From assembly GCA_000965745.1 (NCBI GenBank), contig CP009479.1, positions 1,824,001-1,888,000 of the forward strand: 64,000 nt of DNA, given 5' to 3'. The DNA is from an uncultured archaeon (lineage in GTDB: Archaea; Thermoplasmatota; Thermoplasmata; Thermoplasmatales; Thermoplasmataceae). The notes under the pieces were generated by a model that saw nothing but the letters and a program-made list of their open reading frames with translations, made no database searches and was not told the origin of the DNA. Shown here in pieces: positions 1-64,000 of this stretch (position 1 is the stretch's first letter; the number at the start of each line of letters is the position of its first letter). A program made the position numbers and the translations under genes.

Positions 1-331
1 CTGCATGGGTGGTGCGCTCTCATTCATGATGTCAACGAACAGGGAGGTTGATGCATCAGTGGTTTATTATGGAGTGGCACCCGAGGACGAGAAATTGAAA
101 GATGTTTCTTCACCGGTTCTGGGACTTTATGGCGGGGAGGACCACCGGATATCTGATGCGGTTCCTGATGTTGCCTCAAAGCTTAAGGATCTTGGAAAAT
201 CATATCAATACAGGATCTATGATGGAGCTCAGCACGCCTTTTTCAACGACACAAGATCTTCTTATGGATACGGGGCATCGAAGGATGCCTGGGCTAGAAC
301 ACTTGAGTTCTTCAGGGCAAACCTGAAATAA
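1..331 (+). CDS. Dienelactone hydrolase family protein (5'-truncated by window edge)
   Basis: Begins C-M-G-G (end of GFCMGG nucleophile motif); YYG, GLYGGED and AQHAFFN motifs. Confidence 0.85.
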   Translation, partial: CMGGALSFMMSTNREVDASVVYYGVAPEDEKLKDVSSPVLGLYGGEDHRISDAVPDVASKLKDLGKSYQYRIYDGAQHAFFNDTRSSYGYGASKDAWARTLEFFRANLK

Positions 332-336
332 ATTCC

Positions 337-891
337 TTAATTTTTCCTTCCAGGCCCTGTGCTGTATCCGAGAAGGAGGGCGTCTGACAGTATGAATGCC
401 GGAACCATTATGAAATACTGCAGCACATTCCAGTAAATTCCATAATCTGAGATCGAGGTGATGCCGCTGTAGTAGTTGTTGAAATTCAGAAAGGCCACCA
501 GGTCTGCCAGCAGGTAAACCACCACTGGAATAGCGAAATACCTCCTGCTGTAAATGTCCAGGTCCCTTATGCCAGACAGCTTCTTGAATCCGTATATCCC
601 GACCAGGTTTGCAGAGAATCCCAAAAGGTCATCAAAAACACCTGCAACGTACCATTCAAACCCTGTTGTGGTATAATTATGGAAGAGAAATGGCAGGACA
701 ACGATCCGGTGATATGAGAAATCCTTTACCCAGCCACCCTGTGCATTGAGCCATGCCCCGAGTATTCCCAGCATAATGAAAAGAAAAAGGAACCGCCTTC
801 TCCTGGAGAGGATAAAGTCCTCCAACGCAGACTTCCTCTTCACAGCACTCTCGTCAATCATAACGCTCCCGAAAATTCCAATCCGGGTCAA
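337..891 (-). CDS. Hypothetical membrane protein (~4 TM)
   Basis: 184-aa ORF with several hydrophobic segments; start uncertain. Confidence 0.6.
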   Translation of the reverse strand: MTRIGIFGSVMIDESAVKRKSALEDFILSRRRRFLFLFIMLGILGAWLNAQGGWVKDFSYHRIVVLPFLFHNYTTTGFEWYVAGVFDDLLGFSANLVGIYGFKKLSGIRDLDIYSRRYFAIPVVVYLLADLVAFLNFNNYYSGITSISDYGIYWNVLQYFIMVPAFILSDALLLGYSTGPGRKN

Positions 892-940
892 GAACTTTTC
901 GATTTTCGAATAATTCAGTCCCCTGCCTGCGCTCTCATGG

Positions 941-1474
941 TCATGATTCCCTGTTTATGCTCCAGATTTTTTCCTCTATCCCTTTTCTCTTGTTTGCTGC
1001 CAATGCATGCATGAAGAGCAGGGATGAGAGCCTATTGGCATAACTTAGTACATGGGGGCTAATTTTCTTTGATTGCGAGGCAACAACTATTGAACGCTCC
1101 AGCCGGCGTGCAACAGTTCTTGCAACGTGAAGGACTGCAGATTCCATAGATCCGCCGGGAACGACGAATAATTGAATCTTTCCAATTTCTTCCCTGTACC
1201 TGTAAACTCTTTCTTCAAGCCACTTGGTTCTTTCCTCCTGGATCGTCCTCTTCTTTCCGTCCGCCAGGATGTCTTCCCCAAGCGTGAAAATATCCTCCTG
1301 AATTGCAGCAAGGTCCTGCCTGATATCGTCCCACTCTACCATTGATCGGGCAAAACCAATGAAAGAGTTCAGCTCGTCACTGGTCCCTTCAACTTCGACA
1401 AGAGGGTTTCCTTTGGATGTCCTGTTCCCTGTGGAGGTGTCAGTTTCACCGGAATCGCCTTTTCGCGTGAACAT
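941..1474 (-). CDS. pduO: ATP:cob(I)alamin adenosyltransferase, PduO type
   Basis: MFTRKGDSGET N-terminal motif, DELNSFIG, ARTVARRLER, NRLSSLLF; start moved to ATG 1474. Confidence 0.92.
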   Translation of the reverse strand: MFTRKGDSGETDTSTGNRTSKGNPLVEVEGTSDELNSFIGFARSMVEWDDIRQDLAAIQEDIFTLGEDILADGKKRTIQEERTKWLEERVYRYREEIGKIQLFVVPGGSMESAVLHVARTVARRLERSIVVASQSKKISPHVLSYANRLSSLLFMHALAANKRKGIEEKIWSINRES

Positions 1475-1526
1475 GTCTCTTTGTAATAACTTTGTATAAT
1501 TTAAAATCGAGTGTGCTTTTGAGCAA

Positions 1527-1880
1527 TCACTTCGTACGGCTGTTATCTCCGTTATTCCGCAGGACTTTGAAGAGTACGTAGAGCATGAACCCGCCAAACA
1601 TTACAACGTGTCCCCCGACAAAAAGCACCATTGTGACAAGGAAAGAAAAACCATAGGCCAGAAGGGCGAGATACAGGCCCACGTAATAAATCCCGAGGAT
1701 TACAGCAGCGATCCCAAGAATCGTGTAGAACCTTCTTGCCCTCTTCCTTGTTTCAGGGTCACCTTCTTCCTTCCCTGCTTCTATGAATCCGAGCCCGAAA
1801 CATTCAGTGCATATGTCTATGTGGTTCTGCTCATCCCGGACCTTACCGGTGCCACCACACTTATCGCAAGCAAGCTTCAA
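1527..1880 (-). CDS. Small protein with DnaJ-like CxxCxGxG zinc finger and 2 TM helices
   Basis: CDKCGGTG and CTECFGLG, then two hydrophobic helices; TTG start. Confidence 0.7.
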   Translation of the reverse strand: MKLACDKCGGTGKVRDEQNHIDICTECFGLGFIEAGKEEGDPETRKRARRFYTILGIAAVILGIYYVGLYLALLAYGFSFLVTMVLFVGGHVVMFGGFMLYVLFKVLRNNGDNSRTK

Positions 1881-2056
1881 TTTTGTCCCCTTCCGCTATA
1901 CTGCCGTAGTCCATACACTTCCAGGAATAACCCTGGCATTGCCACGACCATGGCGCATTGGAATCATAATATCATAATCGGTTCTGGACTTTGAATTTAA
2001 TGTAACAGTTGATGCAAATTGGCCCGCAACCAGAAGGTAGGTGCATGTTCAGCCCC

Positions 2057-3004
2057 TCATACAGTGTACTTGGGCCGATTGCCTTTTAGAGCCTCGATGA
2101 GGTTGGTTACAGCGAGTTCAGCCATCTTATCCCGTGTCTCAATGGTGGCACTGCCAAGATGAGGTGACAACACGATATTCTCGAGGTTGACGAGAGGGCT
2201 GTCTAAATTGACTGGCTCTTCAGTGTATACATCAAGGGCCGCCCCAGCAATGTTGCCTCCTTTGAGAGCTTCATAAAGGGCAATTTCATCCACAACCGGC
2301 CCTCTAGATATGTTGACAAGGATCGCGTCGTTTTTCATTGCATCAAGGGCAGCCTTGTCTATGGAGTTCCTTGTTTCTTCATTAAGTGATACAGTCACGA
2401 CCAGGAAGTCGCTCTCTGAAAGAAGCTTCTTGAAATCCACATATTCGGCGAAGCCGACGCGCTTGTCAGTCCTGCTGTAATATATTACGTTCATGCTGAA
2501 AGCCCTGGCCCTTTCAGCAACAGCTTTTCCAATTCGCCCAAGGCCATAAATCCCAAGTGTCTTTCCTGAGACTTCCAGGCCAAGCATGAAGTCCGGTTTC
2601 CATTTCTCCTTCCAGCCCTTGTTCCTGACCAACCTGTCCCCTTCAACAATCCTTCTAGCTGCAGACAGGAGCAATGCCATTCCCATGTCGGCAGTCGAGT
2701 CGGTAAGGACGTCAGGGGTGTTGGATACAACAATACCATTTTTCCTGGCGTATTCTGCATCAATGTGATCATACCCCACGCTCATTGTGCTGATCGCTTT
2801 GAGTCCCTTTCCAGCTTCAATCAATTCCCTGTCCACTGAATCGGTAAGCATTACGATTGCGCCATCTTTTCCCTTGACGTTTGAAATCAGCCATTCCCTG
2901 TCAGCGGGTGCATCTTTTTGCCATAGCGTAACATCAGCAAACTCTTTGAGTCTTTCAATCCACTTGCCGGAAAAATTCCTGGTGACAATGACCTTAGGCT
3001 TCAT
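2057..3004 (-). CDS. gyaR: Glyoxylate reductase / D-2-hydroxyacid dehydrogenase
   Basis: VGYDHID, NTPDVLT, GLGRIG, NISRG, PHLGSAT. Confidence 0.85.
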   Translation of the reverse strand: MKPKVIVTRNFSGKWIERLKEFADVTLWQKDAPADREWLISNVKGKDGAIVMLTDSVDRELIEAGKGLKAISTMSVGYDHIDAEYARKNGIVVSNTPDVLTDSTADMGMALLLSAARRIVEGDRLVRNKGWKEKWKPDFMLGLEVSGKTLGIYGLGRIGKAVAERARAFSMNVIYYSRTDKRVGFAEYVDFKKLLSESDFLVVTVSLNEETRNSIDKAALDAMKNDAILVNISRGPVVDEIALYEALKGGNIAGAALDVYTEEPVNLDSPLVNLENIVLSPHLGSATIETRDKMAELAVTNLIEALKGNRPKYTV

Positions 3005-3112
3005 AACTCTCCATGATCAGGATTTAGATTAATTAATACATCGTGGCTCTTTTCTATAATACCTATTTTACTGCAGAAGCAATCAATTTAATATGAAAAG
3101 AAATGTCGGTTT

Positions 3113-3988
3113 ATGAGATTCGCATTTGTACGCGTTAAAAATCACACTGAGCTGGCTGTTGCGACGGGAGAAGGCCTTGTTCCCCTAAACACTATCACAA
3201 TCAAGGGCCTTGAGAATGTCAGGCTAACAATAAGCTCGTTGATGAAGAACCCGTATTATATCGATCTCATAGATGATGCTCTGTGTGAAGTCAATGGTGA
3301 GCTGGAATACCTCAGGGAGGGTGAGTACAAGTTTGATTCAGCCGTTGGCAAGCCTGAGAAGATTATATGTCTGGGCCACAACTACAAGGAGCATGTGGGC
3401 GAGCTGAAGAAGAAACTGCCCGAAAACCCCATTCTCTTTAGCAAGTTCAACAACAGCCTTGCCGGGCACGAGGAGGAAATACCCCTGCCGGAGAACAGCT
3501 CCCAGATAGATTATGAAGGAGAGCTTGGAATTGTCATCGGGAAGGCTGCATATAATGTCTCTGAAGATAAGGCCCTGGATCATGTTTTCGGATATTTCAT
3601 TGCAAACGATGTTTCAGCAAGGGACCTCCAGTTCAGAACTGAGCAATGGCTCCTGGGAAAGACCTGCGAGAAATTCTTTCCAAACGGCCCTTTCCTTGTC
3701 ACGTCTGATGAGGTTCGCGATCCTCAAAACCTTTCCATCAAGACCCGTGTAAATGGTGAAGTGAGGCAAAATTCCAACACCTCCCGGATGATATTTTCCT
3801 GCAGCAGGATAATAAGCTACATTTCGAAGTACATTCCTCTCAAGCCGGGGGATGTCATATCGACTGGAACCCCTGAAGGAGTCATAGTTGGCATGCCTGC
3901 AGAAAAGAGAAAGTGGCTAAAGAACGGAGATATTGTGGAAGTTGAGATCGAGAAACTGGGAACACTGAGAAACAGGTTTGTGTCCTGA
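3113..3988 (+). CDS. Fumarylacetoacetate hydrolase family protein
   Basis: GHNYKEH, DYEGEL, NDVSARD, STGTPEG. Confidence 0.9.
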   Translation: MRFAFVRVKNHTELAVATGEGLVPLNTITIKGLENVRLTISSLMKNPYYIDLIDDALCEVNGELEYLREGEYKFDSAVGKPEKIICLGHNYKEHVGELKKKLPENPILFSKFNNSLAGHEEEIPLPENSSQIDYEGELGIVIGKAAYNVSEDKALDHVFGYFIANDVSARDLQFRTEQWLLGKTCEKFFPNGPFLVTSDEVRDPQNLSIKTRVNGEVRQNSNTSRMIFSCSRIISYISKYIPLKPGDVISTGTPEGVIVGMPAEKRKWLKNGDIVEVEIEKLGTLRNRFVS

Positions 3989-4068
3989 TTCTCTGACCGG
4001 GGCGGTGCAAAGGCACTTCCTCTGTGCTGCTGCGCGGGAATGGGTTTGTGTCCAGTTATTGTTCCCGG

Positions 4069-4431
4069 TTACAGGCTGCTGAGATATTCCTTCGGAGTCA
4101 TGCGCCCCTCGGTCGGATATTCGGACTCCACCCACTCCTTTATTCCACCTTCATATGCCAGAACTTCGAACCCTCGGCCCATCATCAAAGCAGCGGCCTT
4201 TCTTGAGGCGCCACAGTTGTAGCTTGCACAGTATATTACAAGTTTCTTGTTCTTATCTATACTGTCGAATTCACCATTCTCAAGTTTATCATAAGGTGCG
4301 GAGAGGGAGTTTTTAATGTGAATCATTTCGTAAGAATGGCTTGCAAGAACGTTCAAGAGCACAACATCTTCTGAATCAAGCAGTTTCAGTAGTTCTTCTT
4401 TCTGTATCGTGGGAATGTTCTCCAGATCCAT
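4069..4431 (-). CDS. Rhodanese-like domain protein
   Basis: HIKNS, VIYCASYNC, YEGGIKEW. Confidence 0.85.
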   Translation of the reverse strand: MDLENIPTIQKEELLKLLDSEDVVLLNVLASHSYEMIHIKNSLSAPYDKLENGEFDSIDKNKKLVIYCASYNCGASRKAAALMMGRGFEVLAYEGGIKEWVESEYPTEGRMTPKEYLSSL

Positions 4432-4564
4432 GCATGGTTATTGCCATAGATTGAAATATTCTTTTCCATACTTTTCCTCTTCGGATACCTGGGGCTTCCC
4501 GGGCATTTTCCAATTAATGATCCACGCTGCAACAGAAATTTAAATGTTGTATCATTTCAGTCAT

Positions 4565-4870
4565 ATGGCTGAGTTCAATTGCTATGTGTGTTCCAAGAAA
4601 GTACTGACTGGAGAGAAGTTCACATTTACCAAGGATGGAGCTGTTCATTTTGACTGCTTTGTCTCTAAGAAGAGAAGTGAGATAGAAGAGTCCAAAGTGG
4701 AACAGCTTAGAGTTCTTTCACTCGTCCTCGATTCAGAGCTTCAGCACCTCCTAAATGTTCTCGGTGTTCAGCAGAATGGCCCGGAAATCCAGAAAGAGAA
4801 CATCAGGCTGAAGTACAAAGATGTGGAAAAAGCTGCTGGAGAAACTACTAAACTGATAAGCTCTCTCTGA
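4565..4870 (+). CDS. DUF2175-like small zinc-binding protein
   Basis: CYVC...GEKFTF...VHFDC; TTTAAAT about 25 nt upstream of ATG 4565. Confidence 0.75.
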   Translation: MAEFNCYVCSKKVLTGEKFTFTKDGAVHFDCFVSKKRSEIEESKVEQLRVLSLVLDSELQHLLNVLGVQQNGPEIQKENIRLKYKDVEKAAGETTKLISSL

Positions 4871-4871
4871 T

Positions 4872-5522
4872 TTACAGAGGGTTGCCGCAGTTGGGGCAAA
4901 ATTTCATGCCGGCATCGACCGATGTACCACATTTTTTGCATTTGCTTGAAGCTTTCGCCGGATATTCCTTTTCGGATACCTGAAGGTCGGTTTCACCTGA
5001 TTCCTCGTATTCGGCATCAACATATTCATCATCGGTCGGCTGCATCTGCTTTTTTCGGTCGCCCATGTACACGTTGCCGATGTTAGCCTTGGGGGACTTA
5101 GCCTTGGCCAACTCCACCTCTTTCTTGTACGCTTCTTCTTTTTCCCTTCTTTCCTGTTCTTCCTTGAATCTCTTGGAATCGCTTATCCATTCCCTTATGG
5201 TCCTATCCCATTTTACGGGGTCGTCAACGATGAAATTTGCGTGTTCCTCACCCTTGTCCGTCTTATAATCCAGGGTGAGTGTCTTCTTAGTCATAAGCTT
5301 GAATCTTGGAACGGCAGTTGAAACGTTCATTATGGCATCGAGGCGTATGTCGATCATGGTTACTGGCGCAGATGCCCTGAGAAAGCCCCTCTTGCCCTTG
5401 AGTTCGTATATGAATCGCCTGTCGGTCAGGTACAGCATACCCTCGGATATTTGCACACCTTCTTTTATCTGCTTTGTCTCTTCTTTCAGGATTTCGTGTT
5501 CATTAGGTTCGTAAACAGGCAT
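4872..5522 (-). CDS. PH/GRAM-like domain protein with C-terminal zinc ribbon
   Basis: GMLYLTDRRFIY signature; CKKCG...FCPNCG at C-terminus. Confidence 0.75.
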   Translation of the reverse strand: MPVYEPNEHEILKEETKQIKEGVQISEGMLYLTDRRFIYELKGKRGFLRASAPVTMIDIRLDAIMNVSTAVPRFKLMTKKTLTLDYKTDKGEEHANFIVDDPVKWDRTIREWISDSKRFKEEQERREKEEAYKKEVELAKAKSPKANIGNVYMGDRKKQMQPTDDEYVDAEYEESGETDLQVSEKEYPAKASSKCKKCGTSVDAGMKFCPNCGNPL

Positions 5523-5703
5523 CTGAATGGTAATTTATATGCGCTATAAAACTTTTCACTGGAGAGACCATTTTTCATTTGCTCTTCCGATTAAGATGTT
5601 ATGCTTTCAATCGGAGAGGATAATGGCTGTTGCAACCCGAAATTTCATTCGATTCGCATATCAGCACAATAAAAATGAAATATAACCAGTTTCTTATCGC
5701 ATC

Positions 5704-7803
5704 ATGCCTAAGGCGAGAATTCGGCGTATGGTTTACATGTCAGCTGCGATTCTGCTTGCTCTCCTTATATTGACATCACCGGCATTAGTTTATTTTCAAA
5801 ACGGTTCAGGATTAAATATCCATTCTGCGAAGAAAAACTCCCAGCAAAGCAGTGCTGACTCGATCCCGGCACATTCAGTAAATTCAGCCACTGGCCCGGA
5901 AAGTGGCTACCATGTTTCACTGTCAAAATTCTATAACAGCGGGCCTGCGCCTATGGGCATTGCCGACTACGGGTACAGCTCACAGTCAGGCGCATACAGA
6001 TACAACTCAACTTCATTCCTGGGGACTTTGAAACTGAACAGCATGTATGTGTACAATTCCACATCCGGCAGTACGGGTTCTGCCTTTCAGCTGAACCTGA
6101 TGCTGAACTTTTCGGCCGGTGGCAACTCTTACACATACTGGATCCAGGATGTAGCAGCCATTAATTCCGGTTCAAATGGAAAATCTCAGTACATTTCATT
6201 CATCGACAATGTGTGGAATTTTTCTTCAAGCCACTCCACAAGCATATACCCTTCCAGCCTGCGTGGGAATGGTAGCGTCTATCAGAACACCCTGTACTAT
6301 GCCTATGCGTCAAATGGGCTCGCCGGAAGCAACATAACCGTATCAGCCCCCGTGAAGATTGAGCTCAAAGCTGATTCGAACTTAATTGCAGGAGTGCCTG
6401 AAGTCTCTCTGATGTACAACGATGGATACGGGTGGGTAACTTATGATAACATCTACTTCACTTTTGCATCAGGTGCTTCTTCAGATTCGGGTTTCGTGGT
6501 TTCTGGCTATTCGTATAACAAACTGGGATTATATTATGACGCTGAACTGATACTTGGTGGACCCGGGAACGGGAGCAGCACCAAACTTCAATCCGGTTCA
6601 GTGGACTTCAGCCTGCAATACTGGAATGGGCACAATTACCAGTTCGTGCCAAATGCCTGGAATTATGGGTCTGATACTGCCGAAACAATTTACGGATCGA
6701 ATCTCAGTTTCCTGCCCTCGACCAGGAATGCGTCTCTGTACTCTTCAATGTCGACAGGGGTGGAAACCCTTGGGCAGCTGTATTCATCGGGTTCGGTAGG
6801 TGATGTCAATATTTCACTTCCGTACAGTTCGGGAACTGCGTATGTGAACAACGCAGAGTATAACTACACCAATTACGGGCTTAATCTGACGTTGATGCCC
6901 GGTGTTTACAATGTTACTATTTCCCCGGCATCTAAAAATGAAACTCTCAAAGGTTCTTTCTCAATTAGGCCAGGTCAGTATCTGAGTCTTAACCAGTCGT
7001 ACTTTGGGAAGAAATATACCGTGAAGCTCAATGAGACCGGACTTGAGGCAGGGACCCCATGGACCGTCGTGTTTGCCAATGGAACCCTTGTGAGCTCTGA
7101 CTTGCCTACTATTGCCATTTATTTGCAAAACGGGACTTACACACTGATACCAAATTCGACCGCCGGGTACAGATACACAGGACCGCCCCTTATAGTAACC
7201 GTGGATGGATCAAACCAGAGCATGTACGTTAACTTCAGCAGGCTTTACAAGATAACCTTCAATCAAACTGGCCTGCATGGAGTGGAATGGTTTGTAAATC
7301 TGAGCGGGAATGTGAGTTACGAACTTGGGGATTCGATTTCATTCAATCTTACTAATGGAACTTACAATTACTCGGTCATTCACATAAAAGGTTACACAAC
7401 ATCACCGGATAAGGGCATTTTAACAGTCAATGGTTCCGCAGCCAACCTTACCATAAGATTCATCCAGTCAGCCTATACTGTTACTGTCAAGGAGCACGGA
7501 CTTCCGGACGGATACAACTGGTCATTGTTTATCGATGGAAGCTGGCATTATTCCAATGACTCGATCCTGATATTAAACCTGTCAAACGGCACATACGCCT
7601 TTGCGGCATACGGTTTGAACGGTTCTTACACCATAAAGGGAAGTAATGCCACAATTTCTGTAGCGGGCAGTAATGAGACTGTCGGGATAACATTCATCAG
7701 CGCATACAACAGCGGCATAAATCTGGATTACAAACTAATCTATGTTGTATTTCTGGCAGCAGTTTCAATAAGCGGAACAATAGCGATCAGGAGGAGACAA
7801 TAA
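5704..7803 (+). CDS. Thermopsin-family (A5) acid protease, secreted and C-terminally anchored
   Basis: Signal peptide, PAPMGIADYG, QLN, YWIQDV, DAELILGGPGNG, DTAET; C-terminal FxETGL-type repeats and TM. Confidence 0.9.
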   Translation: MPKARIRRMVYMSAAILLALLILTSPALVYFQNGSGLNIHSAKKNSQQSSADSIPAHSVNSATGPESGYHVSLSKFYNSGPAPMGIADYGYSSQSGAYRYNSTSFLGTLKLNSMYVYNSTSGSTGSAFQLNLMLNFSAGGNSYTYWIQDVAAINSGSNGKSQYISFIDNVWNFSSSHSTSIYPSSLRGNGSVYQNTLYYAYASNGLAGSNITVSAPVKIELKADSNLIAGVPEVSLMYNDGYGWVTYDNIYFTFASGASSDSGFVVSGYSYNKLGLYYDAELILGGPGNGSSTKLQSGSVDFSLQYWNGHNYQFVPNAWNYGSDTAETIYGSNLSFLPSTRNASLYSSMSTGVETLGQLYSSGSVGDVNISLPYSSGTAYVNNAEYNYTNYGLNLTLMPGVYNVTISPASKNETLKGSFSIRPGQYLSLNQSYFGKKYTVKLNETGLEAGTPWTVVFANGTLVSSDLPTIAIYLQNGTYTLIPNSTAGYRYTGPPLIVTVDGSNQSMYVNFSRLYKITFNQTGLHGVEWFVNLSGNVSYELGDSISFNLTNGTYNYSVIHIKGYTTSPDKGILTVNGSAANLTIRFIQSAYTVTVKEHGLPDGYNWSLFIDGSWHYSNDSILILNLSNGTYAFAAYGLNGSYTIKGSNATISVAGSNETVGITFISAYNSGINLDYKLIYVVFLAAVSISGTIAIRRRQ

Positions 7804-7857
7804 GAATTGCTTGCCGGTAGCAGAGCGGGAAAGCCTCCCGAAAGGGCGGGGAGGATT

Positions 7858-8235
7858 TCACTCTGCACAAGCCGTGATATCAAGTTCAACCAGCACTTCC
7901 GGAAGCGTGAAGGCACAGACAACAGTTGTTCTGGCCGGGGCCCCTTCTCCAAAAGTGGATTGAAAGGCGTTGTTCAATTCGGGAAAATACTCATTGCTGG
8001 AAAGATACGCTGTCAGCTTCAGTGTATGATCCTTAAGTTCTGAGCCCAAATTTCTGAGGATCTTGTCCGCGCGGCCAATGATGGTTTCCCACTGTTCCAT
8101 GAAAGTTTTCTGTTCCCCCTTCGAAACACCCACCAGCCCGGACAAATACGCAATGCCGTTATACACAACAGCCTGGGAATATGGGCCACCTCTGGGCATT
8201 CCTTCAATATTTACTCTCCTCGGATCTCTTGCCAT
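7858..8235 (-). CDS. RidA/YjgF family enamine/imine deaminase
   Basis: GPYSQAV, LSG, PARTTV, VELD. Confidence 0.88.
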   Translation of the reverse strand: MARDPRRVNIEGMPRGGPYSQAVVYNGIAYLSGLVGVSKGEQKTFMEQWETIIGRADKILRNLGSELKDHTLKLTAYLSSNEYFPELNNAFQSTFGEGAPARTTVVCAFTLPEVLVELDITACAE

Positions 8236-8250
8236 ATTGCAGAAGCGTTG

Positions 8251-10077
8251 CTAATATGATGAATCTTTTGGAAGCACTTGATCCTGGATCTTTGGTTTGG
8301 CTGCACCTTTCAAATACCTGTCAAACCATTCCAGCTTGATGAGAAGTGCATCCATTCGGTTCAGGGGGTTCTCCCTGTTGGCCAGTTCATGGCTTTCCCC
8401 CTGCAGTCTTACGAATACTGTGTCAACCCCGTAGAATTTCAACGCCGTGAAAAACTGCTCAGATTGCTCAATTGGGCAGCGATGATCCTCCTCACCGTGT
8501 ATCAGAAGGGTCGGAGTCCGGACGTTCTTCACGTATGATATGGGTGATCGCTCCATGAATTTTGAGATCGAGTCTGCCGACCATGGGTCAGAACTTCCAA
8601 TTTCTTCGGGCCCGTCAAACCAGTACCCTATATCGCTGGTTCCAACAGAACTTAGCAGGTTTGAGACCCCCTTTTCTGAGACTGCTGCATCAAACTCCCA
8701 GGTCTGAGTTACAAGCCAGTTAACCATGTAACCGCCGTATGATATCCCCTTGATACCTGTTTTCCCAGTTAACCCGTATTGTTTCCTGGCGCTGGCAAGA
8801 AAGCGCATGATATCCCTGCTGTCCTCTCCTCCCCAGTCCCCAATGCTACCCTTGACAAAGGCCTCTCCGTACCCTGTGCTACCCCTGGGATTGCAGTACA
8901 GAATGTTATAGCCCCTGCTGGAAAAGTACTGCATCTCAATTGTGTAAACAGGACCGAAAGCACTATGTGGGCCACCGTGAATGAAAAGTATTGACGGGCT
9001 TAGTTCCCCTGAAAATATGACCCAACCTTCAATGCTCCCTGCCCATATGTTATCCGCACTCTTTCCCCTGAATCCACTGTTGGGGTCATAATCCCCGAAA
9101 GGTGATACGATAACTGATGGAATGTCTGCCTGTGAATAGCTGTATGAGACCTTTCCTCCTGCAGCGTCAAAATGCCTGACTGAACGGTTTTCAGGCGTTA
9201 TTCTCCTGATCGCATTCTGGCGCAGCTCGAACACCGAGGTTACCCCGCCCTTCTGGCCCATTACGAAAACGGACCCGTGGTCCCATCTTACCTTTGCTTC
9301 GCTGTCGTCAAACATGTCTGTGCTGATCGAACTTCCAGCGGTACTGGCGATGTTGAACTCAAGCCTAGGCTCAAGAAGATACAGTTTCTTTGGTGCCCAG
9401 TCCTTTGCACCCTGCCTGTGACCGATATATGCAACCTCTCCGCCGTCTGATACATCAAATGAATCTATTGAACCTCTGCCGCGTGTCAGTTTTGCCATGT
9501 TGCCGTTCTCAAAATCCAATTCGTACAGGTCGGTCAAGCCTAGATCATCGTTCAAGTGTGCACATGATACTATTATGCGTGAACCATTGCTCCTCACATC
9601 GGCAACATCATAGGAGCCGGAGATCATTTTCCTCGTCCCCGTTGAGTTGGAAAACAGCAGTGTCCTCCTCTTCCGGAGAAGGCCGGTACTGTCATGCTTA
9701 TACCTGAGTCCGTTTATTACAAAAGGTCTCCTTGACTTGAAATTCTCGCTTACAACAGTCAGAACACCATCTCTGAACGGTATGTAATCAAGGATCTGCT
9801 TATGCCTGAATATGACCTCAGGCTCACTCATCTCTTCGAGTTTCATAACATTGTCAATGTCTGCTTCTCTGGAGAGATAATACAATGCCGACCCCAGGTG
9901 GATAGGTTTGCTCTCAGAACCGCCATGGGTTATGCGACGGACTTCCCTGTCGCTTATTGAATATATCGAAGATGCATAACGGTCCCCATCAACCCAGGTG
10001 AGAGTAAAGAAAATCCGGTCCGTTGCTGAAGAAATACCGGAAACTAGCCTTATGTTGAAAGGGTTCTCAATCTGCAC
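8251..10077 (-). CDS. S9 family (acylaminoacyl-type) peptidase
   Basis: IHGGPH, NPRGSTGYG, GISYGG (Ser), EDHRCP (Asp), ESHEL (His). Confidence 0.9.
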   Translation of the reverse strand: MQIENPFNIRLVSGISSATDRIFFTLTWVDGDRYASSIYSISDREVRRITHGGSESKPIHLGSALYYLSREADIDNVMKLEEMSEPEVIFRHKQILDYIPFRDGVLTVVSENFKSRRPFVINGLRYKHDSTGLLRKRRTLLFSNSTGTRKMISGSYDVADVRSNGSRIIVSCAHLNDDLGLTDLYELDFENGNMAKLTRGRGSIDSFDVSDGGEVAYIGHRQGAKDWAPKKLYLLEPRLEFNIASTAGSSISTDMFDDSEAKVRWDHGSVFVMGQKGGVTSVFELRQNAIRRITPENRSVRHFDAAGGKVSYSYSQADIPSVIVSPFGDYDPNSGFRGKSADNIWAGSIEGWVIFSGELSPSILFIHGGPHSAFGPVYTIEMQYFSSRGYNILYCNPRGSTGYGEAFVKGSIGDWGGEDSRDIMRFLASARKQYGLTGKTGIKGISYGGYMVNWLVTQTWEFDAAVSEKGVSNLLSSVGTSDIGYWFDGPEEIGSSDPWSADSISKFMERSPISYVKNVRTPTLLIHGEEDHRCPIEQSEQFFTALKFYGVDTVFVRLQGESHELANRENPLNRMDALLIKLEWFDRYLKGAAKPKIQDQVLPKDSSY

Positions 10078-10188
10078 TTGACCAGATTTTGGACCGTTAT
10101 ATAAGGACTGGGAACTGGGCTTTCAAGGCATGGTTATGCCATAGTTCCCGGGAGATTCGTCACATTTTCCAGTTGCACCCGGCCATGG

Positions 10189-11574
10189 CTAATGTGAGCT
10201 GTATTTTTCCACCCCTTCAAAATATGTTTTCAGGACCGAAAGATCGTTTCTGTCCAGTGCTACTATGTCGGATTTCTTTCCTGGCTCGAGCATGCCGGTG
10301 ATTCCCTCTAGATGTAGTGCATAGGCTGAATTTTCGGTATAGCACTTGATTGCCTGGTCGAAGCTTATCTTCTGGCCCGATGTTGGGGGTTTCATTGCCA
10401 GGTTTATTCCATACATGGGGCCAACAGGCATTGAGTCTGATCCAAACGCTACCTTGACGCCATTCTTAAGAAGGGACCCGAATCTGTTGTTCAGGCCAAT
10501 ATAACCTGAACCGAGGCGCCTCTCATACATTCCTCCCTTGAATGACCACCTCAGGAAATTTGGTTGCATGCTCACAACCATTCCCTTTTCCTCCATTTCC
10601 GTCCTGAGAGGCAGAACAAACTCATTGTGCTCGATCTTGAGCCTTCCCTTGTCGAACTTCTTGGTTGTCCGTATAACCTGGTCTATGGCCACATCACCGA
10701 TAGCATGGGTCATGACATCATTTCCGGAGCTTATAATTTCACTATAAAGTGCTTCAAGCTGTGAGTCCGAATATACCAGTGAAGGGGAGGCGTCAGAATC
10801 CCTGTAGCCGTCTGACATCACCGCTGTCCTGGCTCCGACAGAGCCATCGGCAAACAGTTTTACATGCCCCATGTACAGGTTCTCAGAGACAAGGTCTCCA
10901 GTGTTGAATCCCATTCTATGCAGGCCGATAGGGTTGAAAACGATTCTGAGTTTGTGCTGCATCTTTCTGTAATCCGCAAGAAGGTCCGGTGTTTCTATAT
11001 CAGAAATGGATGTTATTCCCTGGGAGAGGCAGTATTCTTCAGCCCTCATAATAGCCTCATTGATATCTGAACTGGGCTTGATCCTGCTCATCAGTTTGTC
11101 CAGCTCACCTTCTTTTATGACTCCGTCGGACTCCACGTGCAGGCCCAGGCCAATACTTTCCATTATGCCTTTCTTGTTCAGCACTGCCATGTGCCCATCC
11201 ACACGTATTGCAAGCACCGGATTGCCGTTGGATATTTCATCTGGTGTAAGGAACTCCTGTTTCTTCCAGAGGCTTTCATCCCAACCTCTGGAAACAACCC
11301 ATCCATTCTGGTTCGGCTTTGCCCCGGTAAGCTTGAGCAACACCTCTCGGCGAGAGAGGCCGTCAAGATCCTGAGTCATCAGTTTCAGCGCTGTACTGTA
11401 GAGATGCATATGGCTGTCGACAAAGCCCGGGACTATGACAGCACCATTCATGTCCAAGACCTGATTTCCTTTTTCTTTCCCCCCCAGTGAGATGATATTC
11501 TCATCGAATGTGATAGAATCATATTCTTCTCCACCGGAGAGTACTGTACAATTTTCAAGGGTCTTGCTGAACAT
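10189..11574 (-). CDS. Amidohydrolase 3 (YtcJ-like)
   Basis: PGFVDSHMH, KLFADGS, THAIGD, IEH, FGSD; start moved to ATG 11574. Confidence 0.88.
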   Translation of the reverse strand: MFSKTLENCTVLSGGEEYDSITFDENIISLGGKEKGNQVLDMNGAVIVPGFVDSHMHLYSTALKLMTQDLDGLSRREVLLKLTGAKPNQNGWVVSRGWDESLWKKQEFLTPDEISNGNPVLAIRVDGHMAVLNKKGIMESIGLGLHVESDGVIKEGELDKLMSRIKPSSDINEAIMRAEEYCLSQGITSISDIETPDLLADYRKMQHKLRIVFNPIGLHRMGFNTGDLVSENLYMGHVKLFADGSVGARTAVMSDGYRDSDASPSLVYSDSQLEALYSEIISSGNDVMTHAIGDVAIDQVIRTTKKFDKGRLKIEHNEFVLPLRTEMEEKGMVVSMQPNFLRWSFKGGMYERRLGSGYIGLNNRFGSLLKNGVKVAFGSDSMPVGPMYGINLAMKPPTSGQKISFDQAIKCYTENSAYALHLEGITGMLEPGKKSDIVALDRNDLSVLKTYFEGVEKYSSH

Positions 11575-11685
11575 TAGATTGTTTAGACCGACAATGCCCT
11601 TAAACTGTTGCATCAGAGGATTCAGCGAAGATATTATAACTGTAAACAAATTTATCTGATTCGTTAAGAAGAGCCTGTAAAATGG

Positions 11686-11874
11686 GTGATTGATGTGGCA
11701 AAACTTAGGGAACTTGAAAAATATGAGATACGCGCACTTGATATCTGTCCTGATCCGGAATACAGAGAAAAGCTGAAACTGTGGGTACAGAAGAGGAAAG
11801 ACCCCCTGGATGATTACGGATTAAAGAAGTTGAAGGACAAGATTGACGCTTATATCAGAAGGCACAGCAGATAA
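11686..11874 (+). CDS. Small hypothetical protein
   Basis: 62-aa charged helical ORF filling an intergenic gap. Confidence 0.55.
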   Translation: MIDVAKLRELEKYEIRALDICPDPEYREKLKLWVQKRKDPLDDYGLKKLKDKIDAYIRRHSR

Positions 11875-11891
11875 GTAATTTGCTTGAATAG

Positions 11892-12926
11892 CTAGTGCGC
11901 CCCCGGAGGAAATATCACCTGGTCATATTTCAGGTAAGCTTCCTCCTCAAATCTCAGATAATCCGGATTTATCCCTTTCTGAATTGCAAGATAGTATGCC
12001 AGATAATACAATGGGACAATGTTTACCACCGGGCTGAGGGCCTCCTCGATTTCGGGCGTTCTGACCGAGAATTCGCCATCACCGTTAATGACAAGAGTTC
12101 TTGTCCCTACTTCCCTGCTTGCCCTGACAATATCCTGTGACCTTTCCATGACAGTGGGGGTCTCGATGATTATCACGAGAGAGTGTTCATCTATCACAGC
12201 TGTGCACCCATGGTTGAATTCCTCAAGCTCTATCCCCTCAGCATGGATATGGGTCGCTTCCTTGATCTTCTGGGCAGCTTCCCTGGCAATAACATAATTT
12301 GGGCCCGCACCCAGCACAAAGATATCATCAACCTCAGTGAGCTTTTTTGCAATATCCTTAATTGGCTCATCAAGGGTCTTTATTGAGGCTTCTACTGCAT
12401 CAAGCAAGGAAGTGAAATCAATCTCGAGGACGCCGTATGACGCTGCGATCTTCATGACTGCAAAGACGTTGTCGAAAAAGGTCTTCGTATTGCATAGCGA
12501 CCTGTCAGGGGAATTTCCAATAACGAGAGGGTGATCTACTGTACCGGCCATAGGGCTGTCCGGGTAATGTGTTATCCCCACGGTGCTTGCGTGTTCCTTT
12601 GCTTTCTTAAGCGCATCCATGGTAGACTTTGTTTTTCCCGTGTGTGACACGGCTATGACTGTTCCGCTGGGCTTATGGTATTTTTCAAGTTCGTACGCCT
12701 GGATCGCATGCCATTCCTTTGATGACGAACTTAGTATCTGAGCCCCGACCATTGCTGAATGGAACGCGGTCCCATTGCCGGTGAAATAAAGCGGAGACTT
12801 CAGGACCCCGTAATCGAAGTCCTTCATTCTTTCAAGGGTTGCCCTGATCCCGTTCGGGGTATCTTTCATCATATCATACATCACGAAAGGGTGTGATTTC
12901 CTTATTTCCGGGAGTTCGTCAGTCAT
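11892..12926 (-). CDS. Double-SIS-domain sugar-phosphate isomerase/deaminase (GlmS-like, no glutaminase domain)
   Basis: SHTGKT, NTKTF, EAAQKIKE, EEFNHG, GINPD; GGTGA SD. Confidence 0.85.
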   Translation of the reverse strand: MTDELPEIRKSHPFVMYDMMKDTPNGIRATLERMKDFDYGVLKSPLYFTGNGTAFHSAMVGAQILSSSSKEWHAIQAYELEKYHKPSGTVIAVSHTGKTKSTMDALKKAKEHASTVGITHYPDSPMAGTVDHPLVIGNSPDRSLCNTKTFFDNVFAVMKIAASYGVLEIDFTSLLDAVEASIKTLDEPIKDIAKKLTEVDDIFVLGAGPNYVIAREAAQKIKEATHIHAEGIELEEFNHGCTAVIDEHSLVIIIETPTVMERSQDIVRASREVGTRTLVINGDGEFSVRTPEIEEALSPVVNIVPLYYLAYYLAIQKGINPDYLRFEEEAYLKYDQVIFPPGAH

Positions 12927-13051
12927 TCGGTGATAAAGATGTTCATTTCATTTAACTTTTTGTAAGACAGGCTTTGATAACTACAGGCGTAAATCAATAA
13001 ATGTCATATTCCAGTACAGCGATACGGGTGTGATTAGGAGAACCTGAAAAA

Positions 13052-13402
13052 GTGTTGCTGGAAGACGGAGATTACTCAGATCTTGTTACGTACCTGACAG
13101 GGCTGTTCAGCATAAAGAAAATTCCCGAAGTGGCCATGGATCAGTACGGGATAAAATACAGTTCAGCTGTGATTCTGCAAGGGATGAGCGGGGACAGTGA
13201 GTATGAAATCACAAGGTACCCGGAGAAAGACGAAAGGGAGGCAGTCAAGATAATCAACCTGGAAGTCTCTGGAATAGTCCCGGATGTTACATGCAAAGTC
13301 TCGATTAACTGGGATTGGGTCAGCATCACCCCTGAGATTGATGAGAAGGATGCGACCGCGTTTGTTGACAAGCTCGACATGTCAACCTTCAGATATTTCT
13401 AA
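13052..13402 (+). CDS. Hypothetical protein (start uncertain)
   Basis: 116-aa ORF with normal composition; see finding on the upstream in-frame TGA. Confidence 0.6.
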   Translation: MLLEDGDYSDLVTYLTGLFSIKKIPEVAMDQYGIKYSSAVILQGMSGDSEYEITRYPEKDEREAVKIINLEVSGIVPDVTCKVSINWDWVSITPEIDEKDATAFVDKLDMSTFRYF

Positions 13403-13447
13403 GTGCTGTCACCAATAGAGATGCAGAAGAATATTGGGGTATGAGTG

Positions 13448-14215
13448 ATGAAAGCCTGTATAATAACAATTGGCAATGAGATCCTTAAGGGCAGGACCGT
13501 AAACACAAATGCGGCTCATATTGGAAAGTTCCTGACCTCGCGAGGGTATGAAGTTGAGAGGGGCATTACTGTCAAGGACAACCTGGATGAGATCAAGTGG
13601 GCAATTGACGAATCTTTTGGCAAGTACGATATCATAGTCACCAGTGGCGGACTGGGCCCAACCTTTGATGACATGACCGTCGAGGGTGTTTCCAGGGCCC
13701 TAGGGCTGGAGCTTGTTGAAGACAGGGAAACGTTGGAAATCCTCTCCAAAAGATATAAGGAACTCAGTGCCGAGCTAACTCCGGAAAGGCTTAAGCTTGC
13801 GTATATCCCGGCAGGCTCACATGCGATCAGGAATCCCGTTGGAGCAGCGCCCGGTATATGGATCAGCGGCGGGAAATCGAGCATACTTGTCCTGCCAGGT
13901 GTGCCCAGGGAAATGGAGGCGATCCTGGACCAAGCTGACAGCCTGATCAACAAAAATGACAGATTCTATTATGAGGCCACTGAAAGACTGGCAGGCGTTA
14001 TGGAGAGCGCAATGGCCCCGATAGTCAACAGGATAATGGAAGAGCACGCCGGTGAGGTTTATGTCAAAACCCATCCGCTTAAATCAGAGACGAGAAATCC
14101 TGAAATCGATGTAGAGGTCTCCGCATACGCTGATTCAGCCGAAATGGCAGAGCAGGCAGTCAGGGATACCATAAGAGAAATCCTTGCAGAAGCCAGAAGG
14201 ATGGGAAAAAAATAG
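13448..14215 (+). CDS. cinA: CinA-like molybdopterin-binding-domain protein
   Basis: IGNEILKG, NTN, SGGLGPTFDDMT, LPGVPREM; no PncC domain. Confidence 0.85.
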   Translation: MKACIITIGNEILKGRTVNTNAAHIGKFLTSRGYEVERGITVKDNLDEIKWAIDESFGKYDIIVTSGGLGPTFDDMTVEGVSRALGLELVEDRETLEILSKRYKELSAELTPERLKLAYIPAGSHAIRNPVGAAPGIWISGGKSSILVLPGVPREMEAILDQADSLINKNDRFYYEATERLAGVMESAMAPIVNRIMEEHAGEVYVKTHPLKSETRNPEIDVEVSAYADSAEMAEQAVRDTIREILAEARRMGKK

Positions 14216-14237
14216 CTTCCAAAGCCGAATACGGCAC

Positions 14238-14597
14238 TTAACCTCTGAAAAACTCAGTCAGGTTTCTTTCAACAAACCAGTAGGATGGGCGGTAGTACTC
14301 CCAGAAGTACCTTTTCGGAACCGATATCCACCGGTTCCCGTTTAAGCTGACCGTGGCTTCAGCCCCTTTAAGATACTTTTTCAGATCCTCGAAAGAGGTG
14401 TCAACAAGAACTTCCCCCTTGCCGTCCCTGATACAAAGCGCTATCCTGCACTTTTTGCCATCAGAATCCCTGATGGTGTAGGAGTCTATTGTGAAAAGAA
14501 GGCCTTCCTCAAGCTCCACAAGCTCTATGCCACTGTTTCTGTAGAATTTCTTCAGCTCTTTTAGAATGTTGTCTTTATCTACAGGTAATGTTTCCAT
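14238..14597 (-). CDS. Hypothetical protein
   Basis: 119-aa ORF divergent from the ATPase gene. Confidence 0.65.
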   Translation of the reverse strand: METLPVDKDNILKELKKFYRNSGIELVELEEGLLFTIDSYTIRDSDGKKCRIALCIRDGKGEVLVDTSFEDLKKYLKGAEATVSLNGNRWISVPKRYFWEYYRPSYWFVERNLTEFFRG

Positions 14598-14693
14598 TCT
14601 ACCGCTCCGAAATGCCGGAACTGCTGATAACCTTTACCTTATCCTGCAACATTCCCCAGTCATTATCTGGCCAGGTACTCTGTATTCAGGCGG

Positions 14694-16706
14694 GTGAATG
14701 GAGACATGTACAGCTACGACAGAATCATTTCAAAGAACGGGAAGCCTTTTTACACCAAAGAAGGAATCGCCATTGGAGAAGACTACAGGAAACGCAGTAT
14801 AAGAATGCCTGAGCAGATGCTCGAAGGGCACCTGCTTATACTGGGGAAATCGGGAACTGGAAAATCGAACCTTATATTCAACCTGGTTAATCAAATCGGG
14901 GAGGTGGATGGCCCCAACATAATCCTGTTTGATCCCCATGGCACCCTTCTCAATGATGTGGTACTCTCAAATACCGGGAATGACTTGATCTATCTGTCAC
15001 CCGGCATCATCATGGAGGATGGCCGGGAAAGAGCAGTATCATTCAATACGATATCAACTGGAAGCGGAGAACAGGAGGACATTGACAGAACAACTGGCTG
15101 GTTGAGAGATATGATGGCAAATGAGGAGGCGTTCTCCAACGGGTCGTGGGGGCCGAGGCTTGAAGTGATCTTCAGGGTCGTTCTTGCAGAGCTCATACGG
15201 CAACATGATGGGGCTAATCTCGAATATCTTGCGCAAACGCTGACCAGCAGGCAGAATATGAAGAATTTTATTTCTTCAGTGAGCGATGAATCAACCAGGA
15301 AATTTCTGGAGGGGCAGTACCAGGACTGGAAAAGCTGGACCCAGTATATTTCCAGCACAATGAACAGGCTGCTGCCGTTGCTCTCGACACCCTCCACCAA
15401 GTACCTAATCTCCGGGAAGGAAGATTCTGTCGATCTCTATAAGGAACTGAAAAGAGGGAACAGCCTTGTTGCATTGAACATCTCAAAATCCTCGTTTTCA
15501 GATGAGGTAATCAAGATCGTATCCTCGCTGTTTCTTATGAAAATCTGGACCAGCATCCTTGATGGTTTCAGGAAAACGCATGAGAAAATAAGCACTTATG
15601 TCATTATTGACGAATTCCAGTCCATTCCGGCTGCAATCATCGAGAATCTTCTCCGGGAGGGAAGAAAGTTCGGTATTAGGGTCATACTCGCTTCACAGTA
15701 CATTGATTCAGGGTCCGAGCAACTCATGCAGGCAGTCTTTGGAAATGTCAGAAATTACATATCATTCAATCTCTCCGATAGAGATGCAGGATATTTTGCA
15801 AGAATGGCTCCAAATGGAGGAAGATCAAAGGAGCTCGCCGAGACCGTTAAGGAGCAGAAGCTGCATAGAGCTGTCATCATCTCCCAAACCCGGGAAGGCC
15901 CAGCTGGCCCACTTTCGTTCACACCGTTTTTTGAAGAACCGGCCCGGAACTATGAGAAGGTGGAGAAAATGAAGCGGGAGAGCATGATCAGATATTCTGC
16001 TGATATCGTGAAAGAAGCCCCACAAACCATAAACAGGTCCTTGCATGAAAAGATAATTGACACACTGGAATCAGTTCTTGGAAAGAATGGAATAGAAATA
16101 TCGAGATCAACCAGGATCAACGGATCCATAGCTGATGCATCTTTTCACTACTCAGGAAATGAGTACATTGTTGAGGTTGAGGTTTCTGATGTTTCGAGGA
16201 AGTCAAGGGTCCTCTCAAAACTGAAGAGTTATCCGGGGAAAAATATCATTCTCGTCTGCCCGCAGGGGCAGGGTGAGGTGATCCATTCCATGATATCTGA
16301 CCCCACGAGGTACCGCGTAAAGAATGGCTTTGTTGTGGAGTTTCCGCTTTCAGATGGCGGAAGGGATATCTATGCGAGGGATGTTGCCCCGTCGATCAAG
16401 AATACCTGGATTCTGGAATATTGTGACAACGGGTTAAAATCATACTGGAACGGGAAAGGCAGGAGGTTCCTTCTGAAACACCTTCTTGAAGCTCCCACCT
16501 TCCAACGGGAACTGAACAACGGAGAATATGCGGAAGCAAAAAACTACCTTTTCAGGCTTATGCTGTCAAGTGAAACATTTGCCTTGAAGAAGAGGGATGT
16601 AATTGATAACGGTGTTATCAAGAAAGCCTTCATGAATGAGTTCATCAGAAAAAACTGTGAGAAGGAGTCAGAATTCGTTTTCATGAAAGATTTGTTCGGG
16701 GATTGA
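14694..16706 (+). CDS. HerA/VirB4/VirD4-like P-loop ATPase with C-terminal PD-(D/E)xK-like domain
   Basis: Walker A GKSGTGKS, FDPHG, Walker B IIDEFQ, LREGRKFG, ASQ; tail H...IADA...EVE. Confidence 0.85.
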   Translation: MNGDMYSYDRIISKNGKPFYTKEGIAIGEDYRKRSIRMPEQMLEGHLLILGKSGTGKSNLIFNLVNQIGEVDGPNIILFDPHGTLLNDVVLSNTGNDLIYLSPGIIMEDGRERAVSFNTISTGSGEQEDIDRTTGWLRDMMANEEAFSNGSWGPRLEVIFRVVLAELIRQHDGANLEYLAQTLTSRQNMKNFISSVSDESTRKFLEGQYQDWKSWTQYISSTMNRLLPLLSTPSTKYLISGKEDSVDLYKELKRGNSLVALNISKSSFSDEVIKIVSSLFLMKIWTSILDGFRKTHEKISTYVIIDEFQSIPAAIIENLLREGRKFGIRVILASQYIDSGSEQLMQAVFGNVRNYISFNLSDRDAGYFARMAPNGGRSKELAETVKEQKLHRAVIISQTREGPAGPLSFTPFFEEPARNYEKVEKMKRESMIRYSADIVKEAPQTINRSLHEKIIDTLESVLGKNGIEISRSTRINGSIADASFHYSGNEYIVEVEVSDVSRKSRVLSKLKSYPGKNIILVCPQGQGEVIHSMISDPTRYRVKNGFVVEFPLSDGGRDIYARDVAPSIKNTWILEYCDNGLKSYWNGKGRRFLLKHLLEAPTFQRELNNGEYAEAKNYLFRLMLSSETFALKKRDVIDNGVIKKAFMNEFIRKNCEKESEFVFMKDLFGD

Positions 16707-16709
16707 GGT

Positions 16710-17684
16710 CTATAATTCAACCCATTTCCCGATATAATCACCCTCAAAGGCTGCATTTACTGTTTTTACAACCGCAAGTCCATCATTGCCATCAGCAATC
16801 TCAGTTTTTTCCCCCCTTGTAGCTGCAACGAAAGCTCGAATCTCATCTTCATACATATTACCAGAGTCGAAGGACTTCACTTTCTTTCCATTCAGTTCTA
16901 AAACCGATCCTTTTACGTCCGTGCCAAAGAAATTATTAACAACAACCGTACCTTCGGCACCGAAAATTTTCAAACTATTGTCAGGAGTTCGGATATCCCT
17001 GGAAGATAAGGAAAAACCGGCAAATTTCCCATAATCCATATGAACAGTCTCAGTTATGTCGATTACCTTTTTTTTGGGAAATCTTGAAGAAGTCACTCTT
17101 TTGGGTAGCGAATTTGTCGTATAATTTAGAGTGTCTATGACATGCACACCACTACCCATTACGGACCCCCCACCAACCTTCTCATCATCATCCCACCATT
17201 TGCTCCTCGGGTCTTCGTGAATCATGGGTGACTGCCATGCCCAGGAACCCATTACAAATACTATTTTCCCCACATCACCTTTTCTGATGATTTCCTTTAC
17301 AATTTTCATTGCAGGGTGAAATCGCATATGGAACCCTACTGACAGATTCAGATTTTTTCTATTTGCTGTTCTTACGAGTTCTTCGGCATCTGAGTTCTTG
17401 AGAGTCATTGGTTTCTCGAGAAGTACGTGTTTTCCCCTTGAAAGTGATTTCATCGCGTGCTCAAAGTGAAGAAAATTTGGAGAAGATATGTAGACTGATT
17501 CAAAATCCCCTGCAAAGAATGTTTCAAGGTCATCGTAGGGTTTGGAAAGGTATTTGAGCCCTATATCTTTTGCATTCTGGATATCCCTGCTATAAATGGC
17601 ACTAACCTCATGTCCGGCCTTAACAATTGCAGGCATTACTTTGTTCCTGGCATGTTTTCCTGCCGATATGATTCCGAACTTCAT
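16710..17684 (-). CDS. Gfo/Idh/MocA family NAD(P)-dependent oxidoreductase
   Basis: SSPNFLH, LLEKP, GFHMRFHP, GGGSVMGSGVH; start 17684 or 17693. Confidence 0.88.
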   Translation of the reverse strand: MKFGIISAGKHARNKVMPAIVKAGHEVSAIYSRDIQNAKDIGLKYLSKPYDDLETFFAGDFESVYISSPNFLHFEHAMKSLSRGKHVLLEKPMTLKNSDAEELVRTANRKNLNLSVGFHMRFHPAMKIVKEIIRKGDVGKIVFVMGSWAWQSPMIHEDPRSKWWDDDEKVGGGSVMGSGVHVIDTLNYTTNSLPKRVTSSRFPKKKVIDITETVHMDYGKFAGFSLSSRDIRTPDNSLKIFGAEGTVVVNNFFGTDVKGSVLELNGKKVKSFDSGNMYEDEIRAFVAATRGEKTEIADGNDGLAVVKTVNAAFEGDYIGKWVEL

Positions 17685-17744
17685 AAGTTGCATAATTGAA
17701 CAAAGTTAAAATTATTTTTTAAGACTACAGTATGAGGTGATAAA

Positions 17745-18671
17745 CTGGACCCACGACTAGCAAATCTTCCTTTCATTCCATTGTTGCCCAACGAACATAG
17801 AATTATCAATATATCCATTAGGAATTCATTGGATGTTCGCCCATCAATAAGGTTCTTCGTTATAGACAAGGGAAAGGTGTTCAGAGTCAAGGAGTTTTTC
17901 CTGGATTGGTTTTACACTGGTTTTCCAAAGAGCCTTATGAAATCATTGGTAGATACTTACGACCCAATCGAGTCTTTTCTTATGGACGGGAAAATCTGCT
18001 ACTTCGGAAGAGATTACAAAGGGAGAAATTCAGTCTCATTCTACTGGCAAGGCACTAGCGTTGAAATAGAGTGTTTTCAGGAAGCAGAGATGCAGGATTT
18101 TGAGAATGTTTTAAAAGACCTAAATGCAGAATCAGATTTTGTAAATAGTTTGGCAAATAAAGGATTTTTAGATCGTTCTTTTCTGGCTTCTGGAGGAAAC
18201 GACAACTGGTGGGAGGCCCAAAGGATCAGTCGTATGAAATGGGTGAAGTTATGTGAAACGAGCAAGCAATCAGTATCGGGAAGAAGCCTGAGGTTGGACT
18301 CTTTTGGAAACTATCTGGGGCACGACGGAACAACCAATAGTATATTGATATTATCTGACAAATTGTACAGTTCTGTAGTGTGGGTAGACTTGCTGGATTT
18401 GAGCAGTTTAATAGACCATGGATATTACAAATTCAGAAAAGTTGTGGGGATATTTGATTTGTTTGAAGACGATCCAAACTTCCTTTGTCATAGGTCCCCT
18501 TATGGCCCAAGTATTCTTCAGGCGAGTATGTTTGGAAAAAAATGTACCATTTCATTGACCCCAGACTTTAATTTTAGAGATCTGAAAGTGGTTTCACGTC
18601 ACACTGAAGAACTAATCTCACTGGCTTTAAATGAACAAGAGAAACTTTATAAAGAAAATAAATTATTTTAA
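17745..18671 (+). CDS. Hypothetical protein, probable CTG start
   Basis: Long ORF; GAGGTGA SD at 17734-17740 ahead of in-frame CTG 17745. Confidence 0.7.
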   Translation: MDPRLANLPFIPLLPNEHRIINISIRNSLDVRPSIRFFVIDKGKVFRVKEFFLDWFYTGFPKSLMKSLVDTYDPIESFLMDGKICYFGRDYKGRNSVSFYWQGTSVEIECFQEAEMQDFENVLKDLNAESDFVNSLANKGFLDRSFLASGGNDNWWEAQRISRMKWVKLCETSKQSVSGRSLRLDSFGNYLGHDGTTNSILILSDKLYSSVVWVDLLDLSSLIDHGYYKFRKVVGIFDLFEDDPNFLCHRSPYGPSILQASMFGKKCTISLTPDFNFRDLKVVSRHTEELISLALNEQEKLYKENKLF

Positions 18672-18699
18672 AAATGTATTGTCCCATCCGTTCAAAAAC

Positions 18700-19974
18700 C
18701 TAAGATGGGGAAAAATTCTCTTTTAATTTTGGTTTCTCTCTTAAAGGGATTGAGAGGAACACACATGCTGCCGCAGGTATTATTACAACGTAGGTTATCG
18801 CTCCGAGCCAACCTATCGAACCAACCAGACCACCTACTATGAAGCCAGATGCGAACCCAGTTCCATAATAGGCACTCATCGCAATTCCCGATATGATGGG
18901 GATGTTCCTGTGCTTCACGGAGTTTTGAAGCGACGCTAGCACATTAGTAAATGCAAAAGCACTGGTGGAGACACCGAATATTGCAGCTACAAGCAATGCT
19001 TCTGTTACACTTACATTTGTACCAAATATTATAAAAGACGCGACAACCTCTCCAATTGAACCTATCAATATAGGCCATATTCTGTTAACACGGTCTCCGA
19101 ATTGTCCCCCTAATACTGCTAGAATGAATCCTATTCCGATTATTCCGGAAACACCCGCTGACTCTACAACAGTAAAACCAACACTCTGAAGGTATGATGA
19201 AAGTAGTACTAGCCAGGGCCACTGAATCAATCCAAGCAGTGCCATTATGATGATCCCGAAGATTGACCGAGTACTGAATACTCCCGACAGCCTTTCTCTC
19301 GTCAAAGGAACCTTTTCTTCATCTAAATCAACTCTGGGCTTAAGAAATTCTTTTGAAGCTTTGGGAAAAGTCAGCAGAATATAAGCAGCTACCATAACCA
19401 CAAATCCAAGAATTCCGGCGATCACCAAAGTCAATCTCCAAGATGACGTACTAGTAAACAAAAGCGCATATATCACTGGACCAGTAAACACACCGATTCC
19501 CTGCAGAAGATTTACCACACCAATTGCAGTTCCCCTAAATCGTCTGGACATCATTCCAACTATAGAGAGAGCTACTGGGAAGAAAAACGCTTCACCAACT
19601 CCCGTGATGGTTCTTGAAGCGAAAATTTGTTCAGAATTTTGACTAATCCCAGTAAGAACGGTAAAAAGTGAAAAGATTCCGATCCCAAGCATTAGAGTGT
19701 TTCTTAATCCCAATTTACGTGATACAAACCCGCTTGCAGGAGCAGCAATAAACTGACCTAACGCGAAAATGGTTGCAAGCCCACCAGCCAAAACAAATGG
19801 CAAACCTAAACCAATAAAGAGTGGCCTTAGAATTACACCAAACCCAATCCGATCAGCCCAGTAGAAAACTGAGGGAAAACCTACAGCGACTGCAACTACG
19901 ATCCAACCATAGGCAGCAAATGCCGTACCGGATTCATTCTTTTTAGCCAATCTTTCTTTTTCAATATCTTCCAT
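18700..19974 (-). CDS. MFS transporter (anion:cation / aromatic-acid-like)
   Basis: About 12 TM; WADR, GFVSRKLGLR, SRTITGVGEA, FGDRVNR. Confidence 0.9.
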   Translation of the reverse strand: MEDIEKERLAKKNESGTAFAAYGWIVVAVAVGFPSVFYWADRIGFGVILRPLFIGLGLPFVLAGGLATIFALGQFIAAPASGFVSRKLGLRNTLMLGIGIFSLFTVLTGISQNSEQIFASRTITGVGEAFFFPVALSIVGMMSRRFRGTAIGVVNLLQGIGVFTGPVIYALLFTSTSSWRLTLVIAGILGFVVMVAAYILLTFPKASKEFLKPRVDLDEEKVPLTRERLSGVFSTRSIFGIIIMALLGLIQWPWLVLLSSYLQSVGFTVVESAGVSGIIGIGFILAVLGGQFGDRVNRIWPILIGSIGEVVASFIIFGTNVSVTEALLVAAIFGVSTSAFAFTNVLASLQNSVKHRNIPIISGIAMSAYYGTGFASGFIVGGLVGSIGWLGAITYVVIIPAAACVFLSIPLREKPKLKENFSPS

Positions 19975-20263
19975 TATTTAAAACCCATGAATAAATGGGA
20001 TTACTAACTATTAAATCTTTTGTACTACAAATCACTTGACCAAAATACTTAAATAATTTAATACGAATAAAGAATTTGTAATATTACACAATTTGATTCA
20101 TTTAAGTCAAGTGATATTAGGTCTTAGATAGAAGTCTGTTAATTTAATCTTCGAGAGAGTTTATATAAATATTTGTGTGGTTATGTATTAAAGTCTTCCT
20201 GCTTTTCAATATTACAAAAAATGCTGAACAGCAAATATTTAATATCATATCCAATCAGATACC

Positions 20264-21247
20264 ATGGTTCTATACTTATCTAACGAAGATGTGCAGAAAG
20301 CTGTGGGGATAGACGATCTTGTCAAGAATGTAAGAACTGCACTTATGGATTACGGGCTTAAAAGGGCACAAAATTCTCGCCGCCATACCCTATCATTGGA
20401 AGGTGGTATTTTTAGGAATATGATGGCAGTGATTCCTGCACTAGAGGTTGTTGGACTGAAGGAAGGTATGTGGAAATCAAGTGAAAAAGAAGGAAGGACA
20501 AAAGATGTAGAGAGGAACACTGAATTGGTATGCCTTTATTCTTTAAAAGAGGAAAAACTCCTGTCAATAATAAAATCTCATCGGTTGAATGAATTGCGCA
20601 CTGCCGCGGGAAGCGCGATAGCTACTGAATTGTTATCCAGAAACAATTCTACTACTTTAGGGATAATAGGAACAGGACCACATGCATTTGCTCATCTGGA
20701 AGTCCTTCAAAGGATTAAACCGTTTAAATCATACAGAGTATATAGCAGGAAGCCTGAAAATAGGAAGGCATTCATAAATAAAGCTCAGACAATGTTTGAT
20801 TCTGTTGAGTCAGTCAACTGTAATAGTGCCGAAGAAGTCTTAGAATACTCTGATGTAATAGTGGAGGCCACATACTCAAGAGACCCTGTGATAAAAGGTG
20901 ATTTCATTCAAGATGGGACACATATAAATTCAATAGGGTCGAGTTTTGGTGGGAAGCAGGTCTTGGACGATACTTTGTTGCGCAAAATGTCTCGGATGGT
21001 AGTTGATTTTAAAGAGCAGTCTCTTTATGATAATTCAGGCGATATAATTGGTCCCGTATCAAAGAACATCATAGCATATCCAGATATTGATGAGCTTGGT
21101 CAATTAGTGGCAGGAGTGAGAGAAGCTAGAATTTCAAATGATGAGGTAACTGTATACAAGTCACTAGGCATGGGTTTGTTTGATGTTGCAGCAGCATTCT
21201 CTGTTTACGCTTCTGCAATTAAAGAAGGTATTGGTAGGGAGATATAG
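20264..21247 (+). CDS. Ornithine cyclodeaminase / mu-crystallin family protein
   Basis: GLK, LRTAA, IIGTG, THINSIGS, YKSLGMGLFD. Confidence 0.9.
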   Translation: MVLYLSNEDVQKAVGIDDLVKNVRTALMDYGLKRAQNSRRHTLSLEGGIFRNMMAVIPALEVVGLKEGMWKSSEKEGRTKDVERNTELVCLYSLKEEKLLSIIKSHRLNELRTAAGSAIATELLSRNNSTTLGIIGTGPHAFAHLEVLQRIKPFKSYRVYSRKPENRKAFINKAQTMFDSVESVNCNSAEEVLEYSDVIVEATYSRDPVIKGDFIQDGTHINSIGSSFGGKQVLDDTLLRKMSRMVVDFKEQSLYDNSGDIIGPVSKNIIAYPDIDELGQLVAGVREARISNDEVTVYKSLGMGLFDVAAAFSVYASAIKEGIGREI

Positions 21248-21263
21248 AGAAATCGGAACTATC

Positions 21264-22733
21264 TTAAGTATCTGGACCTCTATTCCTTTGTTTTAAAGCT
21301 AAATCTATTTTCGAGATAGCCGCTTTCCTTATCTCCTCTGGAAACTCGAGGAAATCAGATACAGGTGGAACTTCACCTTCCTTGAACCATGCGGGAAATC
21401 TGCAGTCAATTATCACTTTTGCTAGCCCCCTTCTCTGCTTGATCAGAGACGGATCCCTTCCTTGCGGTATCAACCCAGCGAAATCATAGAAGTTCGGAAT
21501 AACAGTAATGTCCCTATCGGGCTTACACCTAGTGCACATTGCCCATATAACTTCGTTAAGATTTGTTATATCAATATCTTTATTGACTATAACTACCCAG
21601 TCAGCACCTGCTCCGACCTTAGTTCCCCAAAGTGCAGAAGCTACGTGTTTGTCGTGGCCGGGGTATGGATTTCCATCAGTGGCTATAACCACTAAGTGAT
21701 TTGAAGGAGACCATGGGTGGTAAGCAATATCTACAACTGCTGGAATTCCAAGATCATCTATTAGAGCTTTTCTACTAAGTGCACTATTGCCAACTGACAT
21801 TATAATGTGGTCTTCAACAATTGGTTTTCCTTCCAGTGTCCCTGTATTAATAGGAGAGTCCCTATGGGTTATGCATTTAACATCAAAAACAGGTCTTTCC
21901 TGAATGCCGCCAGCGTAATATCCTATATACTCACCAAATGGGCCCTCAGTTCTAAGCTTATGTGGGTCAATTTCTCCCTCCAACACTATTTCAGCGCTTG
22001 CGGGAACTTCTAAATCCAATGTTTCGCATTTCACCATTTCCAGGGGTTTTTCGCGAAGTGCTCCTGCCATTTCAAGTTCATTGACATTAAATGTATACCT
22101 TCCACACGAGGCAAGAACCACCGAGGGGTCAACTCCTATGGCAACCGCCGCAGGCATTGGTTTGTTAAGCATCTTGTATTTCTTGAAATGATAACCTATG
22201 TGTTGCGCCGGAACAATGAACATTCCAGTGCTGGTTGGATCATGTATCATCATTCTGTAAACGCCCATGTTAGTCCAGTCAGTTTCAGGGTCTTTGGTTA
22301 TGACACAACCAAAGGTTCCAATAAATTTGCCTCCGTCCCGAGGGTTCCACTTAGGCGTAGGGAACTTATATAAGTCCACTTCTTCATCCTTGAGAATGTT
22401 TTCCTTGACTGGGCCGGAACTAACAATTTTAGGCGGAATTGGTTTTTTAATCCGTTCGTAGTACGTTTTAATGATCTCTTTTACGTCAGTATCGGCGGGT
22501 AGCCCAAGAGCGATGGCATATCTTCGATACGTGGATACCATTCCTGAAAAGAATTTGTAATCTGAACCGTACCCCTTTAATTTGTTGAACATGATTGCAG
22601 GTCCTCCAATGTCAAACGTCCTCCTAGTTATTGCTCCTACCTCTAGATCGGGGTCCACCTCCTCATTTATTTCTAGAATCTCGTTTGTAACCCTGAGCTT
22701 ATCGATGAACTGTCGCAAGTCATTGAATGCCAT
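21264..22733 (-). CDS. UbiD-family prFMN-dependent (de)carboxylase
   Basis: FNDLRQF, NMGVYRM, VPASAEIVLEG, EGPFGEY, VIWAMCTR; start ATG 22733 (or TTG 22742). Confidence 0.92.
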   Translation of the reverse strand: MAFNDLRQFIDKLRVTNEILEINEEVDPDLEVGAITRRTFDIGGPAIMFNKLKGYGSDYKFFSGMVSTYRRYAIALGLPADTDVKEIIKTYYERIKKPIPPKIVSSGPVKENILKDEEVDLYKFPTPKWNPRDGGKFIGTFGCVITKDPETDWTNMGVYRMMIHDPTSTGMFIVPAQHIGYHFKKYKMLNKPMPAAVAIGVDPSVVLASCGRYTFNVNELEMAGALREKPLEMVKCETLDLEVPASAEIVLEGEIDPHKLRTEGPFGEYIGYYAGGIQERPVFDVKCITHRDSPINTGTLEGKPIVEDHIIMSVGNSALSRKALIDDLGIPAVVDIAYHPWSPSNHLVVIATDGNPYPGHDKHVASALWGTKVGAGADWVVIVNKDIDITNLNEVIWAMCTRCKPDRDITVIPNFYDFAGLIPQGRDPSLIKQRRGLAKVIIDCRFPAWFKEGEVPPVSDFLEFPEEIRKAAISKIDLALKQRNRGPDT

Positions 22734-22916
22734 ACCTGTCAAACATTACTCGAATATATATTCTTTTTGTAATTTCTATAACCAAACATCAAAAATTTTC
22801 TATGGGCTACTTTAAGCCAATGAGTAATCCGACCCATATCACAACTTTCCAGAGAGCCAACCAATTTGTGGAAATGGAATAGATCTCTTTTTGGTGGTGG
22901 TGAACCCTTCATATAA

Positions 22917-23585
22917 CTAATGGAATCTGTTAGCTTGATGCTTGACCTTCCACAGTACGTCTATAAATTGCTTTCTACTTAGTCTTCCAGTGTTGACGTT
23001 TCTCGGGCTGGGGTGGTAGCAGCATACTTCCTTGAATTTCCCATAGTCATACACCTCTCCGTGCACAAATTTCTTCCCCCTGGTATCAAAACCTTTCTTC
23101 CTGAGGTATTTATTGAAACCAGTATGAGCCACGGTTCCAAGTGTAAGTACAACTTTGAGGTTTGACATTGAGTCAATCTCAAATTCAAGATACTCCGAAC
23201 AGTTATTTATCTCCTCACCTGCGGGCTTATCGTTAGGGGGAACACACTTCAGGACAGCAGTTATGTATGTATCGTAATATTCAAGCCCGTCGTCTATAGA
23301 TGTCGAAGTAGGAATGTTCGATATTCCCACCTCATGCAGGCAGGATACCAGAAAATCCGAGCTTTTATCGCCGGTGAAGACTCTCCCAGTCCTGTTGCCT
23401 CCAGTGGCGGCGGGAGCAAGTCCAAGGACAAGGATGCTGCCGGATATATCCCCAAATCCAGGGACGGGCCTGGACCAGAAATTCTCGCCAGCGTATCTTG
23501 AATTCCTCCCGGATACTTCCTCGCGAAACCTGACCAGCCTGTCGCATTTTCTGCACTCTATCAGCTTCTTGTTGAACTCCTGCAT
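22917..23585 (-). CDS. udgB: Uracil-DNA glycosylase family 5 (4Fe-4S)
   Basis: CRKCDRL, GLAPAATGGNRTGR, KCVPP, HPSPRN. Confidence 0.9.
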   Translation of the reverse strand: MQEFNKKLIECRKCDRLVRFREEVSGRNSRYAGENFWSRPVPGFGDISGSILVLGLAPAATGGNRTGRVFTGDKSSDFLVSCLHEVGISNIPTSTSIDDGLEYYDTYITAVLKCVPPNDKPAGEEINNCSEYLEFEIDSMSNLKVVLTLGTVAHTGFNKYLRKKGFDTRGKKFVHGEVYDYGKFKEVCCYHPSPRNVNTGRLSRKQFIDVLWKVKHQANRFH

Positions 23586-23738
23586 GTTTTTGTATTTCAA
23601 CGCAACCGCCCATGCATTGAACGATATACTTAACTTGTTCCCTTGTCCGGACGTGCCCCCTTACATACACATATTCGTACCGCCTGACGTGCAGATCAAG
23701 CTTAAATATGGAGTAATCTGTTTGTGTAAGTAATCATT

Positions 23739-24926
23739 ATGCAGGGTCAGTCTAAGATCGAATATGTACGAAACAGGATCAACATACTGATGAAACTTGG
23801 CCGTGAAGACCAGGTTCTGAAAGAGTATGATGAAATTATTAGATTAACCGGCGAAAATGATGAAATTCGCTTCAAGAAGGCTGTGCTTCTTTTCAGGATG
23901 AAGAGAATGAAGGAGGCTGCCGAGGAGTGCGACAGGGCGATCTCAATAAATTCCTCCGTTCCAATATACCACTACGGGAAAGCCCTGGCACTCAATGTCC
24001 TCGAAGATTACCCGGGAAGTCTTAAAGAGATCAATGAAGTTCTCAGGCTTGTTTCATCACCCCAAAGGGAGAGTGTGTATGAGACCCCAAGCAGGAATAT
24101 CAACCTCGAAATAGAGCGGCTGCTGAAGCACTTTGAAGAAATAGAATCACACGAAGTTCCTGAGCACAACATAGAAACCTTTGCTGAAGGAGCAGAGGAA
24201 AAGGAGGAACCGGTTCGGAAAGAGGAATTCTTTGAACCGCAGGCCCGAAACAAGATTTCTGTCAGGGATCAGAGTTTTCTGGACCCGGATTTCACTGAAT
24301 CCATAGATGACCTCAAGAAACTTGACAAGGCGCTAAAGGATATAGACATACATTTCAACCGGCTGAAGAGTGCCGCACAGAGCGTAGATCTTGCAATAGA
24401 CGAGAAAGAGGGGAGACTGAAAAGATTATTGGCCAGTTGCACCGATCCGCAAATTGAAGAAATTCTCAGAGGATACAGTGATGTATTGAGGGTCGACATT
24501 AATGGGGAAGACCGCAGAAACCTTAGAAAGATCGAACGTGTACTGGATTCCAATCCCAAAAATGGTGAACTTCATTATGGAAAAGCGCTCTTTCTCTACA
24601 CTAGGGGAGATTTTGATGAGGCCATGGCCGAGATGGAAATAGCCAGGAACCTTGACCCTGTCAGCAGTGCTTACAATTTTGGGATCACCCTTATCGAAAA
24701 TAAGTCCATGGACTATGAGCAATCAATCAAAAACCTGACCAACCAGGCAAGGGAAAGCCCTGACAACCCTTCTGTCCATTACAAGAGGGGGATGATGCTT
24801 TACCTGCTCAAGCGTTTTGGAGAGGCAGCCGATGAGTTCAACAATGCAATAGATCTCTACCAGTATGACCCGAGATACTACTTTGGGCGCACTCTTGCGA
24901 GATACATGCTAGATTCTGTAGCATGA
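23739..24926 (+). CDS. TPR repeat protein
   Basis: Repeated YHYGKA/HYKRG-type helical repeats. Confidence 0.85.
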   Translation: MQGQSKIEYVRNRINILMKLGREDQVLKEYDEIIRLTGENDEIRFKKAVLLFRMKRMKEAAEECDRAISINSSVPIYHYGKALALNVLEDYPGSLKEINEVLRLVSSPQRESVYETPSRNINLEIERLLKHFEEIESHEVPEHNIETFAEGAEEKEEPVRKEEFFEPQARNKISVRDQSFLDPDFTESIDDLKKLDKALKDIDIHFNRLKSAAQSVDLAIDEKEGRLKRLLASCTDPQIEEILRGYSDVLRVDINGEDRRNLRKIERVLDSNPKNGELHYGKALFLYTRGDFDEAMAEMEIARNLDPVSSAYNFGITLIENKSMDYEQSIKNLTNQARESPDNPSVHYKRGMMLYLLKRFGEAADEFNNAIDLYQYDPRYYFGRTLARYMLDSVA

Positions 24927-24974
24927 TAGTACTATTTTTTATACCTGTACATTATATTAATAATAAGTGTAATA

Positions 24975-25391
24975 ATGGCTCTTTCGGCACTCTACGTTAT
25001 AATTGGACTAGTTGTGGCATGGATTGTGATTTCCATCCCACTGTATCTGGCAGCTAAGGTAGTTGCTGGAAGGCGTGCAACATTCGGAAAGGCGCTCCTC
25101 GCATCCCTCATTGGCCCGGTGGTTGAGTATTTGTTCCTTTTTGTGTTCATACTTTTCCTGACGCCGTTTATAGGTGTTGCTGCCATCCCGATTGCACTGA
25201 TACTGGCAATAATAATCCTGATATACGTATACGCATCGATATTCAGCACCTCATGGCTTGGCGGGCTGGGGATTGCTATCATTTCCTTCATCATAAGCTT
25301 CATTATAATCGGGATATTCTCGGCGTTTTTCACGTTCCTGCCACTCGGAACTTCAATCTTTCATGGTGGTCCGAGGTCCGGACTCCCGTAA
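24975..25391 (+). CDS. Small membrane protein (~4 TM)
   Basis: Highly hydrophobic 138-aa ORF. Confidence 0.75.
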   Translation: MALSALYVIIGLVVAWIVISIPLYLAAKVVAGRRATFGKALLASLIGPVVEYLFLFVFILFLTPFIGVAAIPIALILAIIILIYVYASIFSTSWLGGLGIAIISFIISFIIIGIFSAFFTFLPLGTSIFHGGPRSGLP

Positions 25392-25488
25392 TTTTTCCCT
25401 TTAAACCCGTTATTGTTTCTAGCGTTCCTTAAGTATATCTGAACAAAAAGGTTAAATAATGAACTATTGTTATATTTCTGGTGATAAT

Positions 25489-26181
25489 ATGCAATTAAAC
25501 GGAGAAGAAGATTTCTATTCACAGGCTTACAAGTTTGTCAAAAGGCACAACGCCACCAATAATGAATTCATTGACAGGTTTTCCAGGGGAGACATTTCGG
25601 ACGGAGAATTCCGTCGTTTCTCGGTTGAATTCTATCATTTTACAAGAGAGTGGCCCTCGATTTTGTCTACGCTGCTTGTGAACACCCCCGACGAGAACGA
25701 TGCAGCCAACCTTACTACGATCCTTGTATCCGAACTTGGCGATGACGACCCCGGCCAGAGACACGAGCTTCTATACAGAAAGTATCTCAGAAGCATAGGG
25801 CTTGACCCGGCTGAAATAGTAATGAAGAAGCAGCTCAACACAACTAAGTCTTGGCTTGACGGAATGAGAAAATACTTCGCGGGCGACCATTTTGAAGCTC
25901 TAGGGGCAGAATTCGGGCTTGAAAACATGGCAATTCCAATGTGGGACAAGTTGCTCGCCGGTTTTGAGAAATGGAAAGCATCCCATCCTGACTATTCGGG
26001 AATGGACCTTGAATATTTCACATTCCACAGGGCACTTGAGGAGAAGCATGAAGAAGCAATGGAGGATGTGCTCGGGAAGCACAAGGATGATGGGTCAGCC
26101 AGGGAAAAATTCATCACTGGTGCCAGAGGAATTTTAGATCTAGAGGAGAAGTTCTGGATCGGGCTAGGAAATAACCAGTGA
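25489..26181 (+). CDS. Heme-oxygenase-like di-iron enzyme (PqqC/CADD/TenA superfamily)
   Basis: ELG...H, GLE, FHRALEEKH; GGTGA SD before ATG 25489. Confidence 0.75.
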   Translation: MQLNGEEDFYSQAYKFVKRHNATNNEFIDRFSRGDISDGEFRRFSVEFYHFTREWPSILSTLLVNTPDENDAANLTTILVSELGDDDPGQRHELLYRKYLRSIGLDPAEIVMKKQLNTTKSWLDGMRKYFAGDHFEALGAEFGLENMAIPMWDKLLAGFEKWKASHPDYSGMDLEYFTFHRALEEKHEEAMEDVLGKHKDDGSAREKFITGARGILDLEEKFWIGLGNNQ

Positions 26182-26202
26182 TCCGGCCTCAACCCTGCCC
26201 TC

Positions 26203-27378
26203 CTATGCAGGAGCAGTTTCCCTTGCGGCATTTTCCTCCATTTTTTGAAGTATGATATCCGTATCTTTGAGGATATGGCCTGTCAGTACGCACGCAACCA
26301 CATCATTCCTGTCAATTACCCCCTGATTCCTCAGTTTTTTCACTCCAGCAACAGAAGCCGCAGAGGCCGGCTCACAGCCTATGCCGGATAAATCGATCAT
26401 GCGCTTGGAATCGTATATTTCCTCATCAGAAACTGACACAGCAATTCCGTTGGTGTATTCCAGCGATTTTTTGGCTTTCCTCCAGTTTACAGGGTTCCCT
26501 ATTCGAATTGCCGAGGCCATAGTCTGCGGGTCATCTTCAGGAACGAGGGGATCGCTGCCCCCTTCTGACATGTATCTGTAGAACGGGCTTGCGCCTTCTG
26601 CCTGCACCGCAATAATCCGTGGGATGTCGTAAAGGACTCCCCAATCCTTCATCTCCTTGATGGCCTTTCCAAACGCGCTGGTATTCCCCAGATTTCCTGC
26701 GGGGACAGCGATGTAATCGACGGTGATAAGTTCCTCTATAAGCTCAAAGATGATGGTTTTCTGCCCTTCAACTCTCCACGGGTTGATAGAGTTTAAGGGG
26801 TAGGGCTTATCGTATGCGCCGACAGAATCTATTACTTTCCTCATCGCTCCATCGAAATTACCATCGAAAGTCTCGATGTTTGCGCCATAGGCAACTGCCT
26901 GTGCAAGCTTTGATTTTGTAATCCTTCCCGATGGGATAACCACGGTCATTCCTATACCTGCGAATGAAGTATAAGCCGCTGCAGACGAAGAGGTATTGCC
27001 GGTTGAGGCACAAATTGCGTGATTGAGGCCAAGCCTTTTTGCTTCGGATACAGCCACCGTCATGCCCCGATCCTTGAAGCTACCTGTGGGATTCCTCCCC
27101 TCGTGTTTTAGGTGGAGGTTGTTCACTCCTGAATATGCTGACAGTTTGTCATTTTCGTAAATTGTGGTGGCACCTTCACCAAGGGTCACGATGAATTCTT
27201 CAGGCAGAGTGGGGTGTATCATCTCCTTGTACCTCCAAACACCTTTTGTAGAGTATACCTCCCACTCCACATCCTGGTGATTCACCTCCAGGGGAGACTT
27301 GCATTTATCGCACCTATAATCTGTCCTGTTTATGTGATAATATTCCCCGCATTCAATGCATCTGAGATTTGTAATCAT
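26203..27378 (-). CDS. thrC: Threonine synthase
   Basis: NPTGSFKDRG, ASTGNT, PAGNLGN, CEPASA. Confidence 0.93.
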   Translation of the reverse strand: MITNLRCIECGEYYHINRTDYRCDKCKSPLEVNHQDVEWEVYSTKGVWRYKEMIHPTLPEEFIVTLGEGATTIYENDKLSAYSGVNNLHLKHEGRNPTGSFKDRGMTVAVSEAKRLGLNHAICASTGNTSSSAAAYTSFAGIGMTVVIPSGRITKSKLAQAVAYGANIETFDGNFDGAMRKVIDSVGAYDKPYPLNSINPWRVEGQKTIIFELIEELITVDYIAVPAGNLGNTSAFGKAIKEMKDWGVLYDIPRIIAVQAEGASPFYRYMSEGGSDPLVPEDDPQTMASAIRIGNPVNWRKAKKSLEYTNGIAVSVSDEEIYDSKRMIDLSGIGCEPASAASVAGVKKLRNQGVIDRNDVVACVLTGHILKDTDIILQKMEENAARETAPA

Positions 27379-28286
27379 CCAATCACCAACGATCCTGTAT
27401 CAGAGGACTTCGTGATGACAGCAGTCGATTCCAGCCCGTTGTCAAGAAACGCCTCTGACATGGCCGCTGATACATCCTCCAACATTTCCTCTGGAGCTAT
27501 GGCAAACACTGAAGGGCCGGAGCCACTTATTGACACCCCATAAGCACCACGCTTAAGGGCAGACTGCTTCACCTCGGTGTATCCGCTGATCAGACTTGCT
27601 CTCCTCTTTTCCACAACATTGTCAGAGTTTACAAATCTTCCTATCAACCTCGCATCACCTTTCAGAAATGCGTGAAGAAGCAGAGTTGAAGATGAGATGT
27701 GGTTTCTCATCTCGGAGAATGGCATACAGTCTCCCAGCACCTTTCTGGAATCCGACGTTTTAAGTTCCACTGATGGAGTAGCTACGGCAATGGGGAGGTC
27801 TCCTGCTGGCACCTTTAGAAACTGGTGCCCATCGTTCACGACTAAACCGCCTAAGATTGAAGCTGATACATTATCATGATGAACAGTTCCGGAAGATACA
27901 GTCTCACCGTATGAGGCGTACTGGATCAATGCATCCGAATCAACCTTGCAGTAGATAGAGTCTAAAGCATAAAGGGCTCCAGCAGCTGAAGCAGCGGAAC
28001 TTCCCAATCCACCGCCCGGGCGAATGCCTTTGTCTATTTCTATGACGAATTCCCCGGCAATTCCGAAGTCCTTCAGGTACTTCAGGGCCGCGATTCCGGC
28101 AGTATTGTCTTGAGGCTCAGTTGGAACTTTGTATTTTCCCTTAGAAATGAGTTCAAGTGATAGTCTCTCAGAGGGTCTTGTTGTAACTGTTACTGTCTCA
28201 TACGGCTCTTGCAGCGCTAGGGCAAACACGTCAAATCCCGGACCAAGGTTCGCAATGGTCGCCGGTACCCTGACAGACAGTTTCAT
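27375..28286 (-). CDS. thrB: Homoserine kinase
   Basis: PATIANLGPGFD, GLGSSAAS, HHDNV, ISGSGPS; overlaps thrC start. Confidence 0.93.
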   Translation of the reverse strand: MKLSVRVPATIANLGPGFDVFALALQEPYETVTVTTRPSERLSLELISKGKYKVPTEPQDNTAGIAALKYLKDFGIAGEFVIEIDKGIRPGGGLGSSAASAAGALYALDSIYCKVDSDALIQYASYGETVSSGTVHHDNVSASILGGLVVNDGHQFLKVPAGDLPIAVATPSVELKTSDSRKVLGDCMPFSEMRNHISSSTLLLHAFLKGDARLIGRFVNSDNVVEKRRASLISGYTEVKQSALKRGAYGVSISGSGPSVFAIAPEEMLEDVSAAMSEAFLDNGLESTAVITKSSDTGSLVIG

Positions 28287-28438
28287 GGTACCTGTGAAAT
28301 GTTTCTTAACATAACATTTTACTAGGCAATTCCGAATAAATGACAAACATACTGCTCATTATCTGGTATATATCCGGGAAGAATTTGCAATCATGTTATT
28401 GCGTTAGACGTGAATAAAAAGAAAAATGGTTTGGGAAA

Positions 28439-29581
28439 TCAGGATCTGACTTCTTCTGATATGCCCTCAAGGATTTCCTTGTTGAATGAAGCCTCTTCAG
28501 GCACAGATGAAGGGTCAACTCTTGTTTCGGACCCTACAGACCTGAAATATGTGTTCAGGAAGGCAGATATCTTCTCAGAATCCACAACTCCCAGCAGGCC
28601 GACTCTTACCATCTTGTCAGCAAAAGATTTCATTCCCTTGGATACCTGGATTCCAGCAGCCTTCATGTCACCCTGCACCTTCTTGACTGGAACAGGTGGT
28701 TCGAACGCGAGAACTGTGTTGGAATAGTTAGCTGGAGTTCCATACATCCTGGAGCCGGTGCTTATGATCTGTTCCCTTACAAACTCTGCCGCAGCACTGT
28801 GCCTCTTCCACCTGTTCTCAATCCCCTCGCGCTCCAGTATCTTCAATGCGGTGTAGAGTGCATTAAAGCTTCCGGTTGACGGGGTGTATGGAGTTTCATC
28901 CTTATCCAGAAATTTCAGCGATACAGAAAGGTCCATGTACTTTGGAACATCGGCACTTTCAAGGACATAGCCAAGGCCTTCTTCGCTGATTGAAACCATG
29001 CCCAGGCCCGGCACCGATGCCAGACCTTTCTGGCTGCATGATGCAATTGCATCAATGCCCCAGCTGTTCGCCTTCACCTCAAGGCTACCAAAGCCGGAAA
29101 CAGAGTCAACCAGAACTTTCATTCCAAGGTTCTTGGCTTCGCGGGCCGCTTCCCTTAGATTATAAATTGATGTCCCGTTCCCTGTTTCGTTGTGAATAAG
29201 GCACACAGTTTTGATCTCTTTGTTCTTGGATATGTAATCTGCAATTTCTCCCGGCTCTAAAGTGTCTGAATAGGATTTCTCCATTACTTTTACATTGCAC
29301 CCATGCCGGTTCAGGCTCTCCACAAGCCTTCCACCGAATTCACCGAATGTAACTGCGAGGACACCCTCGTTTCTGGAAGTCATTGAATATAACATTGATT
29401 CAACTGCTGTAGTGCCCGATCCTGTTGTAATCACACTGGCGGAGGAGTCGGCAAATCTGTTCAGAAGATCCGAGCTTGAGCGCACAATATCCCTGAACTC
29501 GTCGGATCTGTGGTTCTGTACATAGGCTGAAGCTTTCAGGACTTCATCGGGAACGTCAACCGGACCCGGAAGGAGAAGCAT
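28439..29581 (-). CDS. Class V PLP aminotransferase (probable phosphoserine aminotransferase)
   Basis: LLLPGP, HRS, HNET, VDSVS, SQKG, TPYTP; coupled to serA. Confidence 0.85.
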   Translation of the reverse strand: MLLLPGPVDVPDEVLKASAYVQNHRSDEFRDIVRSSSDLLNRFADSSASVITTGSGTTAVESMLYSMTSRNEGVLAVTFGEFGGRLVESLNRHGCNVKVMEKSYSDTLEPGEIADYISKNKEIKTVCLIHNETGNGTSIYNLREAAREAKNLGMKVLVDSVSGFGSLEVKANSWGIDAIASCSQKGLASVPGLGMVSISEEGLGYVLESADVPKYMDLSVSLKFLDKDETPYTPSTGSFNALYTALKILEREGIENRWKRHSAAAEFVREQIISTGSRMYGTPANYSNTVLAFEPPVPVKKVQGDMKAAGIQVSKGMKSFADKMVRVGLLGVVDSEKISAFLNTYFRSVGSETRVDPSSVPEEASFNKEILEGISEEVRS

Positions 29582-30528
29582 TACAGTTCCCCCCTTACAG
29601 CTTTTGCTACGTTTTCCACAGTTGCAAGTGCTACCCTTTTCTGTGCTTCTCTAGTCTGCGCCCCGATGTGAGGGGTTACAATCACATTTTCCATGTTTAT
29701 CAACTCCTTTTCCCACTCTTCCTTTGGAGGCTCATTCCACATTACATCCGCCGCATATCCACCGATTCTTCCCGCCTTGAGGGCTTCCAGAAGTGCAACA
29801 CCGTCCATAGCCTCGGCACGGCTGGTGTTTATGATATATGCGCCTTCTTTTACTCTTGAGAACTGCTCCTTTGCCATAAGGCTCTTGGAACTCCCGTTCA
29901 GGGTTACACATGTAAATATAAAGTCCGAACTCGAAAGGAGGTCATCCAATTCAACGTAACGGCCGCCTATGGTCTTTATCAGTTCGTCATTATGCACTAT
30001 GTCATATGCCACAATATTGGCTCCGAGAGATGAAAGGACTCTTGCTGTCTCATAGCCTATCCTTCCAAACCCGATAACACCGCAAGTTGACCCGGAGAGT
30101 TCCTTGCCTTTCTGTTTCTTGTATTCTCCTTCCCTGATTTTACGGTTCAAAGCAGAAATTCTTCTGGCGAGGTCTATCGCGAGAACAAGGTTGAGCTCAA
30201 CAACAGACTCAGTTGATGAGCCGGCTGCCGTAATAATCTTCACTCCCTTTGAGTTTGCACTTTCGGAGTCTATATTATCAATGCCAATTCCTGCACGCGC
30301 TATAATTTTAAGGTTTTTTGCAGCATCCATGACATCGGAATCCACCTTTGTCCTGCTTCTTACTACTATGATCTGATAGTCGCTTATATTCTCCACAAGC
30401 TCAGACTTTGTGATCTCAGGTTTATAATCTACGTTATAACCTTCATTTTTAAGCCCGTCGAGGAGTTCCTGAGCAACACTGTCACAAACAAGAACTCGTA
30501 TATGAGTATCATTAACTAGCTCGGTCAC
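29581..30528 (-). CDS. serA: D-3-phosphoglycerate dehydrogenase (short form, no ACT domain)
   Basis: VRSRTKV, RAGIGIDNID, GFGRIG, TPHIGAQT. Confidence 0.85.
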   Translation of the reverse strand: MTELVNDTHIRVLVCDSVAQELLDGLKNEGYNVDYKPEITKSELVENISDYQIIVVRSRTKVDSDVMDAAKNLKIIARAGIGIDNIDSESANSKGVKIITAAGSSTESVVELNLVLAIDLARRISALNRKIREGEYKKQKGKELSGSTCGVIGFGRIGYETARVLSSLGANIVAYDIVHNDELIKTIGGRYVELDDLLSSSDFIFTCVTLNGSSKSLMAKEQFSRVKEGAYIINTSRAEAMDGVALLEALKAGRIGGYAADVMWNEPPKEEWEKELINMENVIVTPHIGAQTREAQKRVALATVENVAKAVRGEL

Positions 30529-30925
30529 AGCACCGAATTGTGTCTATTTTATTTAAGTTCTCCGACATGGATTTGTTACATCTGCGAGAATGGCTGTCTG
30601 AGGAAATACCGCCTTGCGTGAGTCAATATATCACGCAAGACTATATTACAGGGGCCGCCCTGTAAAAAACAGCACAATAGGGCAGGTTTGCCCTGACGAT
30701 ATGACAAGAAATCCTGCAAAACTGTTAAGTTCTAACTGCTGATCCCACGAACGGCAACAAGCATTAAAATACTGGTTAAGATAAAATGATTTGCAGATCT
30801 GTGAATTCTTTGGGAAAAGTGAATTGCAAAGCGGTACTTGGCCATGGTTGCTTATCCAAGGTTGTGCAAAATGATGAGATGTAAGCTGTTTAGGTATGTT
30901 CTACATATGAAGGAGTGTTTCTGAT

Positions 30926-32119
30926 ATGTGCCCGGAAGTACGCCCATTCAAGCCATTGAAGTTTAAAGATAATAGGACAAGCTCCCTGTCTCCACCGTTT
31001 GATACTATTTCCGGAGAGCAGGAGATGCGGTTGAAGTCCAACCCTTATAACATAACACACCTGACCCTGCCTGACGAGGGTGGGCCTGAGGGAGCAAGAA
31101 ATAAGCTCGATCAGTGGCTGGAAAGTAATGTTCTGGTACCCGAAGACCAGGATTCCGTTATCGTTGTCAAGCAGAAATTCAGCTTTGAGAATAACGAAAT
31201 GACTAGACTTGGGATAATATCACTCGTAAGAATAAATCCTGATGACGGATCCATAAAGCCCCATGAGAAGACATTTGAAAGTTCTGTAAATGGCAGGGTC
31301 TCAATAATGTCAAGGCTTCGGTCACAGCTCGAACCCATATTCCTCACAGTGGATTGTGATACAATGGAACCAATCCTGGAGGACGCCATTGATGGACAGC
31401 AACCGGACCTTACGTACAGTGACGATGAAGGAACTGTGCATAACATTTACACAGTGAGGGACCAATCCAGAATAGCGAAGCTTCAGTCGGCCCTTTCCAG
31501 CAAAACCTTTCTCGTCGCTGACGGACACCACAGGCTGGAAGCCACCAGAAGGCTCTCCAGCGAGAGTGAGGGTGGCCAGAGAGAATTCTGGAATTATGTA
31601 ATGGCATACATCACCCCGATCAAGGAGCAAGGGCTGGTTATAGCTGGTATTCACAGGCTTGTGAAAAAGAGCATGAAGCTGGGCCAGTTTGCCGTGGAGG
31701 CTTCTAAATTCTTTGAATTAAATGAGACTTCTTATCCGAAGGATTCCAAACACATGGTTGTTTATGACGGAAAATATACGGAGCTTGTCCCCAAAGAGGA
31801 GGAGATAAGAAATGAGTTGGGCATCAGCGGAGAAGAACCACTCGTTCATGCAGAGATGCTAAATGACATTTTTTTCGCCAGGACACTGAACCTGTCTCCA
31901 CATGACCTAGAATACAGCGTGTCGTATATCCACGATGTCGAAGAGGCCAGAAAAGAGGTTGACAGCGGTAAGGCGGGAATGGTTGTCATAATGCCAAAAT
32001 GGAGTAAAGAGGAGTTTCTAAGAGCCATATCCAACGGAAAACATCTTCCTCAGAAATCGACTTACTTCTTCCCAAAGGTACTCTCAGGGATAGCTATAAA
32101 CGCATACCTCGGAGAATGA
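30926..32119 (+). CDS. DUF1015 family protein (ParB/Srx-like)
   Basis: SPPFD, PHEKT, PIF, ADGHHR, HR, PQKSTYFFPK. Confidence 0.9.
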   Translation: MCPEVRPFKPLKFKDNRTSSLSPPFDTISGEQEMRLKSNPYNITHLTLPDEGGPEGARNKLDQWLESNVLVPEDQDSVIVVKQKFSFENNEMTRLGIISLVRINPDDGSIKPHEKTFESSVNGRVSIMSRLRSQLEPIFLTVDCDTMEPILEDAIDGQQPDLTYSDDEGTVHNIYTVRDQSRIAKLQSALSSKTFLVADGHHRLEATRRLSSESEGGQREFWNYVMAYITPIKEQGLVIAGIHRLVKKSMKLGQFAVEASKFFELNETSYPKDSKHMVVYDGKYTELVPKEEEIRNELGISGEEPLVHAEMLNDIFFARTLNLSPHDLEYSVSYIHDVEEARKEVDSGKAGMVVIMPKWSKEEFLRAISNGKHLPQKSTYFFPKVLSGIAINAYLGE

Positions 32120-32280
32120 AACTCTTAACCTTTTCCATCCATTTTTCCCAATCATTTGGGAATTGAGATTCAGTGAGCCTGTATGTGCCACAGTAGTTCA
32201 CCTGACCTCTGACAGGTGGACCGGCATCTGTGCGATAACATTGAAAGGTCATATACCTACAACCGATTAACCAAGCATCG

Positions 32281-32865
32281 ATGGTATCCGAAATACTCGT
32301 AGCAAGACACGGAGAAACTGATTGGAACTTTAATGGAAAATGGCAGGGGCATACCGACCGTCCACTCAACGAAAGAGGGCTGGAACAGGCGAGGGTTCTT
32401 GCTACCAAGCTCTCCTCAATCAGGATAGATTCGATATACGCAAGTGATCTTGCACGTGCAAGAACAACAGCAGAGATCATTGCCAGTGCTGTTGGCGTGA
32501 GTAATGTGGAAATAGACGCCCGGCTTCGGGAGAGGAATCTGGGGTCATTTGAAGGATTGTCGAGTGACGAGATATGTGCAATCCTGGGTATTCCGAGGCA
32601 CAAACTTACAATAAAGGAGATAGGGGCCAATGAAACCATAGAGAAATGGGGAAGTTTCGCCAATCGTATCAGGAGTGCTGTTGATGACATAAGAGCAAGA
32701 AACAGTGACAAAAGGGTCCTGATTGTAGCACATGGCGGAGTCATGGCTGCCCTGTCCATGATCATACTGAATGATTTTGAAACACCGAGAAAGTTCACGA
32801 ACGGAGAAATAATCAGGCTGTCATTCGAGGACGAGTGGTCCATTCAGTTTAGCGGCTCTCAGTAA
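32281..32865 (+). CDS. Histidine phosphatase (dPGM-like)
   Basis: RHGETDWN, SDLARA, LRERNLG, VAHGG. Confidence 0.9.
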   Translation: MVSEILVARHGETDWNFNGKWQGHTDRPLNERGLEQARVLATKLSSIRIDSIYASDLARARTTAEIIASAVGVSNVEIDARLRERNLGSFEGLSSDEICAILGIPRHKLTIKEIGANETIEKWGSFANRIRSAVDDIRARNSDKRVLIVAHGGVMAALSMIILNDFETPRKFTNGEIIRLSFEDEWSIQFSGSQ

Positions 32866-32928
32866 AACTTGCCATAACTCAGCGCCAGCGGAAGGCTAAT
32901 TTATTATTCCTGTCCAGCATCTAACTTT

Positions 32929-33345
32929 ATGCAGTGGAAGAGAGACGGGAACGATTTCATCGTCAAGGTGGAGAGAGGAGAGGATGTGAAGGGTTCCATA
33001 ATGGATGTGGTGCAGAAAAATAATGTTAAGGCCGGCTCAATCCTGTGGGCGGTAGGCATGATCCAGGACCTTGAAATAGGCTACTTCAATGGAAAGGAGT
33101 ATGAAAAGGAAAAATATGAGGGGCCACTGGAAGTTGTCTCTTTTCATGGTTCGATAGCAGAGAACGACCCCCGTATGCATATACATGTTTCCGTTGCTGA
33201 CAGAAGCCACGGTGTAGTAGGAGGCCATCTCTTTGAAGGTGTGGCGAACCCGCTTCTTGAAGTCCACATTCAAAAACTTGAGAATATTACTTTGAAGAGG
33301 AAGTACAGTGAGTCTTCCACCCTGAAGGAACTTGAAGTCAGCTGA
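32929..33345 (+). CDS. DUF296/PPC domain protein
   Basis: EVVSFHG, HIHVSV, GGHL. Confidence 0.88.
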   Translation: MQWKRDGNDFIVKVERGEDVKGSIMDVVQKNNVKAGSILWAVGMIQDLEIGYFNGKEYEKEKYEGPLEVVSFHGSIAENDPRMHIHVSVADRSHGVVGGHLFEGVANPLLEVHIQKLENITLKRKYSESSTLKELEVS

Positions 33346-34375
33346 TGGGGCTGTATATCGAAGAGATAACCTGATCCACAATCCCCTTATCCAGGGAGAG
33401 GCGGTTCAGTTCATGCCTCATTTGCTCCAGCCCAAAACCATGCTCAGAGAGTGTTTCGGTAACACCCAGCTTGCGAATCAGGCCCTGCACAAGCTCATAA
33501 CTCTTCCCTGAAAGTTCTGAAGTGTTGTCTCCCCTGAACCCAAGCCTGTTTGCAAGGTCTGACAGGCTTTTCTTCTTCCTTTCCATGCAATAGTAGGCAG
33601 TGAGGGGGAGAACCACAGCAGCGATAAGTTCATCTGGCATGTCCATGGATTTCTTCAGGCTGTTCCTGATAGGTGTCATTGGATCCCTGCTGACGGAGTA
33701 CCCGTCCTCTTTTGAGTACCATGATGACAGGAAGCTTTCCATCCTTGATTCCATGCTCTGTCCGGGAAGATTTATTATAAGCCTTTCAAGGGATGAAAGA
33801 AGCAGGTCCTCAACCTCAGTGCTTATGTCGTCCCTCATCAGGTTTGAGAATGTGTAGTCCATGACGCTCAGGCCTGATGAGTACCAGATGGAAGCGTCTG
33901 TTTCGACGCTTGATTGCGGGTCAAGAATCACGGTTTCGGGAATGAGCGATGCCTCAGAAACATGGTTGATTTCATCGCCAATCCTGTACTCGGCCCAATC
34001 TGAGAATGAAGAGACCGTCAGAGTTGTAGGGATTGCCATATGGTGCGCTCCGTGTGCATAATAATATTTCAGGAGCTTTGATGACCATATGACACTGGCA
34101 TCGCCGACGGAGATTATGGAGTCGCATTCTTTGTTCCTGTACGCCTCGGTAAGATGCTCCACTTCCGGGAGCGGGGGGCCGTATGTTATCTCCCTGAATT
34201 CAGAATACCCATTTTCCAGCTCTTCGGTAAGTTTCCTGTAGAAGTTTGTGGACGAGTATCCTGTAGTGGAGACGATGAGAGGGTTACTGCTCCCCTTCTC
34301 CTTGATATATTCTGCTGCTGATTTGACTGTGTCGATGCCGTAAATGAGCTTTCTGCCATTGGACTGGACTGGCAT
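33338..34375 (-). CDS. Degenerate iron-containing alcohol dehydrogenase / maleylacetate-reductase-fold protein
   Basis: IPTTL and P..VILDP retained; NAD-binding and metal-binding motifs substituted. Confidence 0.75.
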   Translation of the reverse strand: MPVQSNGRKLIYGIDTVKSAAEYIKEKGSSNPLIVSTTGYSSTNFYRKLTEELENGYSEFREITYGPPLPEVEHLTEAYRNKECDSIISVGDASVIWSSKLLKYYYAHGAHHMAIPTTLTVSSFSDWAEYRIGDEINHVSEASLIPETVILDPQSSVETDASIWYSSGLSVMDYTFSNLMRDDISTEVEDLLLSSLERLIINLPGQSMESRMESFLSSWYSKEDGYSVSRDPMTPIRNSLKKSMDMPDELIAAVVLPLTAYYCMERKKKSLSDLANRLGFRGDNTSELSGKSYELVQGLIRKLGVTETLSEHGFGLEQMRHELNRLSLDKGIVDQVISSIYSPIS

Positions 34376-34379
34376 GCTT

Positions 34380-35525
34380 CTACTGATACCAGGAAGACAT
34401 ATACTTCTTGTCCTCTATTTCCGATCCTTCCCTGGTGACTTTCAGTGGTTTGTAAGCTTCTACCATGACGGCTATTTCGTCTGTCTCCTCCTTCCCTATG
34501 GAAGCGTCGACGGCTCCCGGCTGAGGACCATGAATGAGCCCCCTTACGTGCAGGGTCATGGAACCGGGGCCTATGCCCTTCCTGCTCATGAAGTTTCCAG
34601 ATGAATAGAATAGAACTTCATCTGTGTCGATGTTGCTATGATAGTATGAGATAGGTATGGAATGGGGGTGAAAATCGAATTTTCTTGGGAGGAATGTACC
34701 GACCATGAAAGAGGGCCCGCTGAAGGTCTCATGGACGGGTGGAGGCTGATGCAGTTTCCCAACGATAGGGGCCATAAGGCTCACGTTTATTGTGAACGGG
34801 TACAGATAGCCATCCCAGCCAACAACGTCCAAGGGGTTTCTGTCGCGCTCCTCTGAAATGTAATAATCGTCATAATCCACGAGCACAGTATACCTTCCAG
34901 CGTCATTGGAAGGTTCCTCCAGCACAGGTACCCTTATGTCCCTGGTATAATATGGCGTGCCTTCCTTGAGCTGGCCGTACTTGTTCAGGTATCTCCCCGG
35001 TATTGAAATTCGTTCCCTTGACTCCAGGTAGAAAAATTCCGAATTCATTTCATATTCCGCAGAGTAAGTTGTGCCCTTGGGGATGTAAACATAATCGCCC
35101 TTGCTGAACCCCAGGCTGCCCAGAACGCTCCTCAAAACACCCTTTCCCTCGTGGACAAAAAGAAGCTGGTCCCTAAGCGCGTGCCTGAAATAATTCTCCA
35201 TGGGTTTCTCGGGTTTCACCGTTCCCATTCTTACATCATCGTTGAACAGGACTGGCCTCCTTCCTGAAACCAGATCCCCTGATGGCTTGAAGAATGAGGT
35301 CGAGAAGTGCCTGTGAAGAAGTTCGTCGGTCGATTTTTCATTTATGGGCTCCTTCATTACTTTCGTGACTTTCTTTACCCTTGTTGGCTCACCCAGGTGG
35401 TACAACAATGAATATGGGCCGTCAAAACCCTCTTCGCCGAATAACTCCTCCTTGTATATCCTTGACCTGTCAATGTAAGTATGCCTGCTCTCAGGCACTT
35501 CCCCCTGCTTTACATAATACACCAT
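34380..35525 (-). CDS. hmgA: Homogentisate 1,2-dioxygenase
   Basis: DVVGWDG, HQPPPVH, YYHSNIDTDE, IHGP. Confidence 0.93.
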   Translation of the reverse strand: MVYYVKQGEVPESRHTYIDRSRIYKEELFGEEGFDGPYSLLYHLGEPTRVKKVTKVMKEPINEKSTDELLHRHFSTSFFKPSGDLVSGRRPVLFNDDVRMGTVKPEKPMENYFRHALRDQLLFVHEGKGVLRSVLGSLGFSKGDYVYIPKGTTYSAEYEMNSEFFYLESRERISIPGRYLNKYGQLKEGTPYYTRDIRVPVLEEPSNDAGRYTVLVDYDDYYISEERDRNPLDVVGWDGYLYPFTINVSLMAPIVGKLHQPPPVHETFSGPSFMVGTFLPRKFDFHPHSIPISYYHSNIDTDEVLFYSSGNFMSRKGIGPGSMTLHVRGLIHGPQPGAVDASIGKEETDEIAVMVEAYKPLKVTREGSEIEDKKYMSSWYQ

Positions 35526-35533
35526 AATGTCAC

Positions 35534-36436
35534 CTACACAACTTTGCTGATTAATTTTCCCAGGGCGTCAGATTCAAACACGACTGTATCACCCCTGTTA
35601 AGCCAGCCATACTTCTCAGGGCCTAGTTCGAGGATACACCCGGTACCGACAGTCCCTGACATGATTACGTCACCAGGGAACAGGGTGACTTCATTCGATG
35701 CCCTCTCTATCATGTCTCCAAACCCCCAGTACATTGTCTTGAGATTGGCATCACTGTACTTCCTGCCGTTAACGTATCCCTGGATACTTATGTCAAATCT
35801 CCCACTTTTCTCTTCAAGGTCCCACAGTTCCCTTCCTGCGAGAATATGGGGGCCAAAGCTCGTCCCGAAATCTTTGCTCTTGGCCGGGCCAAGGTTGAGT
35901 TTCATCTCCTTCTTCTGCTCGTCACGGGCACTCCAGTCATTCATCAGGAATGCCCCGGCTATATGATCTGCTGCCCCGGTAGCTGAAATGTCCCTTCCCT
36001 CCTTTCCTATAACTACAGCGGCCTCGAGCTCAAAATCAAGCTGTCCGGTGTATCGCGGGTATCTCACATCCTCGCCTGACGGATACAGAGAGGAGGTTCC
36101 AGAGTAATAAAAAACGGGAATTTCGTACCATTCGGGAACCATTTCCAGTCCCCTGCTATTTCTGCCAGCCTTTACATGCTCTTCAAAGGCGTAGAAATCC
36201 CTGATCTGGTTTACCTTAGGAACCGGAATGTCATGCTGCCAGGGTTCCGGTACAACACCCCTTCCGCCTTTTGCGGCTTCAACAAGGTCGTTTTCATGGT
36301 GGAGGATTATGTCGTAGAACTGGTCTGATATTGCCTTCTCGTCAATCCCCATTATGGTGGAAATTGAGTGTGCGCTGCCTCCTTCGAAGATTACGGAAAG
36401 TGTCTGCCCATCTTTTCTTATTCTGCCGACCTTCAA
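35534..36436 (-). CDS. fahA: Fumarylacetoacetate hydrolase (homogentisate pathway)
   Basis: RDFYAFEEH, DFELE, NDWSARD, SGTVGTGC; operon context. Confidence 0.85.
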   Translation of the reverse strand: MKVGRIRKDGQTLSVIFEGGSAHSISTIMGIDEKAISDQFYDIILHHENDLVEAAKGGRGVVPEPWQHDIPVPKVNQIRDFYAFEEHVKAGRNSRGLEMVPEWYEIPVFYYSGTSSLYPSGEDVRYPRYTGQLDFELEAAVVIGKEGRDISATGAADHIAGAFLMNDWSARDEQKKEMKLNLGPAKSKDFGTSFGPHILAGRELWDLEEKSGRFDISIQGYVNGRKYSDANLKTMYWGFGDMIERASNEVTLFPGDVIMSGTVGTGCILELGPEKYGWLNRGDTVVFESDALGKLISKVV

Positions 36437-37525
36437 TCAGAGATTACCCCTTCTTGCCTGCTCCACTTCAATAGACTCGAACAGTGCCTTGAAGTTTCCC
36501 TTGCCGAAGGACCTTGCCCCCTTTCTCTGTATTATCTCATAGAAGAAAGTTGGCCTGTCCCCGGTTGGCTTGGTGAATATCTGAAGCAGATAACCGGATT
36601 CATCCCTGTCCACAAGTATCTTCAGGTCCCTGAGCTTCTCCACATTTTCATCTATTTCCCCGACACGCTGGTTCAGGGTATCATAATATATGTCCGGGGT
36701 GTCCAGAAACTCTATGCCGCGTTTCTTCAGGTCGGACACAGTTTTGACAATATCGTCGGTTTCAAGGGCTATGTGCTGAACGCCCGGGGAGTTGTAGTAA
36801 TCAAGGTACTCCTGTATCTGTGATTTCTTCATCCCGAGTGCAGGCTCGTTAATCGGGAACACTATCTTCCTGTCATTGTAATGGACAACCTTGGACCTGA
36901 GGGCCGAATATTTCGTTGAGATATCCTTATCGTCAAAGCTCATTAGCTGGTCGAATCCCAGGCCTTTGACATAGTAGTCAACCCATTTGTCCATAAGACT
37001 GTCCTCGACGTTTCCCACCGCGTGATCGACTTTTTTCAGGCCTATCGGGTCAAGCGTCCTGTCATACACCTCTTCAAATCCAGGCGGTATGCTGCCTTCA
37101 TATTCTGAAAAGTCAGTAATGGTATGGACTGTCTCGCCAAATGTTGGGAGGACTGCCTTCCTTATCCTGCCATTCTCCGTCTTCTGTTCCCTGACCTTAC
37201 CCGGCTTTACGAGGCCTCTTCCTTCAACATACTTTACTGTGTAGTCTATATTCGGCACAGCAAGTTCAACATCCTTGACCCCATCTCCGTGCACCCTCAT
37301 ATGATCGGCGATTGGCGACGAGGGATTGAGAAAAGAAGTGAAAATCATCCTGATTGAACTCTGTTCCATCAAATATGAAACTCGATCCCTGACACCGGTT
37401 TCAGGCCCTGAATATGCCCTGAACCTGAATCCCATGCCGTGTTCATGCATGAAGGCCCATTGCCTTGCCGATCCAACATAGAACTCGATGGTGTTAACAG
37501 AATCAAAGGCATTTTCATCTGTCAT
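36437..37525 (-). CDS. hppD: 4-hydroxyphenylpyruvate dioxygenase
   Basis: HGDGV, DHAVGN, PINEP, GVQHIA, LLQIFT, FFYEIIQR, FGKGNF. Confidence 0.95.
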   Translation of the reverse strand: MTDENAFDSVNTIEFYVGSARQWAFMHEHGMGFRFRAYSGPETGVRDRVSYLMEQSSIRMIFTSFLNPSSPIADHMRVHGDGVKDVELAVPNIDYTVKYVEGRGLVKPGKVREQKTENGRIRKAVLPTFGETVHTITDFSEYEGSIPPGFEEVYDRTLDPIGLKKVDHAVGNVEDSLMDKWVDYYVKGLGFDQLMSFDDKDISTKYSALRSKVVHYNDRKIVFPINEPALGMKKSQIQEYLDYYNSPGVQHIALETDDIVKTVSDLKKRGIEFLDTPDIYYDTLNQRVGEIDENVEKLRDLKILVDRDESGYLLQIFTKPTGDRPTFFYEIIQRKGARSFGKGNFKALFESIEVEQARRGNL

Positions 37526-37737
37526 ATATCAGTATAAGAGTCCTTGGATATAACTATTTTCTCTCTGAGGCCGTAAAATAGCGTGTTACAAGATAACAAG
37601 TGGCTATTCGATTCAACAACAGTTCCAAGGGACAAGAAACAGAAAATTGTCGTTGATGTGGGTTCCAGAGGTGCATTCCGGTCAATGTTGTGTCTGCACT
37701 ACTAGAAACAGATATCTATTTTCAACGAATATCCCCC

Positions 37738-38406
37738 ATGATATTATTGTCTGGCGAAATTTACATGATGGTGCTTTCCTACAGGTTCACCGATGATTTC
37801 TGGGTGCAGGATTCCTACAGGCAGAACAACATACTGAAAGCTGTTAACAGAATTGTAAATGATGAGAGCAATGAGCTCATACACCTAAAAACGTACAAGG
37901 GAATAAGGTATGACAGCGACGTTATATTCTGGATGTCTTCCTACAAACCGGAGGCGCTGACTGAGGTCAGGTTCAAGATAAACAGGTACTTCGGCGGATA
38001 TGCTGGCACGAACTACGGGATGATATCCCTTTACGAGCATTCGCCCTACCTGAAAAAAGATGGAGAGCTGTCGGATACCTTGACACAGGAGCCGCTGAAA
38101 TACTTTGTTGCATACCCTATGAGCAAACTTTCCGAATGGTACCTGATGGATTATGAGGAGAGGAAGAAGATACTCGCCGAGCATATAGGAATGGCGTCCA
38201 GCAGTCCTGAAAGCAAGGGAATCAGGTCATACACCACTTATTCGCACGGGCTTGATGACCAGGAATTTGTCGTACTGTACGAAGTTGAGTCGCTCAGTGA
38301 CTGGTCCCACGTTACTGCCAAGTTAAGAGAGGCCAGGGCAAGAAAGTGGATCATAAAGGAAACGCCCATAATCACTGGCGTTCTTGCGGATCTGGACAAT
38401 TTCTGA
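37738..38406 (+). CDS. Chlorite dismutase / coproheme decarboxylase family heme protein
   Basis: YFVAYPMSK, WYL, EH, SYTTYS.G.DDQEF; start approximate. Confidence 0.85.
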   Translation: MILLSGEIYMMVLSYRFTDDFWVQDSYRQNNILKAVNRIVNDESNELIHLKTYKGIRYDSDVIFWMSSYKPEALTEVRFKINRYFGGYAGTNYGMISLYEHSPYLKKDGELSDTLTQEPLKYFVAYPMSKLSEWYLMDYEERKKILAEHIGMASSSPESKGIRSYTTYSHGLDDQEFVVLYEVESLSDWSHVTAKLREARARKWIIKETPIITGVLADLDNF

Positions 38407-38414
38407 TTCCGGAT

Positions 38415-41400
38415 TCACAATAGCCTTCTATCATCAAGGATCTTGCCGTTCCGGTTTATTCTCTCAATTGCCTCGCTTATTGCCCTGTCCAGTTGGGGGT
38501 CCGACCCTTCTGCAAAGTTTTCGGGTGGATATTCCACCTCAATTGTCGGATCGGTACCATAGTTTTCAACATTCCATCCGACATCCTTGAACCAGAATGC
38601 GTATTGGGGCTGGGTGATTATGGTTCCGTCGACGAGATTGTGTCTTGGGTCAATACCCACGACACCGCCCCATGTTCGTGTCCCTATCAGCGGGCCGATA
38701 CCGTACAGCTTGAAGGAATGGCTGAAAATATCGCCGTCCGACCCGGCGAATTCATTGGTAACGGCAACTATTGGCCCATTCACGGAATATTGGGGGTAGT
38801 GCTGAAGCTTTCCCTTCCTTGGTTTGTCGAACCCAATAATCTTGCGGTTCAGCTTTTCCAGGATAAGTTCTGAAACATGCCCGCCCCCATTGTACCTTAC
38901 ATCCACAATAAGCCCCTCATGGCTGGATTCCTCGGGGAGAAGCCTGTGGAATTCGTTGAAGCCGTTCGGCCCCATGTCGGGAATATGGAGGTATCCTACC
39001 TTTCCGCCACTCTTTTCATGGACATACTTTCTGTTACTTTCAACCCATGATCTGTATAAGAGCATCTTATCCTGCACGAGAGTCCTGACAAAAGTCGTGA
39101 ATTTCCTTGTTCCCGTGTTTATACCGAGGATTGCATCCTCCCCCGCGTGATTGACAAGAGCCGCGTGGGGCGTGTATGTTTCGGTAAGCTTCTTGCCATT
39201 GATAGTTTCAATGACGTACCCTTCCCTGATCTCTTCATGAGCCATCAGAAGTGGCGATTTCTCATTCTCGTTTGACGGGTTTCCAAGGTAAATATGCCTG
39301 ATCGCATACCCATCTACTGTGTATTCCAGGTCGGCGCCAAGTTTTCCGACTGAAAACGCACCCTCCTGGGAAATTTCCGGGTTAATCTCGTATGCGTGGG
39401 ATGTGCCGAGTTCCCCCTGCAGTTCCCTTATGACGTCGGAGAGCTCGTACCTGGATCCGATCCTGTCCAGAAGGGGTTCGTATTTCCTGTATTCGTCCAG
39501 CCAGGAGTCACATACCTTTTCACTGTTCCAGTAATTTTCCCTCATGAGCCTCCATGCCTCCCTGAACATCTGTTTCCATTCCTCGGCAGGCTCTATCCTG
39601 CATTTTATCCTCCCCGTATCTATATAGCCTGAGGACCTTGAGGGGGATTCCTCGCCGGACATTTTCTCCTCAGTCTTATCTGGCTTGATCACCCTGAACA
39701 GTGAAGCTGCTTCAACCATGATGCTTTTCAAGTCCCCGCTCAACACTGCAGATGAGACGCCGGATATGACCGTGATAGTGTTTCCGTCCTCAAGACTGTA
39801 GGCTATAAGTTCGCCGTTCGGCCGGCCAGGCTTGCCAAACAATGACGTGCCCATTGATCCTTCTACGGGGAATTTCAAAAACATGACACGGTCTTCAGTG
39901 GCGAGAAGTTGTGAGTAATTGGAGCTGCCAACGGGAAAGGGCTCTGACCTGTACTCAATCCCTTCAAGTTCCACAGAAGCGTCAACCTCCTCTTCTTTAT
40001 CCTCTTTCCTGAACGTATCAGGAACCACCCGGAAGGGTGAGCTGACATCTTTTCTGAGTGCAGCAGCATAAGGCTTAGATGCGGTCGGGTACCCGAGATC
40101 GAATACTACTTTGTCGTATACGGGGTCAAGTGTTCTTCTTGAAAGGTAGTATAGATAGCGGTTCTTTGGGTCAAAATACGGGGAATAGTCCACAGATCCG
40201 GTGGTTGTGACCTGGCACTTCTCCCCTTTCTCAATGTCGGCGATCATAATGACGCTGCCCTCACCTTCTGTGGGGCTTGTGTAAGACAGGAATTTGCCGT
40301 TGAAGTTCCATACTGGATCTCCAATGATTCCATTTTTATTCTCATCCAGAAGGCGCACCTCCCCAGACGGCACTCCAGCCAGAAACAACTGGAACCTGTT
40401 GTTCGATATTGCCAGATTTTCGCCGTCTGGCGATGGGGCCAGGTATTCGATTGTACCGAAATCGCCCTCCAGATATTTCAGTGAAAAATCACGCACATCG
40501 AAAATGAATATCCTTTCTTCAGGTCCGTCGTCGATGACTCCGGCAACCTTCCGCCGGATGTTTCCAAGAAAACAGGCCAGCCTGATCCTCCCGGGAACGT
40601 AGTTTGATACTTCGACCACCGGGCCTTCCCAGTTTCCCATCGCGAAAAGGTGTCCGCGCACCACATAAAGGGATGCCTCACCATTGTGGTTGAGATCGTA
40701 TTCGGTCATAAATTTCTCATTTTCAACGAACCTTGGCAACTTCTTTCTTCCCGTTTGTCGCGTGTCTATTTCTACTTTTGAAGCTTTTCCGTTTTCCGGT
40801 GAGAACTCGTAGATGTCGCCACCGTTCTGAAATACGATTTTAGACCCGTCCCCTTTGGCATTTCTCACATAATACCTGTCGAAATCGGTGTGTTTCCTCA
40901 GTCCCCTGCCATCAAGATCAACGGAGTAGAGATTGCCATGCCCCTCGTGGTCAGATATGAAGTACAATCTGTCCTTCAGGAGGACGGGAGAATTTATGTT
41001 TGAGTCCATTTCCAGGAATTTGCTGAATTTTTTTCCGCCGTCAGACGAGATCCATATCTTTCCTCTTAAGCCACCTTTGTATCTTTTCCAGAATGTCAGA
41101 TCATTGGTGTTTCTCCCCAGGAATATTGTCTGCCCCCGGTAGATTATTGACGTCGCGGGACCGTAGCCGACTGGAACGGGGTACCCTCCCATCAGGTCAA
41201 GAGTAAACAGTTCGTTTACCCTGCTGAATGGGTTCTTCATGTCCGATGAAACCACGAGTTTACCATCGGGAGTCCACCCGGCAATATCAGTTCCTGGTGA
41301 GCCCATGTGTGTGAGCTGCCTGATCTCTCCTCCCTCTGTTGGTATGGCAAATATTTCTGAGACGGTGGAATTTTCTCCCCTTTTCAATACAAATGCTATG

Positions 41401-41561
41401 TTTTTGCCGTCCGGGGAGAAAGAAGGGCTAGCTATTACACCTGAATTTGAAACAATTCTTGCAATACTTGCCTTCTTAGTGTCATGCAGCCAGAGGTCGT
41501 CCTCTGATGTGAAAACTATGTTGTTTCCTGAAACAGCCGGGTATGAATAATAAGAGGCCAT
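38415..41561 (-). CDS. tri: Tricorn protease (S41)
   Basis: 1048 aa; WKRYKGG, TSHAY, YLHIPDM, DVRYNGGG, AGSDGD, RTWGG. Confidence 0.96.
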   Translation of the reverse strand: MASYYSYPAVSGNNIVFTSEDDLWLHDTKKASIARIVSNSGVIASPSFSPDGKNIAFVLKRGENSTVSEIFAIPTEGGEIRQLTHMGSPGTDIAGWTPDGKLVVSSDMKNPFSRVNELFTLDLMGGYPVPVGYGPATSIIYRGQTIFLGRNTNDLTFWKRYKGGLRGKIWISSDGGKKFSKFLEMDSNINSPVLLKDRLYFISDHEGHGNLYSVDLDGRGLRKHTDFDRYYVRNAKGDGSKIVFQNGGDIYEFSPENGKASKVEIDTRQTGRKKLPRFVENEKFMTEYDLNHNGEASLYVVRGHLFAMGNWEGPVVEVSNYVPGRIRLACFLGNIRRKVAGVIDDGPEERIFIFDVRDFSLKYLEGDFGTIEYLAPSPDGENLAISNNRFQLFLAGVPSGEVRLLDENKNGIIGDPVWNFNGKFLSYTSPTEGEGSVIMIADIEKGEKCQVTTTGSVDYSPYFDPKNRYLYYLSRRTLDPVYDKVVFDLGYPTASKPYAAALRKDVSSPFRVVPDTFRKEDKEEEVDASVELEGIEYRSEPFPVGSSNYSQLLATEDRVMFLKFPVEGSMGTSLFGKPGRPNGELIAYSLEDGNTITVISGVSSAVLSGDLKSIMVEAASLFRVIKPDKTEEKMSGEESPSRSSGYIDTGRIKCRIEPAEEWKQMFREAWRLMRENYWNSEKVCDSWLDEYRKYEPLLDRIGSRYELSDVIRELQGELGTSHAYEINPEISQEGAFSVGKLGADLEYTVDGYAIRHIYLGNPSNENEKSPLLMAHEEIREGYVIETINGKKLTETYTPHAALVNHAGEDAILGINTGTRKFTTFVRTLVQDKMLLYRSWVESNRKYVHEKSGGKVGYLHIPDMGPNGFNEFHRLLPEESSHEGLIVDVRYNGGGHVSELILEKLNRKIIGFDKPRKGKLQHYPQYSVNGPIVAVTNEFAGSDGDIFSHSFKLYGIGPLIGTRTWGGVVGIDPRHNLVDGTIITQPQYAFWFKDVGWNVENYGTDPTIEVEYPPENFAEGSDPQLDRAISEAIERINRNGKILDDRRLL

Positions 41562-41641
41562 GCGGAGTGATAAAGACCTGATTCAATATGTCTTCGCATT
41601 AAAGCCCGTAATGTTTAAATCAGGTTTGGAATGAACAGTGC

Positions 41642-43072
41642 GTGTACATAGTCCGCTATTCTGAGATCGGCCTCAAGGGTACCAAGGCTAGGGAGAGGAT
41701 GGAGCAGTTGCTCGTAAGGAACATATCCAAGGGCCTCGGTGAACTATCCGTGGAGGCGACCATCAAACGTGGCTTCGGCAGGATTTATATCACTGGCGAA
41801 ACGGATTCCGATCGGGCGGCAGACGTACTCTCCCGGACAATGGGGGTCAAGAATTACTCCAGGGCGATTCATAGCAGGTTCACCAGGCTGGAAGACATAA
41901 CGTCCAAGGCCGTGGAGCTATGGGCTGATAAGGTGAATGGGAAAAGCTTTGCCGTGCGTGCCAGGAGAACAGGCCAGCACGATTTCAGCAGCAGGGACAT
42001 AATGAGGGCTGTCGGAGATGCGGTCTACCCATATGCTGGCAGGGTAAACCTTGTAAATCCTGATGTTGAGATTAATGTTGAGGTCAGGGAAAATTCCGCA
42101 TATTACTTCGGGGAATATAGCCCCGGACCGGGAGGCCTTCCTCTTGGAAGTGAAGGGAAGCTGGTCGCGCTTGTTTCGGGTGGAATAGATTCCCCTGTTG
42201 CTGCCTGGAGCGTTATGAAGAGGGGCTGCCCGACGGATCTGATATTCTGCTCACTTGCCCATCCAGTGGACACGAGAGATTTTCTGATAGCTGCAAAGGC
42301 GCTCAATGATAACTGGGGCCACGGATATGATCCGAAGATTCACATCATAAACGGTTCTAAACTTGTCGGTGAACTCACAGACAGGTCAAAATTCAAGCTT
42401 GCAAACATAACGTTCAAGAGGATTCTCTATCTTCTGGCCGAGAGAATTGCAAAGAAATCAAAGGCGCATGGCATAGTCACAGGCGAGTCGCTGGGCCAGG
42501 TTTCCTCGCAGACACCTGAAAGCCTTCATGCGACCAGCCATAATCTGGAAGTACCAGTGATGAGGCCGATGCTTGGATTTGACAAGGACGACATAGTTGC
42601 ACTGTCCCGGAAGATTGGCACCTTTCCCGAAAGTTCCAAAGGGGAGTTTTGTTCCCTGTTTGCTGCACACCCGATAACCAGGCCCACGATTTCAGAATTA
42701 GAAGAAGACATGAAGAATTTTGACTTCCTTGAGCACCTGATTGGTAATGATACCGTCATAAGAGGATCAGAAATTGCAGACTTCCTTTCATCTCTCGGTG
42801 AATCCGATGTCGAAGCGTCAGAAGTTCCAATGAATTCTATCGTGGTCGATTTGAGGTCGAAAGACAAGTATGAACAATGGCATTTTCCAGGTGCGGTGAA
42901 TATGGATCTCCAGGCTGTCGATCAGCTTTTTTCGTCCCGGGACGGAAATACATACATTTTTTATTGCATGAAAGGACTGCAGAGTGCTTACGCCGCAAGC
43001 AGGGCAAGGGCGATGGGGACAACTGCGTACTTCATTTCCGAAGACAAACTTCGAAAGAAAGTGGAAGCTTAA
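41642..43072 (+). CDS. thiI: tRNA 4-thiouridine synthase with C-terminal rhodanese domain
   Basis: VRYSEIGLKG, THUMP domain, SGGIDSPVA, GESLGQVSSQT, YCMKG. Confidence 0.93.
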   Translation: MYIVRYSEIGLKGTKARERMEQLLVRNISKGLGELSVEATIKRGFGRIYITGETDSDRAADVLSRTMGVKNYSRAIHSRFTRLEDITSKAVELWADKVNGKSFAVRARRTGQHDFSSRDIMRAVGDAVYPYAGRVNLVNPDVEINVEVRENSAYYFGEYSPGPGGLPLGSEGKLVALVSGGIDSPVAAWSVMKRGCPTDLIFCSLAHPVDTRDFLIAAKALNDNWGHGYDPKIHIINGSKLVGELTDRSKFKLANITFKRILYLLAERIAKKSKAHGIVTGESLGQVSSQTPESLHATSHNLEVPVMRPMLGFDKDDIVALSRKIGTFPESSKGEFCSLFAAHPITRPTISELEEDMKNFDFLEHLIGNDTVIRGSEIADFLSSLGESDVEASEVPMNSIVVDLRSKDKYEQWHFPGAVNMDLQAVDQLFSSRDGNTYIFYCMKGLQSAYAASRARAMGTTAYFISEDKLRKKVEA

Positions 43073-43112
43073 CCCGGTCCAATATTAAATAACGCCACTG
43101 GCATATTGAACC

Positions 43113-43532
43113 ATGGACCATCCTGAATTGCGATCCGGATCATCTCGAAAACAGGCCGGCCTCGTGGTTCTTTATGATGGATACTGTCCAGTATGCAGAA
43201 GGTCTGCCCGCATCATACGTAAAATGGATATCCTTGGCATAATCGAGCTCAGAAAATACCAGGACTTTCCGCTGGAAAAACTTCCGGTATCGCTTGAACG
43301 TCTTGGAAAGCGCGTCCAGGCCTGTGATCCTGAATTAAGGGTCTGCAACGAGGGCATTTTCGCCTTCAGTTCCATCCTGATTCGAATACCTCCATTGTTC
43401 ATTCCTGCAGTAATCTCTTTCATTCTTGGGAAACTTGGAATAGGCCAGAGATTTTATGATTTTATCTCTGATAACAGGTATCATCTCCCGTTTTCCGGAA
43501 TGTCAAGAATTTTGCTCGGATCTGATGAATGA
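43113..43532 (+). CDS. DCC-family (DUF393) thiol-disulfide oxidoreductase
   Basis: LYDGYCPVC; YDFISDNRY. Confidence 0.85.
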   Translation: MDHPELRSGSSRKQAGLVVLYDGYCPVCRRSARIIRKMDILGIIELRKYQDFPLEKLPVSLERLGKRVQACDPELRVCNEGIFAFSSILIRIPPLFIPAVISFILGKLGIGQRFYDFISDNRYHLPFSGMSRILLGSDE

Positions 43533-43535
43533 AGC

Positions 43536-43997
43536 ATGAAAATTTCGGGTAAAGTAATAATCCCGGATCCAATCTGCATGACGAAAATGGCCAAAGACAG
43601 TTTATTCTTGTCCTCATTCATGCTTGCCTCGTCGGCCTTCGTCTCTATCGGGGCATTCCTTCTGAGATATTATTCCATGGTTCCGGTAATGCTCACTTAC
43701 TTGACCGCCGCAGCAGTGCTGTCAGTTCTCATTACTTCGTTCTTCGTCCACAGGGGTAGCAGACTTGCAATGAACATTGGTGTGATATTGTCGGCCCTGG
43801 CAATATTGTCTTCACTGTCCTCCATAAGCCATCTTGAAGCAATGACCCGGATTTTTCGTGGAGGCCTGATAACAGTTCTTGACCTTCTCGAAATACTCGG
43901 CTTCTATGCGTTCCCTCTCCTGTACATTTTTTACTGGGCTGTGGCTGCAAGAAAGAGGGGGCCGAAATCAACCGGGCTGAAAGAAAGCCGCGACTAG
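43536..43997 (+). CDS. Membrane protein (~4 TM)
   Basis: Hydrophobic ORF; start uncertain. Confidence 0.65.
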   Translation: MKISGKVIIPDPICMTKMAKDSLFLSSFMLASSAFVSIGAFLLRYYSMVPVMLTYLTAAAVLSVLITSFFVHRGSRLAMNIGVILSALAILSSLSSISHLEAMTRIFRGGLITVLDLLEILGFYAFPLLYIFYWAVAARKRGPKSTGLKESRD

Positions 43998-44512
43998 GCA
44001 AACTCGTTCCAGTATGATTTCCTTGACCTTTCAAGAGAACGCTGAATTTCTGCCTCCTTTATGGCAATTTCAACAGCTTCTTCCGGATCAGATATCTTGA
44101 TAAATTTCCCGTCGCCGGGCTTGAGGTTGTTAATCGCCATGTCACCGAGGGAGATAACTGATTTCCCTTCTGTGATTGCAAATGACGCCTCGGAAAGGGT
44201 TCCTGAAGACCCCTGCAGCGCTATTACGGAGTCAGCAGCACGAATTATCAGGAAATTTCTGGCATATCCGATTCCAGTTGGAAGGCTAACCGAAAGGTAC
44301 TTGTTGCCGTTCTCAGGGTTTGTTCCAGGGATGATGCCTACTATCAGCCCCTCGTTTTCGTATGCTCCACGGGAGACGCATTCCATTACGCCCTCGCCCC
44401 CTCCATTAATTAATGCAACTCCTTTCTGGGCCAGAAGCTTTCCTATGGTGTATGCGCCTGCGCATGCCTCTCCGTGTTCAGTGCTACCCCCAATTACAGC
44501 GATGTTATACAT
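43994..44512 (-). CDS. LOG-like Rossmann-fold protein (TIGR00725-like)
   Basis: GGGEGVME, GIIP, ARN, GTLSE. Confidence 0.85.
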   Translation of the reverse strand: MYNIAVIGGSTEHGEACAGAYTIGKLLAQKGVALINGGGEGVMECVSRGAYENEGLIVGIIPGTNPENGNKYLSVSLPTGIGYARNFLIIRAADSVIALQGSSGTLSEASFAITEGKSVISLGDMAINNLKPGDGKFIKISDPEEAVEIAIKEAEIQRSLERSRKSYWNEFA

Positions 44513-44643
44513 TTATCACACCTTCAGGTCAACCCTGGAGCTAACCGGACAGTTTAGAATATCGTATTGTGTCAAGATTGAAAATTTTGTGCCTGCCTGA
44601 AAATTTATGAAAGTGTTAAATGACAATTAGTATCTAGGTGAGG

Positions 44644-45444
44644 ATGACATTTTCGGTGGTTTTCCATGATCGGGAAACAAAGACATGGGGAGTAGGAGTT
44701 GCCAGCAAGTTTATCTCAGTGGGATCTGTAGTTCCGTGGGCCAAAGCAGGGCATGGTGCAGTTGCTACCCAGTCCTTTTCAAACTATTCTTACGGGCCTC
44801 ATGGGCTGGAGCTGCTAAGGGACAAAGATGCGTCAACCGTATTGAACCTGCTTACATCCGATGATCCCTTGAGAGAAACAAGGCAGGCCGCAGTTGTTGA
44901 TAGAAATGGAAATGTTGCGGCACACACCGGAAGCAAATGTATGGACTTTGCAGGCCACATAACCGGCGATGGGTTCTCAGTTCAGGGAAACATACTCGCC
45001 GGAAGGGAAGTAATCGAGGCCATGGCAAAGGAAATGGAGAAAGGCGGGCCAGTCCTTGAGAGAATATTAAGGACGCTTGAGGCAGGAGATTCCAAAGGGG
45101 GAGACAGAAGGGGGAGGCAGAGTGCCGCAATACTCATAGCAACAGAAGGAAAACCCTTCGAAGAGTTTTCAGACAGATGGGTTGACCTCAGAGTCGATGA
45201 CTCCATCGAGCCGTTTAAGGAGATGAGAAAGCTGTCCCTGCTCTGGGAGGCCACATTCTTTGACCAGGAGATGGTATCCATCAAAGACCATGAGGCGGAA
45301 ATCAACCCTGCCCTGAAGAAGGCAGGCTACAGCTCCCTGAGAGAATGGGCGGACAACAACAATTTCACGGACAAGGTAACAGAGCTGAAAATTGGCGATA
45401 AGGTTCTTGAGGCACTGGTAACGGGTGCAAGAAGCGAATGGTGA
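44644..45444 (+). CDS. DUF1028 (Ntn-hydrolase-like) protein
   Basis: MTFSVV, GAVATQS, GGDRRG.QSA, DLRVD. Confidence 0.88.
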   Translation: MTFSVVFHDRETKTWGVGVASKFISVGSVVPWAKAGHGAVATQSFSNYSYGPHGLELLRDKDASTVLNLLTSDDPLRETRQAAVVDRNGNVAAHTGSKCMDFAGHITGDGFSVQGNILAGREVIEAMAKEMEKGGPVLERILRTLEAGDSKGGDRRGRQSAAILIATEGKPFEEFSDRWVDLRVDDSIEPFKEMRKLSLLWEATFFDQEMVSIKDHEAEINPALKKAGYSSLREWADNNNFTDKVTELKIGDKVLEALVTGARSEW

Positions 45445-45514
45445 TCTCGCCATCTCCGCCGGGAACTTCATAAAAAAAGCTAATAGTTAAAAAAATATAT
45501 TCCTCAACAATAAG

Positions 45515-45886
45515 GTGGCGTTACAAATGAATGGATCCTTTGCATCAAGAAAAGTGGATCAGCTTAACCCGTACGACATTCAGGAGATGATGGAAGAAGA
45601 CAACGAAAACGTTGTTGTCCTGGATGTGAGGGAGCCATGGGAATACAATGGCGATACCGGTCACGTAAAGGATTCCCTGCACATACCAATGGGGGAAGTT
45701 CCAGACAGGGTAGAGGAGCTCAGGAAGCTTATAAACAAGAATATTGCAGTCATATGCAATAGCGGGAACAGGAGCTACAGCGTATGCGAGTACCTTAAGG
45801 AAAACGGTTTCGACAAGGTTTACAACATACGTGGCGGCATTATTCAATGGCACCTGTCCGGGCTCGATGTTGAATACGGGGACTAG
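45515..45886 (+). CDS. Rhodanese domain protein
   Basis: LDVREPWE, ICNSGNRS, GGI..W; start uncertain. Confidence 0.88.
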   Translation: MALQMNGSFASRKVDQLNPYDIQEMMEEDNENVVVLDVREPWEYNGDTGHVKDSLHIPMGEVPDRVEELRKLINKNIAVICNSGNRSYSVCEYLKENGFDKVYNIRGGIIQWHLSGLDVEYGD

Positions 45887-45929
45887 GCGCCCACAAATCC
45901 TTTTTTTATTATTTTGTGTTACATAAAAC

Positions 45930-47240
45930 ATGAAGGTGGAGAATCTAGAGTCTGTTTCCACAAATCCGAGAAGGCGGAAGATTCTGGAACAGCTCCCGGA
46001 TATCTTCCATAAGCTCGACCCGGAAAATGTTTGTCGCGAGAAGGGGGCAGAGTTAAAGCAGTCGCCGAAAAAATCGGGCAGGACGTACGTAATTGGCTTT
46101 GGCAAAGCCTCCCTTAAGATGTACAAAGGCATCAGAAGCTCATTCGTTGACTGCATTGACGGTGCATACATCATTGTCCCGGATGATGAGATCATTGATT
46201 CAACGTTTCCTGAGTTGACAGTACTTGAAGGCACACATCCTGTCCCAGACGGAAAGTCGGTCAGTTCTACTGAAAAGATTCTTCGCTCCCTTGAAGATCT
46301 CAATGAGGAGGACACAGTATTTGTTTTAATCTCCGGAGGCGGATCAGCACTATTTGAAAGCCCGGTTGAGGGCGTCACCATAGAGGACATTGGGAAAGCC
46401 TCTGAATGCCTCATGGATGCCGATGCGGACATATATGAGCTGAATACTTTCAGGAAGTTTTTCTCCAGGGTAAAGGGAGGGAGGCTGGCCAATCTTCTAA
46501 GGCCTGCGAGAGTGATCGGCCTCGTTATATCCGATGTCTTTGGGGACGACCTTTCTATGATAGCCTCCGGACCGCTTACATACACCGAATATAAAGAGCA
46601 GGATCTTGAGGACATCATTGGAAAATATGGGCAAAGATGTCCCATTCTGAAAGAGATGGGAAGCAAGTCCGCAATAGCAGGGCCGGATTCTTCTGCTTTC
46701 ACGAACGTTCAATTGCACGTTGTCTTAAGGAACCGGGATTTTGTGAATGAATTCTACAATACATTCAATCACTGGGGAGCGGACTGCATAAACCTGGGTT
46801 CCGATGTCAATGGAGATGTGCAGAGCGTGGCTGACAGGGTGATATCCATTATCAGGTCTGCGAGGAGCATCAAGAGGAACGGGTTCTGGTTCACATTCGG
46901 CGGTGAAACCACTGTTAAGGTCAGGGGGGACGGACAGGGAGGAAGGAACCAGGAACTTTCGCTGCGAGTCCTTAAACGGATGAAAGACCAGGATTTTCTC
47001 TTCATGAGCATAGGAACTGATGGCATTGACGGAAAGAGCCCTGCAATGGGCGCTATTGTCGACTCGGAACTCAGAAAAAAACTCACAGACGAAGAAATAG
47101 ACAGATCCATCGCATCGAGTGATTCGTACACGTTGTTGAACAGTTATAACAGTGCAATCATTACAGGAAGAACTGGAACAAATGTTTCTGATATAGCAGT
47201 CGGATACTTTGGTGGCAGTCAGAGAGATGAGGATGATTGA
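45930..47240 (+). CDS. gck: Glycerate 2-kinase (MOFRL family)
   Basis: GFGKAS, HPVPD, ISGGGSAL, GGETTV, GGRNQE, TDGIDG, TGTNV. Confidence 0.92.
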   Translation: MKVENLESVSTNPRRRKILEQLPDIFHKLDPENVCREKGAELKQSPKKSGRTYVIGFGKASLKMYKGIRSSFVDCIDGAYIIVPDDEIIDSTFPELTVLEGTHPVPDGKSVSSTEKILRSLEDLNEEDTVFVLISGGGSALFESPVEGVTIEDIGKASECLMDADADIYELNTFRKFFSRVKGGRLANLLRPARVIGLVISDVFGDDLSMIASGPLTYTEYKEQDLEDIIGKYGQRCPILKEMGSKSAIAGPDSSAFTNVQLHVVLRNRDFVNEFYNTFNHWGADCINLGSDVNGDVQSVADRVISIIRSARSIKRNGFWFTFGGETTVKVRGDGQGGRNQELSLRVLKRMKDQDFLFMSIGTDGIDGKSPAMGAIVDSELRKKLTDEEIDRSIASSDSYTLLNSYNSAIITGRTGTNVSDIAVGYFGGSQRDEDD

Positions 47241-47989
47241 AGGTTGTTAAGGGAAGGGAACAGGTTGGGGTTTACGATGAATCCTGCAGGGAAATCAGAA
47301 TAAGAAACAGAACCTATGAGGTTCCGCCAAACCTGATCATATCGACCGGAGATACAGTGACTGTCAAGGGTGATCGGTATGATGTGCTGGACTACAACCC
47401 GTCCTGGTTTGCCGTTGTTGCCAGGAGAGGAGCGCAGATCATACATTCAAAGGATGCTGCATACATCATATCCAGGGCAGGAATTTCTCATGGTGATACG
47501 GTACTGGAGGCGGGGGTAGGTTCAGGCGCGCTCTCTTCTGCACTTCTTTGGGCTGTTGGCAAAAATGGGAAACTTTTCAGCGTCGAATCAGACCGTTCCG
47601 CTATTGAGCGCGCCAGGGAAAATGTCTCGAATTTTCAAGTGATAGAAGACTGGGAAATAATACAGGGAGATGTGAGAACCGATCTTCTTCCCACGGATCT
47701 GGATTGCATTATCCTGGACATTCCTGACCCATGGGATGCTGTGGGGAATTCAATCAGGTCGTTAAAGACGGGTGGCCACCTTGTGACGTACTCGCCGACG
47801 TTCAACCAGACAGAAAGAAATGTAGCCGAAATGGAAGCTGCCGGAATGTCTGTTGTGGAGACTGTTGAGATCACTAAGAGGAACATCCTGGTAAGGCCCG
47901 ATGCGACAAGGCCGGACCATCAGATGATAGGGCATACCGCTTTTATTACGTTTGGAGTTAAAAAGTCAGGCCACTCTGTCGAATTATAA
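47237..47989 (+). CDS. trmI: tRNA (adenine-N1)-methyltransferase
   Basis: AQII..KD, LEAGVGSG, LDIPDPW, HTAF. Confidence 0.9.
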   Translation: MKVVKGREQVGVYDESCREIRIRNRTYEVPPNLIISTGDTVTVKGDRYDVLDYNPSWFAVVARRGAQIIHSKDAAYIISRAGISHGDTVLEAGVGSGALSSALLWAVGKNGKLFSVESDRSAIERARENVSNFQVIEDWEIIQGDVRTDLLPTDLDCIILDIPDPWDAVGNSIRSLKTGGHLVTYSPTFNQTERNVAEMEAAGMSVVETVEITKRNILVRPDATRPDHQMIGHTAFITFGVKKSGHSVEL

Positions 47990-48003
47990 CAGGTGCTGTA
48001 ACC

Positions 48004-48525
48004 TCACCTTGTAGTGTGGAGAATGTTTTCCAGGCTCCTTTTGCAATTTGGGCAGCAGGCATAGTATGTGTTTCCTTTTGTCTGAAGCTTCAGAGGGGCA
48101 TCAAGAATCTGTTTTCTGCAATAGTCGCAGTAAAGGTCAAAGTCAACTTCATTCTCCTCATATCTTGAAAGTTTATGAACAATCTTCATGCTCCTTACCG
48201 GGAATTTTTCGTACATTGCTTCCTTTCTCAAAACAACGAGAAATGTTCCATCGGATAGTTCGATCGATTCGACCATAAATTCCTCTGGGATGTCAAAGAG
48301 ATTTTCAACCTCGGCGAGCACCATTATGTCTTCGTCTTCGGAATCCACGTTTATTGTGAAATTTCTGATTATGCCTCTCTCGACAAGATTGGATATTATT
48401 CGCGAGACAGTGTTCCTGTTCAACCCTGTCATTTCAGCAATCTCGCTTGCTGACCTCCTTGAATCTTCCTTCAATATTCTAAGAATTTTGGATTCATTAT
48501 AGTTTAAGTTAACAGGCCTCTTCAT
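48004..48525 (-). CDS. Lrp-type HTH regulator with C-terminal TRASH domain (CopR/CopT-like)
   Basis: DSR...SEIA HTH; CDYC...YYACCPNC. Confidence 0.85.
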   Translation of the reverse strand: MKRPVNLNYNESKILRILKEDSRRSASEIAEMTGLNRNTVSRIISNLVERGIIRNFTINVDSEDEDIMVLAEVENLFDIPEEFMVESIELSDGTFLVVLRKEAMYEKFPVRSMKIVHKLSRYEENEVDFDLYCDYCRKQILDAPLKLQTKGNTYYACCPNCKRSLENILHTTR

Positions 48526-48636
48526 CTCTGATGGGATGTCAAGGTCTAATAAAATCCTCTCCCACGGTTTGTAAAATTTCGTCGGCCGTCCCTGGAATCC
48601 AATCAAACATTTTTAAAAATGAAGCAATACCAGTTT

Positions 48637-49014
48637 ATGTTTTCTTACGAGAGACTTGTTGGCAATGACGTTGAGAACACCTTTGGGAGTCTTTCCGCAA
48701 AGCTGAAAAATGCTGGATATATAGTTCTCTCATTCGTTGACGTTAAAGAAATACTGACAAAGAACTTCGGCGGGGATCACCCGGGCTACTACATACTCAA
48801 TGTCTGCAAACCACCAGCAGCAAGGGACCTGATTGGGGAGAATGAGGACATGGGATTGCTGCTGCCATGCAAGATAGTTCTGATCGAAAAGGGTGAGAAA
48901 ACCCGGGTCATGATGCTCCGCGTATCCGAACTTGCACAGAAGTATCTTGGCAGCGATGGAAAAAAAGCAATGGTGTATGAAGAAGAACTTATTTCGGTAC
49001 TCGACAACCTTTAG
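48637..49014 (+). CDS. DUF302 family protein
   Basis: LNVCKP, GLLLPCK; TTTTAAAA about 25 nt before ATG 48637. Confidence 0.85.
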   Translation: MFSYERLVGNDVENTFGSLSAKLKNAGYIVLSFVDVKEILTKNFGGDHPGYYILNVCKPPAARDLIGENEDMGLLLPCKIVLIEKGEKTRVMMLRVSELAQKYLGSDGKKAMVYEEELISVLDNL

Positions 49015-49079
49015 TTTTTCAGGCAGATAGAAGTTGCCTGCACAATAAAAATTATTAGTATCGACCCTATCAACCTTCA

Positions 49080-49182
49080 CCCGGCTTAGCTCAGTTGGTA
49101 GAGCGGCGGACTGTAGAGGGAATCCACGGCATGGAATACCGCCGTAATCCGCAGGTCTCTGGTTCGAATCCGGAAGCCGGGA
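49080..49182 (+). tRNA. tRNA-Tyr(GTA) with 30-nt intron at 37/38 (49117-49146)
   Basis: Acceptor stem CCCGGCT/AGCCGGG, D arm, anticodon stem GCGGA/TCCGC, GGTTCGAATC T arm; CCA not encoded. Confidence 0.95.
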
Positions 49183-49604
49183 TACAAAGATTGGTTAGGT
49201 TCCTAAACACATTTCTATGCCTTCAGTTGGTAGTTGTTTATGTACTTCCAGGCCAGATTCTGTGATATAATAATGTTTGAATTATAATGCCAGATGTTAT
49301 GGGCATCATGCGGAGGTTATTTCATTGAGAGCGTGTCTGCCACTTAAGTCATCCTCTGATTTAGGAGCAAAGATACTTGGCCTGATAATCCTGATTTCCT
49401 TCTTCAGTTTCCTTCTTGTTAAGCCCGGAGGAGAAGACCTCCGACTACGATCCCAATGGATCAGAGCCATGATAATCTAGCGATTCGGTAAGTGTATAGT
49501 TTGCATTATTACGCAATTATCCCCAAGGATGCGTCGAATTAGAATTTTCATCATGGACGGGACATTACTATCGCTTCAACCGCAAGACATAATGAGGTTA
49601 TTTC

Positions 49605-50537
49605 TCACCTTGAGCGCAACTTATGGCCAGCAAGGCTTGAACCCATGATAAGCAGATCCTTGGCATTTTCAGATATCCCAATATGACTGAGGAATCCATG
49701 AACCATTCCAGTGGCACGAATACAGGTTACTTTTACAGAATGTTGCTTCAGGGTAGATGCATAGGTCTCGCCCTGATCACGCAGCGGATCAAACTCAGCA
49801 GTGATGACGAGAGTTTCTGGCATGCCTTCATGATTTTTGAATAACATCGGAGAGAAATACGGGCTTGCAATGTCCGCATCATTGTTGATGTAATTCTTGT
49901 GGAACCAGCCCATCATTCCCTCTGTGAGTACATATTCCTTTGAAAACTCTCTGAAAGACTCTGAAGAATAATCGGGCGCGACAACGGGATAATACAGGAC
50001 ACTCAGGGCAGGAACCGGATACCCGTCTTCAACCGACTTGACAGAAAGTGCAGCGCACAAGTTTCCACCCGCACTGTCCCCCATTGTGGCAATCTTGTCT
50101 TTATTTGCCCCAAACTGTTCAGATTTCTCCCTAATCCATCTGTAGGAATCGTACGCATCATTCACAGCCGTTGGAAACTTAAACTCGGGTGCGAGCCTGT
50201 AGCCAACTGAAATTACTTTTGAACCGGAATACCTGGCGATGTGCCTGCAAATGCTGTCATATGCCTCAATGTCACCTATTACAAATCCTCCGCCATGATA
50301 AAACACTATGATGGAATCGCTGGCCGAATCGTCAGAATAAAGCCTGGCATCGAGTTCTGAATCCCTTACCGGTATCTTCATGTCTTCAGATTTCTCAATA
50401 GAGATTTCTGCTCCCAGCATCTGATCGTAGGTCTTTGTCAGTTCCCTGAACTCCTTAGGGTCCACACCTTCCATTGATGTGGGCATTATCTGCATTATCT
50501 GGTCTACCATTTTTTTGATGTCCGGATCAACAGGCAT
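49605..50537 (-). CDS. HSL-family esterase/lipase
   Basis: HGGGF, YRLAPE, GDSAGG, DPLRD, HGF. Confidence 0.93.
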   Translation of the reverse strand: MPVDPDIKKMVDQIMQIMPTSMEGVDPKEFRELTKTYDQMLGAEISIEKSEDMKIPVRDSELDARLYSDDSASDSIIVFYHGGGFVIGDIEAYDSICRHIARYSGSKVISVGYRLAPEFKFPTAVNDAYDSYRWIREKSEQFGANKDKIATMGDSAGGNLCAALSVKSVEDGYPVPALSVLYYPVVAPDYSSESFREFSKEYVLTEGMMGWFHKNYINNDADIASPYFSPMLFKNHEGMPETLVITAEFDPLRDQGETYASTLKQHSVKVTCIRATGMVHGFLSHIGISENAKDLLIMGSSLAGHKLRSR

Positions 50538-50574
50538 GTTTATCAATATGAATTTGAAGCTAATTAACTTTGAA

Positions 50575-51426
50575 TCAATCCGCGCGGTACGGGGTTCCGT
50601 TATCCCAGATGCCCGGGGTCAGGCAGCTTTCCAGGTCCTTCCCTATATCCTGTCTTGAGGCATGATAAATCACGATAAAGCCCCCCTCTTTCCCGTCGTT
50701 TCGGATAAGGGCATTCCTTAAGGATTCAGCGGGCTGAAAAATGTAACCTGACATTCCACGGCTTTTGTAGTTATCCTGGAGCACATAATAGAATTCGTGG
50801 CCTGATTCCGAATATTTCTTGATCATGCCCGCAAGGACAACAAAGTGGCCAACCGACCAGTCATCAAGCTCCATGCATTCCTCCCTGGAAAGAAATTCGA
50901 ACAGGTCCACGGGGGTCTTGAGGAAGGCATTTGAACATGTGAGGTCCACCTGAAGATTCAGAATAATATTCAGATCAGTCTTCTGCAAGTTCTCCCAGAT
51001 TAATTCTCCCACTTTTCTGAAAGCTTCAGAGGTCAGGTTCACTTCATTGTTTCTTGCTGCAAAGAATGGTTTTGCGGAGTACTGGTTTCCAAGGACCTTT
51101 CTTGCTGCCTCCAGAACACCAACAGCACTGGTGCCAAGTTCCTCTTCCCTATCAGAAAACTTCATTTCCAGTGGATAAAAGACTTCTCTTGTCCTGTCAT
51201 CCAGCTCGTCTTCAGATTTCCCTTTTAGTTTCCGGCTGAGTTCATACTCGTCACGGGATATTGTTGTCCCACTCAGTTTTGCCATGATGTCTTCTGAAAG
51301 ATCATATTCAGACTTGGTCTCCAGTGACTGGGCAATCTTGAGAAGAGAGTAGGGGCCGCACGTCTCACTTTTCTGATCCTTAAGGCTACTGAAAGTGCCA
51401 TTTAGCCTCTGGATAGACTTCAGCAT
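50575..51426 (-). CDS. Hypothetical protein with putative papain-like Cys-His-Asp triad
   Basis: QKSETCG, GHFVVL, QDNY; start assumed at ATG 51426. Confidence 0.65.
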   Translation of the reverse strand: MLKSIQRLNGTFSSLKDQKSETCGPYSLLKIAQSLETKSEYDLSEDIMAKLSGTTISRDEYELSRKLKGKSEDELDDRTREVFYPLEMKFSDREEELGTSAVGVLEAARKVLGNQYSAKPFFAARNNEVNLTSEAFRKVGELIWENLQKTDLNIILNLQVDLTCSNAFLKTPVDLFEFLSREECMELDDWSVGHFVVLAGMIKKYSESGHEFYYVLQDNYKSRGMSGYIFQPAESLRNALIRNDGKEGGFIVIYHASRQDIGKDLESCLTPGIWDNGTPYRAD

Positions 51427-51460
51427 CCTGATTTCCAAACTTACTCCCGGTTTCCCGGCG

Positions 51461-52849
51461 TCAGATTGGTTCAAGGAATCTGTCAACCTCCCATTTATCG
51501 ACGTTCTTGTAATAATCATCCCACTCTGATTTCCTTACTTTGAGGTACTCATCATACAACAGTTCCCCCATGTACGATCTCAAATCCGAATCTTCCTCAG
51601 CAGCGTGGATGGCTTCAATCAAAGTTGTAGGCAGCATTTCCACCCCTTTCTTCTTCAGTTCACTTTCAGAGAAATCAGCGGGATCATAGTTCAGCGGCTC
51701 CCCGGGATCTATACCGCTTTCAATGCCGTCTATTCCAGCCGCAATCAGGGCACCAATGGCGATATGTGGGTTAGATGAGCAATCCGGGAGCCTGAACTCA
51801 ATTCTGGTCGACTCCGTATCGCCAGGAGGATTGGATGGAATACGAACTGCAACACCCCTGTGGTCGTATCCGTAAGAAACGTGTGCAGGTGCCCAGCTGC
51901 CAGGTATCAACCTTTTGTATGAGTTGGAAAGAGGGTTTTCGAATGCACAAAGCGCCTTCATGTGCTTCATCACACCGCCAATGAAGTTGTAGGCGGTCCT
52001 GCTCAAACCGATTCCCCCTGGATCTTTACCGTCAGACATCACATTTCGGGTTGTGCTCTTGTCGAAGAGAGAAAGGTGAATGTGGAGTCCACTTCCGGGT
52101 GAAGAGTTGTCAACCTTTGGCATGAAACTGGCGACCATGGCTCCCTTCGCTGCGGTTGATTTGATAACGCTCTTCAGAACGATGAACTGGTCTGCTATTT
52201 TTAAAGGTTCGCCATACCTGTAGGTTATTTCAAACTGGGAGCTGCCGTATTCTTTTTTCAGATGCTCGACAACAATCCCCATTTTTTCCAGGTTGCCGGA
52301 CACTTCGTTTAGGAAGGGGGCGGTCTTGTCGATCCCGAGGCTGTCCATCAGCTTGCCGGTAACCACAGGCTTATGATCATTTTCATTGAAAATATAGAAT
52401 TCTGACTCCATTGCGCATTTGGCATACAACCCGAGGCTGTCCAGCCTGCCAATCATCCTTCTCAGGAAAAAGCGAGGATCGGAAGGCGTCGGTTCAAGAT
52501 TTTCAGGTTCCGATAATTCAGTCTGAATCCTCGCAACACCATCGACATGCGGGAGAACAGCGTATGTCGAAATATCGGGCATTAATTTGAATTCTGACGA
52601 TTGTGAGCCATATAGCCCGTCATGGACAAGATGGTCAAGGACGTTGAAAGACTGCTGGGCCCTTGTAACACCTATACCATACCTGACAGCATCTGAAAGA
52701 AAGTCAACAGTTGTTGCCATATTTCTCAGAATCAGGTCAAGGCCCATCCATTCCAGCTTAACAACCCGAATTCCATCCTTCCTCACCTTTTCAACGAACG
52801 CATCAACATTTTTACTGTTCAAATAATCACCATTCTTAAGGAGCGCCAT
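51461..52849 (-). CDS. Glutamine-synthetase-like gamma-glutamyl-amine ligase
   Basis: ESEFY, QFEI, GSGLHIH, NSYKRL, RIEFR; GSWAP in place of GYEAP. Confidence 0.85.
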   Translation of the reverse strand: MALLKNGDYLNSKNVDAFVEKVRKDGIRVVKLEWMGLDLILRNMATTVDFLSDAVRYGIGVTRAQQSFNVLDHLVHDGLYGSQSSEFKLMPDISTYAVLPHVDGVARIQTELSEPENLEPTPSDPRFFLRRMIGRLDSLGLYAKCAMESEFYIFNENDHKPVVTGKLMDSLGIDKTAPFLNEVSGNLEKMGIVVEHLKKEYGSSQFEITYRYGEPLKIADQFIVLKSVIKSTAAKGAMVASFMPKVDNSSPGSGLHIHLSLFDKSTTRNVMSDGKDPGGIGLSRTAYNFIGGVMKHMKALCAFENPLSNSYKRLIPGSWAPAHVSYGYDHRGVAVRIPSNPPGDTESTRIEFRLPDCSSNPHIAIGALIAAGIDGIESGIDPGEPLNYDPADFSESELKKKGVEMLPTTLIEAIHAAEEDSDLRSYMGELLYDEYLKVRKSEWDDYYKNVDKWEVDRFLEPI

Positions 52850-53015
52850 TCCAATTTCCAGAAACGGTTCCCGGACCCTGCAGGCAGCAGTACTGATGAT
52901 GGGCTGTTTCTGTTGCCTTTAGGTACTGCACACCCAACCAGGTAACACACTATCATGCGATATATATTCCTTTCCCCGAAAATTCCGGCAGGAATAGCAC
53001 AGTTAACTGCCGCCT

Positions 53016-53369
53016 TCAGAATATCTTGTAATACATCAGCACAATTGCAGCTATTATGATGGTGGCTCCAACCGCATATAAAATATAATTCTTCAGAGGG
53101 TAGGGAGGCTTGTAGTTTTCATCCGACAGCATATTCTCAAAGGAGTAATCCTTATCGTTTTTTTCTGCGGGTGCACCTGTAGGTGCCGGCGTTGGGCTTG
53201 GTCTCGCACCCCTCCTTCTTCGCCTGAAGAAGGGGAAAAAGAAGAAAAATGGAAGGAAATATCCGTAACCTGAGTAATGAGGGAAGAATCTTGGAACTAT
53301 AAATATGAGAAGCGCCCAGATCGCAATGTATGCAATCCAGATGAAAGAGCCAATATTTCTTCTGTCCAC
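53016..53369 (-). CDS. Small membrane protein
   Basis: TM segments, Phe-rich stretch then Arg run; GTG start. Confidence 0.6.
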   Translation of the reverse strand: MDRRNIGSFIWIAYIAIWALLIFIVPRFFPHYSGYGYFLPFFFFFPFFRRRRRGARPSPTPAPTGAPAEKNDKDYSFENMLSDENYKPPYPLKNYILYAVGATIIIAAIVLMYYKIF

Positions 53370-53457
53370 AACTATCGCTCCAGGATTAAATTCTTGCTAA
53401 TAACCATATCATATCCTGTTATCCATGGAAGAACGCGCCCACTTCAGTCTTTCACCT

Positions 53458-53931
53458 TCACCTTCGCCTTCTGAGTATGTTGCACACCCACCCTTCAGGA
53501 GCTCTGGCCTGTTCAATCTCAAATAGAATAAGCCTTGCCTGGGTGCTTGCGTCCTGTTTTTCCAGTTCCTGGTAAACAGTCTGTTCTTCGGCTTCATTAT
53601 GGGCATCCAGAACTCTTATCAGGCCCTCTACCCTGTCAGTTGCCAGCTCACCCCGCCCCGCGTTGAGATATTCCTCTATCTTGTCGAGGAGTTTCCATAT
53701 CCCGCCATGTTCTACCTCCAGGCCATGAATCCTTGCGGCGTTCGCCTGATTTTCAACGGTTCTGAAAAGGATGGACTCCTCCCAGAATATGTGGTTTTGG
53801 AGGCTGTTCCTGGCTTTTTCGAAACAGGACACCGACGGTTTTCCTTCTCTTAAGGAGTCCAGAAAACAGGTAAGTGATTCGCCTACGCGCTTGTGATCTT
53901 CTTCCAGAATGTCTGAGAGCAATTGCCCCAC
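53458..53931 (-). CDS. Hemerythrin/HHE domain protein
   Basis: EDH, HIFWEE, EH, HNEAEE. Confidence 0.85.
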   Translation of the reverse strand: MGQLLSDILEEDHKRVGESLTCFLDSLREGKPSVSCFEKARNSLQNHIFWEESILFRTVENQANAARIHGLEVEHGGIWKLLDKIEEYLNAGRGELATDRVEGLIRVLDAHNEAEEQTVYQELEKQDASTQARLILFEIEQARAPEGWVCNILRRRR

Positions 53932-54047
53932 CCAATGGCTTATATCGGAACTGTATCTAAATTTAGCCCATTGGCAAATTGTAATCCCGGATATTTGCTC
54001 AGGATAATTTTGTGAATATATTTATACAGTATTCGGGTTGGTCAACC

Positions 54048-54836
54048 ATGAAAGAAAGTGACATTCCCGGGAAATCTTCATTGCTTATGGGAAAAGTAGC
54101 GCTTGTTACTGGCGCAAGCCAGGGGATAGGAAGGGCTATAGCCATCGCATTCCAGAGGGAAGGTGCTCAGGTTGTAGTGCATTACAAGGGTTCTGAAAAC
54201 AGGAAAGATGCAGAGAATCTTAAAGTTGAGCTAGAAAGGTTGGGAGATACATCTCCGCTTCTGGTACAGGGTGATGTCACAATTGAGGATGACGTAAAAA
54301 AGGCAGTAGACTCAGTAATGGACAAGATAGGCCGCATTGACATACTTGTAAATAATGCAGGCGTCCTTAGCCAGTATGAGGTGCATAAAATGCCAGTAGA
54401 TGAGTGGGACCGAATAATAGGGACCAATCTGCGGAGCGTATTCCTCTTCACAAGGCTGGTTGTGCCCGGTATGATTGAGCGCAAGTGGGGAAGAATCATA
54501 AACATCGCATCACAGCTGGGACAGATCGGAGGTGAGGAGATGGCACATTACAGTGCTTCCAAAGCAGGCATTATAGGTTTTACCAAGTCTATAGCGAGAG
54601 AGCTTGGAAAGCACAACATAACAGCCAACTGCATCGCCCCGGGACCTATAGAAACGGACATGCTCAAAGAAGAGACGGATGAGTGGAGGAACTCAAAGCT
54701 TTCGGAGCTTCCACTCAAGAGATTCGGGTATCCAGAAGAGGTGGCGCCCACTGCCGTGCTGCTTGCATCGGACCCCCGAGGAAACCTTTACACTGGACAG
54801 ACGCTGGGGCCGAACAGTGGCGACGTTATGCTCTGA
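54048..54836 (+). CDS. Short-chain dehydrogenase/reductase (FabG-like)
   Basis: TGASQGIG, NNAG, YSASK, PGPIET. Confidence 0.92.
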   Translation: MKESDIPGKSSLLMGKVALVTGASQGIGRAIAIAFQREGAQVVVHYKGSENRKDAENLKVELERLGDTSPLLVQGDVTIEDDVKKAVDSVMDKIGRIDILVNNAGVLSQYEVHKMPVDEWDRIIGTNLRSVFLFTRLVVPGMIERKWGRIINIASQLGQIGGEEMAHYSASKAGIIGFTKSIARELGKHNITANCIAPGPIETDMLKEETDEWRNSKLSELPLKRFGYPEEVAPTAVLLASDPRGNLYTGQTLGPNSGDVML

Positions 54837-54850
54837 TATACGGTCGAGTC

Positions 54851-55915
54851 TCATGGGAACGGCCACCCGGAAATTCTTTGAGGGTTCCGCCTTACTTCCG
54901 GCAGAGGTTTGATGTCAATTTTACGGCCGCATTCCCTGCACCTTCCATCTTCCGTCAGATTGAACGATATAGTGCGCATCATATCCCTCTCAACACATAG
55001 GCTGCCGCATTCGGGGCAATAGGTATTCTGGTAGATGCTGCCAGGGACATTGCCGATATACACGTATTTCATGCCCTCCTCCCTGGCCACTTCATAATGC
55101 CTGATTAGTGTCTCCACTGGAGTGCTCGGGAGATGCATGAGCTTATAATCGGGATGAAACCTCAGAAAGCTCACTGGGATGCTGTCGCCGAATATCTCCT
55201 TCACTCTTTGAACCATAATTCTTGCATCATCGATCGAGTCTCCGATCTGTGGCACGACGAGATCAGTGATTTCCACATGAATTCCAGTTTTAGACAGCCC
55301 CTTCAGGGCGTCATATATGAATTCCGGAGATGGAACTGACATGTACCTCCTGTAGAATGAGAGATTGGCGTTTCCCTTGAAATCCACAGTTATGCAGTCG
55401 AGGAAATCGGAGAGTTCATCTATCGCCTCCGGCGTTTCATATCCGTTGGAGACAAAGACAGTTATCAGGCCTTTCTCTTTGGCTATAAGGCCAATATCCT
55501 TTGCATATTCGATGAAGATTGTAGGCTCGTTGTATGTGAATGCTATGCCCTGGCACCCTTCCTTCACTGCATTATCTACAACCTGCTCAGGTGTCATATA
55601 ATAGCTGCCTTCTATTTCCCTTCTCTGGCTGACGTCATAATTCTGGCAGAACTGGCACGCAAAGTTGCAGCCAGCAGTCCCTATGGAATATATCCAGGTA
55701 CCCTGGTACCTGTGCAGGATTGGCTTCTTTTCAATGGGGTCAATCTGAGCAACGAGCGGCCTCCCATAAGCCAGCAGGTCAAGCTTACCGCCCACGTTTT
55801 TCCGGACTCCGCAGAACCCTATCTGCCCATCCTTCAGAATACAATACCTGCTGCAGGCTGTGCATCTGACCTTGCCTTCGGATATCCTCTCATAAAGTGT
55901 TGCCTCGTGAATCAA
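54851..55915 (-). CDS. amrS: AmmeMemoRadiSam radical SAM enzyme
   Basis: DPIEKKP, CNFACQFCQN, FTYNEP, RFHPDY, YIGNV, C-terminal CxxC pairs. Confidence 0.92.
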   Translation of the reverse strand: MIHEATLYERISEGKVRCTACSRYCILKDGQIGFCGVRKNVGGKLDLLAYGRPLVAQIDPIEKKPILHRYQGTWIYSIGTAGCNFACQFCQNYDVSQRREIEGSYYMTPEQVVDNAVKEGCQGIAFTYNEPTIFIEYAKDIGLIAKEKGLITVFVSNGYETPEAIDELSDFLDCITVDFKGNANLSFYRRYMSVPSPEFIYDALKGLSKTGIHVEITDLVVPQIGDSIDDARIMVQRVKEIFGDSIPVSFLRFHPDYKLMHLPSTPVETLIRHYEVAREEGMKYVYIGNVPGSIYQNTYCPECGSLCVERDMMRTISFNLTEDGRCRECGRKIDIKPLPEVRRNPQRISGWPFP

Positions 55916-55974
55916 TATCTTATCAGTACCTTAATGAATTAAACTCTTTCCGTGCGAGAAACGCAACTGCCGGG

Positions 55975-56790
55975 TTAACTCTGCGGGCAGGCAACCAGGG
56001 ACGCATAACCGACCACAGAAGAGAAATCACCGCTGGTTTCTCCTGATGTTCTATAGTCGAGCAGCTTCAGGCTGCCGCCCCTTAGCCTGACTATTTCCAT
56101 CATAATTGCAATAGCACCGTATCCGCAAGAGGAGATTCTCCTGTCTCCAAGTATTCTGTAAAGTTCCGGTACATCCAAGGACTCTATGACCGCTACGAGA
56201 TCATGATCCTTTCTTCTTGCGGATTCGTGGCTTTCATAATGGGTCAGGTCAGATGTGGAAACAAAGGCGACTTCGTCCCCGAGGCCGTTCAGTGCATGGG
56301 CGATTTCCAGTGCTGTTTCCTTAGTCTGGTCGCCCAGAATTATCGGGGAGAACTCAAAATTTTCCCCATAAATATACTGGAGAAAAGGTATCTGCACTTC
56401 CACCGAATGCTCGACGGAGTGCGGGGTTGGATCTATGACTATTTTCTCAGATAATTCCGAGATTCTGTCAGAAAGGGCTGAATCAATCTTCGCGGAACCA
56501 AGCGGGGTAAGCCACGAGCCTCCTGAATAAGCTGCGGCAATTCTAGGGTAAGAATTGTGATTGGGACCTATAATGACGAATTTCCTGGCAGGAGATCTTC
56601 TTAGTGCCTTGAAAGAATGCATTGCGGTTATGCCGGAATATATCAGCCCGGCATGCGGGACAACCACTCCTATGGGATTATCGCATGAGTCTGGCTCACC
56701 GACTTCACGATCGATTGTTGAGAGCAACTCCTCAAGCTCTTTCTTACTGGATGGGTAGAAGAAACCACTGACAGCGGGACGTCTGTCCAT
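55975..56790 (-). CDS. amrB: AmmeMemoRadiSam protein B (MEMO1 family)
   Basis: PAVSGFFYP, PHAG, GPNH, EHSVEVQ, SDLTHY, VVGY. Confidence 0.92.
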   Translation of the reverse strand: MDRRPAVSGFFYPSSKKELEELLSTIDREVGEPDSCDNPIGVVVPHAGLIYSGITAMHSFKALRRSPARKFVIIGPNHNSYPRIAAAYSGGSWLTPLGSAKIDSALSDRISELSEKIVIDPTPHSVEHSVEVQIPFLQYIYGENFEFSPIILGDQTKETALEIAHALNGLGDEVAFVSTSDLTHYESHESARRKDHDLVAVIESLDVPELYRILGDRRISSCGYGAIAIMMEIVRLRGGSLKLLDYRTSGETSGDFSSVVGYASLVACPQS

Positions 56791-56873
56791 GTCTTTACAT
56801 TCGCACAGGGTTATATTAAACTTGACCGACCATATGAGAACAATCCAATACAAACTTTATATCACAACTATTC

Positions 56874-57476
56874 ATGATACCAGTAATGGTACAATCGGCC
56901 AACCCAGCCAGTGAATTGCGGGTTTTCGACCTCATTACCGTGAGCCGTCGCGAATACATCAGGAAGACAGCAGCTTGTGCACTGAGGAAATATTTCAGGT
57001 TGTCTGAATGCCCTGGCACGGACGATGACTTATTGCAGAAACTTAAGGCAGGGGTCTTTGTAACCATCAAGGAGAATGGTGATCTCCGGGGATGCATCGG
57101 GTTCGTGACACCTCCTACCGGCTTCCTGCAGACAGTCAGGGAGGCAGCTGTGATGGCAGCCACTGAAGACCCCAGGTTTCTTCCCGTAACTGCTGATGAT
57201 CTTGAAAGGATTGAGTTGGAGATCACAATACTTGGCAGCCCTAAACCATTCGGAAACAGGGACGCGACTAGCCTGAAATCTCTGGAGATTGGGAAGCATG
57301 GGCTCATTGTGGAGAGCCCGTTCGGGCGAGGCCTGCTGCTTCCTCAGGTAGCACTTGAATGGGGATTCGGCGTCGAGGAATTCCTGGAAGCAACGTGCAT
57401 AAAAGCCGGGCTCAAGCGTGACTGTTGGAAAGACCCAGGCAATAAGATTTTTTACTTTGACGCACTGAGTTTTTGA
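56874..57476 (+). CDS. amrA: AmmeMemoRadiSam protein A (AMMECR1 family)
   Basis: GVFVT, LRGCIG, DPRF, GLLLPQV, KAG. Confidence 0.92.
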   Translation: MIPVMVQSANPASELRVFDLITVSRREYIRKTAACALRKYFRLSECPGTDDDLLQKLKAGVFVTIKENGDLRGCIGFVTPPTGFLQTVREAAVMAATEDPRFLPVTADDLERIELEITILGSPKPFGNRDATSLKSLEIGKHGLIVESPFGRGLLLPQVALEWGFGVEEFLEATCIKAGLKRDCWKDPGNKIFYFDALSF

Positions 57477-57586
57477 CCGCCTCATGTGGTTTTTTATTGA
57501 CCGTGTAACACAGTGCTACATCAGATTTGGATTAATCGTGCAATTTGTTTTAGAAAGAGACATATATTGCCTCGTGATCTTAACTC

Positions 57587-57727
57587 ATGGCACGAGATGT
57601 AATATGTGGAATGAGCGTTAAAGAGGATACTGACATAACCAGCACGTTTAGTGGAAAAACCTACTACTTCTGCAGCGTGGATTGCAAGGAAGAATTTGAC
57701 AAGAACCCCATAAAGTATACAAGGTGA
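57587..57727 (+). CDS. YHS/TRASH-domain copper chaperone (46 aa; absent from ORF track)
   Basis: MARDVICGMSVKEDTDITSTFSGKTYYFCSVDCKEEFDKNPIKYTR; ends 9 nt before copA. Confidence 0.9.
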   Translation: MARDVICGMSVKEDTDITSTFSGKTYYFCSVDCKEEFDKNPIKYTR

Positions 57728-57736
57728 AGTGAAGAA

Positions 57737-59773
57737 ATGCCGACCGATCCGGTATGTGGGATGTATGTCCCGGAAACATCGGATCTTTTTGTAGAAAAAG
57801 ATGGTGAGAAATACTACTTCTGCTCCAAATCGTGCATGGAGAGGTTTACCTCTCCCGAGGAGGAGACCAGAAAGTTAAGATCAAGGCTTATTGTAGGATG
57901 GAGCCTGTCAATACCAATCATCATACTCACTTTTGTGCTTGACTGGCCATACAAAAATTACCTGCTCCTTGCAATGGCAGTGCCCGTCCAGTTTTACTCC
58001 GGCCTTGGTTTTTACTCCGGTGCATATCATTCACTCAAAACCAGGACGAGCAATATGGATCTCCTGGTTACGCTTGGCACCCTGATTGCATTTATCTTTT
58101 CAGTGTCCATAACAGTAAGCCCCGGGATAATACTAAACTCACCCACATTCTTCGATGCGTCGGCATTCATCATCACAATGATCCTTACTGGGAACTACAT
58201 AGAGAACCTTACAAAAGTTCGTGCAGGCGGAGCTGCAAGAAAACTCCTGGAAATGATTCCCGCCACTTCGCATTACGTGAAAAGCGATGGGTCGATTGTT
58301 GACGGTGATACGGACAGGATGAAGCCGGGCGACAGGATCCTGGTAAAGGCGGGTGAAGTTGTTGTGGCAGACGGTATAGTATTTGAGGGCAGCAGCGAAG
58401 TTGACGAATCCCTTATAACAGGGGAACAAAACCCTGTCCTCAAAGAGAACGGCGACAAAGTGATATCAGGGACAAAGAACCTGAACGGATCGCTTACCGT
58501 TGAAGTAACAAATGTGGGCAAGAACAGTACAGTCAGCCTGATACATGATCTCCTGGAGAAGGCAACTTTTGGAAGGTCAAAGGTTCAGAGGATCGCCGAC
58601 GTCTTCTCCAGCGTGTTTGTCCCGGTAGTTCTCTCAATCGCTGCAGGAACTGCCATTTTCTGGTTCCTCCACCTTGGAGGCATCGGCAACAGGCAGGCTG
58701 TTGAAGTGGCGATTCTATCATTTGTATCAGTAGTTGTGATCGCATGCCCCTGTGCAATAGGCCTGGCCGGTCCAATAACTTTCCTTGTATCTTCCACATC
58801 TTCATCCGGAAAAGGCATCATCATCAGGAACCCGGGAGCTTTTGACAGATTTGTTAAGGTGAACAGGGTTGTTTTTGACAAAACGGGAACGATAACCGAA
58901 GCCGACCCTTCAATCCATGAGATCAACGTTACGGGGTCCCACAGCAGAGGGGAAAGTCTGCTTCTGTCCGCCTCCCTTGAAAAATATTCCAATCATCCGA
59001 TAGCAAAGGCGATTGTTAAGTTCGCAAGAGATGAGGAGATCGTTCTCTACGAAGCCAAGAACGTGGTGGAGACCCCAGGCAGGGGAATAAAAGGTGATGT
59101 GGCGGGAAAGTCCGTTGAAGTAACCAGAAGTGAGGGTGCAGTCGGTTCCAGGGTCATGGTATACGTGGACGGAGAACCATCATGCGAGTTTACAGTTTCT
59201 TACAGGATCAGGGAACAGGCCAAATCCGTAGTAGAAGAGCTCAAGAGAAACGGAATCAGGACATCGATTGTGACTGGAGATTCCAGAGAGGAAGCTGAAA
59301 GGGTAGCAAACGAGGTGGGAATTGAAGAAGTTCATTCACAAGCATCTCCTGAGGATAAATCTGAGATTGTAAAAAAATACCAGATGGAGGGTGATTACGT
59401 TCTCTTTGTGGGGGATGGAATCAACGACAGCATCGCAATGGAAGTGTCGGATGTGGGTGTGGCAATGGGATCAGGCACTGATATTGCAAAGGAAAGTGGA
59501 GACATAATACTTCTTAACAACGACCTTAGAAATATATTGCGCTCCAAGAGCATTAGCGAAAAAACACTTGCTAAAGTGAAGCAGAACCTTGGATGGGCTG
59601 TGGGGTACAACACTGTCCTGATACCAATCGGAGCAGGCATACTTGTCCCGCTTACCGGGTCATGGATATTTTCCATAATGCCGATATTTGCATCATTTGC
59701 AATGGGTTTCAGTTCCACATCTGTTGTTATAAACTCGCTTTTCCTGAGAAGAAAGCTTGAATCACTTCAATGA
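57737..59773 (+). CDS. copA: Cu(I)-transporting P1B ATPase with N-terminal YHS/TRASH domain
   Basis: DPVCGM, TGE, CPC, DKTGT, HP, GDGIND, YN and M..SS ligands. Confidence 0.92.
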   Translation: MPTDPVCGMYVPETSDLFVEKDGEKYYFCSKSCMERFTSPEEETRKLRSRLIVGWSLSIPIIILTFVLDWPYKNYLLLAMAVPVQFYSGLGFYSGAYHSLKTRTSNMDLLVTLGTLIAFIFSVSITVSPGIILNSPTFFDASAFIITMILTGNYIENLTKVRAGGAARKLLEMIPATSHYVKSDGSIVDGDTDRMKPGDRILVKAGEVVVADGIVFEGSSEVDESLITGEQNPVLKENGDKVISGTKNLNGSLTVEVTNVGKNSTVSLIHDLLEKATFGRSKVQRIADVFSSVFVPVVLSIAAGTAIFWFLHLGGIGNRQAVEVAILSFVSVVVIACPCAIGLAGPITFLVSSTSSSGKGIIIRNPGAFDRFVKVNRVVFDKTGTITEADPSIHEINVTGSHSRGESLLLSASLEKYSNHPIAKAIVKFARDEEIVLYEAKNVVETPGRGIKGDVAGKSVEVTRSEGAVGSRVMVYVDGEPSCEFTVSYRIREQAKSVVEELKRNGIRTSIVTGDSREEAERVANEVGIEEVHSQASPEDKSEIVKKYQMEGDYVLFVGDGINDSIAMEVSDVGVAMGSGTDIAKESGDIILLNNDLRNILRSKSISEKTLAKVKQNLGWAVGYNTVLIPIGAGILVPLTGSWIFSIMPIFASFAMGFSSTSVVINSLFLRRKLESLQ

Positions 59774-59820
59774 GGTTCACTGTACCAATAAATCTTTATT
59801 TAGTTTGCAATTTAAAGGGT

Positions 59821-60804
59821 GTGAAGACTTTCCCCGTGATTCTCGCAGTCGCGTTTATTATTCTTGCATTTTCTGCCGGGACTGCGGTAGCTGATACTCA
59901 AGAGTCTGAAGTTCAGGTTCTGCCCTCACCCAGCATAACCCTGAATGTGACTAACGGCACCTTCTACAACCTTACCTTCGCCGGGATTGTCCTAGTTACC
60001 CATACTGGAATGTACAACACGAACTTTAATGAGAACCACTGGGTTTTTTCCAAGGTAAACAACACATCATATTTTTACAAGTCCAACGTCAAGCTCAAAA
60101 GGGGAATGGGTGAAAGCGGAACTCCCGACACAGCATCCCCGGTACAGGATCAGAACAACCAGCAGAACTCAATAAATGCAGAGGTGAAAATTTCCCTCAA
60201 TGCGCTTGGGTATTCCCTTTCCAATCTGAGAATCAACAATATTTCTTCCGCACAAGACAACTACTCTTTTCCCGATTACTCGGTGCTGGAGATAACAATA
60301 TCAATTGTGCTGCAGAACCCTGTTCAGGGTCCGGGAGCCCTTTACCTTTACCAGTTGATCAAATCCTCCAATCAGTCAAACAATGCAGTAAAATACTATC
60401 TTGGAAATGTCACGCACAACGCCAGAGACCGGATGCATGGCGATCATGAAGGCATGCAGATCCTGCCATCTGCAAAGAACCGGCTGGGTGCATTCTACTG
60501 GTGGAACAATACTTTCCAGCTCAACGGTGTTGGCAAGAACCTGACATCAACTGTTGCCCTGAAGGACGGCGGAATATACCTGGCCTTCAAGTTTCCATTC
60601 AACAATACACTGAAGAGCGTATACCAGGACCCGTATTTTGGAGTTCCCGGCACCCCGCTGTTCAAGAACCCGATCATCAAGAAGGATTTTGGTCAGCTTG
60701 TAAACTATGTGATCATCCATGCAGAGTATCTTGGAACTGGTGTGGTTGCCGGAGTCGGCCTCCTCGGCATTTCGTACTCAGTGTACCGCAGGCGAAGGTT
60801 CTGA
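59821..60804 (+). CDS. Secreted, C-terminally anchored Asn-rich surface protein
   Basis: Signal peptide, many NxS/T sequons, C-terminal TM plus RRRR. Confidence 0.7.
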   Translation: MKTFPVILAVAFIILAFSAGTAVADTQESEVQVLPSPSITLNVTNGTFYNLTFAGIVLVTHTGMYNTNFNENHWVFSKVNNTSYFYKSNVKLKRGMGESGTPDTASPVQDQNNQQNSINAEVKISLNALGYSLSNLRINNISSAQDNYSFPDYSVLEITISIVLQNPVQGPGALYLYQLIKSSNQSNNAVKYYLGNVTHNARDRMHGDHEGMQILPSAKNRLGAFYWWNNTFQLNGVGKNLTSTVALKDGGIYLAFKFPFNNTLKSVYQDPYFGVPGTPLFKNPIIKKDFGQLVNYVIIHAEYLGTGVVAGVGLLGISYSVYRRRRF

Positions 60805-61320
60805 CTATTCGTCTTCATCAATAAGGGAAAGGAAGTTTTCTGAAAGTGTCTCTATGAAGCTTTCGCGGTACTTCCTGGCAGCATCGAGTAGCCTTGTTAA
60901 TTCTCTGATCTTAACGAAGCTTGTGCCTTCCTCCTCGAAGATCTCAATAATCCTGTCGCTGGCCAGGTCTTTAAGGACCTGCTTTCTTTTCTCCACCTTG
61001 GATTTCCTTACCCTCATAAGGTTCGAAAGGGGTAGTGTATCAGCCCTGGCCAGTTTCTGAAGAATCTCCCTGCTGTTGTTGCTTCTCAGGTAGAACAGAA
61101 GCTGCCTTTCGGAAAAACTGTCGCTTGAGATGCAGAAATATCTCTTTACTTTGCCGTCCTCACGGGAAACAATCCTCTCATCCTTTTCAAGCTGGTACAG
61201 ATGGTATTCCACCTGGCCTACTGCAAGCCCTGACCTTCTCTGTATTTCCCGGAAGTGTATGCCGGGATTTTCCTCTATCAGGCCGAAGATTGAGTCTCTC
61301 GTGGTAGGATGCTCGTTCAC
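60805..61320 (-). CDS. Winged-HTH transcriptional regulator (ArsR/MarR-like)
   Basis: NPGIHFREI...GQVEYHL..LE. Confidence 0.85.
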   Translation of the reverse strand: MNEHPTTRDSIFGLIEENPGIHFREIQRRSGLAVGQVEYHLYQLEKDERIVSREDGKVKRYFCISSDSFSERQLLFYLRSNNSREILQKLARADTLPLSNLMRVRKSKVEKRKQVLKDLASDRIIEIFEEEGTSFVKIRELTRLLDAARKYRESFIETLSENFLSLIDEDE

Positions 61321-61596
61321 TTAACCAATACCCCTTACTATGGCAGCGTAGAACAGTATCAGAATCAGCAGTTCAACCCCAAGAAGGATGGTGATTTCAA
61401 ATCCCGTGAAGGGGATAACCGAGAAGACCTGCAATACAAAAACTACGTTGGAGATCAGGATTATTATGAAAACTGCGCCAATATATGAAAGAATCCTAGC
61501 TCTCCTTCTCCTTGTTACTCTCCTGGTAATGCCTAGCAGGAATATGGAAAGCACTATTGAGAGACCGGATATCAGGATGGCGAGTTCATACATCAT
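61321..61596 (-). CDS. Small 3-TM membrane protein
   Basis: Hydrophobic 91 aa; stop codon abuts the wHTH start. Confidence 0.75.
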   Translation of the reverse strand: MMYELAILISGLSIVLSIFLLGITRRVTRRRRARILSYIGAVFIIILISNVVFVLQVFSVIPFTGFEITILLGVELLILILFYAAIVRGIG

Positions 61597-61645
61597 TTAG
61601 CTAAACATTATGATATATGTTAAATTTCCCCAGACGAAATGCGGA

Positions 61646-64000
61646 TTATGGGAAAATGACAGCGTAGCCGAATTCGTTGAGCTCCTTCTTTGCCTGTTCC
61701 CTGTATTTATTGTCACCGAACACTTTCACGACCCTGAGGGTGTACTGGTTCTTTCTGGTCTGGAGGGCGGTGATTATCTCCCCGTTACGTATGTAGAAAT
61801 ACATGTTCAGTGTCCCGAAACGGCTGCGGATATAGTCCTGGAAGTACAGGGTGATAAGGTCCTTGGGGGACATGACCCGGTTTCCTGAACCCTTCTTCGC
61901 CTGTTTGCTGAACTCTTTTTCCACATACACTGTTTTCCGCTCAAGGCTTATGACACTCCTGATCAGCCCCTCCTCAAGCATCCTGTCCCTTGCATCCCTG
62001 AAATCTTCATCCGCCTCAACCCCCGTGACCTTATGGTATCTTTCCTCATCGAAAAACCCGAACGTTGAGATCATTGCTTTCAGTATTAATGCCACAGCCT
62101 CTTCTCTGGAGTATTTCTCCGGAACGAATACGAGCTTCCTGCTGAAATCCTTTGCCACGAGGTTGTTAACATACAGTTTCTTTATTACGTCCTTGGTTCC
62201 GTAAATGCTTTTCTTAAGCCTTGCCAGGATTTCATTCTCAGTGGCCCCGCCGCTTTCAATAACTGCCCTCAGGACTCTCTGGTCCTCCTGGCTCAGCTCG
62301 AGATTCTTTATTGCCCTGTATACAGAGATGATCTCAAGAGGTGCATAGGCCTGTGAGCCGTAGGGCCCGCTGAATGTGAATATCAGCCTTGACTGAAAAT
62401 AATTGCTCAACTGGACGTTCCTTATGCCGAGATAGTTGGCCTCTATATCGGTTCTGACGCCAAGGGGCTCATCCTTGAGCATGTTGTATATGGATTCGCC
62501 ATCCCTTTTCTTCTTTGACATCTTGGAATATGAGTAAGAGAATAGGTCCTCCTCCCCGATGTCCGTGATTTCTGCATCGCCAACGGTAATGAATCCGGCT
62601 TCTTCCCTGAATTTCATGGCGATTGCCTCAGAGGTGAAATCCTCCGACGGTGGCGTAATCACTACGGAGTTCAGCTTCAATCTCTCCCTGATGCCGCTTA
62701 CTGCCTCGAGCAGGTCCTTGCCGGATTGATCAGAGTAGAGTACCAGGTTGTCAATCCATAGAATGGAGTTGTTCTGCTCCATTGTGAATGTTGCATCATC
62801 AGTGCCACGTGAAATAAGGCGTGCGTTGAAATCAACCTCTCTTTCATATACGCGGCCCAGGTATATTGAAATCGGGTCCTGAAGCCTCACTATGATTGAA
62901 TCTGTCCCTTTCTTCTTCTTTGAGGAACCATAGTACAGGTTGTTTCTGAAGTACACAGGTTTCAGGCCTGTTTTTTCAAGCTCTTCTCCCGCATATATCC
63001 AGAATGTCCTTGAAAGCTCCTCTGCAGTAACAGGCCCGTATTTATCCACCAGGAACATTATGGCATCAGTTTTCCCATCCGGCTTGTCTAGTCCGAAAAG
63101 CGGGTTGAACAGTCCATCATTGTCTCTGGAAATGCTTAGCCTGTATTCTAGGTCCTTCAGAAGCTGCCTTACAACTTTTTGCGGGTATCCAGACCGCACT
63201 ACCAGCGATTTTTCATCTCTGAACCCCTCGGATATAAGGTGCATCACCTTCCGGGCTTCTTCGGATGGCTCATCGTATCGGAGCCTGTGCAATGCATCTG
63301 CAAGGTCAAAGGATGCGTATGAAAGCTTATGCTTGATGATCTTTCCATAAACCACTCTGCGCTCCTCAACCAGATTTCTGAGCGACTCATGGGAGAAGTT
63401 CTTGACTCTGACCTTAATGTCCCAGTCGTTTATTGCAAAGCCATACTTATCAAAATAAGATTGAACGTCCTTTACCACTGTAGACAGGTTACGGATTCTT
63501 TCTTTTGACAAGTCTTCCTGTGGGCCCCCTGTAAGTGCTTCCAGATCAGCCTTCAGCATGTATTGCTTTACAAAGACCGGGGTGATGTAGTCATAGACCA
63601 GCGTCTCTGAGGATGTGAGATCTTCAAGCGCACCTTCAATCAGCTCCTGGGAAACGGGAAGCTTGATAAGCAATTCGTCAAGAGTCAGGGGCCCGAATGA
63701 TCCTATGATCTTCGTGAGTATGTTCCTGGCAGCCTCTTTTTCATCTCCGGGAATGTCCGGCATATCGTTGCTGTGATAGACTGTTGTTTCTCCCCTCATC
63801 TTTTTCCTTACAATATATTCTGATTCGAGGTTGACCAGGCAGTCCTTGAGATCATTCTCGGCCATCCCCAATGCATCCCTGATCTCGCCAAAGCTCTTTC
63901 CGGTGCACTGCTCCAGGATTCTGTCATATTTTTCATCGGGGGAAATTTCTCTCTTGAAGAGGGTCATGAAGTCGCCGTAGAAGTCAATGTGTGTCCACTG
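61646..64000 (-). CDS. C-terminal part of a large multi-winged-helix protein, probably Lhr-type helicase (5'-truncated)
   Basis: Frame open to the window end; repeated FGPLT/YGPVT wHTH units and DP motifs as in Lhr/AlkZ-like C-terminal domains; no helicase motifs in window. Confidence 0.6.
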   Translation of the reverse strand, partial: QWTHIDFYGDFMTLFKREISPDEKYDRILEQCTGKSFGEIRDALGMAENDLKDCLVNLESEYIVRKKMRGETTVYHSNDMPDIPGDEKEAARNILTKIIGSFGPLTLDELLIKLPVSQELIEGALEDLTSSETLVYDYITPVFVKQYMLKADLEALTGGPQEDLSKERIRNLSTVVKDVQSYFDKYGFAINDWDIKVRVKNFSHESLRNLVEERRVVYGKIIKHKLSYASFDLADALHRLRYDEPSEEARKVMHLISEGFRDEKSLVVRSGYPQKVVRQLLKDLEYRLSISRDNDGLFNPLFGLDKPDGKTDAIMFLVDKYGPVTAEELSRTFWIYAGEELEKTGLKPVYFRNNLYYGSSKKKKGTDSIIVRLQDPISIYLGRVYEREVDFNARLISRGTDDATFTMEQNNSILWIDNLVLYSDQSGKDLLEAVSGIRERLKLNSVVITPPSEDFTSEAIAMKFREEAGFITVGDAEITDIGEEDLFSYSYSKMSKKKRDGESIYNMLKDEPLGVRTDIEANYLGIRNVQLSNYFQSRLIFTFSGPYGSQAYAPLEIISVYRAIKNLELSQEDQRVLRAVIESGGATENEILARLKKSIYGTKDVIKKLYVNNLVAKDFSRKLVFVPEKYSREEAVALILKAMISTFGFFDEERYHKVTGVEADEDFRDARDRMLEEGLIRSVISLERKTVYVEKEFSKQAKKGSGNRVMSPKDLITLYFQDYIRSRFGTLNMYFYIRNGEIITALQTRKNQYTLRVVKVFGDNKYREQAKKELNEFGYAVIFP

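Follow-up and report, generated by a model that had tools for sequence, protein, structure and literature searches.

The homogentisate operon of an uncultured archaeon of the Thermoplasmataceae raises the question of what a maleylacetate-reductase-like protein does behind hppD, FAH and hmgA when the motifs of its parent family are gone. The initial annotation of the window, by which we mean the whole 64,000-nucleotide stretch of DNA analysed, had proposed that this gene fills the slot of the maleylacetoacetate isomerase. Below, MAR stands for maleylacetate reductase and X designates the fourth-slot gene of the operon in any genome. The coordinates of the operon and of the relevant segments of X are collected in Table 1.

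Table 1. Coordinates of the operon genes and of the altered segments of X within the window
Feature	Position	Strand	Remarks
hppD (4-hydroxyphenylpyruvate dioxygenase)	36437..37525	(-)	operon gene 1; TIGR01263 386 bits vs cut-off 277
FAH (fumarylacetoacetate-hydrolase-family hydrolase), short, 300 aa	35534..36436	(-)	Pfam FAA_hydrolase 167 bits
hmgA (homogentisate 1,2-dioxygenase), divergent archaeal	34380..35525	(-)	HgmA_N above cut-off; TIGR01015 49 bits
Spacer AAGC, 4 nt, from hmgA stop to start of fourth gene	34376..34379	(-)	
Fourth gene (X), degenerate MAR-subfamily (Fe-ADH superfamily) protein, 345 aa	33338..34375	(-)	pseudoenzyme
GDASVIW, residues 91-97	34085..34105	(-)	replaces dinucleotide-binding loop GGGSxxD
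PTTLTVSSFSDWAEY, residues 116-130	33986..34030	(-)	replaces PTTLSA[AS]EFSHIAGY; E123, H126, G129 lost
SGLSVMDY, residues 167-174	33854..33877	(-)	replaces [ST]G[IV]R[SA]LDH; R170 lost
DPMTPIRNSLKKSMDMPDE, residues 231-249	33629..33685	(-)	replaces G[LI]SHxIGKxxGxxxxIPHG; no His
RLGFRG, residues 277-282	33530..33547	(-)	clade-specific conserved motif, absent from intact orthologues

The reading frame of X is stop-free, with hppD, FAH and hmgA upstream on the same strand, which confirms the description of X as a full-length, tightly packed fourth gene. With regard to its partners, the best PDB relatives of FAH are true fumarylacetoacetases, and the only PDB matches of HmgA are the homogentisate dioxygenases 1EY2 and 3ZDS. 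The proposed Fe-ADH/MAR fold of the window protein was likewise borne out. The AlphaFold model (74-sequence alignment) reached a pLDDT of 94.3, and the top Foldseek matches of this model were the MARs 3HL0 and 3W5S, at a TM of about 0.8, with values of 0.72-0.84 for many Fe-ADH structures. Pfam Fe-ADH matched the N-terminal domain with 62 bits and the C-terminal domain weakly. The model, Foldseek and Pfam all indicate a two-domain Fe-ADH/DHQS-like fold comprising an N-terminal Rossmann-like alpha/beta domain and a C-terminal helical domain. The best solved sequence relatives are 9PH0 'MAR1' and the MARs 3W5S and 3HL0. No GST or MDMPI Pfam match was observed in the window protein, and a GST/DinB fold with a thiol cofactor site is ruled out, the fold being Fe-ADH. 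A word-indexed search retrieved 11 close homologues (41-67% identity), and when 1.8 billion representatives were searched exhaustively with HMMER, only four clusters fell below 1e-30.

The five motif changes noted earlier in this protein are all real and lie where they had been placed (residues 91-97, 116-123, 170-174, 231-249 and 247-249). Residues 116-123 read PTTLTVSS, residues 247-249 read PDE, and PTT has become PVVP in two other members of the degenerate clade to which the window protein belongs. As reference we used the 52 columns in which 55 intact orthologues show a conservation of at least 95%. The loss of motifs goes far beyond chance, as 39 of these 52 columns are gone in the degenerate clade, many of them with 4-7 states among 12 sequences. 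In the dinucleotide-binding loop, G92, G93 and D97 are invariant in the 55 intact orthologues and exhibit 3, 5 and 4 states, respectively, in the degenerate clade; GGGSxxD is also kept in five of six outgroup sequences. Residue 170, which corresponds to the first metal ligand, is Arg in 55/55 intact orthologues; clade members carry G, S or E there, the window protein itself Ser. At position 174, which is His in the intact forms, 11 of the 12 clade members exhibit Tyr, while D231 is invariant within the clade and R237 is present in 11/12 members. All eight conserved basic residues of the cleft (H66, H126, K136, R170, H174, H234, K/R238 and H248) have disappeared, and an acidic D/E is now found at positions 126 and 248. 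The degenerate forms have a mean net charge of -16.8 and a mean pI of 4.8, compared with -4.9 and 6.3 for the intact ones.

The orthologues of X in every other sampled X-bearing genus of the same GTDB family, as well as the proteins P0018 and P0019, have intact motifs (GGGSV[IT]D, PTTLS[AS][AS]EFSHIAGY, [ST]G[IV]R[SA]LDH, G[LI]SHxIGK and IPHGITSC), all of which are gone in the clade of the window protein. A scan of one genome per species for these motifs yielded 374 loci; it relied on an intact-only alignment and is blind to other degenerate forms, a gap that the four clusters of the exhaustive representative search fill. Among the best 80 of the 374 loci, hmgA lies directly upstream of X in 65/65 archaeal loci with upstream sequence, normally as a full hppD-FAH-hmgA-X cassette. 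These loci belong to Thermoplasmata and Bathyarchaeia, and include Cuniculiplasma, Oxyplasma meridianum, E-plasma, I-plasma and many Bathyarchaeia. In the class-level sample, each of the 15 genomes with an X likewise has hmgA immediately before it, and P0019, from the next cluster (23% identity), is the fourth gene of a hppD-FAH-hmgA operon in a different neighbourhood and exhibits all canonical motifs. None of the 12 Chloroflexota homologues among the best 80 loci is linked to hmgA, and the Chloroflexota/Ktedonobacteria neighbourhoods checked, which contain 2-oxoacid dehydrogenase, TetR and metallo-beta-lactamase genes, give no hint of the substrate. Longer, fused versions of the intact orthologue were sought and not found, which is weak evidence.

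In the source databases, the intact orthologues are annotated only as 'iron-containing alcohol dehydrogenase'. They have the first metal-binding Asp replaced by an arginine (R170) and carry the conserved basic cluster, and one of them, P0018, scores 165 bits against 9PH0 'MAR1' and about 90-96 bits against 3JZD, 3W5S and 3HL0. As all 65 loci are linked to hmgA and the motifs are intact, the original occupant of the fourth slot was a motif-intact MAR-type oxidoreductase and not an isomerase. This ancestor may have reduced the C=C bond of maleylacetoacetate, a substrate that has the same maleyl head group as maleylacetate and is two carbons longer. The product would be succinylacetoacetate, which an FAH-type hydrolase could cleave. 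In animals, maleyl- and fumarylacetoacetate are reduced to succinylacetoacetate as a side reaction (PMC9360007); a dedicated enzyme for maleylacetoacetate reduction was not found in the literature searched. The reductive step by intact X would thus be a thiol-free but dispensable route.

In the tree of X, ten degenerate sequences form one clade (support 100), nested among the intact Thermoplasmata orthologues. The stem of this clade measures 1.59 substitutions per site, versus 0.24 in the concatenated HppD+FAH+HmgA tree; there, the sister group of these genomes consists of Oxyplasma and Thermoplasmataceae MAGs, each of which has an intact X. Pairs of degenerate and intact X are 22-29% identical, compared with 38-57% for intact pairs at equal HmgA divergence; the window protein itself shares 20-32% identity with intact orthologues, and its HmgA 45-67%. 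About 40 columns are newly conserved in the degenerate clade. Four of them lie at former active-site positions (H66G, H174Y, G231D and G237R), and others include D134, D190-L-L and the RLGFRG motif. The 12 diverged members are all full-length ORFs sharing 56 invariant columns. Every sufficiently long contig of the clade, with members down to 41% identity, exhibits the order hppD-FAH-hmgA-X, with a spacer of 3-5 nt between hmgA and X in the loci with known coordinates. Linkage to hmgA, proposed earlier as a check, therefore holds in this clade as it does in the 65 informative archaeal loci. A query with the intact orthologue matched only this locus in the window genome, which has no intact paralogue of X. 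The view of X as a repurposed MAR-fold scaffold devoid of catalytic motifs is supported.

A separate observation concerns P0017, a partly degenerate X (GGNS, H234Q, H248M). In the tree of X it clusters with an intact Thermoplasmataceae orthologue (support 94), and its own terminal branch is long (0.72 vs 0.19). Its gene does not have hmgA upstream and is adjoined by PCC and histidine-phosphatase genes. As a single, independent case, it suggests that X can erode together with the loss of its linkage to the operon, and X may persist outside the operon, since P0017 sits without hmgA upstream.

The selection acting on the degenerate gene was estimated with YN00 and NG86. As dS is saturated in most pairs, the ratios rest on the few closest pairs and are rough. 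The two closest degenerate sequences, 82% identical, give a dN/dS of 0.06-0.08 for X versus 0.04-0.05 for HmgA; deeper degenerate pairs give 0.12-0.13 for X, and intact X gives 0.03-0.05. The ratio of dN(X) to dN(HmgA) is 1.5-2.7 in the degenerate clade versus 1.1-1.4 among intact forms, so the constraint on X is somewhat relaxed in this clade. Judged from these comparisons, degenerate X is clearly under purifying selection, looser than that on intact X but not neutral. Neutral decay, which the initial annotation had named as a possible refutation, is countered by dN/dS values of 0.06-0.13, by the 12 full-length ORFs and by the 56 invariant columns.

We then considered the genomes in which the slot is empty. 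Of the 33 other genomes of the family in the class-level sample, 27 have HmgA and only 14 an X orthologue. The 13 sister genomes with HmgA and without X are each at least 94% complete. In the seven of these 13 whose neighbourhood was inspected, the operon comprises just hppD, FAH and hmgA, and the next gene is unrelated (a Haem_oxygenas_2-family, aminotransferase, NUDIX-domain or PCC-domain gene). According to the operon tree, X was lost at least twice independently in the family. The degenerate clade keeps all columns conserved among the intact-X lineages in HppD (127/127), FAH (48/48) and HmgA (89/89), and no specificity shift tracking the loss of X was found in these three enzymes in the degenerate clade; one X-less clade exhibits a few such shifts, which are confounded with phylogeny. 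As the hppD-FAH-hmgA core persists with an intact, an absent or a dead X, X is accessory, and the 13 sister genomes indicate that no slot gene is needed for the three-gene operon to persist. This weakens the idea that the slot must supply an isomerase.

With regard to known systems, the window protein exhibits the same two-domain fold as the MAR subfamily cd08177 (PcpE, GraC 3W5S, MacA 3HL0 and HxqD 3JZD), at a TM of about 0.8. This subfamily is among its best sequence matches, and descent from it follows from the nesting among intact orthologues. Members of the MAR subfamily have the first metal-binding Asp replaced by Asn or Arg and are metal-free (PMC5125639), a hallmark that the intact archaeal orthologues share through R170. 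In PcpE, His172 and Lys238 are essential and the channel is positively charged; the canonical MAR signature is LHHKLCHTLGG (PMC5741723). The basic cluster of the intact orthologues resembles this channel, although they have SH[NRQ]IGK where MARs have HHKLCH. In contrast, the window protein lacks GGGSxxD, the His/Lys cluster, the LHHKLCHTLGG signature and counterparts of PcpE His172 and Lys238, which align with its Tyr174 and Pro235. The closest solved relative, 9PH0 'MAR1' (407 aa), scores 58 bits against the window protein versus 165 bits against P0018; it has QHSP, R..DH, SH..G and IPHGITSC in common with the intact forms, but none of these is found in the window protein. The intact archaeal orthologues, such as that of Oxyplasma meridianum (CP133772), correspond to the window protein in slot, length and, by the tree, orthology, but keep all cofactor and active-site motifs. 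MaiA/GSTZ1 and the DinB-type maleylpyruvate isomerases occupy a comparable place in classical homogentisate and gentisate operons; their fold, however, is unrelated to that of the window protein and they depend on a thiol cofactor. The best NCBIfam match is ErcA (NF041833, an alcohol-dehydrogenase-like regulatory protein), with 60 bits in the N-terminal part only. With the family cut-off at 550, this score excludes membership by a wide margin, but ErcA provides a precedent for non-metabolic roles of the Fe-ADH fold. As in pseudoenzymes, the catalytic and cofactor residues of the parent are lost and the inactive form is under purifying selection. The literature searched contained no paper on 9PH0 'MAR1', on the homogentisate pathway in Thermoplasmatales, or on the conserved archaeal four-gene cassette with either the intact or the pseudoenzyme form of X. 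The fold and parent family are thus already known, while the archaeal cassette and its pseudoenzyme derivative are, within that literature, apparently undescribed.

Descent from intact orthologues, motif loss, selection and strict operon linkage can, taken jointly, be regarded as well established. They are best explained, with a probability of about 0.5, by X being a selected redox-dead pseudoenzyme or a neofunctionalised protein, neither a reductase nor a decaying relic. In this account, the ancestor was an oxidoreductase of the MAR subfamily (Fe-ADH superfamily) whose gene came fourth in an archaeal hppD-FAH-hmgA-X cassette. A burst of change at the base of one genus-level Thermoplasmata clade stripped X of its NAD(P)H loop, its His residues and its basic substrate channel, and purifying selection has since maintained it with a new set of fixed residues. 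More tentatively, at chances we put at even or somewhat below, X could now serve the homogentisate module in a non-catalytic, accessory role alongside HmgA, with which it would be co-expressed. It would then act via protein contacts or on a new ligand in its rebuilt, acidic cleft and no longer handle maleylacetoacetate in the ancestral way. This role is favoured because of the strict hmgA linkage with its 3-5 nt spacer, the unchanged partners and the erased dicarboxylate site. Nevertheless, the newly fixed polar residues Y174, D231, R237 and D134 would also fit a new enzyme, constraint is somewhat relaxed relative to intact X, the putative reductase role of the ancestor comes without the canonical LHHKLCHTLGG, and P0017 persists without hmgA upstream. 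It is rather unlikely that X merely rides in the operon with a function unrelated to homogentisate breakdown, on another ligand or partner. The erased ancestral substrate and cofactor sites, the retention of P0017 beside PCC and histidine-phosphatase genes, and the sister lineages living without X would all fit such a function, but unlinking would then be expected at least once, whereas X directly follows hmgA in all long-enough contigs.

The isomerase originally proposed for the slot, which here would be a novel maleylacetoacetate cis-trans isomerase built on a MAR scaffold and needing neither thiol nor cofactor, appears distinctly unlikely. The absence of maiA and of a DinB-type isomerase, noted earlier for the window, does extend beyond it: no match to maiA (TIGR01262), MDMPI_N/DinB-type or GST_N_3 was found in the whole genome (99.4% complete). 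The start of the gene 4 nt after hmgA also favours an isomerase, the burst followed by purifying selection fits neofunctionalisation, and the new polar residues Y174, D231, R237 and D134, fixed at former catalytic positions, would fit a rebuilt active site and keep a cofactor-free isomerase conceivable. However, the claim that the gene fills an isomerase slot found no support, as sister genera and Bathyarchaeia hold a motif-intact, reductase-type protein there and 13 genomes leave it empty; given these relatives and the X-less operons, the pathway of this family seemingly does not need an isomerase. The further premise that the protein still binds maleyl compounds, on which both the isomerase and the sensor readings relied, is weakened as well: the whole basic cluster that would hold a dicarboxylate is lost and partly replaced by acidic residues, which argues against binding of a maleyl dicarboxylate. 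A subunit-type role may apply to the window protein. No new conserved Cys or obvious nucleophile is apparent, C84 being common to the aligned intact Thermoplasmata forms, and FAH exhibits no compensating change. An isomerase-free route is plausible, since the gentisate pathway includes FAH-superfamily hydrolases acting directly on the maleyl form, namely HbzF and the Sphingobium MPH (cited in PMC5658364 and PMC13669639).

We regard both a remaining reductase activity and neutral decay as unlikely. That X is still an NAD(P)H-dependent reductase, binding its cofactor and maleylacetoacetate in an unusual way, is very improbable. The fold is fully kept in a high-confidence model, G91, S94, K100, P116 and ILDP are retained, and an Asp or Asn at position 92 can take Gly-like backbone angles. 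However, G92, G93 and D97 vary in the clade despite their invariance in the intact orthologues and the retention of GGGSxxD in most outgroups, and PTT has become PVVP in two members. The His aligned with the essential His172 of PcpE is a Tyr (PMC5741723), and the former catalytic positions vary freely within the clade, unlike those of a working site. A relic nearing loss, its frame open by chance or through effects on operon translation or mRNA stability, is more doubtful still and hardly to be expected. The two or more outright losses of X in the family and the looser constraint would agree with it, but the low dN/dS, the full-length ORFs with their invariant columns and the roughly 40 newly fixed columns do not.

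Preferring a selected pseudoenzyme or neofunctionalised protein, we also note a more far-reaching reading, of rather low probability, in which the intact orthologues are maleylacetoacetate reductases of an undescribed thiol-free reductive branch and X of the window genus was turned in one burst into a new activity in the same pathway. This activity could be that of a cofactor-free isomerase or of an effector-binding regulator or partner of HmgA or FAH. If the reductive branch is real, Thermoplasmata and Bathyarchaeia would convert maleylacetoacetate to succinylacetoacetate, and then to succinate and acetoacetate. No description of the maleylacetoacetate step of tyrosine breakdown in glutathione-free archaea was found in the literature searched, and this question is directly testable by reconstitution, because one operon occurs in three natural states, with an intact MAR-type X, with no X, and with a dead but selected X. 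The window protein also represents a clean and datable case of the transition from enzyme to pseudoenzyme, confined to one branch while the partner enzymes stayed unchanged, and such cases help to study why inactive homologues are retained.

A four-gene cassette, in which hppD, FAH and hmgA are followed by a motif-intact iron-containing alcohol dehydrogenase of the maleylacetate reductase (MAR) type, was found with the same gene order in all 65 informative archaeal loci, i.e., those with upstream sequence among the best 80 of 374 scan matches. These loci belong to Thermoplasmata and Bathyarchaeia. In both loci checked (n = 2), hmgA and the intact fourth gene overlap by 4 nt. The only annotation of this fourth gene is 'iron-containing alcohol dehydrogenase', and we regard it as a candidate maleylacetoacetate reductase.

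The archaeal cassette is present on two contigs that are labelled otherwise: Dormiibacterota in the case of L075 (DASPWZ01) and 'bacterium' in that of L056. L075 groups with Bathyarchaeia in trees, and the arrangement and identity of L056 agree with the Thermoplasmata loci. Errors in binning or naming probably account for both MAG labels.

Partial degeneration of the fourth-gene protein, independent of the clade of the window, is observed in P0017, from a metagenome contig (SRR31012007). Its changes comprise GGNS, PTHPSGSAF, H234Q, and H248M. The P0017 gene is flanked by PCC and histidine-phosphatase genes, and hmgA is not upstream.

Sister genera exhibit a three-gene hppD-FAH-hmgA operon from which the fourth gene is absent (L107-L113). 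In two of these loci, L109 and L113, hmgA is followed on the same strand by a class I/II aminotransferase, which is likely a tyrosine aminotransferase.

Loci of the cassette and of the three-gene operon in related genomes, and genes near the degenerate gene in the window
Feature	Location	Strand	Remark
Four-gene cassette loci	L005, L006, L026-L091		example: L041, Oxyplasma meridianum CP133772, 600631-611653
Loci without fourth gene	L107-L113		genomes G046, G025, G162, G176, G195, G134, G237
Haem_oxygenas_2/TENA-family gene, 240 aa	window 25459-26181	+	PF14518
249-aa ORF	window 32094-32843	-	antisense to histidine-phosphatase gene
Histidine-phosphatase gene	window 32281-32865	+	
PCC-domain gene	window 32929-33345	+	PF03479
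Chlorite-dismutase/HemQ-like gene	window 37690-38406	+	divergent from hppD

With regard to the window, the PCC-domain gene is convergent with the degenerate gene, and the two share 8 nt (TCAGCTGA) at the 3' end of the latter. Synteny with the PCC-domain gene is constant across the family and extends to two genomes without the fourth gene, where the PCC-domain gene lies at most about 550 nt from the hmgA stop and, in L110, overlaps it. The 249-aa ORF, whose translation is of low complexity and rich in Ser and Leu, is probably not a gene. On the hppD side, the divergent pair with the chlorite-dismutase/HemQ-like gene is kept in L001 and L003, which are close relatives.

In 44 Thermoplasmata loci, an orthologue of the window PF14518 gene (61-83% identity) lies no more than about 6 kb from the hppD operon. 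Its placement varies: in L006, L073, L077, and L078 it immediately precedes hppD on the same strand, and in L107, L108, and L112, which lack the fourth gene, it is convergent and comes directly after hmgA. The PF14518 gene may be functionally tied to the hppD-FAH-hmgA pathway.
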